NCBI GenBank assembly: GCA_014905635.1
Contig: JABVCE010000009.1
Span: 496,001 to 560,000, forward strand
Length of the DNA stretch: 64,000 bases
Reading direction: 5' to 3'
Source: Scenedesmus sp. PABB004
Taxonomy: Eukaryota
Part shown: piece by piece, positions 1 through 64,000 of the stretch
How positions within the stretch are numbered: position 1 is the stretch's first letter
How the letters are laid out: each line of letters begins with the position of its first letter
Notes under the pieces: model-generated
Told to the model about the DNA's origin: nothing
Database searches by the model: none
The model's input: only the letters and a program-made list of their open reading frames with translations
Translations under genes and position numbers: made by a program

Positions 1-3000
1 CAGCTGCGCTCCGTGGCAGAGGCGGCGACGCGCGAGCTGCATGCCAAGGTCGCGGACCGGGAGGCGCAGCTCGCGGCGCTCGCGGGCCGCCTCGCGGAGC
101 ACCAGGCCGCGTACCTCGCGCAGCACGCCAAGGACCGGGCGGAGATTGAGGCACTGAGCAACAAGCTCTTCGACAGCGGCGCCGCGAGCATCGCGGGTGC
201 GTGGCGGCGGGTGGCGTGTGTTTGGGTTGGTTGGCTGGTGTTCGAGGGGAGGGGCGCTGCGGCGCACGGCGCGTTGAGCCACTGTCGCCACCGCGGCGCG
301 CGTGCGCCGCAGGGCTCAAGGCGAACCTCTCGCGCACGACGGCGGCGCTCGCGGCGACGGGCAACGGCCGCGAGCAGGTGCGCGCGGTGGCGCGGCGTGC
401 CGTGCTGCGCACGCCTGTGCTGCTGCGCGCCGCCTGAGCCCCGCTGCCGCGCGCCCTCCGGCCGCAGCTGCCATACGAGCAGCTGCGCCTGCTGCTGGAG
501 GAGCGCTCCAGCGAGGCGGAGGTGCTGCGCAGCCGGCTGGAGCAGCGCGAGGCGAGCCTGGAGGTCATGCGCAAAAACTACGAGGCGCAGGTGCGCGGGC
601 AGGCCGGCAGGCAGGCAGGCGGGCCGCGGCTCCTGCGGTGTGTGCGTGCCGCGCTGGCGCCGGGCGACACGCGTGCCCGCGCCGCCCGCCTGCGCGCGCG
701 CGCGCGCGCGCGCGCGCTGCCAGGCTCAGCGCCAGGACGCGGAGGTGCAGCGCCTGACCGCCGCGCTCGCGGCGGCGCCGCGTGAGGACCCCAACGCGCC
801 CAGCGCGCGCCAGGCGCTGCACAAGCTCGCTGCCGAGGTGCGGGCGGTCCCTCCCGCGCGCGTCGTGGGCACGGGCCGGGGCTGCGCCGCCGCCGCCGGC
901 TCAGCTGCGCGTGCGCGCGCTTCGCAGGCGCGCCTCAAGGACGAGCGCCTGCGCCAGCTTCGCGCCGCGATCAAGGCCCTGGAGGGCAAGCTCTCCCAGC
1001 TGCTGAAGGACAAGACAGACCTGTGAGGCGCCCCGGCGCGGCGCGGCAGGGGCGCACCGGCTGCGCTGCGGCAGCTTGGCCACAACCCCCGTGCGCTTGC
1101 TCACCCTCGCAGCGTGATGCAGGCGAGCAGCTGGGTGGAGCAGGAGCACCTGGACGAGCGGCTCGCCGAGCTGGAGGCGCAAAAGGCGGAGCTCGCCGCG
1201 CAGCTCGCGGAGGCGCAGGCCGAGCTCGCGGCGGCGCGCGCCGCGGCGGCCGCACAGGACGCGGCACTGCGCAAGCAGCGCGAGCAGCTGCTGCACGAGC
1301 GCGAGGCCGCGGCGCGGCTGCGCGCGGCGCTGGCCAAGGAGCAGGGCCTGGTGTCCGCGCTGCGCGCCAAGGCGGCCAAGGTGCGGCGCCGGCAGGCTTT
1401 GGGGGGCGGGGGGCGGGGCGGGGCGGCCACCTGAGGCCGCCGAGCCGGCATCAACGCCGCGCGCGCGCTGCGCCGCGCGCAGGCCGCCGCCGACGCGCCG
1501 GCGGGCAGCCAGGAGGCGCTGGCGCTGCAGGTCGCGGCACTGCAGGGCCGCGTGGCCGAGCTGGAACTGGAGGTCCAGCGCCTGACCGCGCAGCTGCGCC
1601 GCCAGGCCGCGCTTGCAGAGCCCAGCGGCAAGGCGCCGCGCGGCGGCGAGGGCCTGCCGGCGGTGCGCATCGGCAAGGCCAGGCCCAGCCTGGGTGAGGG
1701 CGTGTCGTCGCCGGGCACGCCTGACATGGGCCCGCCCGCACCCGGCGGCGCCGCGCGGGGGCTGCCCAGCAGCGATGGCGGCGGCGGCAAGCCCAGCCGC
1801 CTGTCGAGCGCCACCGGCGCGGCGGGCAAGGCGGGGCCGGCGCCAGATGCCAGCCGGCCCGGCAGCCCAGGCGGGAGCGCCGCGGGCGCGCAGCCGAGCG
1901 CGGACGGCGGCGCGAGCGCCTCTGCCCCGGGCGGCGTGAGCTACGCGCCGCAGGCGTGGGAGGAGTCCAAGCAGCAGCAGGCGCGCATCGAGGCGCTCAG
2001 GTGCGCGCGCGCTGCGTGCTGCGCGCTGCGCGGTGGAGCACGGGCGCTGCGCATCACCGCCGCCCCCCGCCGCCGCGCCTCGCTGCCGGCCGCCGCCAGG
2101 CGCAAGCTGGCGAAGAAGAGCGAGGAGCTCGACGCCGCGACCAAGGAGTGCGAGCGTCGCGGCGCGCTCGTCGCGGCGCTGACCACCGACAAGGAGCGCG
2201 GCGCGGTCGCGCTCGCGGCGGCGACGGCCAAGCTGCGCCGGCTGAGCGCCGAGGCGGCGCCCGCTTCGCACGCCGCGCCGCGGGCGGACGCTTCCAAGCT
2301 GAAGGACTATGTGGAGCGCGTGCTGGCGCTCGAGGGCGAGCGCGATGAGCTGGCGCTGCAGCTGGAGGCGCTCAAGCAGCGGCAGGGCCAGCCACCGCAG
2401 CGGCCGGCAGTGGGGCAGGAGGACGATCTGCTGGAGCTGAGGTTGCAGAAGGAGCAGGCCGTGGCGGCCGCGGCGCGGCTCCGGCGGCAGCTCAGCGAGC
2501 TGTTTGACGCCGACGCGGGCGCCGACGTCGGGCCCACGAGCACCGACGGCGGCGGCGGCGGCCGGGCGGCCGGCCGTCGCTCCGGCTCGGGCGCGGGCGG
2601 CGGCGCGGGCAAGCTGGGCGCGCGCGAGGCGGAGCTGCTCTCCACGGTGGCCAACCTCAAGGCCGCGCTGGAGCGGGCGATGGCCTGCAGCACGCCCAAC
2701 TCGCGCTTCATGCAGGTGCGGCCCAGGAGGCCGCTCTGTGGGCGGCGTGCGGGCGGGGGCACAGCGGCGCGCCCTGACGCGCCGCCGGCGGGCGCCGCCG
2801 CTGCGCATGGCCGCCGCAGGAGGTGAAGCAGCGCAAGGCGGCGCAGCGCGAGGCGGCGCAGCTGCGCGGCGAGCTGGACAAGCTGCGCCCGCAGCTGGCG
2901 GCCGCGGACGCGCGCGTGGCGGAGCTGTTGGCGGCCAACGCGGAGCTGCGCGTTGCGCTGGCTGAGCTGCGCGGCGCGGCAGAGGAGCAGGCCGGCGGCG

Positions 3001-3486
3001 GCGCGGCGGGCTGGCAGCAGGGGGGCGGCGGCGGCGGCGGCAGCTTTGCGGCGCAGCTGCAGGCTGCGCTCGCTGCCAAGGACGCCGAGGCGGAGCGGCT
3101 GCGCGCGAGCCTGGCCGACATGGCGGCGCGCCTCGATGCAGCCACCGCGGCGGCAGGTGCGCGCCCGGCCGCGCCCGCCCTGCCCCGCCCGCCCCGCGCG
3201 CCGCGCGACACCGCGCGTGACCGCGCGCGCTGGCGCCGCCGCGCCCGCAGGCGGCGGCGGCGGCCCGGGGTCCGACGCGGACGCGGCGGGCGGCGCGCTG
3301 GCTGTGCTGCGCGAACGCCTCGCGGCGGTGGAGGGCGAGAACGCTGAGCTGCGGCGCGAGATCGAGGCCCTGGATCCGGCCTTCTTCGACGAGGTGGAGG
3401 ACCTGAAGCACAGCCACGCCCAGCTGAGCCAGACGTGCGCGGCGCAGGCGGCGCTGATCGCGCGGCTGCAGGCGAGCGGCGCATGA
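1..3486 (+). CDS. CEP290: CEP290-like transition-zone coiled-coil protein, 3' part (multi-exon, 5' end outside window)
   Basis: Spliced coiled-coil exons. The last exon ENAELRREIEALDPAFFDEVEDLKHSH resembles the CEP290 C-terminal signature FDPSFFEEIEDLK. Stop TGA at 3484-3486. Confidence 0.8.
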
Positions 3487-3835
3487 GCGCAGGCGCGTGC
3501 AAGGGGCAGGGCGCCGCTGCTGTGTTAACCGATTGCGCTGGTGGCAGTCACAGGGGTCAAGGTCCGGCAGCCGTCACAGCCCGCGGTCCGGGCCGCCGCG
3601 TGCGCACGCAGCACGTGTCGCAGCGGCGGCGAGGCGCGCCCCCCACACGTCGCCGTCGTCACGTCAGGCCGGCCAGCGGTCACGCACTCCCGTCAGCCCC
3701 TGCCGCCGTCGCAACGGGTCAGCGCCCGCCGCATGGGCCCCGCCCCGCCCGCACCGCCCCGCGACCTGCGCCAGGCCGCACGATCCCGCCGCCGCCCACC
3801 CGCAAAGGAGCGCCTCGCAAACCGCGTCGCGCCGC

Positions 3836-6800
3836 TCATATGCGGCCGAGCTGGCTGGCGAGCGCGCCCGCGTCCACCGTGCCGCCGGGCGCGAGCTTCT
3901 CGATGTTGTGGACGTTCCTCATGCTCTCCATCATCTGGTTCACCTGGGGGGCAATTGGGCAATGGCGACGTTCAAATTCGGGCTCGGACAGCTGCACACG
4001 CGCGGCGCGCGCGCGCGGCGCGGCGGCAACGAGCGGACGCTGCGCGGCGCGGCGCGGCGCGCGCCTTGTTGCGGTGCAGGCTGGCGGCCATGTTGGCGGC
4101 CTTGCGCTGCGCCTGGATGGCCTGGCGCTGCTCCAGCAGCGCCGCGGTCTTGTCGTTCTCGTCCATGATCTTCTCCAGCAGCAGCTGCCGCTGGTACGCC
4201 TGGCGGCGCCGCGCCGCGCCGCGCGGGCGAGCGAGGCGAGGCGCGTCGCGAGCGGCGCGGGCGCCCACGCCGCGCCGCGCGGTGCGCGAGCGCACGGCCG
4301 CGTGACGACGCCGGCGCCGGCGGCGACCGCGCACCTGCATCTTCTGGATGGAGTCCACCTTGTCGCGGCGCAGCGAGTCGAAGAGCTCGCGCTCGATGCG
4401 CTTGCGGTCGTTGGTCGCGCAGCGCTCCGCATTGACCAGGGCGAGCATGTGGTCCTTGCGCTCCGCGCGCTCCTGGATGTCCTGCAAAGCAGCGAGCGCC
4501 GCGCCGCGGCAGGGAATGGAGGGGGGGGGGGGGGGAGCGGCGGCGGTGGGCGGCAGCGCGGCGCGGCGCGGCGGTCAGCTGGACGCGCGGCGCGGCGCGG
4601 CGCGGCGCGAGGCAGGCGGCGCGCAGGCGGGCGCGCGGCGCCTGCACACGCGCGGCCGCTCCGCCTCCCGCGCCGCCGCCGCGCACCATCTTCCGCTCCT
4701 CCTCCCGCGCGAGGGCGAGCTGGTACTTGGCCGCGCGCTCCGCCTCCTTGGCGGCCTCGGCCTGGCGCTTGAGCTCGTCGGTGCGGCGCTGCTCCGCCTC
4801 GAGCTCCGCGCGCCGCGCCTCGCTCGCGGCCTCGCGGCGCTCAAAGTCGGTGCGCTTCTGGCGCAGGATGCTGCTGTTCATCTCCAGCGCCGCTGTCGGC
4901 GTGTGCGCGGCGTGTGCGCGCGGCACGACGGGGCGGCGTCAGGCCCCGCCGCGCGCGGCCGCGGGCGGACGTCGCGCGACGCATGGCCGCGCCGTGTCGC
5001 GCCGCGTGGCCGTGGCGCCGCACCCGCGATGCGCTCCTCGGCCTTCTTCTTCTTGGCCGCGTTGGCCGCCGCGCGCTCCTCTGCCTCGGTGGCCATGCGC
5101 GCGAGGCGCTCGCGGTCGCGCGCGTCCATGGCCGCCTGCGCGCGCGCAGCCGCGGCGGCGCCAAACGTCGGCGCCCGCCGCGCCCTGCGAGCGGAGGCGG
5201 AGCAACCGCCGTGCGTGGCGCTGCTCAAGGCCGCGCGTGCACACACACGCACCTTGCGCGCCGCGACCTCGGCCTCCTGCGCAGCGAGGATGCGGTCCGT
5301 CTCCCGCCGCGCCTCCTCGACCTTCTCCCGGCGCTCCATCTCCCTGCGCAACGCGCGTGCGCGCGTCGCGGGGCCGCGCTCGGCGGCGGCGCTGCGCGCG
5401 CGGCGCGGGTGCGGCAAGCAGGGGCTGCTGGCGCCTGCGCGGCGCCTGTGCGGCCTCACTTGAGGAATGCCTGCTTCTTGCGCGCGCGCGCCTCCTCCGC
5501 CTCCTTGCGCTGCATCTCACGCTCCCGCCGGTAGCTCTCCGACGCGAGCCGCCCCGCCTCGCGGTCGCGCTCCTGCTCCTCCGCCAGCTGCGGAAGGCGG
5601 CGCAGCGCGCGCAGCGCACCACGTGGGGCGCGGCGGCCTGGCGAGCGGAGCGGCCGCCGGCCGGCGCGGCGCGGCGCGCGCGCGACCCGCCCGCCCGCCC
5701 GCGCGGCGCGCGCGCGCACCTTTTGCAGCTCGCGCTCGCGCTGCGCGGCGGCCCAGGCCTTCTCGTGCTCCGCCTTTTGGCGCTGCAGCTCGGCCGCGCG
5801 CGCCTCGAGCGCGTCGATCTTCTTCTGCTGCTTCTCCAGCAGCGCCTTGCGCGTGATCTCGTATTGCAGCATCTGTCGTGTGGGCCGAGTGGCGGCGGCC
5901 AAGGGGCGGCGGCGGCGGCGGCGGCCGTGAAAGGGGAGCGGCGGCGCGGCGCGCGCGGCGGACGCCGGGAGGCGGCGGCGCGGCGCGCCACGCAGCACAG
6001 CGGCGCGCGGCGCGCGGTGGGGCGCGGGGGCGCAGCGGCGGCGCGCGGGCGCGCCGGGGGCGCGCCTGCTGGATGTCCCGCTCCTGGCGGCGCTTGAGGA
6101 CGTCGAGCTTGTGCTGCTCCTTGGCGATCATCGCGCTCGTGGCCTCGGGGTCGCCGCCGCCCGGCGCGCCGCCGGCGCGGCCGCCTGCGCCACCGCGCCG
6201 CCGGCGCGGTCGCAGGCGGCGCGAGCGCGTGAGGGGGGAGGGGGCAAGCCATGTGAGAGGGACGGCCGCCGCGCGCCGCGCACCGGCGCCGCCGCCGTGC
6301 GCGTGGTGCCCCGGCTCGCCGCCGCCGCCGCCGCTCTCCAGCAGCGCCTTGCGCTCCTCCATCAGGGACTTGATGCGCTCCTGGCGGGCGCGGACCGGGG
6401 CGCCGGGCGGCAGAGCGGCGGCGCGGCGGCGGGCGCTCGGGGCTTGGGGCTCGGGGCACACGCGCGGGCGGGCACGCCGGCGGCGGCCCCGTGCGCCCCC
6501 CGCGCCGCGGCGCGCTGCACACGGCGCGGCCGCACCTGGCGCAGCTGCTCGTGGTGCTGGAAGCGCAGCGCCGCCAGCTCCTCGCTCTCGCCGGCGCGCC
6601 GGAACGCCGACGCGGGGCGGAAGGCCAGCTCCAGCGGGTCCACGCCCAGGCGGAAGCACGCCTCGATGCTGCGCGGGCTCGTGGGGATGAGCGCGGCCGC
6701 CGCGGGCACCGCGCCGTCCGCGTCGGCGCCGGCTGCGGGCGCGGCGGGGTGGCGGCGCGCGTGGGCCAGGGGCGGCGGCGCGCGGGGGACGCTGCGCGCT

Positions 6801-7140
6801 GGCCGGCCGGCCTGTGCGGCGGCGGCGGCGGGGCGCTCGCCGTTGGCGCGCTCCGCGACATCCTGGATGGTGATTTTGGGCTTGACGCTGCTGCTGTTCT
6901 CGGTCTGCGCGCGCCGGGCGCCGCGGGGGCGCGAAGGGGGCGTGAGCGGCGCAGGCGCAGGCCTCGGCGCGACGCCCGCCGGCTCCGCGCCAGCTGCTGC
7001 GGCGGCCGCCCCGCCGCCGCCGGCCGGCGGCCTGCGGGCCACGGGGCTGCTCGCGCCCCAGCAGCCCCCGCGCGCCGCCGGACCTTCGCGCGCTGCAGCT
7101 GCGTCAGCCAGGCGCTCGCAGGCCGGTGCGGGCTGCTCAT
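3836..7140 (-). CDS. Long E/R/K-rich coiled-coil protein, possibly cilia/basal-body associated (multi-exon)
   Basis: ATG in gccacc context at 7140 (MSSPHRPASAWLTQLQRAK). Exons include IPTSPRSIEACFRLGVDPLEL, MLQYEITRKALLEKQQ and MQDIQERAERKDHML. Ends LASQLGRI* at 3836. Confidence 0.7.
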
Positions 7141-7537
7141 GGTGGCGCCTGCGGTCGCCGGCGAGCGGAGGCGCGTAAGGCCCGCGCGCGTCGCCGGGCG
7201 GCGCGCGCGCCGCCGCTGTTGCGCGCCCGCGCCGCACCGTGCGCTGCCGCCGGGGCGCGGCCGCCTGCTCGGGGGGCTGGTGCTGTTCCCACAGGCAGGC
7301 TCCGCAGCTCGGCGGGGCACGGCCGCTCGCGGGCGCGGCAGTCGCGAGGCCGAGCTCGCGGACCGGCGCGGGCTCTCGCGCTGCTTGCGGTGCTGACCGC
7401 GGCGTGCGCGCTCGCGAAGGGCGCGTTGTTGCGAGCGCGAGCTCCGGGCGCCGGCCCAGGCCCGGGAGGCCGCGGCTGTAGCGGCGTCGCGCCGCCCCCG
7501 GCTGCAGCAGCCCGGCGTCGTTCGCCGGCTGCAGCCC

Positions 7538-8044
7538 TTAGAGCCTCTCGAACATGTCCTTGATGCGCTGCTTGCGCGCGGCTTCGGCGGCGTCCGCCTC
7601 GGCCTTTTTCGCCGCCGCGCCGGCCTCGCGCCGGTCGATCGCGCCCTTCGCTTCGGCGAACGCCCTCGCCGCCGACAACAGCGACGCCGCGAGTGCCACC
7701 CCAACCAGCGCCCAGGCCACACCCGCCGCCAGCGCGTCGCCGCCGGCCGCGTCCGCCGCGCCCGCAGCGCCAGCGAGCGGAGGTCCCGCGAGCGACACCA
7801 CCGCCGCCGCCGCTGCTGCTGCCAGCGGCGCCGCGCCAGCCGCCGCCGCCCCTGCTCGCCGCGACTGTGTGCTCCTGCTGCTGCACGCTGTCTCGGACCT
7901 GGCTTCCGTGGCCACGCGGCCGTGCGGCGGCGGGCGCTGCGGGAGCGCGTTCGCTGCTGCTCGTTGCGGCGCCGCCGCGCGCCCGGCGGAGCTGTAGCGT
8001 GCGGATGGAGACCGCCAGCAGGGCTGCAACGCGCCTCCGGCCAT
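7538..8044 (-). CDS. Small single-exon protein with a transit-peptide-like N-terminus and one TM helix
   Basis: S/R/A-rich N-terminus, hydrophobic GVAWALVGVALAASLL, then charged tail RKQRIKDMFERL*. The start codon is uncertain. Confidence 0.55.
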   Translation of the reverse strand: MAGGALQPCWRSPSARYSSAGRAAAPQRAAANALPQRPPPHGRVATEARSETACSSRSTQSRRAGAAAAGAAPLAAAAAAAVVSLAGPPLAGAAGAADAAGGDALAAGVAWALVGVALAASLLSAARAFAEAKGAIDRREAGAAAKKAEADAAEAARKQRIKDMFERL

Positions 8045-8189
8045 CGCGCGGCTGTGCGGGCCCGCTGCTGCTGTCCGGGGCACGCGGACGGTGGGCGCTG
8101 CTGTCGGCGCCAGCAGCGGCCGCGGGAGGGCGGGTGGGACACGAAAGAGTCGCTCTTTGCGTTGCCACAGCCAGTGCTTTGCCCCCGAC

Positions 8190-10139
8190 CTACCCCCGTC
8201 GCGCGGGGCTCAGCAGCGCCGCTGGACCGCCGCCGCCGGGCGCGCGCCGCCGCCGCGCGCGCCCTTGCCCGCGGGCAACGCGCCGCCGAGGGGCCGCCGC
8301 GCGCGGCCGCCGCGGGCCGCGCTCCACGACGACGCGCGGCAGCGCCCCGGCCCCGGCGCCGCCGCCGCTGCCCCAGGTCGCGAGGCCGCCGAGGCGCGCC
8401 GGCGCCGGCCCGGGGTGCGGCTCGGGCACCGCGCCCTCGCGCTGCCGGGCCCACTCCTCCTCCTGCTCGGGCGCGCCGTCCGCGGCGCCCCAGCCCGCGC
8501 CCGCGTCCACGCCCTGGCCCCCGGGGACGGCGCGCGCGGCGCCGGGGCTCCTGCCGGCCGCCGCCGAGGCGGGGCGCCCCGCGGCGGCGGCCGCCGCCCC
8601 CGCGGCGTCGGCGCCCGCCTGCGCGTCGAGCTGCGCCGCGAGGCCCGCGCCGTGGCGCGCCGCGGCCTCGGCCAGGCCCTCGGCCGCGGCGGCCGCGCCG
8701 ACGCGGAGCGGCAGCGCGACGGGGAAGGGGTTGGCGCCGGCGGGCGGCGCGCCGCGGCGCATGAGCGTGACGGCCTCCAGGTTGATCGCCGTCACGCCTG
8801 GGCGCGCCGGCGGGCGCGCCGCGCCGCGGTCGGCGCGCGCCGAGTGCCGCGCTGTGCGTGCGCCGCGCCGCGCTGCGCCCTCGACGCGCGCGCACCGCGC
8901 ATGAAGGCTCGCTTGTACTCCTCCTCCAGCGCCGCCCGCGCCTCGGCCTCGCCCGCGAGCTGCGCCTGCAGCGCCTCGACCTCGGCCCTGCGCAGGGCGT
9001 GCGGCGGCGGGGCCGGCGGCGCGTGCGTGCGAGCGCGGAGGCAGCGGCGGCGTGCCCGAGCAGGCGGCCTGTGCACGCCGCCGCTGCGGCGGGCGGCTGC
9101 CGCCGGGGCTGAAGCCGACGACCGGCCCTTGCCCCGAGGGTGCGGCGCGCCCCGCACCTGAGCGCCGCGGCCGCCGCGTCGTGCGCCGCGCCCAGCGCCG
9201 CCACCTCAGAGGCGCGCTGCTGCGCCGCCCGGTCCGCCACGAGCTTGCGGTAGTTGCGCCGCGCGGCGCCCGCCCACCTGCGCCGAGCGCGCAGCGCGGC
9301 CGGTCGGCAACGGGCGCGCACGCTGCTGGCGCGGCGCCGCGGCACGCGTGCGTGTGCGCGCCCGCCCACCTGGCCCACGCGCGGCCGAGCAGCCAGCGGC
9401 GCACGTAGAAGTGCTGCGCGGCGAGCGCCTGGCGCGCGAGGCGGCGCTGGCGCGCGATGTGGGCACGCCAGATGAACCAGGCGGCCGCAAACGACCGCGC
9501 GTCGAGCGCCGCCTCGGCCTTGGCCGCGTAGCCGCCCGCCAGCCTGCGGGCGCGGCCGCGGCGGCGTCGGCAGCGCTGGGCCGCCGCCGCCGCCGCTGCC
9601 GTGGCAGGCCGGCAGCCCCCGCGCGCCGCACCTGGCCAGGCACGCGCTCCCGCGCTCCAGCTGCGCCTGCGCCGCCGCCAGCTCCGTCCTGACCAGCTCC
9701 GCCTCGGCCTGCGCGGTGGACGGCGTGGGCCCGTTCCTCGAGCTCGCGCGCGGCCGCCGCGCGGCGGCTGTCACAAACGGTGTGCGCACAAAATCGCACC
9801 GACCTGCTTCGCGGCCAGCCGGGTCGCGCCCACGCCGGCCTCCTCCGCCACCGCCTCCTCCAGCGACGCCAGCAGGCGCGCCTTGACGCCCAGCAGGTGC
9901 TCCTGCAGCGCGGCGGCGCGGCGGCGGCGCGTGTGCGTCGGCGCTGGGGCGCGCCGGCGCCGCACGCGTGCGGCCGTGCTGCCGCCGTACGGCGGCAGCG
10001 CGGCCGGCCGTCGTCGCGCCAGCGCTGGCTGCGCACCACCGCGTCCCGGGCCAGCGCCGCGCAGTGCACGTCGATGTGCGCCGTCAGCGCCTCGACGTCG
10101 GCGTCGGCTCGCATCCGCAGATGCAGTGCGCCCCGGGGC

Positions 10140-10170
<31 letters not shown>

Positions 10171-10405
10171 ACCACGGGCGCCGGCGCCAGCATCGCGCTG
10201 GGCGCGGTGGCGGGGGCGGGGGCGGTGGCGGGGGCGGGGGCGGCGGCGGCGGGGCGTCAGGGCCAGGGCCACGGCCCCGCTCGTCGGGCGGCGGCTGCGC
10301 GGCGGCGCACCCCGCCGGCGCATCATCAGGAGCGCTGTCGGGCGCCGTGGGCGCCGCGATCGCCGCGGCACCGTCTGCCAGGTCCGGGACTGCCAGTTCC
10401 GCCAT
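8190..10405 (-). CDS. POC5: Centrosomal protein POC5 homolog (multi-exon)
   Basis: Spliced LEEEYKRAFMRG|VTAINLEAVTLM matches the POC5 motif KKAFMRGVCALNLEA. Trp-containing Sfi1-like segments (SFAAWFIWRAH, LLGRAWARW) are present. Confidence 0.8.
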
Positions 10406-10594
10406 GGGCACGGCTGCCTCGCCGGTCAGGCAGGCGCAGGGCGGCTGCGGCAGAGCGGCGGCGCAGGCGGGGGTCGCCGCTGTCTTGGGTTCGCGCCGGC
10501 GGGGCCTGCGCTGGCCTGACGGATCGGCGTGGGGCGAAGGCGAAGCGAGCGGGCGATGGTGACGCGCGTCGCTGCCCCTTGCTGCCAAAAAACC

Positions 10595-10752
10595 GGTGCC
10601 TCGTAGCTCCGGCATGGAGCTCGCCGTCGCGTCGCGTTGACCGAACCAACAGCCGCGGGCGCGCGTGGCTTCGGCATGGACCCCTCTCTGGCGCCCGCAG
10701 TCGGCCCGCCCCACGCCAGCGGCGTAGGTGCCTCGTAGCCCCGGCATGGAGC
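10595..10752 (+). repeat. Dispersed direct repeat ggtgcctcgtagcYccggcatggagc (two copies plus a partial third)
   Basis: 10595-10620 and 10727-10752 match at 25/26 positions. A partial copy gcttcggcatgga lies at about 10668-10680. Confidence 0.85.
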
Positions 10753-11261
10753 GCGGCGGCGCTGGCGGCCCGCGCGGCAGCGACAGCCGCGACCGCCTGC
10801 CGGAGCCGCAGGCGCGCCGCAGGCGCAGGCCGCAGGCGCAGGCGCGGTCCTCTGCGCAACCCGTGCGCACCCCGTGGCACCCGTCCACGCGCGCCGCCGC
10901 CGCCGCCCCGCTGCCGCCGCCGCCGCCGGCGCTGCCGCTGCCGCCGCTGCCGGCGCCCGCCGCCGCCCAGGGCTACGTGGCGTCGGCCGTCGCCCTGGTG
11001 CTCGCCGCCGCCGCGCGCGGTCGACGACTCCCGGCCGCGCCCCGCTCGCCCGGCGACGGGCCGTGGCCGCCGCGCCCGGCCGCGGTGCGCTCGCCCGCCG
11101 CACCGGCGGCCGCGCCGCTGGCGCCGCGCGTGGCGGAGCCGATCGAGCACGCGCTGCAGCGCGCGTCCGACTACAGCGCCAGCCCGGCCGCCGCCGTGGC
11201 GCACTCGGCGATGCAGGAGGCGCGGCTCGAGGCGGCGACGGCGCAGCGCCTCGCGCCGTGA
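10746..11261 (+). CDS. Small Pro/Ala-rich hypothetical protein
   Basis: ATG at 10746 opens a frame ending EPIEHALQRASDYSASPAAAVAHSAMQEARLEAATAQRLAP*. It is divergent from POC5, and I recognise no domain. Confidence 0.4.
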   Translation: MERGGAGGPRGSDSRDRLPEPQARRRRRPQAQARSSAQPVRTPWHPSTRAAAAAPLPPPPPALPLPPLPAPAAAQGYVASAVALVLAAAARGRRLPAAPRSPGDGPWPPRPAAVRSPAAPAAAPLAPRVAEPIEHALQRASDYSASPAAAVAHSAMQEARLEAATAQRLAP

Positions 11262-11292
11262 GGCAGTGAGGCCAGCAGTTGCTTGCAGTTGC

Positions 11293-11297
11293 TTACA
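11293..11297 (-). promoter_or_regulatory. Putative chlorophyte polyadenylation signal UGUAA (probably for cyclin L)
   Basis: TTACA on + reads TGTAA on -. It sits in an AT-richer intergenic stretch about 920 nt downstream of the cyclin L stop. Confidence 0.4.
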
Positions 11298-12217
11298 TAC
11301 ATACACGCCGCGGTCCTTGCGCAGGAGCGAGCGCCGTCCGTGAGTGTCGGCAGTGTTGGGTTGAGGTCGGTCAACGGTCAAGGCCCCCCCGACCGGCGTC
11401 GCACGTTCCAGCGCTCGCCCGGGCGAGCGAACGGGCCCGTTCCAGCCACGCCGCCGCCAACGGTCACACACGGCCACGCCCCCTGCTGCCGCTGCCCCAG
11501 CGCCACCGGTGCGCGCCGCTCCAGCGCGCCCGAGCAGCTCCGCCTGCGAGCGTGGCGGCAGCGGCGGGTGAGGCGCGCAGCGGCCGAGCGGGCAGCGGAG
11601 GGGTTGGGAGGGGGAGCATCCTTCAAACACCGCAGCACACGCGCGCACGCAACCAGCGCTCGCCCTCAGCTTGTGTTCAGTTCAACAGTTCCAGCGCTGA
11701 ATTCGCTGGCTTCGAGCACAGCGTATATTTGTTGTTTAAGGCATCACCGGGCGCAGCTGGGCCGCCGCAGCACACACAGCACGCCGCACACAGCACGACA
11801 GCAGGCAGGTCAGCACGCCCAGCCACGCGCGTCGACCGCAGCCCTCCGCGCTCCCGCCGCCGCCGCCGCCCTTGCCGCCGCCGGCGCCTCCCCGCAGGCC
11901 AGCCATTGGAAGGACCGGCGCGGGCGGCAACCTAGCAACGGGGACGCGCAGCGGCGCGCTCAGTGCGGGCCCCGCAACGGCGCGCCGCGGCGGGCCGCAG
12001 AGGGCGCGAGGGCTGCAGCGCCAACGCATGCGCGGCGCGCCCGGACAGCAGCCGATCACAAACGGCCTCTGCCCCCACAACCCCAAATCACGCTCGGCCT
12101 GCGCCCACAGGCGCCGCTCACACGTCGCGGGCACCCACAGCCAGGCGCGGCCCACGCCAGGCCAAGCGACCCACCTGGGTGCGAGCAGTCAGCGCCAGGG
12201 CGATGTCGCCCAGCGCG

Positions 12218-14867
12218 TCAGGTCTCCGGTTCTGTCGTCGCGGGCACGTCGCCAGCAGGCGCGGCCGCTGCCGCTCCGCCGTCGGGCGGCGGCGCGGCGG
12301 CCTGCTTCTTGCGCGCCACGGGCTTGCGCTTGGCGGGCGAGGCGGCAGCCGCGGCGTCCGGCGTGGCGCTGCCGCCGCCCGCGTCAGCGGCGCCCCCGCC
12401 TGGCTGCTGCCTGGTGCCCGAGTCGCCGGCGCCGTTGCTGGCGCCGACGGCCGGCGGCGGCGGGCCGGCCCCGCCGCTGGCCGGCTGCTTGGGCGACGCC
12501 TGCTGCTCCGCGGCAGCGGCGGCGCCGGCGCCGCAGTCGCCGTCGCGACGGTCCCGGTCCCTGTCGCGCTCGTGGTGGTGCCTGGGCCGCTCGCGGTCGT
12601 CGCGCCGCCCCGTGCTGCTGCGGTCGCGGCCGTCGTGGGCCCGGCCGCGCTCGCGGCTGCGGCTCCTGCTGCGGCTGCGCCTGCTGTGCCTGCTGCTGCG
12701 GTCGCGGTCGCGGTCGCGCGAGCGCGACCGCTCGCGCCTGCCCCTGCTGCTGCGCTCCCGCTCGCGTTCCCGGTCACGCTCCGAGTCCCTGCCGCGCGGT
12801 TGGGCCTCCTGCCCGCCGCCGCCGGCGCTGCCGCCGCCGGGCAGGGGCGGGAACAGCGCGCCGCGGCGCGCCTGCGGCTGCGCGGCGCCCTCCGCGGCGG
12901 CGGTGGCGCCGCCCGCCGCCTGCAGCACGTCGCCGGCGTCGCGCGGGCGCTTGCTGCCGTCGTCGCCCACCGGCGACCGCGAGCGCGAGTGCTTGCGCTG
13001 CGCGCTGCCCGCCTCGCGCGCCCGCGGCGAGGGCGCGGCCGACGGCGGCGCCGACCCCGCCGCCGCGCTGCCGTTGGCAGCCGCCTGCGGGGGCGCGGCG
13101 GGGCGGGGCGCGGCGGGGCGGCGTCAGCTCGCGGCGCGCGCGGGCGCGGCGCATGCAGCGAGCGGGCTCGCGGGGGCGCGGTGCGTGTCAGTGTACGAAT
13201 ACAAAAGGACCTCATTGGCGCGCTCGGTGTAGATAAGGAAAGTGGTTGGCATCACCCACGCACCAGCGCCGCCCCCCGGCAGCCGGCTGCCCGCCCCGCG
13301 CCCGCGGCGCGCCCCCGGCGCGCGCGCACCTGCGGCGTCGCGCCCAGCACGCCCCCGGCGCCGCTGTCGACCGGCAGGCGCACGCTCGGGTCGAGCGGCT
13401 TGCCGCCCGGCCGCGGCGCGCCGCTGAGCATCGGCGTCGCGCCGGCGTCGCCGCCGGGCGCCGCGGCCGACGCGGGCGTCGCGGGCGTTGGCGGCTTGCT
13501 TGGCAGCAGCTGGTGGCAGACGGGGATGAAGCGCGGCTGCTGCATGCGGTACAGCGCGCACAGTGTGGCGCAGACGTCGCAGATTTGCGCGAGGCTTACG
13601 TTGAAGAGCGCCCACCAGGGCGGGTCGTCCGGCAGCGGCACCTGCAGCTTGCGCGCGACGTAAAAGATGATGCCGCACGCGACCACGTTGCTCTGCACGC
13701 GCACGCACAGCGTCGTGCGCAGGCTGCGCGCGCGGCGGCGGCGGCGGCGTCATCGGGGGGGGGGGGGGGCAGCGCACGGGGCGCCGGGCGGCGGCGGCGG
13801 CACGCGCGCGCGCGCGCGGGCACGCCTGTCGTTGGCGACGTTGAGCGCCTCCTGCAGGAAGCCCGGCACCGCCATCTCGCCGACGCCCGGCTCGCCCGGC
13901 GCGCCGGTGATGATGCCAAAGCCCATCGCCTGCCGGGGCGGGGCGGGGCGATGCGGGCGGGTCGCGGCTGCTGACCGCGACGGCGCTCCCACGCGGGGCT
14001 GCGCCCTGGGGCCTCTGCGGCCTCTGCGGCCTCTGCGGCCTCTGCAGCGCACACACCTGGCAGAAGTTGAGCAGCATCTTGTGGGGGTGGACGACGTGCG
14101 TGATGAAGCCAAACGCCTTGAGCATCTCCAGCTCGTAGCGGATGAGCGAGCGCCGAAACTCCTCCGCCTCCTGCGCGCGCGGGGGCGCCGGCCGGGCGTC
14201 GGCGGCGGCGCCCGGCGGGCGCGAGCGGCAGCAGCGGCGGCAGCAGCGGGGCCGCCCGCCGCCGCCCGCCGCCTCGCGCGCCCCCGGCTCGGATCATGCC
14301 GGCCCGCGCCCAGCCTGCTCGCCTTGCTGTGCAGGTCCAGCACGCCGAGCTTGCGGCCCTCCGGCGCCTCGCGCCGCGCGATGCAGCGGTCGATGGCCAC
14401 CATGCACTTGTTGAGCAGCTCCCGCGGGTGCCCGCTGACCTCCGGCACCTCCTCCAGCTTGGCTCCCTGCCACAGCGCCGTGGCGGCCAGCTTCTGCGGC
14501 GCGCGCAGCGGGGCACGGCGTGTGGCCGCGGCTGCTGCATCTCGGCTCGACGCGGGGCCGCCCCGGCGCCGCGACGGGCCGCCGTGGCGGGGGCGCCCAC
14601 CCCAGGCCACGGTCATGCCCCGGGCCGCCGCACCTTGACGTTGTAGGCCTTCATGCTGCGCTTGCAGAAGAAGCGCTGGAACAGCACGCAGCCGGTGGCC
14701 ATCACTGCCTGCTGGAAGGCCAGCAGGATGCCCGCCTCCTGAATCAGTGCGCAGCCGTAGGCCCGCAGCTCGGCCTCGGTGTCGCGGTCGATGCCATCCT
14801 TGCGGCTCGGGCTGTTCTCGAGCTGCTCCGCCGACACAAAAAAGGTGTCGAGCGTCGAGAACACCAT
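12218..14867 (-). CDS. CYCL1: Cyclin L (cyclin boxes plus C-terminal RS domain), multi-exon
   Basis: LENSPSRKDGID...ELRAYGCALIQEAGILL..QQAVMATGCVLFQRFF, LIRYELEMLKAFGFITHVVHPHK and SLRTTLCVR, followed by a terminal RS/RD-rich exon. Confidence 0.93.
13181..13263 (-). ncRNA. Intronic box C/D snoRNA with two antisense elements to LSU (25S/28S) rRNA
   Basis: On - strand: terminal stem gtgcgtg/cacgcac, C box GTGATGC, D' CCGA, C' AATGAGG, D CTGA. Guides are ACTTTCCTTATCTACA and TTTGTATTCGTAC. It is an AT-rich island inside cyclin L intron 13085-13329. Confidence 0.88.
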
Positions 14868-15393
14868 CCCGCCGGCCGCGGCGAGCGTCGCGGCCGCGCG
14901 GGCGGTCCCGGCCCGACCCCTCTGGAGAACAGCGCCGCGCGCGGCCGGCTTCGTCGCGAGCGCCGCGTCGCGCGTTACTCGTCACGACGCCGCCCCGGCG
15001 CCGAGACGCGGCGCGGTTCAAGGCTGAGCGAGGCTCGGCTTTAAGCAAAAGAAGGCCCAGCCCCTCACTCCCCGCAGCCCCGCGTGGCGCAGATGGCGCC
15101 GGCGCCCCGCCCGACCGCCCGACCGCGCCCGCTGCTGCGGCGGCGACGGCCACGCGCGGCCGCTGCCGGGCCATGCGCGGCGGCCCTCCCTCCCTTCCTC
15201 ACCACAGCTAGAGAGATGCAAGAAGCAAAGCGCGATGACGCCCGCCCGACTCGACACGACCGCGCCCGCACGTTGTTGGAGCGCTGGCGCCCCGCCGCCG
15301 CCGCCCCCGACCCCGCCAGCTACAGCTGCGCCCCGCTCGTCGCCCCCTGCTCCGCCGTCGCTGGCGCCGGCCGCGTCTACAGCCCTTGCCGCC

Positions 15394-17950
15394 TCAGTAC
15401 TTGCCGGCGATGCCCGCGAGCGCGTGCGACGTCGCCGCGCCGCCCGCGGCGACGCCGAAGCAGGCGATCGCGGCCGCGAGCGCCGCCTCGGCCCGCGACA
15501 GCGCGGGGCCGCAGATGCGCAGCGTGAACACGCACGGCAGCACTGCGCGGCACGGGGCAGGCGGGTCAGCGGGGCGGGTCAGCGGGGCGGGTCAGCGGGG
15601 CCTCCCCAGGCAGCAACCGCGGCACAGCGCGCAGCTGGCGGGGGGGCCCCCTCACCGATTGAGATGGCCATGGACATGAAGCCGCCGATGAGGCTCGAGA
15701 CGGCGGCGAAGAACGGGACGCTGACTGCGACCGCGGCGCTGAACGCGAGCAGCGCCGTGCGCAGGCACGCGCTCACGGCGGCAAACGCCCAGGAGTCGCG
15801 CCGCAGCGACAGCAGCTCCTGCCGGCGGCGGCGGCGTTTCGGGGGGGGGGGGGGGGGGGGGGGCGCCTGCAGGCCCCCCGCCGCGCAGCGCCCCGCGCCG
15901 CCCCCCGCGCGCCGCGCCCGTGCACCTCCATCGCCATCGCGACGGGCGCAAGAGTCAGGGCGATCTTAGCTAAAGGATTGATGATAACGAGCCACATCGA
16001 CAATACCGTGGGCGCCGCGCGCGGCGCGGCGGCCTGCATGTCCAGCGTGATGTTCTCGCTCACGCCGCTGCCAAACATCAGCGCGCTGCGGCATGCGGGG
16101 CGTGGGCGGGCGGCGCGTGAGCAGCGGGGCGGCGTGCAGGCGCGGCGTGGCGGGCGCCGGCGCCGCACCCGAGCACCGCCATGGCGCCGTAGATAGCTAC
16201 GACTGCCGAGAAGGAGCCGACGAGCAGCCAGGGGAAGTGGGCCTTGGTGCGCATCGACGCGTAGAGGCTCGGAAACACCGCGTGGCCTGGAGGGGAGCGC
16301 GCGGCGCGTGCGTCAGCGCGCCGTGCGTGCGCGGGCGAGCGCGGCGCGCGGCCCGAGGCGCCGCCGCGCGCCCTGGCGGCGGCGCCGCGGCGCGGCGGCG
16401 CGCCGCGTGCTGTGCGCGCTGCTCGCCTGAGAAGCAGAAGCAGAAGAGCCCGAGGCTCACGGGCACGCCGGACCAGGTCACGAGCGGCGGGCGATCGTGG
16501 GGGAAGCCCGTGATTGTGACGCCCTCCCACCCGACCAGCGCGAGCAGCGCCACGCTCGCAAAGATGCCGCCGACGCTCAGGAAGGAGAGCAGCGACAGGT
16601 CGCGCAGCCACACGCTCGGCAGCACCACGAGCGCCGCGAGCAGGATGAGCGCCTGCGCGGCGCCGCCGGCGGCGCGCGGCGGCGGACGACGGCGGTGGGC
16701 GCGCGCGTGCCCGCGCGGCGGGCACCGCGCCCCGCGCGCCCGCGCGCCCGCGCGGCGGGCGCCCCGCCGCCGCGCCTGCTTCGCGCCGAGGCGCTGCCCG
16801 CCCGCCGCGGCGCCGGCGCCGGGGAAGACGGCGGCGAGGTTGTCGCCCTCGAGGATGAGAAAGTCGACGCAGCAGCAGAAGAGCTCGAGGTACAACAGCA
16901 CCGCGACCAGCAGGCGCCCGCCCCGCCCAAACGCGGCCTGCCCGATGTCGGGGTACGAGCGCGCGCCGGGCACGGCGGCCATGCACTGCGCGAGCAGGCG
17001 GCCCGTGTAGCACGCGACCGCGCCTGCGTGTCGCCGGCGGCGTTGGTGGCGGCGGCGTTGGCGAAGCACCGGGGCGCGCAGCGGTGGGCCCGGCGGCGGG
17101 CAGCACCGCGCAACGGGCGGCATGTGCCGGCGGCGGCGGCGGCGCGCCGCCCGCCTCACCGACGCCGACCAGCAGCAGCATCGAGGCGAGGCCGGAGATG
17201 GCCATCGCGTACGGCGTCGTCAGCAGGCCCACGCCGCAGAGGATGTTGACCGCGTTGAACGCCGCCTGCAGCGTGGAGCTGCTCGCGCGGTCCTGCGTGA
17301 CGCGCAGGCGCGGAGCGGTCGGGGCGCCGCCGCAGCGCCGGGCCCCGCCCGGGCCCGCGCCGCGCCCGCCGCCGCCGCGCCCGCTGCCGCCGCTGCCGCA
17401 CCTCCTCGACCCACACCTCCGCCTGCACGTGGCCACCCGCCGCGTCCTTGATGACGCTGCGCAGCCGCGACGCGCCGCCGCCGCCCGCCGCGCTGTGCGG
17501 CGACAGCAGCGCGCGGCCCGCGTCGCTGCTCGCCTCTGACGGCTCCAGCAGCGCCGCCTGCGCCGCCTCGGCCTCGTCCGGCTCAAACTCAAACAGCAGC
17601 GTCTCCTCGAGGTCGCCCGCCTCGGCGAGCCGGCTCGAGCGCAGCGACAGCGACGGCGCGGCGGCGCCGAGGACCGGCGACCCGCGCGCCTCCTGCTCGT
17701 GCTCCAGGATGTCTGGGTGCCGCGTCCGTATCAGGCTGCTGGAGAAGGAGCTGGCGACGTGCGGCGCGCGCGCCGTCCAGCTCGCGGCGTCCTGGAAGCT
17801 CCGCGGCCACGCCGCGTGCCCGTTCAGCGGGTCCTCGTGGCTGTGCGCGGCGGCATCGGCCCCCGCGCCGCTGTAGCTGCTGCGCCGCCGCTGTGCGGGG
17901 ATGCGCAGCGATGACGGGCCGCTGCCCTCATCGTCCGACGGGCTGGCCAT
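15394..17950 (-). CDS. AVT1: Vacuolar amino acid transporter, AVT1-like (AAAP family), multi-exon
   Basis: SSTLQAAFNAVNILCGVGLLTTPYA, SYPDIGQAAFG, LYLELF, FCFSGHAVFPSLY and INPLAKIALTLAP. Stop after GIAGKY. Confidence 0.92.
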
Positions 17951-18483
17951 TGCGCGCGGCGCGCCCGCCGCCGCTCTCGCCAGCGGCTGCCGCTCACGCT
18001 GCTGCTGCTGCCGCTCACGCTGCCGCGGTGCGCAATGCTGCTGCTGGTGGTGCTCACGCTGCTGCTGCTGCCGCTTCTGTCGCTCGCACGAAGGTTGCCG
18101 TGCACGGCGGCTGCTGCCGCGGCGGCCGCTGCCGCAGGCGCTGCTGCCGCTGCTTGCGGCTCGCGGCGTCGGCGGCAGCTCGCCAGAGAGCGCGCGACGG
18201 GGGACAGGGAGTGCGGGGGCCTGCGCGCCCGGTTTGGAGGGGGGGCGAAAGGAAGACGCCGCTGGGCTTGCGCCCCGAACGACGACTGACGGCGCTCGCC
18301 GCCAGCGCCGCGCGAGCTCGCCGCCAGCGTCCCTGCAGCCGCGGCAGCGGGACGCCGCGGGAGCGGCTGCGACCTCACACAGAGCGGCGCAGCTGCTGCC
18401 GCACGCTCGCGCGCCGCTGCCTGCCCCCGGGCCCCTCGCTGCCCTGCATGGCAGCGGCGGCGCGCCCGTGAGCCGCGCCGGGC

Positions 18484-22813
<4,330 letters not shown>

Positions 22814-23050
22814 CGGCGCGGTTCACCGCGCGAACGCGGTCACCGTGTGTGACCGCCCCGGTGCGCAGAGCTCTCTGTCGCTTCCCAACTGCCGTCGCAC
22901 ACCGCCAGGCGCGCCGGCAGGTCCGCAGCTGCTGCCCGCCCACATCGCCAGCGGCCCACGCGCCAGCGCAGCGCACTGCTCGCCCACCCCCCGCCAGGCC
23001 GCTCAGCAGGGCTGCCGCCGAGCAGGTCGAATGCTAGAAGCTTGAACCAG

Positions 23051-24885
23051 ATGGCGAGCGCCCCGCCGGAGGTGGGCCGGCAGCAGCCGCGCCGGGCGGG
23101 CACCCGCCGCTGCTGAACAGTTGGCGGCGGCCAGCTCGCCCGTCGGCGCTCGGCGGGCCGCGAGGCGTGGCCTGAGAGAGTGTAGACGGTGTCGAGCAGC
23201 TGCTGCGCGCTCCCTGGCGGCTGCGATTCGGTCTCACCGGCGGTGCAGCTGCTGCTGCTGCTCCCGGCAGCGGCGGCGATTCCGCGCCGCCGGCAGGCCA
23301 GGCTCCCTGGAGCCCAGGCCGACCAGGCTGACCCCCTTCCCCCGGCCGCCGCCACCCTGCAGGCCGGCGGCGGCGCCGAGCCCGTGCCGCAGCGCGCGTC
23401 GCGCCGCGCCCCGCTGGCCACGGCGGTCGTCGACCCCATCCACCACCGCGGCCGCCGCGCCGCCTGGCTGGTCGCCGCGGCGGTGGTGCAGTGCGCGTGG
23501 GGCCTCTACTCTGTTTGCACGAGATGGCTTCAGCTGCGCGCAGCAACGCGCATCCCCGAGCTGCACCTGGCCGCGACCATCGTGATCCTCTGCTACCCCT
23601 TCGCTGCGGCGGTCGTGCTCGCGCCGGCGGCGTGGCGCGCGTGCCGCGGCGGCGGCCCCGCGCCGCCGCCGCCGCCGCCGCCGCCACTGAGCGAGCCGCC
23701 CGCGCCGCCGCCGCCGCCGCCGCCGCTGCGCCGCGCGCGCTGGGCGTCGCGCGCCGCGCGCGAGGCGCTCGCGCTGGGCGTCGGGTCGATCATAACGCTC
23801 GCCTCGCTCGGCCTGCTTGCGGCGACGCTGTTCGTCCCTGCCTTCCTGGTCCAGCTGCTCATGGTGCTCGTCCCGCCGCTCACCGCGGTCGCGAGCCGGC
23901 TGCTGCTGCGCGCGCCGACGCCCTACGCGCTCTGGCCCGCGCTCGGCGTCGGCGCCGCGGGGTCGCTGCTCGTCGTGCTCGGCGCGTGGCTCAAGCGCCG
24001 GCAAGGCGCCGCGGGCGCGGACGCCGCGGCCGCGGTCGGCGGCATGTCTGACAACGCCGAGCTCTTCGCCGGCCTCGGCATATCGCTCGTGAGCGCCGTG
24101 CTCTTTTCAGGGTACTACGTGGCCCTGCAGGCGAGCAAACGCGCGGACCCGGCGGCGCCCGCGCACTCGCGGCTGGACGTGTGCGGCGCGCGCGCGCTGC
24201 GCGCGCTGTGAGGCTGACCTGCCTCGCCAACCCGCCCCGCCGCGCTGCGCTGCGCGCGCAGGCGACGCGGCGCACGCTGCGCGCGTCCCAGACGATCATG
24301 GGGTCGCGCAACTCCGCGATCCTGCTGCTCGTGCCCGTCGCGCTGGGCGTGCAGGGCACCGACGTGCGCTGGCTGGCCGCGCTCGCGCCCGCGGACTGGG
24401 GCGTGCTGATCTTCGCGTCCGTCGGCTGCTACAACGTCGGCAGCCTCGGCCTGCAGTGGTGCACGCGCGCGCTCGGCGGCGCCGCGACCGCGCAGCTCAA
24501 CTCGCTGCGCCTCGTGTCATCGATCGCGGGCTCGGCGGTGCTGCTCGGCGAGGTGCCGCACAGCGCGCTCATGTGGGTGGGCTTTGGCATTGTCATTGTC
24601 GCCATGGCCGGCTGGCTGTGGCTCGCCGGGCGGCACAACGCCGAAGCGGGCCCCGCGCAGGGCCGGAGAAGAGCAAGGCCAGACGGCGCGGGCGACCCCG
24701 AGGCAGGCGCAAATTCAAAAGGTGGCGTGGACGATCAGGACGGGGGCGCCGCGCAGCCGGGAACTTTCAAAGTGTGGCCGCGTGCCCAGCGCCAAGCAGG
24801 ACGCCGTTCAGACGCCCACGCCCGCCGCACGCTCCAGCGCAGAAAAATAGACCTGCCAGAGGCTGCTGTAGCGCGCGTGCGCTAG
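23051..24885 (+). CDS. EamA/DMT-superfamily membrane transporter
   Basis: About 10 hydrophobic segments in two repeats (VVQCAWGLYSVCTRWL, LVSAVLFSGYY, IAGSAVLLGE). The start (ATG 23051 plus an intron to 23186) and the 3' end are tentative. Confidence 0.75.
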
Positions 24886-27067
24886 CAGCAGCATCCACGT
24901 CGGGTCGTCTGCGCGACCGGGCGGGCGCGCGCGCGGGCGTTCGCGCCGGTGCCGGCCGTGCGCGTGTGTGCGCGCGGCGCGTCCGAGGCCCCCCACCGGT
25001 GTCGCAGCGCGCGATGTGCACCACGTTGCCAAAGTAGCCGAGCGAGTTGAAGCTGCGCAGCCCGGTCGTCGCGTGGCTGCTCGGCCAGCCGCCTGCGAGT
25101 GGCGAGGCGCAGGGGCGTCGGCAGCCGGCGCTGGCCGGACGCGCGCGGCCGGCGGCCCCGCCGCGCGCTGCGCCGCGTCTGTCGCGCGGCGGAGGCCACC
25201 GCCGGCGCGGCGCACACCCAGGGCGTAGTGGATGCCATCGGCCTGCGCCAGCGCGGCCGCCGTGAGCTGGTCGTCGATCACGCCCGCGCCGCGCAGCGCA
25301 TTGATGTACAGGTGCGCGCCGTCCGCCGGCCGCATGAGCCGACTGCTCAGCGGGCAGCCGCTCGGGTCGGCGCCGTGGCTCTGGTCGGTGATCAGCAGGT
25401 CGAAGAGCTCGGGCGAGATAAAGCGCTCGCTGGGCGACGCGTCGCTGCCGTCGGCGAGCGCGTCCGCGCCGGCCGCGGCGCCACCGTGGACGAGCATCAC
25501 CACGAGGCGCAGCAGGTCGCCGGGCGTGCTCACACAGCCCGCGCCGATGCAGGGGTTGGTGGGGCGCGGCCCGCTGGCGGCGGTGTCGCAGAAGGCCGTG
25601 GCCGTCAGGCCCAGCGGCCGCGCCACGTGCTCGTCAAACGCCTGCGCACGAGCGGCACGCAGCCGACGGCGACGCGGCGCGCGGGGCGCGGCTTCGCGCA
25701 GGGCGCGGGGACGTGCAGGGGACGGCGGGAGGGCGCAGGGAGGGCGCGCCGGCGGCAGCCGGGCCCCCGCGGCCGCGCGGCCCTCACCTCATTCCAGGGC
25801 TTGCCGCAGACCTTCTCCACCACCGCGCCTACCACCTGATAGCCAGCGCCCCAATACCTGAACTTTTCGCCAGGCGGCGACAGCACGGGCAGCTCCGCCA
25901 GCATCGCCGCCGCGGCGTCCAGCGTGATGTCGGGCCGGCTGGCGGCCGGGTGGTGGTCCGGCGCAACCTGGAGGCCTGGCCGGGGCCGGGCCAGGGCCGG
26001 CGGCGGAGACGGCAGGGGAGCGCGGCGGCGGCAGCGGCGGCGGGTCAGCGGGTCGGCGTGGCCACAAGCGAGGCAAACATGCCAGCGCGGCCGCGCACCC
26101 GAGATGTGGTTCAGGAGGTGTGCGAGCGTTATGTGCCGCTTGTCTGGCCGGTCCCACGAGGCGAGGTGCGCCGAGATGGGGTCCGCCATGCTCAGCACGC
26201 CGGCCTGCTGCAGGCGCAGCACGACCTGCGCGACGCGGCGCGGTGCGGGCGGTGGGCGCAGGGCGCAGGCGCCGCGGGGTGCAGACGTTGCCGCCGCCGC
26301 CGCGGTGCTGCGCACGGGGCCGCCGGGCCGGCGCCGCACCAGGCAGGCAAGGCACTTGCCGACGGAGCGCACGCGCGTGCGCCGGTCCTTGTCCCAGCCG
26401 GCCGAGGCGACATGATACAGCAGGCCCTGCGGCGCAGGAGGAGGGATCGCGCCGCCGCGCCGCCGCTCCGCCTGCGCGCCGCCCCGCGTGTGCCGCCCTG
26501 CCGCCGCCGCACCCTGCGCCGCGTGCCGAACGCGAGGAAGAGCCCTTGTGGCGCGCACGCATCGGGCCGCGGCGAGAGCAGCAGGCGCGGGCCGAGGACC
26601 GCCGGCAGTGACGGGTGCGCGGCACCCCACGCCGCAAGCGCGGCGTCGCGGTCGGCGCGCGCGCCGTCGGCCGTGCGCGGCGCGAGGATGGTCTGCGTGA
26701 GCGCGTCGATCGGCTCGTCCGTCTCCGCCACCAGCACGGTGCCGCCGCCGAGCGCGCGGCACAGCGTGCCCTGCAGCGGCGTCACCGACATGAGCTGCAG
26801 CGCCGTGCCTGTGGACGCGGCGGGCCGCCGCGCAGCGCACTGGTTGGGCTGGCCAGGGCGCGCGGCCAGGGCGCGGCCAGGGCGGCGCAGCTCTGCGCGG
26901 CGCGGCGGCTGCGCACCTGGCCCGAGGCCCTGGACCAGGAGGCCGTTGCGCTCCAGCCAGGCGGTGAACTCCTCGTACTCTGCACCGCCCTGCAGCCGGC
27001 GCAGCGCGAAGAGCGGCGCCGCCGCGCCACGCTCCGGCGCCAGCGCCTCGCCGGCCGGCGCCGCCAT
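24808..27067 (-). CDS. Serine hydrolase, beta-lactamase class C / family VIII esterase-like, multi-exon
   Basis: SxxK (RSVGK), ITLAHLLNHISG, PPGEKFRYWGAGYQVVGAVVEKVCGK and ARPLGLT..TAF. The last exon DDPTWMLLLAH...GVGV* is joined in phase. Confidence 0.8.
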
Positions 27068-27700
27068 GCTCGTGTGGCAGGCTGCGGGCAGCAGTCAGCA
27101 GAGGCAGCAGCAGCGGCAGAAGCTGCAGCAGCAGCAGGGGCAGCAGTCAGCGGCAGAGCGGTCGGCAGCAGCAGCGGCGGTGACGCTGCTCCGGCTGGCC
27201 GCTGGCAGCTCGCGGCGTGTCGCGACCGCCCGGGGACGGTCGGCGCGGTGGGCGCAACTGGAGGCGCGGGAGCGGGGTGTGCTGCACATGGGGGGCGGCG
27301 CCGTATCGCCGCCGTCGATGACGCTCTTGTCTGTCACCCTCGCGCTCGCCTCCCGCTGCACAAGTCCTCCCCACGACTCGCTGGCTTGCATGCAGCTGGT
27401 GCGTCATGCAGCCCGTGCGCGCGGCAACCCCCAACGGCACCCCGTGCGCGTGCGCCGCGCCCGTTTTCGTGCCTCAGCGCCGCGCGGCGGCGGCAGCAAC
27501 GCAAGGCAGGCAGCAGCGCGGCAGCAACAGCAGAGCAGCACCTGGCCAGCGCGGCACCCAGCTGGCGCGCGCGTGCCGGCGTGATCAGCCTCGGCGGCGC
27601 GCCAGCGCGCGCCCAGCGCGCTCGTCCACCTCCCTCTGCGCGGCCTGCGCGCGCCCAGGTCTCAGCGGTCGAATACACGTGCCCGGGTCTCACGAGCTGC

Positions 27701-29704
27701 TCAGCGGTCGTAGACTGGGCCGTAGGCGTAGCTCATGACCTTGTCGGCCTTGTGCACCGCGACCGACGCGAGGCGGAACTTGTGGCCGCCCGTCGACGTC
27801 TCGTCGAGGATGGTGAACCGCAGCAGGCACTCCGCGCCGGGGCCGACCTCCATGCGCTCCGTGTGCAGCTCGCTCGTGGGGCGGCTGTTCTTGGCGTCGA
27901 AGACCTTGGCCGCGCACGCGCACCCCGACGCGCACTCGACGCGCGCCTTGCCGACGTTGGAGTAGGACTTGAGGAAAGTCAGCGCGAGCATGACCTTGGC
28001 CGACGCCTTGCGGTCGGCGTCGCTCAGCACGTCGCTGTTCACGCGCACCGTGAGCACGCTGCCGGGCGCGTTGGTCAGGTAGCCGTAGCGGTGGCAGCCT
28101 GCGGCGCGGCGGGCGCGGCGGCGGGCGCGGCGGGCGCGGCGGGCGCGGCGGGCGCGGCGGGCGCGGCGGGCGCGTGGGTGCGGGCGCGCGGGCGCAGGCG
28201 CGGGGGCGCGAGCAGGCGCGCGCGCTGCCCGCCTGGCGCTGCTGCTGCCGCTGCCGCTGCCGCCAGCACCGCCACCGCGGCTGCCGCTGGCACCGCCGCC
28301 GCCGCTGCCCGCGCCGGCGCCGCGGCGCTCGCTCGCCGCCGCCGCGCCGCACCCGCGCAGGCGTTGGTGCCCTCGTCGACCCACTCCCAGCCCGTGTTGT
28401 CGCCGACGTACTTCTGCAGGCCCAGCCCCTCCGCGCAGAAGGTCGGCCAGTCCTCCTGCGCGGCCTCCGGGTTGAGCGGCGGCGGCAGCGCCGGCGGCGC
28501 CCGCGCCGCCGCGGCGTCGAGGCCGCGGTGGTGGTGCAGCAGCGCGCGCGTCGCCTGGTGGCGCAGCGCCCACGCGAGGAACGAGGCGTACACGCCCGCG
28601 CCGTAGTCGCCGACGTGCACGATGTCGACGAGGATCGCGGAGCGGTTGACGCCGTACGCGTTATTTGCGTCAAACATGACGTCATACAGCGCGTCCCGCA
28701 CCGACATGACCGGCATGCCGTACCGCCGCGCCACGACGGCGTGCTGGTCCTCGCCGGTCTCGTAGAAGCGCCCGGGGCGGCCCTCCTTGTCGAGCCACAT
28801 GAACGCGGCAAAGCCGAGCAGCGCGGCGCGCGGCGACCGCGTGAGCACCTTGCGCAGCAGCGTCTCGTAGCCCGCGGTCTGCGGGCTCGTGAAGCACTGG
28901 CACTCGCCGCCGTAGCCGTTGACCGAGTACTCGACCAGCACCAGGTCGGCGTCGGGCGGCAGCTCCTGCACGAGGCACAGCGCGGCAAACGTCGCCGCGG
29001 TCGCGCGGCGCGCGAGGTTGGTGAGCGTGACGTTGGCGCGCGGGAACGCGGCGCTCAGCCACGCCACGAAGGCCTCGGGGTAGGACGTGTTGCTCAGGCG
29101 GTACCCGACCGTCACGCTGCCGCCAAACGCGACGATGTGGATCGGCTGCGCCGGGTCCTCGGCTGCCAGCTTCGCGACGAGGCGCGCCCAGTTGCGGCCC
29201 TCCAGCTCGTGCTTGTTGCCCGCCCTGCGCGCGCGGCGCGGCGGGTGCAGGCCGTGGGCGCGCGTCGTGCGTGCGGGGGCGCGCCTGCTGGTCGACCCCG
29301 GGCGCCCCGCGGGCGCGTGCCGGCACCCGCTGTTGCTGGCTGCGACCGCGTGTGCTGCGCTGCGCGCGCGTCGCAGCTGCCGCAGCAGCAGCGCCCGCGT
29401 CTGGCGGCCCCTGGCCCGCAGCCGGCAGCGGCCGCCAGGACGGCCCCCCCTGGTGGGCCGCCGCCGCGCGGCGTGCGCGCCCGGCGCTGCCGCCGCCGCC
29501 GGCCGCGCTGCACCTGAGCAGGTTGTCGTTCAGCCCCAGCGGCGCCGCCCAGAGGCGCTCTATAAAGTCCTTCTGCTCCGGCGTGAGCCGCGAGGCCTGG
29601 TTGACGAACGCCTTGGCCTTGGCGGCAGCGCCGCCGCCCGGCGCTGCTGCTGCTAGCAGCAGCACCAGCAGCGCGCCTCCCGCGGTCTGCCGCGCCACGC
29701 CCAT
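27701..29704 (-). CDS. Secreted SGNH/GDSL-type hydrolase, copy A
   Basis: Signal peptide (MGVARQTAGGALLVLLLAAA), block I IVAFGGSVTVG, block III DLVLVEYSVN, DIVH, and a C-terminal beta-rich Cys-containing domain. Confidence 0.85.
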
Positions 29705-30126
29705 GGCCCTGCCTGGTGCGCGTCCCCGGGCCGCGGTGGGCTCACATGCGGCGCGACCGCGCGGGCGCGGACTTGCGCGGCGCCGCTGCTGCGCGTGGGT
29801 GCGGTGCGCTGATGCTCGTGTGGCGCTGAAGCTACTGGCGGACTCTGGGACGCGCGGCGGGCGCGGAGGCGCCGGCGCTGGCAGTTGGCGGGCTGGCGCG
29901 GCCGCGAATCGTCGGTCCTCAAGCACGCTGCGCGTCGATCGCCGACGTCGATCGGCGCGAGCACGGCGCGACAATCGCCGCCAAGCGGGGCGCGTCCGTG
30001 CGGCGGCGAACCGCGGCGACGTCGCCGACGTCGGGCGTGCCCGCGGCGCCCTGCTGCCGCCCCCCACTCTCGCCGCCGCCTCCCGCGTGTGCACCTCCCG
30101 CACACACACGCCCCTCCGCCCGCGCG

Positions 30127-30619
30127 ATGGCCGCCCGCGCCGCCGCCGCGCTGCGTGGCGCCGCCGCCGCTGCGGCGCCAGCGACCGGCCTGGGCGCTGG
30201 TCCCCTCATGGGGCTGCTGCCGGCGGCGTGGCGCGCGCTCTCGGCCATCGGCGGCCGCCCCGGCCCCACCGACGTGCTGCGGCCCACCATCCCCGCGCTG
30301 CACGGCGACGCGGAGGACGGCGGCGCGGCGAGCCGCGGCCGGGACGCCGGCACGTTCGAGCTGCGCGCGCCCGGTGCGCGCGAGCGCCCGCGCGCGCGCG
30401 CGCGCACGCGGCCGCTGCGGCACCGCTGACGCGGCCGCGCACGGCGCACGCCCGCCCCGCCGCCACCGCCCAGGGGTCGCGCCGCCGGGGTCGGTGAAGC
30501 CGCCGGAGCCGTCGCCGGCGCTGCAGCAGCCGGTGGCGATTGCCAAGGTCACCCACGACGGCGACGTGATCGCCTCGGCGCAGGCGAACGACGTGGCCGA
30601 CGTCACGCCCCGCAGCTGA
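30127..30619 (+). CDS. Small two-exon protein with a mitochondrial-presequence-like N-terminus
   Basis: MAARAAAALRG...AAWRALSA. An intron at about 30374-30473 joins ELRAP to GVAPPGSVKPPEP...VTPRS*. Confidence 0.55.
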
Positions 30620-31303
30620 CCCGGCGGGCCGCCGCTCTGAGCTGCTTGCTGGCTCTCAGTTGCGTGTTAACTGCGTGATGGGCAGGAAGCCCCTGGCGGC
30701 CGCACCACGCGCAGAGCGGTTGGCGCCCGGCGGCGGTTGCAGCAGCGCGGGCGCGGCCGCCGCCCGCTGCCGCCGTGCGACGGCGGCCGCCGCCGCCGCG
30801 CCACCCTGGACGCCCAAGCGTTGGCTAATCACTGACCGGCGGACGGACGAGCCGCAGAAGGCGGCGGGAGTGAGCGGGCAGGTGCAGGTGCGGCGAGCCC
30901 GCGCGCTGCGCCAAAGCAGCGTTCGCCGGCGCTGCGCGTCGCGATGATCGGCGCGCTGCCGGGGGCTGCTGACGCGCGAGCGCGCACGTCCTGGAGTCGC
31001 CTCCGCGCGGCGCAGCGGCGGGTGTTTTTTTGGCCGGTGACAGGTGCTGCGCGGCCCCGCGGGCGCCCCACAATCCGCTCGTCCTCCGCTCGTCGTCCGC
31101 TCGTCGGTGGCAAGCGCGTCCGTCCGTGTGCGCCATCGGGCCCGGCCGCAGCAGCACGCCCACCACGCGCCGCACAAGGGGCGCTGCTCGGCGTAGCTGG
31201 CGCTCGCCAGCATGCCGCTGGCGGTGAGCGATGTTCTGGGCGGGGCCGCTGAGGTGAGGCGGCCGGCCCGGCGCCGCGGGGCGGTGGCGCTGCGGGCGCC
31301 GCG

Positions 31304-34300
31304 ATGGCCGCCCGCCCCGGCGCCCCCCGTGCGGCGACGCCGGCCAGCACGCTGTTGACGAGCTTCGCCGCTTCGCAGGCCCTGTCCAGCGCCAGCGCGG
31401 CGGCCTGGGGCGCGCCTGCTTGGGCGCTCGCCCTGGGAACGCTGCTCGCGGTCGTCGTGGGCGCGGTGCTGGCGGAGGCCGCATGGACGCGCCTCCATTA
31501 CGACCTGCACAAAATTCCGTGGGCGCCCGACGCGGTGCCGGTGCTCGGTGAGGGCGCGGCGGCGCGCGGCGGCGCGGCGCGCTGCGGCGCGGCGCGCTGC
31601 GACGCGGCGCGCCGTGCTGCGGCAGCACGGCCGACCGCGTTCGCCGCCGCGGAGCAGCGCGCGCAGCACGGCCGACCGCGTTCGCCGCCGCGGCGTGGCG
31701 CCGAGCGAGCGGCTGCCGCGCCCGCGCGCAGGCCACCTGCTGCTGTACTGGCAGCACAAGGACTTCACGCAGTGGTTCCTCAAGTTCCACGACGCCACGC
31801 GCGCGCCCGTGCTGCGCGTGAGCGTGCCGCACAAGCGCTTCCTCATCATCGCAGACCCCGCCATCACCGCCGCCATCCTGGGTGCGCGCCGCGTCCAGCG
31901 CGGCGGCCGCGCTGCCGCGCGCGCAGCATGCAGTGCGCGCGCCTGCCCCCGCGCACGGCGCCGGCGGGACGCGGCGACGCGCCGCCGCCGCCGCGCCCGT
32001 AGCCCGCACGGGCCCCGATGCCGTGCCGCGCAAGGTGTCCGAGTATAGCGCGTTCGATAAGGCCACCGGCCTGCACGGCCACCACAGGTGCGGTCCGCGC
32101 GCGCGGCGCTGCGGGCGCCAGCTCTCCCTTTTTGCCGCGCCGCTCACGCCGCCGCACCGCCCTGCACGGCACCCGTCCCGCCCACGCCCGCCGCCCGCCT
32201 CTCCCCGCAGCATCCTGACGGAGCAGAACGAGGAGATGTGGGTCGCGGTGCGCAAGGCGCTCTCGCCCGCCTACACACCCGCCGCCAACCGCGAGAAGTG
32301 AGCGCCCCGCGCTCGCGGCCCGTGCGCCTCGTGGCGCGCTGGCCCGCCGCTGCTGCTGCTCACCCGCCGCCCGCCTGCGCCGCGCGCGCCTGCGCCATGC
32401 CCCCCACAGCTACGCGGCGGCGCTCAAGGCGTACGGCGACGTGGGCCGCCGCATCGCGGCAGCGATCCGCAAGCAGCAGGCCGCGGCCAAGGTGGCGCCG
32501 CCGGGCAACGGCGGCGCGCCGGACGCCGCGGCGCCGCGCGACCAGGACCGCCCCGGCGTGGGCGTGCGCGTGCGCGTCGTCGCGCCGCCGTGCGCGGACG
32601 TTCAGATCGACCACCACCTGCTGGGCGCGGCCATCCAGACGCAGGCGCGGCGGCGCGGGGCTGGGCCGCCGGCGCCAGGGCGCCGCTGCTGGTGCCGCCG
32701 CCGCCGCCGCCGCAGCAGCAGGGCGCGCCGCGCTGACGGCGACCGCTCGCCGCGTGCTGCGCGCGGCGCGCTGCGCGCTGCGTGCTGCAGGTGGAGGGCC
32801 TCTTTGGCATGCAGCCGGGCGTGGTGGACTACCTGCAGGTGCGTGCGCGGCAGCGCGTGCCAGCCGGGCGCGGTGGACTTGGGCGGGAGCTCACCAGGGC
32901 GGGGCCGAGACGGGCGGGACGCCGTCCCCGCGCGGGCGGCCGCTCACGCCGCGCCGCGCCGCGCGGCTGTGCCAGGCGGCGGAGGACATCGAGACGGCCA
33001 TCAGCATCGTGCACCACTACTCCGCGCAGCCTTGGCAGGCGGTGACGCACGAGCTCGTGCCCTGGGCCACGGCGACGGGCCGGCGCCTGCGCGTCGCGCG
33101 GCTGCGCCTCGCGGGCAGCTGCTATGAGCCGATCATGCGCCACGTGGAGAGCTGGTGGGCGCCGGGGCGCGGCCGCGCCGCGCGGCGGGGCGAGGCTGCG
33201 GGGGGCTCGCGGCCCCGTGCGCGCCGGCGTGCGCGCCGCGCCGCGGGCAGCACGCTGACGCGGCCCGGCCGCCGCCGCCGCGCCCGCCGCCGCGGCCGCC
33301 GCAGCGAGAGCCCCCGCGAGCTGAGCCTCACCGCGTGCCTGCGGCGCCTCGTCGACCCGCGCACGGGCAAGGCGCCCTGCCGCGAGCGCCTCCTCGCGGA
33401 GGTTGGCAACCAGGTCCGGGGACGGCAGCGCGGCAGCGCGGCACCGCGGCCCTGGCGCAAGACGCCCCGCCGCCGCGCGCCGCGCGCCGTGCCGAGCCCG
33501 CCGGCCCGCGGCCGGCCGGCCCCTCCGGCCCGCAGATCATGGCCCCCGAGACCGCCGCGCACACAATCAGCTGGATCCTCTACTGCATCGCGACGCACCC
33601 CGACGCCGAGGCCGAGCTGCTGCGCGAGCTGCGCGGCGCCGGGTGCGCGCCGCCGCTGCCGCGCCCGCACCCGCTGCGCCCACGCTCGCCGCGCCCACGC
33701 CCACCGCGCCCACGCTCGTCGCGCCCACGCTCACCGCGCCCCTCTGCCTGCGCTCGCGCACGTGTGACTGCCCGCCAGGCTGCCGTGCAACGGCGACCTG
33801 GAGGCCGCGGTGTCGGTGCTGGCGGGCAGCTTCGACCCGCTCAAGGGCCTGCCCTTCCTGGGGGGCGTCATCAACGAGGCGATGCGCCTCTACCCCGCCG
33901 GCGCGTCCGCCAGCCCGCGGTGCGCGCGCCGAGCTGCGCGCCGCGCGGCGCCGCCCGGCTCACCCCCCGCGCCGCGCGCTGCCGCCCGGCTCACCCCCCC
34001 GCGCGCACCCCGCGCACGCCGCCGCCGCCCGCGGCAGGCTCACGGAGCGGCCGACGCGCATCGGCCCTTACCTCGTGCCGGCGGGCGTGACTGTGTTCCC
34101 CAGCCTCTTTGTCATTAACAACTTCAGTGGCAGCTGGGGCGCAGACGCGCGCGAGTTCCGGCCGCAGCGTTGGGCCGACCCCGCCGCGGGCACCGACCCC
34201 GCGAGCGGCGCGCCGCGCTTCCTGCCGTTCAGCGCGGGGCCCAAGAACTGCATCGGCCTCGCGCTCGGCCAGGTCGTCGTGCGCAGCGCGGTCGCGATGC

Positions 34301-34553
34301 TACTGTCAACGTTCAGGCGCGCGCGCAGCGCGAGAGCGCACAGCGCACGCGGCGCGCCCCCACCGCCTCGCGGCGGCGGCGCTCGTCGCCGACCCCCGCG
34401 CTGACCCCCCGCGCCGACCCCCGCGGCGCGCCACGCAGTTTTAAGCCCGCCGCGCGCATGGGCGACCACGCGGAGGTGATGTCGCGCTCCATGCTCGCGC
34501 TCACGCTCAAGGTGGAGGGCGGCATGTGGCTCAGCGCCACGCCCCGCGCCTGA
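31304..34553 (+). CDS. Cytochrome P450, multi-exon
   Basis: N-terminal TM anchor, K-helix EAMR (ExxR), FRPQRW (PERF-like) and heme motif FLPFSAGPKNCIG. Confidence 0.93.
31623..31692 (+). repeat. About 30-nt direct repeat x2 in P450 intron 1
   Basis: gcagcacggccgaccgcgttcgccgccgcgg occurs at about 31623 and again at about 31663. Confidence 0.8.
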
Positions 34554-35311
34554 GCATGAACGAATGAGGCCGCGTGAGGTTCGAATGATGCCGCGGCGCG
34601 CGCGGCCACGCTCCAGCGCGGCTCGTGCGCTGCATATCGGTCTAGGCGCCCTGCTACCACACACTTGCCCCTTGATTGCCGCAACAGCTTGCTTGCCCCC
34701 CCTCTTGAGCGCGCGGCATCAGCATACGCAGCCCGCCTGCATGCCCGTGCACGCCCCCGCACACATAAAGGCCTCGCGCGCGCAGCCGCGGCCGGGGCGC
34801 AGCCTCGCCGCCGCGGCCCGCGCGCGTCGCGGTGCGTCGACCATAAAGCGGGGGCGGAGCTTAGTAGTGTATGCAGGAGGCGCAGGAGCTGCAGCGTTAT
34901 AACTTGCCGGCAGCCGCGGGCACGGCGGCTGCGGGGGGCGCGCACTGGCGACGCGCACGCACCTGGGGTCTGCGCGTGGGCGCGTCTGCTTGCCGAGCCT
35001 GGGGCGTTGATCAGTGGCCACCGAGTGGCCTTATTGACACAAACCCAACCACGTTGAAACCAGCAAACTGCCGCCGCCCCGCCGCGAGCGATTGCCGGGC
35101 AGCCCCCGCGGCGCGCGGCGCGCGCCCTCGACCTCAGCAGCAAAGGGAGAGCGCCTACGCAGCATTCACGACGGCATGCCTGCCTAACCCTCCAATGTTC
35201 ACTGCCCCCCGTCGCTTGCCTGCTCATCCCCGCACCCCGATCATTCAGGCCGGCTGCATGATGGATGGCGCCGCGTGGTCACGGCGGACGCTCCCCCGCA
35301 CCGCCACCGCG

Positions 35312-38300
35312 TCACGCCAGCGCCGGGCCGAGCAGGCGCGCCGCGGCTGCAGCGTCCACGGCGGTGCCGCCGCCGCCGCCGCGCCGCCCCGCCGCCGCGT
35401 CCGCCGCGAGCGCGGCAAGCAGCGGGTGCTGCAGGCCGCCCAGCGCCAGCCGCGCGCCGCCGGCGCCGAGCAGCGCGCCGGCCGCCGCGCGCGTCTCGGC
35501 CGCGTCGGCCGCGCACGCGAGCAGGCGCAGGAGCTTGAGCCCCCGCAGCCACTGCCCTGCGACGCGCCAGGCCATGGCCACGCGCGGCACGTCGTCGTAC
35601 CCCCGCCGTGCGTTGTGCGCGGCGCGCTGCTCGGGCGACATGGCGGCCAGGGAGGCCTGCTTCTCGGCGGCGCGCCTGCGCGCGAGCGTAGCGCGGCGGC
35701 CGGCGGCGGTCAAACGACGGCGCAGCACACCGCGCGGCTACCGCACGGGGCTGCGCGCACCTGTAGACCGCCTGCGCGCAGGCGGACGCCTCGATAAACA
35801 CCCGAGGCAGCGTCAGCACGCTCACGCTGTCGCTGCCGCCGCCGGCGCCCGCGCGCAGCGGCGCGCCGCCGGGCGGCAGCAGCCCCGCCGCGGTCGTGGC
35901 CGTGGCCGCGCGCTCGCGGCCGCCGGGCCCGCCACCGCCTCCGCCACCGCCACCGCCACCGCCGCCGGCGGCCGCCACCGCCGCGGCTGCCGCCTCGGGC
36001 AGGCCGCCAAAGAGCTCCGTGTCAAACCTTGCCCGAAGCGACAGCTGCAGCTCCGCGCGATCCTCCGCGTGCATGCTGGCCGCGGCGCGGCTCGTGCTCG
36101 CGGGCGCCTGCGGCGGGCCGGGCGCGGCGGCCCGCGCGAGGGTCGGCCGCCCGCCCGTCCGCCGCCGCGCCGCCAGGCGGCGCCGGCGCCGCGTGCGCGC
36201 CCGGCCCGCCGCGGCGCGCGGCCTCCCCGCCCCGCCGCGCGAGCACCGCACCTCGCTGATGAGCGCCGCCCACGACGCGCCCCACTCGCGCGCGAGGCGG
36301 TCCCACTTGGCGATCAGGGGCTCCACCACCTCCGCCGGCACGCCGCCGGGGCCGTGCTGCACGACCAGGTCGGGGTCCAGCATCAGCAGCCCCGGGTCCA
36401 GGTAGTCCGGCGACGGCAGCTCCACCAGCTGCGACCAGAGCGCCCTGCGGCGGCGGCGGCGAGGCGCGCGCGAGCCTCGCGCGCTGCGCAAGGTGCGCGC
36501 GTGCGCGCGCACGCAGGAGCACGCACCTGACGAGCTTGCTGGGCGGCAGCGGCGCGCTCCCGCGCCCGCGGCCGCCGCGCCGGGCGCGGCCGCCGCCGGC
36601 GCGGCTCGCGGCAGCCGCCTCCTTGACCGCCCTGCTGTGCCACGGCGGCAGGGCTTCGGCCTGGGCGCGGTACATGGCGGGGATGCTGACCGCAGCCCCG
36701 GTCTTGGGCGCGTCCAGGGCCCGGTAGTACCTGGGGTTTGAGTGAAAGGCCGGCGGCGGCGGGCGCAGTCGGCAGGTGGGTCAGGGCGGCGCCGAGGAGC
36801 GGCGCTGCGCCGGGGAGCGCGCTGCGCCGCCCCGAGTGGTGCATCTGCCGCCATGCGCGCCGTGCTGGCGCGGCGCGGCGTCCCCCGCGCGCGGCCACGC
36901 ACTTGTCTGCGAGCTCGCCGCACGCGGGGTGGTCGAGCCCGTGGCGGTCGGCGTGCAGCTCCCACAGCACGTGGGCCTCGCTCATGCGCCCCGCGACACC
37001 GCAGCAAAACCCGTAGTAGCTGCGAGGGCCGCGGGCGGGAGGCGGAGCGAGCGGGGGTCGGGGTGCGGCGGGGCCGGCGCGCCCCGCTCGCTGCGCCGCA
37101 GCCCCAGGCTCGCGGCCCCCTCCCGCACCGCGCCGCGCGGCGCACGCACCGCGTGAGCATCGCCTCCACCTGCTCCCAGCCCGCGTCGGCGCGCGCCGCC
37201 CACACCGGCCGGCCGCCGGCGCGCGCGCGCGGTGCCAGCGGCGCATACGGCGGCGGGTCAGCCGGCCGGAAGTGCGACAGAATTTGGTTCCCCCAGAGCA
37301 GCAGGTACTGGTCGCCGTCTGGGCGGGCAGAGCGAGGGAGAGGGCAGGGCGGGAGTGAGCGGGGAGTGAGCGGGGCGGTCAGCCAGGGCGGCGGCGGCGT
37401 GCGGCCGCACCGTAGTCGCCGCCCGCGAGGGAGGCGGCGAGGCAGGCGCCGCCGACGGCCGGCAGGAACGCCGCACCGCCGGCGCCGCGCGGGAGCAGCG
37501 CCGCGAGCTGCGGGGGCAGGGGGACCACGCGCACGCGGCGCACGTCGCCGGCGTGGATGCCGGGGTCGCGGTATATGACCGCGGCGCCCCCGGCGGCACC
37601 AGCTCCGGCGCGACCGCGACCGCGCCCTCGGGCACGCGGCCGCTCGGGTCGGGCAGGCCCAGCAGCCGCACGCCGCCGGCCGCGCACGCGCCGCCGTGGC
37701 CGCTGCCCGCGCCGCCCGCGCCCGCTGCGACGGCGCCGGCGTCCGCTGGGGCCACGGCGTCCCCAGGCGACGGCAGCGGGATCGACAGGTTGGCCAGCCG
37801 CTGGTGCCTGCGCAGCTTGAGCTCGTGCAGCTCCGCCTGCGCGGCGCCCGCGGCGCGCGGCGTGAGGGCGTGCGGGCCGCGGCCGCGGCACCGCCAGCCG
37901 CTGCCCGGCGGCCTGCGCACGCCGGCCCACACACCTTGAGCGCAAGGTCGGGCTTGAACTCGAGCGCGCCTGCCGCCACGCCCGCGCCGGGGCCGCGCGC
38001 CGCCGCGGCGCCTCCAGCCGGCCCCTCCGCCGACCGGGCGGGCACCAGCCCGATGCGGGCCTCCAGCTTGCAGGCCACGTCCTGGGCGCCCGCCGCGCGG
38101 GCCGCCGCGAGCGCGGCGGCCCAACTGGTGTCGAGCGACGAGAGCTTACGCTGTTCGATGCGCAGCCACCTGCGAGGCGCGTGGTGTCGCGTGGCGCTCG
38201 CGCGGCGCTCGCGCGGCGGCGGCCGGCGCGGGCGCGGGGCGGCGGCCCGCGCGCGCGCGCCGCGCTCACTCCTCGAACAGGCTCTGCGGCACGCCCGCGT

Positions 38301-41300
38301 GGTGGAGCAGCAGCAGCAGGCTTCTGTTGATGCGCAGCTCGCCGCCCCCAGTGGCGCCGTCGGGCGGGCGCGACACCACCTCCAGCGATGCGGCGCAGCT
38401 GCAGCAGTGGCTGCCGGCGCCGTCGCCGGCACGGGCCCGGTGCGCCAGGCAGGGCACAGGCGGCGGCGCGGCGCCTGCCGCGCCGGCGCCGCCCCCTGCT
38501 GCCGCCGCCGCGGCTGCCTGCAAGGCGTCGTGCACGTACCAGAGCTGCGCCAGCCGCGCCCGGTCCTGGGCGTGGATGGCTCGCAGCGCCGGCCGGCCCT
38601 CCGCCGCCGCCTCCGCCGCCGCCGCGCCCGCAGCCGCGCGCGCCGCCTCGTCCGCTGCCGCCGCGCCCGCCGCCTCGTCCGCTGCCGCGGCGCCCGTGCC
38701 CGCGCCCGCCGCGCGCGCATGCTGCGCGTGCGCCCACGCGAGCGCCGCGCGCCAGTGCGCGTCCCAGCTGCGCCGGAGCGTCGCGCCCTCGGGCGCCTTG
38801 ACCTGAGAGGCGCGCAGCACGATGACGCCCGGCGGCAACGCCGCTGCCGACAGCGGGAGCAGCGTGCCCTTGGCGACAACGCCGCCAAAGTGGGGGTCCA
38901 AGAGCCGCACCTGCAGCACCCGGGCAGCGGCGGCGGTGGCGGCGGCAACAACCGCTCAGGCACGCCCGTCCCCCGCAGCGGGCAGGGCGGTCCCGCCACA
39001 TGCGCGCGCCGCGGCGCCCGTGCCTGCAGCGGCGTGCGCGGCCACAGCACGCCGCGGCCGCGCTCGGCGGCGACCAGCTCGCCGGCCGCAACGGCGGGCA
39101 CGAGGGCGGCCAGGTCTTCTGAGATGAAGCCTACAGGGCACGGCGAGCGGCGCATTGCGCGACTTGAGCACCGCTCAGGCTGCGAGGCGCGCGCCAGGCT
39201 CGCCAGGCTCGCCGCCGCCCCCGCGCACCCGAGCCGTCGCTGAGCACCAGCTCCTCGGCCGCGCCGCCGCCGCCGCCGGGCGCGAGCGCGGCGCCGAGGG
39301 CGTCAGTCGGGCCGCACACGTCGGGCCAGTACACGATGCGCGCCGCAGGCACCTGCGCGACGCACCGACAGGTCGGCGGCGGCCGCTGCCGCGGCCGGGC
39401 TGGCGCGCGCAGCCTGCCGCGGCCCCCGCGCAGCCGGCCCGCCGTTCCCCACCTTGAGGGGCAGAGTGCTGCTGACGAGGAGCGCGCCGCGTGCGCTCTG
39501 CTTCGCCACGCTCGGCAGGCTCGCAAAGCCGCCGAGCAGCTGCCGCGCGGCAGCGGGGTTGGTCGGCGCCCACGCGGCGGCGTCCTCCGGCGCGACAGAG
39601 TCGGTCGCCAGCAGCCAGAGCGACTCGCCGTCCTGGCCCACGTCCTTTTGGAGCAGCCTGCGGCGTGCGGGCGGAGTTGGCGGTCAGCGGTGCTGCTGCG
39701 CGCGTCACAGCATGCCGCGGCGCCGCGCAGGGGGGCGCCCGCCCGCGCGGTGCCCGACCTGCGGTAGCGCCGCCCAGCGACCACGACGCCGTGGGTGAGC
39801 ACCGCCTCGAGCGCCCGCGCCGCCGCGCCGTGCTGCGCGCCGCCGCCGGCGCTGCCGCCGCCGCCGCCGCCGCTAGCGCCGCCCGCGGCGGCGAGGCTGC
39901 CGGCGACGCCCGTCACGCGGACGAGGCGGTCGTGCGCGCCGAGCACGGGGTGGCGCTGCAGAGCGCAGCTTGCGCCGTGGTCAAGATCAAAGAGCCGCCA
40001 GTCCAGCGCGCCGCCGTAGACCGGCGCCGCAGCGCACGGCGCGGCGCTGGCCGCGGCGGCGGCCGCCTCGTCCGCCGCGGCGAGGAAGGCGGCCGCGTCG
40101 GGGTTGAGCAGCAGGCGCGCGCGGTTGCGTGGGTGCCGTGCGGCCTGCAGCTGCTCCGCGCGCGCGGCGCGCGCCGCGTGGTCGCCCGGCCCGCCGGGGC
40201 TGCACGGTCCGAGGAGCTCCGCGTCTGGCGGGCCGTGGCGCCACAGCCAGACGCCGGGCGCGCCCGCCGCCGCCGCCGCGGCGGCAGCGTCGCGGCCGCT
40301 CAGGCCCGACGCGCCGGCGGGGCCCGCCGCCGCGGGCACCCACGCCAGCCGCCGCGCCTCCAGCAGAGCCAGCATCTCGCGCGACGGCGGCGTGGCCCAG
40401 CGGCCCGGCCGGGGCTGCTCCCAACAGCCGCAGTGCCGCGCCCACTGCGTCACCAGCCCGGCCGGCAGCCAGTACGCGCCCGGTGCGCCGCCGGGGCCGC
40501 GCGTGGCGCCGCCATCCGCCGCCGCGCCCGTGCCGCCGCCGCCCGCCGCCGCGGCCGCGAGCCGCGTGTACGCGGCCAGGTCCTCTGCCAGCCAGGCGTC
40601 GAGCAGGTCCAGCCGCTCGGGCGGCAGGTGCGGCAGCGCGGTCAGCGTGCGGCACGACACAAAGTCCAGCACCAGGAGCTGCTCCAGCAGCAGCCTGCGG
40701 CGGGCGCGGCGGGCAAGGCTTTGAGCCGCGGGCGAGCTGGCGCCGTGAGGGCGGGCGCGGCGGCGCCGTGAGGGCGGCCGGGCCGCGCGGCCACGCCACG
40801 CGCCGCGCGGCGCGGCGCACCGCAGCGGGAAGGTGAGCGCGAGCCATCGCTGCAGGCGCGCCGTCTCGGCTTGTAGGTGCCAAGCGGGCAGCACGCCGCC
40901 CATCGCCGCCGCCAGCTTCGCCACGTCGCCTGCCGCAATCGCCGCCAGCCGCTCCCAGCTGTGCCACACGAGGCTCCACAGCCCCGGGCGCCACGGCGGG
41001 GCGCCGGCGCCTGCGGCGGCCGCCGCTGCCGCGACCGCGCAGGGCGCCGGCGCTCGCGGCACCGGTGGTCTTGGCTGCTGCTGCTGCGGCTGCTGCGGCT
41101 GGAACGGCAGCTCCTGCTGCCTCTCCTGCAGTCGCAGCGATAACGGCGAGGGCTGCGCGGCGGTCGGGTCGGGATGTCCCGGCCGCTGCTGCTCCAGCGG
41201 CTGCTGCGTCCGGCGTGCACCGGGCTCCACATGGGGCTGCTTGCGCGGGCTCTCCTCCGCGTCCTCTGCCTCCTCCAGCGCGGCACGCTTGCCCGGCGTG

Positions 41301-41314
41301 GGCGTAGACGACAT
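35312..41314 (-). CDS. RDR: Cellular (RNA-silencing) RNA-dependent RNA polymerase, RDR-gamma-like (plant RDR3/4/5, fungal QDE-1 type), multi-exon
   Basis: AKQSARGALLVSST, LSDGSG|FISEDLA, PLQ|VRL..VAKGTL, SLEVV, RLLGLPDPSG, VIYRDPGIHAGDV, LAGGDY|DGDQY, YYRALDAPKTG and AWRVAGQWLRGLK. Confidence 0.9.
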
Positions 41315-41525
41315 GGCCGCGCGCAGTCGGCGTGGCGGCGGGCGCGAGCGACGCGGGCGCCGCCCCACCGCTGCCCCTGAGGCCGGGCCTGGCGCGCAGA
41401 GGCCGTCACCCCCGGGGGGTCAGCTGGGGGGCGCTCGCAGCCGCCGCGGTTTGGCCGGAGAACCGCCGCGTCGGTTCGCGGCGCGCACGCTCGCTCGCCG
41501 ATTAATCGCAGCCCTTCGCCCTCAC

Positions 41526-43592
41526 TCACACCTGCTCGTCCTCGTCCTCCTCCTCCTCTTCCGCCCACCGCTCCTCCCAGCTGCTCGGGCGGGGCGCGCG
41601 GGGCGCGGCCGCCGGCGCGCCCGCCGCCGCGGCCGCCGGCGCGCCCGCCGCCGAGCCGCACGCCGCTGGGTGCTCGACTCGGCCACCGGCCGCCGCCATC
41701 CAGCTGGCGTTGAACAGGCAGGTCGTGTAGCTCGGCGGTGTGGGCGCGGCGCGGTGGCGGGCGAGGAACTGGCACAGCGCGCACTCCCCCCTCTCCGCGC
41801 GCTGCGCCCAGAGCTGCCGGAACAGCGGCGACGGCTGCTCCTCGGGCTGCGCGCGGTGCGGCGCGGCGGCGGTCAGGCTCGCGCAGCACGGCGCCTGGCG
41901 CGGCGGGGCGGGGCTCTGCCGTGGCCCGGGCACGGCGCCGCGGCCCGCGCACCTTGACCTGCTTCCACGCCAGCATCGCCTCGTACGCGCCGCGGTCGCG
42001 GCCGAGCCTCTGCAGCAGCGCGGCGAGCTCGCCGGGCGTCGCCGCGTCGCCGCGCCCGGCCGGGTCATACACGATCGCCGCGTTGGGCGCGGGCAGGAAC
42101 TCGCGCACGTTGGGGCTGCCAAGGTAGATGGGCACACACCCCGCCGCGAGCGCGTCCCACACCTGCGGCGGCACGCGCGCGCGGCGGCGGCGACGGCGTC
42201 GGCGCATCGGCTGCCGCGCTGGCCAGCCGCCGCGGCGCGCCGACACCGCGGCAGCCCGGCAGCCCGGCGAGCGGCCAGCACCTTTTCTGTGACGTAGTCC
42301 AGCCGCACGCTGTTCTCCATTGCGACGCAGAACTTGTAGGCCGAAAACACCTCGCGCTTGCCCGCGCCCGGCGACGGCCAGGGCGTGTTGCGGCCGCACG
42401 ACCCGAGCGCGTGCACCGCGACGCCGCTGCCGTTGAGCGCGCCGGCGAGCTGGGCCACGATCTCGGCGCGCCCGCTGTGGGCGTTGCAGTTGCTGTTGAT
42501 GTAGGCCACCGCGTCGTGCTTGCGCTCAAACGGCACCGGCGCGCGCTGCGCGGCGGCGGCGGCGGCGGCGGCGGCAGTCGGGGCGGGCCGCGCGCCGTGC
42601 CGAGCACGCCTGGCGTGCGGTGCGCCGCGCCGCCGCGAAGCCGCGGCGCGCGCCTTGAACAGCTGGGGCAGCGTCTCGAGGCTGTAATAGTTGACCACCT
42701 GCGCGCAGCGCCGGTAGGTTATCTCGGCATCAAACCCGCACATGTACGCCGGGTGCTCGAGCTGCTTGTAGTAAGAAGACGACTCCTGCGACGCGCGGGG
42801 GCGTGCGTACGCACATGCAGAGCGGCGGCGGGCGGCGGCGCGGCGGCGCCTTGCCGCCGCAGCTGCTGCGGCGGGCGGCGGCGCGGCGGTGCTGCTGTCG
42901 CTGCGGCGGCGCACCAGGCTCACGGCGATGTGCAGCTGCCCGGGGAACGTGCGCCGGCGGACGCGGCCGTGGAAGCTGGGGGCATGGTAGTACAGCGCGT
43001 CGGCGGCGTCGAGCTGGGCCTGCGGCGGTGCGAGGGGCCAGGGGCTCGTCACTGGCTCGCTGCCACCAGCTGGCGGCAGCCAGCCAGCGGTGAGCCGCCC
43101 CCCGCCCCTGACGGCGGCATGGCGCGCCCAGCACGCACCTCGCGCGGGCTGTGCACGAAGCGGCAGTTTAGCGGCACGCCCTCCAGCGAGCAGTTGGACG
43201 TGGCGGCGGGCATCGTCCAGAACGGCGCGCTCATTATTGCGACTGTAAACGGCCGCGACGCGGCCGCGCGCAGCGCCGCGAGCTCGCCGCCGGCCGCCGG
43301 CTCACTGTGCAGCTGCACCGGGGCGCGAGAAGCACGCCTGCACGGCGCAGGGCCAAGGGCGAGCTCGGCGGCGGCGTGGCGCGGCGCCACCGCGCAGCGG
43401 CGAGCCCGGCAGCGGAGCTCCGCTGGCCGCGCCGCACCCGTCGAGCCGGCTGGCGAGCGCCAGCAGAGCTCCTCCCAGCAGCACCATGGCGAAGACTGCC
43501 CACGCCGGTCGGCGCTGCAGCCAGCCATCTGCAGCAGGCCGGCGGGGCGGCCCGCCCGGGCCGCCGGCGTCGCTGTGATTGCTCGCTCCCAT
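41526..43592 (-). CDS. Alpha-1,3/4-fucosyltransferase (GT10), type II membrane protein, multi-exon
   Basis: N-terminal TM (WAVFAMVLLGGALLAL), AVAYINSNC, and the GT10 motif YKFCVAMENSVRLDYVTEK|VWDALAAGCVPIYLG. Confidence 0.93.
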
Positions 43593-44218
43593 GACTACCG
43601 CATCGCCCGGCGCTGCACGGTTACTAGTTTAACGAGCAAATGCGAGCTCTGGGCGCGGCGGCCAGCGGCCTGGTGGCCGGGCTGGTGCGGCTGTTTGCGG
43701 GGTGGCGGCGCCGCTTGCCGGAGCAGGCCCTGGGCGCGGGGGCTTGGACGAACGATCGGAGGCAGGCGTCGGCCCCGGCGCAGAAAGCTGGCGCGTTACC
43801 AGCCCGCGGGGCGGCTGAGCGAAGCCGCTGCGGCTCCGCAACGCCTGCGACGCCCCGACCGCTGCAACAGCCAACTCCCGCCGCCGACGCAGCAGCAGCT
43901 GCAGATTCAGCAGGCCACCACAGCAGCGAGTGCACGCGCGCAGCAGCTGCTGTGCGCGCGACCCGCTGCCGCCGCCGCCCGATCACTGCCCCGATCGCGC
44001 CTGCTCTACACCGCCCGCAGCGGCCACCGCACGCCTGCAGCGGCCGCCCCGCCGCTGTGTGCCGCCGCCGTCCGCGTGCCTCCCCCGTTCCCCCGCCTGC
44101 CCGCTGCCCGGCCCCCGCCCGCCCCGCCCCCTCCCCAAGCGCCGCGCCGCGCCGCGCCGCACCGCGCCGCGCGCCGGGCTGCCGCTGCAGCCCGGCCGCC
44201 GCGCCGCCGCGCCGGCTC

Positions 44219-48910
<4,692 letters not shown>

Positions 48911-49614
48911 CCTGCTGATGCGCCCGCGCCGGGCCGCTGCTCCGCCCCTGCACGCTGCGCAAGGCTGCGTCGGGCACTGGCGGGGGACGCCCGGGGTGTG
49001 GGAGACGCGGGGAGCCAGCTCGCGGGCACGCCTGGGGGCGCCAGGGCTTGAGCAGCGCAGCGGTTGAGCGCCGTGCCGCCCCGTGCCGCCCCGGCAGCAC
49101 CCGAGGCAGCTCTGGCCGGGTGGGGGGGCTCACCCGCGAGGTGGAGCAGCCCTTGGTGAGCTGGGAGGCCGGGGCAAGGGCAGCCGAGGGTGCTGTGCTC
49201 GATCGATCGTGCGCGCTACCTGTACGTTGCCGTCACTTCTGTCCCTCGCACTCGTCTCCCGCTGCACAGTCTTGCCCCACTCGCTGGCTTGCATGCAGCT
49301 GGTGCGTCATACAGCCAACAGCAACCCCGTGCGCGTGCGCCGCGCCCGGTCCCCGTGCCTCAGCGCCGCGCGGCGGCGGCAGCAACGCAACGCGAGGCAG
49401 GGAGCAGCGCGGCAGCAACACCAGAGCAGCACCGGGACAGCGCGGCACCCAGACGGCCCGCACAGTCGGCCGCCGCGCCCGTGCGGGCGTGTTGCATTTA
49501 GCCTCGGGAGCGCGCAGCGCGCCTTGCGCTCGTCGCCTCCCCCCGTGCGGGCTCCGCAGGCCGTGCGCCCAGGTCTCAGCGGTCGAGTACTCGTGCCCAG
49601 GTCTCGTGAGCTGC

Positions 49615-51328
49615 TTAGCGTTCGTGCTTGGGGCTGGAAGCGTAGCTCAGGACCTTGTCGGCCTTGTGCACCGCGACCGAGGCGAGGCGGAACTTGTGGC
49701 CGCCCGTCGACGTCTCGTCGAGGATGGTGAACCGCAGCAGGCACTCCGCGCCGGGGCCGACCTCCATGCGCTCCGTGTGCAGCTCGCTCGTGGGGCGGCT
49801 GTTCTTGGCGTCGAAGACCTTGGCCGCGCACGCGCACCCCGACGTGCACTCGACGCGCGCCTTGCCGACGTTGGAGTAGGACTTGAGGAAAGTCAGCGCG
49901 AGCATGACCTTGGCCGACGCCTTGCGGTCGGCGTCGCTCAGCACGTCGCTGTTCACGCGCACCGTGAGCACGCTGCCGGGCGCGTTGGTCAGGTAGCCGT
50001 AGCGGTGGCAGCCTGCGGCGCGGCGGGCGCGGCGGCGGGCGCGGCGGGCACGGGGCGTGATCAGGCGCAGGCGCTGCCCACTTGGCGCTGCTGTTGCTGC
50101 GCGAGCCTGTGGTGTAACTATCTTTGTTCTTTGTTCTTTGCTGCTGCCGCTGCCGCTGTCGTCGGAACCGCCGCCGCCCCCGCCGGCGCCGCGGGGCTCG
50201 CTCGCCGCCGCCGCCGCCGCGCCGCACCAGCGCAGGCGTTGGTGCCCTCGTCGACCCACTCCCAACCCGTGTTGTCGCCGACATACTTCTGCAGGCCCAG
50301 CCCCTGCGCGCAGAAGGTCGGCCAGTCCTCCTGCGCGGCCTCCGGGTTGAGCGGCGGCGGCAGCGCCGGCGGCGCCCGCGCCGCCGCGGCGTCGAGTCCG
50401 CGGTGGTGGTGCAGCAGCGCGCGCGTCGCCTGGTGGCGCAACGCCCACGCGAGGAACGCGGCGTACACGCCCGCGCCGTAGTCGCCGACGTGCACTCTGT
50501 CGAGGAGGATCGCAGTGCGGTTGACGCCGTACGCGTTGTTTGCGTCAAACATGACGTCATACAACGCGTCGCGCACCGACATGACCGGCATGCCGTACCG
50601 CCGCGCCACGACGGCGTGCTGGTCCTCGCCGTTCTCGTAGAAGGGAGTGGGGCGGCCCTCCTTGTCAAGCCAGTGGAACGCGGCAAAGCCAAGCAGCGCG
50701 GCGCGCGGCGCGCGCGCGAGCACCTTGCGCAGCAGCGTCTCGTAGCCCGCGGTCTGCGGGCTCGTGAAGCACTGGCACTCGCCGCCGTAGCTGTTGACCG
50801 AGTACTCGACGAGCACGAGGTCGGCGTCGGGCGGCAGCTCCTGCACGAGGCACAGCGCGGCAAACAATGCCGCGGATGCGCGGCGCGCGAGGTTGGTGAG
50901 CGTGACGTTGGCGCGCGGGAACGCGGCGCTCAGCCACGCCACGAAGGCCTCGGGGTAGGAGGTGTTGCTCCGGCGGCGGTACCCGACCGTCACGCTGCCG
51001 CCAAACGCGACGATTTGGATCGGCTGCGCCGGGTCCTCGGCCGCCAACTTCGCGACGAGGCGCGCCCAGTTGCGGCCCTCCAGCTCGTGCTTGTTGCCCG
51101 CCCTGCACGCGCGCGGCGGTTGCGCCGTGGGCGCGCGTCGTCGTGCGTGGGCCCGCCTGCTGCTCGACCGCGGGCGCCCGCGTGCCACCACCCGCTGTTG
51201 CTGGTCGCCCTGGCTGCCCTGGCTGCGACCGCGTCTGGTGCGCTGCGCGTGCGCCGCAGCAGCAGCGCCCGCGTCTGGCGTCCCCTGGCCCGCAGCCGGC
51301 AGCGGCCACCAGGGCGCCGCCCAGGGGC

Positions 51329-51359
<31 letters not shown>

Positions 51360-51588
51360 TCGCCGCGCGCCCGGCGCTGCCGCCGCCCGCCGCCGCGCCG
51401 CACCTGAGCAGGTTGTCGTTCAGCCCCAGCGGCGCCGCCCAGACGCGCTCTATAAAGTCCTTCTGCTCCGGCGTGAGCCGCGAGGCCTGGCTGACGAACG
51501 CCTTGGCCTTGGCGGCAGCGCCGCCGCCCGGCGCTGCTAGCAGCAGCACCAGCAGCGCGCCCACCGCGGCCTGCCGCGCCGCCACCAT
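49615..51588 (-). CDS. Secreted SGNH/GDSL-type hydrolase, copy B (paralog of 27701-29704)
   Basis: Same exon layout and motifs (IVAFGGSVTVG, EYSVN, DRVH) with scattered substitutions. Ends SYASSPKHER*. Confidence 0.85.
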
Positions 51589-52404
51589 GGCCACGGAGGC
51601 GGCTACTAATGGACTCTGGGACGCCGCGGCGGGCGCGGAGGCGACGGCGCTGGCAGCAGAACATGCCGCCTCACACAAGTCGGAGCACTGGCCAACCGCC
51701 CAGGGCGCGAAGCGGAACCGGGGGGGGGGGGGGGGGGGGGGGGGGGTGTTCCGCATGCGGATGATGCGCAGGGCTGCGCAGGGGTTCCGCATTTGCAGCA
51801 AGCGCTCAACCGCCGGGCACGTTGCGCGGCGATCGCCCGCCACTGCGCAGCGCAACAGGACGCCACGGATTCATTGCACCCTTTGTGCACCACGGAGGAC
51901 CTCGCCACCCCCTGCTGAGCGCGGGGGAGCGGGGCCCGCGATCGCTGATCGCGCTGCCGAAGACGACTCCGCCTTCGTGAGCGCCGGCGTGCAGCTGGCG
52001 ACGCCTCCGCAGGCGCCGTAAATGGTGTCTGTGCTCCGCGAGGGCAGTGAAGAGGCTGGGGCTGGGCGCAGCGGAGCTGCTGCTGCTGCAGCGGCGCCGC
52101 CGCTGCGGCGTACTGGCCGGTGCCCCAGTGCCCCCGGGCGTTTCGAGGGACCTGCAAGCGTGCATTCCAGCCGCCCAAGCCGCCGAAAGGTGCTTCGCAG
52201 ACCCGGGAGCTTTTCTGCCCACTCTGCCCGTTTCTGGCGTAAGCGTCCAGAGCATGCGCAGGCATGCGCAGGGGTTGCGCACCAAGCGCAGGGCTCCCGG
52301 CGCATCCGCTTCGCGCCCTGCAACCGCCCCCGCAGGCCGCCGGGCCTGCGGGCTCTCCCTGCCCACGCTGGGTGCTGCGCGCGGTCCGTAGGGGATGGCC
52401 GTCA

Positions 52405-54112
<1,708 letters not shown>

Positions 54113-54138
54113 AGCCCCGCCAGGGCCCGGCATGGCTG

Positions 54139-54812
54139 TTACCTCAGCAGTCGCTCGGCCGTCGCCGCCGCTGCGGCGAGCGCCCCGCCTGCGTCACCCC
54201 GCCCAGGCGGCGACGCACCACCAGCCGGCCGCGGCGTCGGCGACCTCAGACGTGCTGCCCTCGACGGCGAGCGCGCGCCCCGCCGCGCGGCCCAACGGCA
54301 GCTCGGCGCGCCAGCGCGGCGCCGCCCACAGCCGCCCGCCGACGGCGAGGCTGGCCAGCGCGGTGCGCAGCGCCGCCTGCTTGCCGCCCGCCTGCTGCCA
54401 CGGCGGCGCGCGCGCGCGGGCGCGACGTGGCGGTCCAGCAGCCGCCCGCCGGCGTCCAGGTCGAGGCTGGCAACCTCCTCAAACTCGCTGCCGCTGCTCC
54501 CGCCGCTGCTGCCGCCGTCGCCGCTGCCGCGTCTGCTGCCGCTGCTCGAGCGCGCCCGCCGCCGGCGCTTGGCCTCGCGGCGCTCGCCGATGCTGCCGGA
54601 CCCGCTGCTGCCGCTGCTGCTGCTGCTCACGCGCCGCCGCCGCTTGCGCTTGGCGCCGCCCAGCTGCCCGCGTAGCTTGAGCTTGCGGCGCTTCGACAGC
54701 TTGTGACGGCGCGCGGCGCGCCGGTGGGGCCACGCGGCCCCGGCGCCGTCGCCATCGTCAGCTGCGGCGGCCGCTGCGCCGCCCCGCCTCAGCGGCTGGC
54801 GGGTGGGGCTGC

Positions 54813-54856
<44 letters not shown>

Positions 54857-56519
54857 GCCTGCAGCTGCTCCGGCTGCTGCTCCTGCAGCTGCTCTGGCTG
54901 CTGCTGCTGCTGCTGTTGCTCCTGCTGCCCCTGCTGCTGCCGCTGTGGCGACCGCTGTGGCGCGCCTGGGGCTAGAGCGGCCTCCGGCGTGGCCTCGCGC
55001 GACGGCGCCTGCGCGTCAAGCTGGCTGCACCGGCACCCCAGCTGCGCCAGCGCACCGGGCAGGCCGCTTGGCTGCGCCGCGCCCAGCAGCAGCAGCTGCA
55101 GGCGCAGCAGCCAGCCCGACGCGAGCACGCGCAGGCGCTGCTCCGGCCGGGCCGCCGTGCCAGCCAGCTGCCGGGGCGCGTCCGCCGCCGCGCCCGCGCC
55201 GCCCGCCGCCGTCCAGAGCGCCTCTGCTGCTCGCACCAGCGCGGCCAGCTGCGCGCCCGCCTCGTCGTCATGCCGCAGCAGCGCCAGCAGCTGCGCGCGG
55301 TGGCACGTGAGCGCGTTGGCGAGCAGCAGCTCGTCCATGCCCCAGCGCTGCAGGCAGTCGCCGTCGCCGAGCAGCAGGCGGCTGGGGTCGGCCACCCACG
55401 CCACCTGCGCGGCGGGCACCGCCGCGCCGCCGCTGCCGCTGCGGGCGGCCGCCCACGCCGCCTGCTCGGCCGCCCAGCGCTGCAGCGGGGTCGGTCCTGC
55501 ACGCGGCGCCGGCGGCGCGAGGAGGCGCGCGAACGCGAGCAGCTGCTCGTCCGGCAGCAGCGGCAGCAGCCGCGCGCACAGCGGCCCCCACTCGGCCGAG
55601 GCAATGAACTCCTGCAGCAGCGCCTGCGCGCGGCCGTGGCGCGACGAGCGCGGGCTGTCCAGCACCCGCAGCAGCTCCTGCGGCGCCGTGCGGCCGGACG
55701 GAAGCGGGAGGCCTCGGCGCGTGCGCGACACCGCCCGCGCGCGCTCGCGCGCGCGCGCCGCCGCCGCCAGCGTCGTCGTTGCCCACCGCGGCGCGCACCT
55801 GCTGCACCATGTGCGGCGCGAGGTCGAGCCACTCGCCGTCCGCGCACGCGCGCGCGAGCTCCTCACTCGCCCAGAAGCCGGGGCAGCGCGCCCGCAGCGC
55901 GTCCAGTGTGGCGTGGAGGTCCAACTCGGCAAAGTAGTGCGGCCGCGCCGCGACGGCGACGGGCGCCTGCGTGCGCTTGCCGCCCCACACCAGCAGCTCC
56001 CACACGTCGCCGCGGTGGCGCAGCGCGTAGTTGGCAAACGCGCGCGCGCCGCGCTTGAACGACCCGATGCCGGCGAGGCTGGTGAAGTGGGCGAACCAGG
56101 CGGCCTCGGCGCCGCGCGACGACGTGAGCACGTCGCGCAGGAAGGCTGGGTCGGCGCCGAGCAGCGCCGCGACGCCGGCCGGCCGCGCCGCCGCCAGCGC
56201 GCCAGCAAGCGCGAGCGCCGCGCGCTCGCAGCGCGCGAGCGGGCCGCGGCGCGGCGAGAGGCAGGCGCTGCGCGCGGCGGGCTGCACGTGCGGCAGGTGC
56301 GCCAGGCTGCTGATGAGCCAGCCCCGGGCCTCGCCGCGCGCGTTGGCGTCGCCCTGCGGCGGCGCGCGGCGAACGGTGCGGCAGCATCGGCGCGCGGTGC
56401 GGCCCCCCGCGCCCAGGCCTCCGCGCTCGCAGGCTTGCAGGCCCTGGCCCGTCGCCCCGCACCAGGATCAGTGAGCGCAGGGCGTCCTCCGCCGCCGCCA
56501 GCGGCGCGTCGAGCGACAT
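54139..56519 (-). CDS. Hypothetical protein with a structured N-terminal domain, a poly-Q tract and a basic NLS-like region
   Basis: MSLDAPLAAAEDALRSLIL...WELLVWGGKRTQAPVAVAARPHYFAELDL...CPGFWASEEL, plus HKLSKRRKLKLR. The 3' end frame is uncertain. Confidence 0.65.
54814..54940 (-). repeat. CAG/poly-Gln coding microsatellite
   Basis: A long (ctg)n tract on the + strand. Confidence 0.9.
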
Positions 56520-56875
56520 CGGCGCCGCTGCGGCCTGCGCCGCCGCCGCTGCGGGGCTGCGTGCACGCTGGCGAGGCGCTGGGGCGCGCGCTAGGTCATG
56601 GAGCGGCGGACGGGCGCTGCAGCGGCCCCGCCGCGCCGCGGCGGTGGCGCCTGTCGAGCGGCCTGCTGCTGCCCGCGCGGCGTGCTTCTGCTGCCGTGCG
56701 GGGAGGCGTGGACAGGAGCGTGTTGCCGCATGCGCGAGCACACAGCCCGAGCCCCAGAGCCCTCAACCGCGCAAGCGGGCGCGCGAGTCGCGGCGCGACG
56801 GGCGCTGCGGCGGCGCCGCGCGGCGCAGTGTCGCACGGAGCAGCGCGCTTTCCAGCGCCGCCGTGAGCGCCGGCG

Positions 56876-59114
56876 TCACGCCAGGCCGAGCGTCACGCCC
56901 GGGAACTCGCCGATGGCCGACACCTCGCCGAGCGGCGCGAAGGGCTCGGTTAGGCCGACGCTGCGCGCCGCCGCGTCGGCGGGCGGCACGCCGCGCAGCG
57001 CGGCGAGCCGCTCCGCGAGCGCCCAGCCGCTGGTGACGGCCGACTGCACGCTCGCGCCAGTCAGCCAATCGCCGGCGACGCCGACGCGTGCTGTCGCGTC
57101 GAGGATGCACGGCAAGCCCGGGCTGTTCATTGGCAGCGCAGCGCCCCAGAGCTGGCAGCTGCGGCACGCGGCAGCGGCGGCGGCGGCCCAGCGCCGCGGC
57201 GGCTCAGTGCGCCGCCCGGAGAGCGCGGCGCGCACGCCGCGGCGGGGCGCTCGCGCGAGCGGCGCGCTCACCGCGTGAACACGGGCTTGGGCAGCGCGGC
57301 GGGCAGGAGCCCGAGCTGCTGCGCGAGCGCGTCGATCATCTGGCGCGCCACGGCGGCGGCCACGTCCGGCGGCACCCGCTCCTGCGGCACTTTGTTGCGC
57401 TGGCCAAATGCGTTGGTGGAGATCAGCGTCCAGCACTGCAGCGCCTCGTGCGGCGGCGCGTGGCGCAGGCTGAGCTTTGCGCTCTGGTTCGCCGCCCAGG
57501 CGAGGACGGGGCTGCCCTGCACCCACGCGCCTGCGCGCGCCACCGCGGCGGCGGGCGTGAGGCGCGCGCGCGCGCTTCTCCGGGTTGCGGCGGCGCGGCG
57601 CGGCGGCGGGGGCCCCGCGCGCGCGGCCTGAGCCCCCGCCTCCGCGCGCGGTCTGAGCCCCTCACCCTGCATGCCGCCCGGCACGGGCACGGGGCCGTCA
57701 AAGGCAACCATAGTCACCCACACCGCGCTCAGGCGCAGCCGCATGAGCTGCTGGGCGACGTGCGGGGCGCCGCTCGGGCCGACGAGCCTGCGCCGCGGGG
57801 ACGGCGGTCGGCGGGGGCGGCGGTCAGATTGCGCGCGCAGGGTGCGCGGGCGCGGGCCCCGCGCGGCGCCCCCGACGCACACCTGTTGGCGCACTTGCCA
57901 TTGTGAGCGATGACGACCGCGCCAAACGTGCCGAGGCCCTTGCTGCCCTTGCCGGAGAGCTGCCAGCCGCCCGCGGCGGGGCTCGCCGCCATGCGGGAGA
58001 CCCACATCGGGCGCACGATCTCCACGCCGCCGCCAGACGCGGCCACCACCTGCGCCGCAGCGGCGTGAGCGCGCCGCAGCGGCGTGAGCGCGCGGCCGCC
58101 GGCCGCGGGCGGCCGCGGGCGCGCGCGCTGCGCCATGGCCCGTCCTGAGCTGCGGCACGCCGCCGGTGCCGCCGGCGCCGCGCGCACCTCGTCCGCCATG
58201 TGCTGCGCGAGGCGGCGCATGCCGCCGCGCGCGACGAACAGCGGCGGCGACGCGCCCAGCGGCCCGAAGCTGCCGCCGGGGCTGAGCGTGCCGACCGGGC
58301 CCTGCGCGCCGGCGCGTGCGTCATCGCCGGCAGGGCGCTGCGCCCTCGCGCAGCGCCAGCGTCCCCGCATCCCTGCCGCCCCCCGTGCGCCGCACCTGCC
58401 AGCGCGCCACGGCGCCCTGCTCCAGCCAGGCCGCGACCTGCTGGTCAAACGCCGGGTCTGACGCTGTGAAGCACTGGGCCGCGTGGTCAAACGCGAGCCC
58501 CGCGCCCGCGAGCCCCGGCGGCAGCGCGTCGCCGCGGAGCGAGCCGTCGCGCGCGTCGCGCGTCGCGGCGCGGCCGCCGGGGCCGTGCTCGCCCGTGTCG
58601 AAGACCGTCGCGCGCACGCCGCGGCGCGCGAGGCCCTGCGGCCCAGCGAGAAGAAGGGAGGAGGGCGGGCGTCGGAGGGTCTGACCGGGCACGGCCGGCA
58701 GCGGCCGCCGCGAGCGCTCGCGCGGCGACCACATGCCTGCGCGCACGCGAGGCCGGCGAGGCCGCCGCCGATGATCGCGACCGGCTGCTCCGGCCCCAGC
58801 GGCGCCGCCCAGGAGACCTGCTTCTCCAGGTCGACGCCGCCCCGGTGCCAGTTGTTCTTGTAGCCCATGCGCTGCCGTGCGCGCGCCGCGAGGTCGCCGC
58901 CGCCGTCGCCGGGGCTCGGCCGGCGCGGCGGCCGCTCGGCGCCGCCGCCCGCAAGGCGCGGCGGCCGCTCGGCGCCGGCGCTCTGCCGCTCGGCGCCGCC
59001 GCCCGGCCGGCGCGGCGGCGGCTGCTGCAGCATGCTGCTGGCAATCAACCGCACGCAGCGGAGGGGGGCAGGCGCAGAGCGGGCGAGCAGCGCTCGTGGC
59101 CACCGGCGTGCCAC
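56876..59114 (-). CDS. FAD-dependent oxidoreductase, renalase-like, multi-exon
   Basis: Rossmann VAIIGGGLAGLACA, VFDTGEHGPGGRAATR, FDHAAQCFT, QLWGAALP and VAGDWLTG. The true start is uncertain (ATG 59033 or an upstream exon). Confidence 0.85.
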
Positions 59115-59585
59115 CTGCGGCTAAACTGCGCGCTGGGCGGCGCCCGGCCACCAATGAGAGCGCTGACGTATTCCCGGACGAGCGGTGGGTCGCGCGGGGA
59201 GCCAGGGGCGAGGGCAGCAGCGGCAGCGACGGCAGGAACGGCGGCGCGGCAGGCGGAGCTGGCGCTGCTCGTTCGAACGCATTGGCGTTGCCAACGTCTT
59301 TCGGGACACCAGCCCTCGGGACTTCACACGCGGGTGCAGCCGCCGCTGAGCCCTGGCAGTCGCTCGCGAGTTTGCGTGCCGCCGCGCGGCACGCAAACGG
59401 CGGCAGTCGTGGCTGCCGGGCATGACGGTCTCCCACGGTGCCGATGACACACAGTCGCCCGCAGTCTACAGCCCCTCATCGGCCGGCAGGCACGACCAGC
59501 CTCCACCGCGCGGGCGCGGCCGACCCCGCTGGAGGAAGCTCGGGGCGGCGCGGCGCCGGCGCCGACGCCAGCGGCCGCGGCCGAG

Positions 59586-59706
59586 TCACCGCCCGAGCAG
59601 CAGCGGCGCCCAGGGGTCCTCCAGGAAGGACCGCTTGAAGAAGCGCGCGCCGTCCGGCACGCCGCCGTCGGTGCGCGGCACCTTGGGGCCGCGCCCGCGC
59701 CCGCGC

Positions 59707-59752
<46 letters not shown>

Positions 59753-60425
59753 TGCCCTGCCAGCCGCCGCGGCCGCCGCCCCGCCCGCCGCCGCCGCGGC
59801 CGCTGCGGCCGCCTTGGAGCGCGAAGCCGCCGGGCCCGGGGCCAAACTGCTGCTGCTGCTGCCAGGTCGGGCCGCCAAACTGCTGCGGCGGCTGCTGCGG
59901 CAGCTGCTGCTGCTGCTGCAGAAGCCAGGGCGGCGGCTGCTGCCCGAAGCCGCCCGGCGGCGGCGGCAGTGGGAAGCCCGGCGGCTGCTGAAGCTGCGGC
60001 GGCGGCCGCAGCAGCTGCTGCTGCGACGGCGGCGGCTGCTGCTGCCGCGGCGCCGCCGCCGGCGCCGCCTGCTGCGCCGCGGTGCGCGCGCGCGCCGCCT
60101 CCATGCCGGGTGCGGCGCGCGTGAACGCCGCCAGCGGGTCGCTGTGCGCGCGCGCGGGCGGCGCGCGGGCACGCCGCGCGGCGTTGTGAGCTCGAGCCGG
60201 CGCGGGCGGCCGGCGCCAGCCGGCTGCCGCTGCCGCCGCCAGCGCTCGCACCTGAACAGGCCGCCGGCGGGCGCCTTGGTGGCGTCCTCGTCCGCAAAGG
60301 GGTTGAACAACTTTGGCGGGTTGCTGCCTGCGCGGCCGCGCAAAGCAGTGAGCAGCGTCAGCCCGCCGCCGGCACCGGCCCGAGAGGCACCCCTCTCGTA
60401 GCGCTTCGGCCGGCGCCTCACCCAT
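59586..60425 (-). CDS. SICKLE / MPLKIP(TTDN1)-like small P/Q/G-rich protein, three exons
   Basis: MG-SNPPKLFNPF...LFS-DPLAAF, a P/Q-rich then RGG-rich region, and C-terminal RFFKRSFLEDPWAPLL, resembling the MPLKIP motif YxKxSMLEDPW. Confidence 0.7.
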
Positions 60426-60763
60426 GGCGGCGGCGCGCGCGACGCGCGCGGCGGCGGCGGCGGCGGCGGCGGGCAGGGCGCGCTGCTGCTGCTTCGCGAC
60501 GGAGCGGAGCATGCGCCCCTGCTGATCGTGCTCGGGCGGCTAGCGGCGGGTGTGGACGCGCGGCTGGGGCGGCGGACACACCGCCCTGCCCACAGGGGTA
60601 GCAGCCGAACGGCCGAACTTTAGCACGCGCCTGCTCGCTGCCCGCGCCACGGACCACCCGGCCAGCCGTCGCCCTCCGCGGCCGCACTCGCCCGCCACGC
60701 AACCAAGCACCGCCGCGCACCGCCGCGCAGCTCCTGGCAGCGCAGTCACCGGGCAATCACAAG

Positions 60764-63029
<2,266 letters not shown>

Positions 63030-63303
63030 GAGAGAGGGATTGATTTTGTTTCTTTGGGGAGGAGAGAGGCGGGGCGGGGTGCGGGGCGAGAGCTGGGCGG
63101 CGGGCGGCGGCGCTGGCCCGTGCCGGCGCCGCGGCCGGCGGCAGGTGACGTGTCGCTGGTTCCACGCGGGCCGGTCAGCTCGCCAGCTTTGCCTGCTCTT
63201 CCCCACACGCAACCAGGCCAGACGCGGCAGCCAGCCCGCTCACAGGGCCAGCTGCCGCCAGGCCGTGGCCCGCGACTGCAGCGCACACGCGCGGCGCGCG
63301 CGC

Positions 63304-64000
63304 TCAGGGCCTGGCCGCGAGCGCCGCGCCGCCGCCGCCCGGCGCCGCCGCGGACGCGACCGCCGACGCCGACGCGACCGCGCTGGCCACGAGGCGCCGC
63401 ATCGAGTCGAGCGCGCCGCGCTCCGCCAGGATGCGCTGAAGGTCGCGCCGCAGCGCCGCGCGCTCCGCCGCTGCGTCGCGCACGGCGTCGTCCTTGGCCC
63501 GCAGCGCCTCCTGCGCGGCGCGGCGCGGCGCACGCGCGTGAGAGACGGGCAGCGGCGGGCGGCCGCGGCCCCGCAACGCTCGCGGCGCTCCTCGCGCCCC
63601 TGGGGCAGCGCGCACCTGCGCCGCGGCGAGGCCTGCCTGCGCTGCGTTGAGCTGCGCCAGCAGGTAGGCCTGCGGCTGGCCCACGAGCGCGAGCTGGGCC
63701 CGCAGCTTCTCCGCGGCGCCGCGCGCCCTGTCGAGCTCGCCTGCGGGGCGGCGGGGCGGGCGGGCGGCGGCCCTCGGCAGCACGCTAAGGCGGCGCGCGG
63801 CAGGACGCGCCCGCCGACGGGGCTGGCGGCCGGGCGCCGCCGCGTTGGCCGCCGGTGCGCCCCGCACCCTGCAGCGCCGTCTGCTCTCGCGCGAGCGCCT
63901 GCTTATCGCCCTCCAGCCGCGCGCAGCGCGCCGCGAGCTGGATATTGTGCCTGATGCGGCGCTGCAGCGCGGCCGCGAGCTGGCGGTCGTGCTGCTGCGC
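63304..64000 (-). CDS. PIBF1: PIBF1/CEP90-like centriolar coiled-coil protein, 3' part (5' end outside window)
   Basis: LALVGQPQAYLLAQL...ERAALRRDLQRILAERGALDSMRRLV parallels the PIBF1 C-terminus (QQPYRYLIE...DLEQLLNHREELAAMKQIL). Confidence 0.65.
   Translation of the reverse strand, partial: RSSTTASSRPRCSAASGTISSSRRAARGWRAISRRSRESRRRCRVRGAPAANAAAPGRQPRRRARPAARRLSVLPRAAARPPRRPAGELDRARGAAEKLRAQLALVGQPQAYLLAQLNAAQAGLAAAQVRAAPGARGAPRALRGRGRPPLPVSHARAPRRAAQEALRAKDDAVRDAAAERAALRRDLQRILAERGALDSMRRLVASAVASASAVASAAAPGGGGAALAARP

Follow-up and report, generated by a model that had tools for sequence, protein, structure and literature searches.

On its sequence, the locus at 35312..41314 on the minus strand of the window (the whole 64-kb stretch of DNA that was analysed) encodes a cellular RNA-dependent RNA polymerase (RdRP) and is an intron-rich nuclear gene of a green alga whose DNA is very rich in GC. 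The gene looks like an ordinary resident one, with a catalytic motif that is intact after removal of intron 9 and one single-base frameshift in the assembly. The cellular RdRP identity advanced in the preliminary description is borne out by a match to the Pfam RdRP family (PF05183), by a DYDGD loop, and by the closest homolog, Hariotina reticulata EP00775_P005922 (hereafter P0018; EukProt, Chlorophyceae, 1106 aa), to which the spliced model is 43% identical over 1016 aa (blastp 699 bits, phmmer 775 bits). We favor, with moderate confidence, the reading that this is a resident nuclear gene for a functional RdRP of the RDR-gamma kind, with the double-psi beta-barrel of PF05183, and that its closest non-algal kin are plant RDR3/4/5-like proteins.

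GC content per 2-kb step is 73–83% across the window, so that all six frames are open and lists of open reading frames (ORFs) are uninformative; with GC this high, the absence of stop codons is also no evidence of integrity. Codon positions 1, 2 and 3 of the gene model are 83, 62 and 93% GC and the introns 85%. Thirteen of the 14 introns start with GTGNNN, seven of them with GTGCG[CGT], and 13 of the 14 end in CAG. P0018 is colinear with the exons of the window (tblastn E 5e-36, 2e-26, 4e-34 and 1e-27 for a search space of 64 kb), and all 14 tblastn HSPs at E<=1e-6 in the 64-kb window map to the RdRP locus. The start codon is tentatively taken as the first ATG (41314) after an in-frame stop; the end coordinates proposed earlier fit this ATG and the stop codon, both ends being drawn from sequence alone. 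In the exon 1 region the fragments P0011 and P0013–P0015 align and three of the four stop at ..FHFR, the exon end (P0014 and P0015 stop there and P0011 runs a few residues further), and in tblastn P0018 reads the exon 1 block straight into exon 2. Nine of 16 homolog matches stop or lose similarity at AGRRYxR, the end of exon 2, and low-complexity parts of this exon may contain additional introns. For intron 5 we chose the GT donor at 38999, with a GC at 39023 as the alternative; P0018 also carries extra residues there. Exon 6 has about 22 residues more than P0018 ahead of intron 6, and at the 37837-37934 intron the junction PDLALKEELH is unbroken in P0001 and P0018. The Ala-rich tail past LRGLK has no P0018 counterpart in blastp of the model. 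The predicted borders are not fixed at introns 5, 6, 10 and 13, at the start and in the tail (Table 1).

Table 1. Features of the RdRP gene, with positions in the window.
Feature	Position	Strand	Remarks
Whole RdRP gene, ATG to stop	35312..41314	-	15 exons, 14 GT-AG introns, ~1406 aa, one residue undefined at the frameshift
Exon 1	40821..41314	-	Q/P-rich beginning followed by block 1 (WRPG...FPLR), a conserved part of the N-terminal extension seen in algae
Exon 2	39759..40694	-	N-terminal extension blocks, then RdRP domain onset (LQRHPVLGAHDRLVRV ... GVVVAGRRYR)
Intron 2	39658-39758	-	GTCGGG..CGCAG
Exon 3	39453..39657	-	tblastn vs P0018 residues 197-281, 64% identity
Exon 4, ends ..LVLSDGSG	39229..39352	-	tblastn vs P0018 residues 266-307; intron 3 = 39353-39452
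Exon 5, begins FISEDLAALV	39000..39130	-	3' end uncertain; intron 4 = 39131-39228, joins SDGSG to FISEDLA
Exon 6, VRLLDPHFGGVVAKGTLLP...LRASQ...	38738..38910	-	tblastn vs P0018 from residue 351 onward
Intron 6	38399-38737	-	339 nt
Exon 7, SLEVVSRPP...GVPQSLFEE	38270..38398	-	P0018 alignment; alternative acceptor at 38411
Exon 8	37935..38169	-	Introns 38170-38269 (GTGAGC..CGCAG) and 37837-37934 (GTGTGT..CGCAG)
Exon 9, LLGLPDPSG ... VIYRDPGIHAGDV ... LAGGDY	37411..37836	-	Holds the frameshift; 66-73% identical to P0018 and P0001
G5 run with 1-base frame shift	37587-37591	-	Within exon 9; frame changes between ..ELVPPG and AAVIYRDPG
Intron 9	37319-37410	-	92 nt, phase 1, GTGCGG...CCCAG, splits the loop between DY and DGD
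D-Y-D-G-D codons	37417-37411 + 37318-37311	-	Read directly; intron 9 in between
Exon 10, DGDQYLLLWGNQILSHFRPADPPPY...	37150..37318	-	Matches P0018 DGDQFLLLWDEAILKHFRTEDPPPF; intron 10 donor 37149, alternatively 37128
Exon 11	36903..37019	-	P0018 alignment
Exon 12, YYRALDAPKTG...PPWHSRAVKE...	36527..36730	-	tblastn vs P0018 residues 799-866
Intron 12	36445-36526	-	GTGCGT..CGCAG
Exon 13	36247..36444	-	P0018 alignment; intron 13 (36076-36246) borders are one of several in-frame choices
Exon 14	35761..36075	-	Contains a poly-Gly stretch; P0018 alignment
Exon 15, ...VPRVAMAWRVAGQWLRGLK, Ala-rich tail	35312..35675	-	tblastn vs P0018 residues 1044-1091, 54% identity; stop 35314-35312

The intron that was said to divide the catalytic loop was confirmed by direct reading of the minus strand, which runs GGC GAC TAC G / GTGCGG...CCCAG / AC GGC GAC and joins GGDY to DGD, and reading through it without splicing meets a TGA after 12 codons. 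P0018 carries GGDYDGDQFLLLW without a break and the spliced loop is the same as its GGDYDGDQ; given this uninterrupted homolog and the colinear exon alignment, the predicted DY-DGD join is not due to chance. Similarity to P0001, P0021 and P0022, which are predictions from genomic sequence, breaks off just after GGDYDG, from which we infer an intron at almost the same site in a relative. Through P0018 the loop aligns with the GGDYDGD of Neurospora QDE-1 and the GGDLDGD of Arabidopsis RDR2. The other motifs listed in the preliminary description (PLQ/VRLL..AKGTL, SLEVV, LLGLPDPSG, VIYRDPGIHAGDV and YYRALDAPKTG) were all found in minus-strand frames.

A Pfam scan of the exon pieces recognized the family: one of 16 pieces, the catalytic exon at 37412-37588, matched PF05183 (28.0 bits, above the cut-off of 23.8, at profile positions 386-436), whereas the remaining 15, scanned one by one, gave no match to this family. 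One of nine frame-wise ORFs matched in Pfam, P0018 scores 172.6 bits against PF05183, and an ESM Atlas search with P0001 again returned PF05183 clusters. A BAALC_N match on an exon piece (E 0.18) was set aside as being at chance level. Homolog searching with the YYRALDAPKTG exon gave six candidates and no matches, and metagenome scans with the N-terminal alignment and with P0001 gave 374 and 222 pattern matches, none of them confirmed. P0018 itself is colinear with the model over nearly its full length, has GGDYDGDQ[FY]LLLW, YY.ALDAPKTG and AWRVAG in common with it, and, of the blocks that make up the N-terminal extension, retains 1, 2 and 4. It differs in being about 300 aa shorter, without the middle N-terminal block and the Ala-rich tail, in carrying a long insertion where exon 8 aligns, and in having no functional annotation.

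The nearest non-algal relatives are plant RDR5-like (gamma) proteins with the same motifs, a conclusion that the searches support. Among 6524 word-sharing candidates of at least 714 aa, a set in which the word pre-filter restricted which proteins could be found, three reached E<=10, namely P0018 and two plant proteins. Both of the latter are from Caryophyllaceae (Silene latifolia P0020, ‘putative RNA-dependent RNA polymerase 5’, and Heliosperma P0019), and they have the PF05183 core together with DG.G[FY]IS.DLA, YR[DN]PGIH.GD, GGDYDGD, YY.ALDAPK.G and AW[RK]VAG, although identity is 27% over ~220 aa and 25–26% over ~260–320 aa and the N-terminal regions are unrelated. The plant proteins read YRNPGIHPGD and YYDALDAPK at two of these motifs. 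The motif likeness to plant RDR3/4/5 noted earlier is thus upheld by the best non-algal matches. The contrast drawn there between DYDGD as a QDE-1 trait and plant DFDGD was overstated, since both P0019 and P0020 have DYDGD with its aromatic loop residue (D[FY]DGD), as does the algal gene, where RDR2 has DLDGD. Many plant gamma members do have DFDGD and not DYDGD, to go by the titles of papers, and the DFDGD-class Ty-1/Ty-3 of tomato are assigned to the plant RDR-gamma class in the available part of PMC3610679.

P0018 scores 92.3 bits against the plant RDR5-like protein, 25.6 against RDR2 and 25.8 against QDE-1. QDE-1 and its relatives (PDB 2j7n, 5fsw, 7y7p) have the GGDYDGD loop and the fold family in common with the algal protein, and can be aligned over a stretch of about 80 residues that includes the loop. 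They are very distant, scoring 20.5–25.8 bits against P0018, with no similarity found beyond the catalytic stretch. QDE-1 was reportedly placed in the gamma clade by Zong et al. in 2009. RDR2, of the alpha clade (PDB 7eu0, 7roz), belongs to the same family with the same catalytic architecture and aligns with P0018 residues 645-812, but where the algal protein carries gamma-type motifs it has GGDLDGD, NPCLHPGD and AVDFAKTG. We note that the plant RDR5-like protein itself scores 69 bits against RDR2 and 37.7 bits against QDE-1, so that pairwise scores do not reproduce the plant-plus-fungal gamma group, and the gamma affinity that we propose is supported by score ratios and motifs.

The ~400-aa N-terminal extension is kept in related algae. 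The preliminary description had recognized no domain in this region, and we too found no family or fold for it: Pfam scans of the frame-wise ORFs and exon pieces returned no family, an ESM Atlas search with the extension gave no usable match, and an AlphaFold2 model of exon 2, computed from 13 sequences, was of low quality (mean pLDDT 53.3, pTM 0.30). When a profile was built from the N-terminal blocks of the algal proteins, neither of the two RDR5-like proteins from plants matched it (E 0.23 and 0.29). It is possible, although we regard it as doubtful, that the gene represents a chlorophycean RDR-gamma subfamily with this lineage-specific extension, which Sphaeropleales-like algae would have retained and the Chlamydomonas lineage would have lost. 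As a guess, the algal-specific extension might recruit the enzyme to a template or a partner, and if the subfamily is real and the enzyme active, a new N-terminal module would select templates or partners.

By analogy with the structures of QDE-1 and RDR2, the three loop aspartates would hold the catalytic metal ions, and the enzyme would copy single-stranded RNA, probably aberrant or derived from transposons or viruses, into double-stranded RNA. Plant RDR genetics offers the model for the following step, in which a Dicer-type nuclease would cut the double-stranded RNA to siRNAs and silencing would be amplified or started. In the quelling-type pathway, to which the preliminary description likened a possible route in this alga, QDE-1 acts with a RecQ helicase, a Dicer and an Argonaute, and RdRP-dependent small RNAs would be expected. 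No match to Dicer or Argonaute families was found near the locus in the 150 ORFs scanned, of 352 ORFs of at least 120 aa.

Several other readings bear on whether the gene encodes such an enzyme. The coding sequence is not uninterrupted, as the assembly carries the 1-nt frameshift in the G5 run of exon 9, which the preliminary description had overlooked, and the protein as assembled would be truncated upstream of the catalytic loop. At this site P0001 reads ..LVPLGGRAVIYRDPG and P0018 reads ..LVPLSGRAIIYRDPG, both unbroken. A short intron that skips the frameshift was ruled out: between the break and the conserved VIYRDPG codons there is no AG that could serve as acceptor, which leaves no way to splice around it, and the homologs run on without interruption at this point. 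Taken at face value, the frameshift present in the given sequence would make this a recent pseudogene in which the G-run deletion is real, the protein ends ahead of the loop and the enzyme is no longer used. We consider this unlikely. The frameshift is the sole frame break across the 15 exons aligned to P0018, all of the splice sites are canonical, the catalytic and flanking motifs are all kept, GC is strongly periodic by codon position, and the break sits in a homopolymer within ~80% GC DNA, where homopolymers are typical sites of assembly error. A homopolymer error of the assembly therefore appears most likely, and with the frameshift read in this way the gene is probably functional. Loss would have parallels among the green algae, from which RdRPs have disappeared repeatedly, Chlamydomonas being without conserved RDRs in the available part of PMC7676726. 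A tblastx comparison between two Sec23/24-like paralogs, made as an internal check on the frameshift rate, was swamped by low-complexity matches.

It is also rather unlikely, in our estimate, that the gene encodes a functional RdRP of a deep chlorophyte-specific RDR lineage that is not gamma proper, with the RDR5-like motifs as ancestral retentions. The equally low scores of P0018 against QDE-1 and RDR2 are consistent with such a lineage, as are the absence of a counterpart of the N-terminal extension in the plant proteins (hmmsearch against two targets) and the account in the available portion of PMC7994812, which counts the RDRs of chlorophytes among the ‘ancient RDR-like homologs’ and gives them long branches that are poorly supported. 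However, P0018 scores higher against plant RDR5-like (92.3 bits) than the plant protein does against RDR2 (69 bits), the gamma-type motifs are in common at three separate places, and an RDR3-clade protein is reported in Chlorophyceae in what is accessible of bioRxiv 10.1101/2022.01.18.476847. More improbable still, as we judge it, is an active enzyme that works outside a Dicer/Argonaute siRNA pathway, for example in making DNA-templated RNA at damaged or repetitive DNA, or in RNA quality control. QDE-1 is reported to make RNA from DNA templates, but we know of no established role for cellular RdRPs in plants and fungi other than in small-RNA pathways. Coccomyxa subellipsoidea C-169 has RdRP and Argonaute-like genes without a recognizable Dicer in the available part of PMC3446292, so that, on this account, an RdRP without the standard pathway does occur in green algae.

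If the chlorophycean subfamily considered above is real and its enzyme active, some green algae would use RdRP-dependent small-RNA amplification that is invisible in the model chlorophyte. Chlamydomonas serves as the green-algal reference for RNA silencing and yet has no conserved RDR in the available text of PMC7676726, in agreement with what the preliminary description said of it, and small-RNA work on chlorophytes has as a consequence largely passed over RdRP-dependent amplification. The putative RdRP of Coccomyxa C-169 (PMC3446292, as far as its available part goes) is similar in being a cellular RdRP of a chlorophyte, unlike the situation in Chlamydomonas, but it belongs to another class (Trebouxiophyceae) and is likened here by its description. 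The novelty is modest, with Coccomyxa RdRPs and a Chlorophyceae RDR3-clade protein already published, and the gain is incremental because RDR3-like genes in Chlorophyceae are already in print, as the accessible part of the bioRxiv paper indicates. The gene would give the plant RDR3/4/5 class, which is poorly understood and best known for the virus-resistance genes Ty-1/Ty-3, a reference that branches early, and a well-defined model of a chlorophyte gamma-type RdRP offers knockout and sRNA-seq work something concrete to aim at. Its relatives are found in Hariotina and in at least 12 unannotated algal contigs.

The catalytic loop of this RNA-dependent RNA polymerase (RdRP) gene, which runs on the minus strand from 41314 to 35312, is assembled by splicing. 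Direct reading of the minus strand gives GGC GAC TAC G, then GTGCGG...CCCAG, then AC GGC GAC CAG TAC, and excision of the 92 nt GT-AG intron at 37319–37410, in phase 1, yields G-D-Y-D-G-D-Q-Y. This bears out the preliminary description of a DYDGD loop split by such an intron, and every flanking motif named there is likewise found in the minus-strand frames. Unspliced read-through of the intron meets a TGA after twelve codons. P0018, a 1106-residue protein from Hariotina reticulata (EP00775; Scenedesmaceae, Sphaeropleales, Chlorophyceae) and the closest full-length relative, carries GGDYDGDQFLLLW uninterrupted, the same product as the proposed splice. In P0001, P0021, and P0022, three proteins predicted from the genome of a near relative of Hariotina, all similarity ends just past GGDYDG, and the simplest reading of these protein ends is that this relative would have an intron at almost the same site, one codon later.

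GC content in 2 kb steps across the window is 73–83%, and within the RdRP gene it is higher in introns (85%) than in exons (79%). Stop codons are scarce and all six frames are open for hundreds of codons, so that ORF lists are uninformative here; ORF-based gene calls in such a GC-rich genome are unreliable, and the gene is defined solely by homology and splice logic. In-frame GT/GC-AG pairs were enumerated between conserved blocks and chosen by alignment to P0018 and P0001. The outcome is a 15-exon model whose 14 introns, 82–339 nt long, are all GT-AG, with GTGNNN donors in 13 of the 14 (GTGCG[CGT] in seven) and CAG acceptors in 13 of the 14. It opens at 41314, the first ATG that follows an in-frame stop, and closes with a stop codon at 35314–35312; coding GC at codon positions 1, 2, and 3 is 83, 62, and 93%. 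With a frame break in exon 9 entered as one unknown residue, the spliced protein aligns to P0018 with 43% identity over 1016 residues (699 bits; 775 bits with phmmer). All 14 RdRP-like tblastn HSPs at E≤1e-6 lie in the locus, and the window holds no second such stretch. Tentative borders are the donors of introns 5 (GT 38999 or GC 39023) and 10, the acceptor of intron 6 (38399 or 38411), and the two boundaries of intron 13, together with the initiating ATG and the Ala-rich tail; the core of the model is solid and the observation is real.

The RdRP identity proposed earlier is upheld by PF05183 (Pfam RdRP), which matches one of nine frame-wise ORFs (22.5 bits) and, when the exons are scanned as 16 separate pieces, exon 9 with the catalytic residues alone (28.0 bits versus a cut-off of 23.8); the remaining exons, of 28–311 aa, are too diverged for a PF05183 match alone. 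The catalytic exon recovered one protein among 8000 scored candidates, the 407-residue P0001 (73% identity, with PF05183). In a 5.8-billion-protein collection in which word-sharing candidates alone are visible, residues 225–400 of P0001 gave three matches among 6524 candidates of at least 714 aa. These are P0018 and two proteins from Caryophyllaceae (P0019 and P0020), one of which, from Silene latifolia, bears the name 'putative RNA-dependent RNA polymerase 5'; PF05183 scores are 172.6 bits for P0018 and 349 and 368 bits for the plant pair.

Absent from the preliminary description is a shift in the frame of exon 9 at a five-G run (37587–37591), between ..PELVPPG and AAVIYRDPG, the one frame break found along the 15 aligned exons. 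P0001 (..LVPLGGRAVIYRDPG) and P0018 (..LVPLSGRAIIYRDPG) are continuous across the same point. Splicing cannot absorb the shift and is ruled out, because no AG acceptor lies downstream ahead of the conserved codons. Single-base homopolymer errors are a common assembly fault in DNA of ~80% GC, and we therefore consider an assembly artifact the probable explanation. A real frameshift, reflecting very recent inactivation of the gene, is less favored and yet carries appreciable weight, and the missing stops elsewhere in the gene are no argument against inactivation in such GC-rich DNA. The frameshift must be settled before other questions on this gene.

Pairwise scores and common motifs support a gamma affinity for the window RdRP, short of phylogenetic proof; the alpha/beta/gamma scheme of RDRs is said to be that of Zong et al. 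2009. Among the word-sharing candidates, the best non-algal matches are plant RDR5-like proteins, to which P0018 scores 92.3 and 84.9 bits by phmmer (BLASTP to the Silene protein gives two segments, 87 bits at 33% identity across 219 aa and 54 bits at 25% across 280 aa), versus 25.6 bits to Arabidopsis RDR2 and 20.5–25.8 bits to QDE-1-type structures. Motifs common to the window RdRP, to P0018, and to the two plant sequences are YR[DN]PGIH.GD, GGDYDGD, YY.ALDAPK.G, DG.G[FY]IS.DLA, and AW[RK]VAG, whereas RDR2 has NPCLHPGD, GGDLDGD, and AVDFAKTG at matching places. Three points counsel caution on the gamma reading: P0018 is equidistant from QDE-1 and RDR2, the plant RDR5-like protein is nearer RDR2 (69 bits) than QDE-1 (37.7 bits), and chlorophyte RDR-like sequences are described in PMC7994812 as having long branches and poor support. 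The earlier opposition of fungal DYDGD to plant DFDGD needs softening: both Caryophyllaceae gamma-class proteins have DYDGD where DFDGD is the form generally cited for plant RDR3/4/5. DFDGD stands as a class name in paper titles.

The N-terminal region, previously described as lacking a recognizable domain, indeed matches no Pfam family. When 1.84 billion representatives were searched exhaustively by phmmer with residues 1–518 of frame 0 (41314–39761), the yield was 16 proteins at E≤0.001 (nine at ≤1e-10 and three at ≤1e-30), all of them fragments of 69–377 aa with 38–70% identity, and no full-length annotated protein with the extension. The conserved blocks in the table are defined by these fragments, many of which end precisely at exon ends, which supports introns 1 and 2. 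Judging from how P0018 aligns with the plant sequences, the last of the blocks begins the RdRP domain proper. The first two blocks, taken as a profile, had no match among plant N-termini, an ESM Atlas search with the extension gave no usable match, and AlphaFold2, given 13 sequences, modeled exon 2 poorly (mean pLDDT 53.3, pTM 0.30), with a single long helix confident and nothing else. The region is a lineage-specific extension without an assigned fold.

By family, the protein is a double-psi beta-barrel polymerase, in which the three D-Y-D-G-D aspartates would hold catalytic metals. It would turn single-stranded RNA into dsRNA, which would feed a Dicer/Argonaute pathway; the gene and motif are established here, and we infer what the enzyme copies, which partners it has, and that it is expressed and active. 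Ty-1/Ty-3, two genes for virus resistance, belong to the plant gamma class (PMC3610679), and an anti-virus or anti-transposon role is a reasonable guess. The stated lack of a canonical RDR in Chlamydomonas matches a report of no conserved RDRs (PMC7676726). Coccomyxa C-169 'encodes a putative RdRP' (PMC3446292), an RDR3-clade protein in Chlorophyceae is reported in the bioRxiv preprint 10.1101/2022.01.18.476847, and ancient RDR-like homologs in Chlorophyta are on record in PMC7994812; in the literature searched, no paper deals with this subfamily of the algae, with the extension at its N-terminus, or with what it does.

Features neighboring the RdRP gene and conserved blocks of its N-terminal region
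Feature	Position	Strand	Evidence or motif	Remark
Cytochrome P450 exons	33128–34401	plus	PF00067, E 2e-15 and 5e-4	convergent with RdRP 3' end
GT10-type fucosyltransferase	41529–43301	minus	PF00852, E 1.4e-12	directly upstream of RdRP gene
Sec23/Sec24-family gene, first	44284–49232	minus	Pfam domains	
GDSL-like lipase/acylhydrolase	50121–51419	minus	PF13472, 32.6 bits vs 32.9 cut-off	just under cut-off; between Sec23/24-type genes
Sec23/Sec24-family gene, second	51609–54143	minus	Pfam domains	tandem, same strand as first
TFIIA alpha/beta, weak	54142–56595	minus	PF03153, 22.9 bits vs 36.2 cut-off	low-complexity ORF
N-terminal block			WRPG...W.L.F.[FL]R	exon 1 end
N-terminal block			VLDFVS.RTL.QLPHLPP..L..LD.WL	
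N-terminal middle block				not in Hariotina type
N-terminal block			RAE.LQ..HPRNQ..LLL	
Last N-terminal block			LQRHPVLAAHDRLIRV...GV..AGRRY.R	

A Pfam scan of the neighborhood took in 150 of the 352 ORFs of at least 120 aa, covering ~26.8–56.6 kb, and 16 of these 150 match some family. The neighbors are ordinary nuclear genes cut into many exons, with no sign of a transposon, virus insert, or silencing gene cluster among the 150 ORFs in Pfam. The TFIIA match is probably compositional. Beside the fucosyltransferase there is room for a few hundred bases at most of RdRP promoter and 5' UTR. The trunk, zinc-finger, beta-sandwich, helical, and gelsolin domains of the Sec23/Sec24 pair are scattered over many frames, and the arrangement suggests either a local duplication or adjacent Sec23-type and Sec24-type paralogs.
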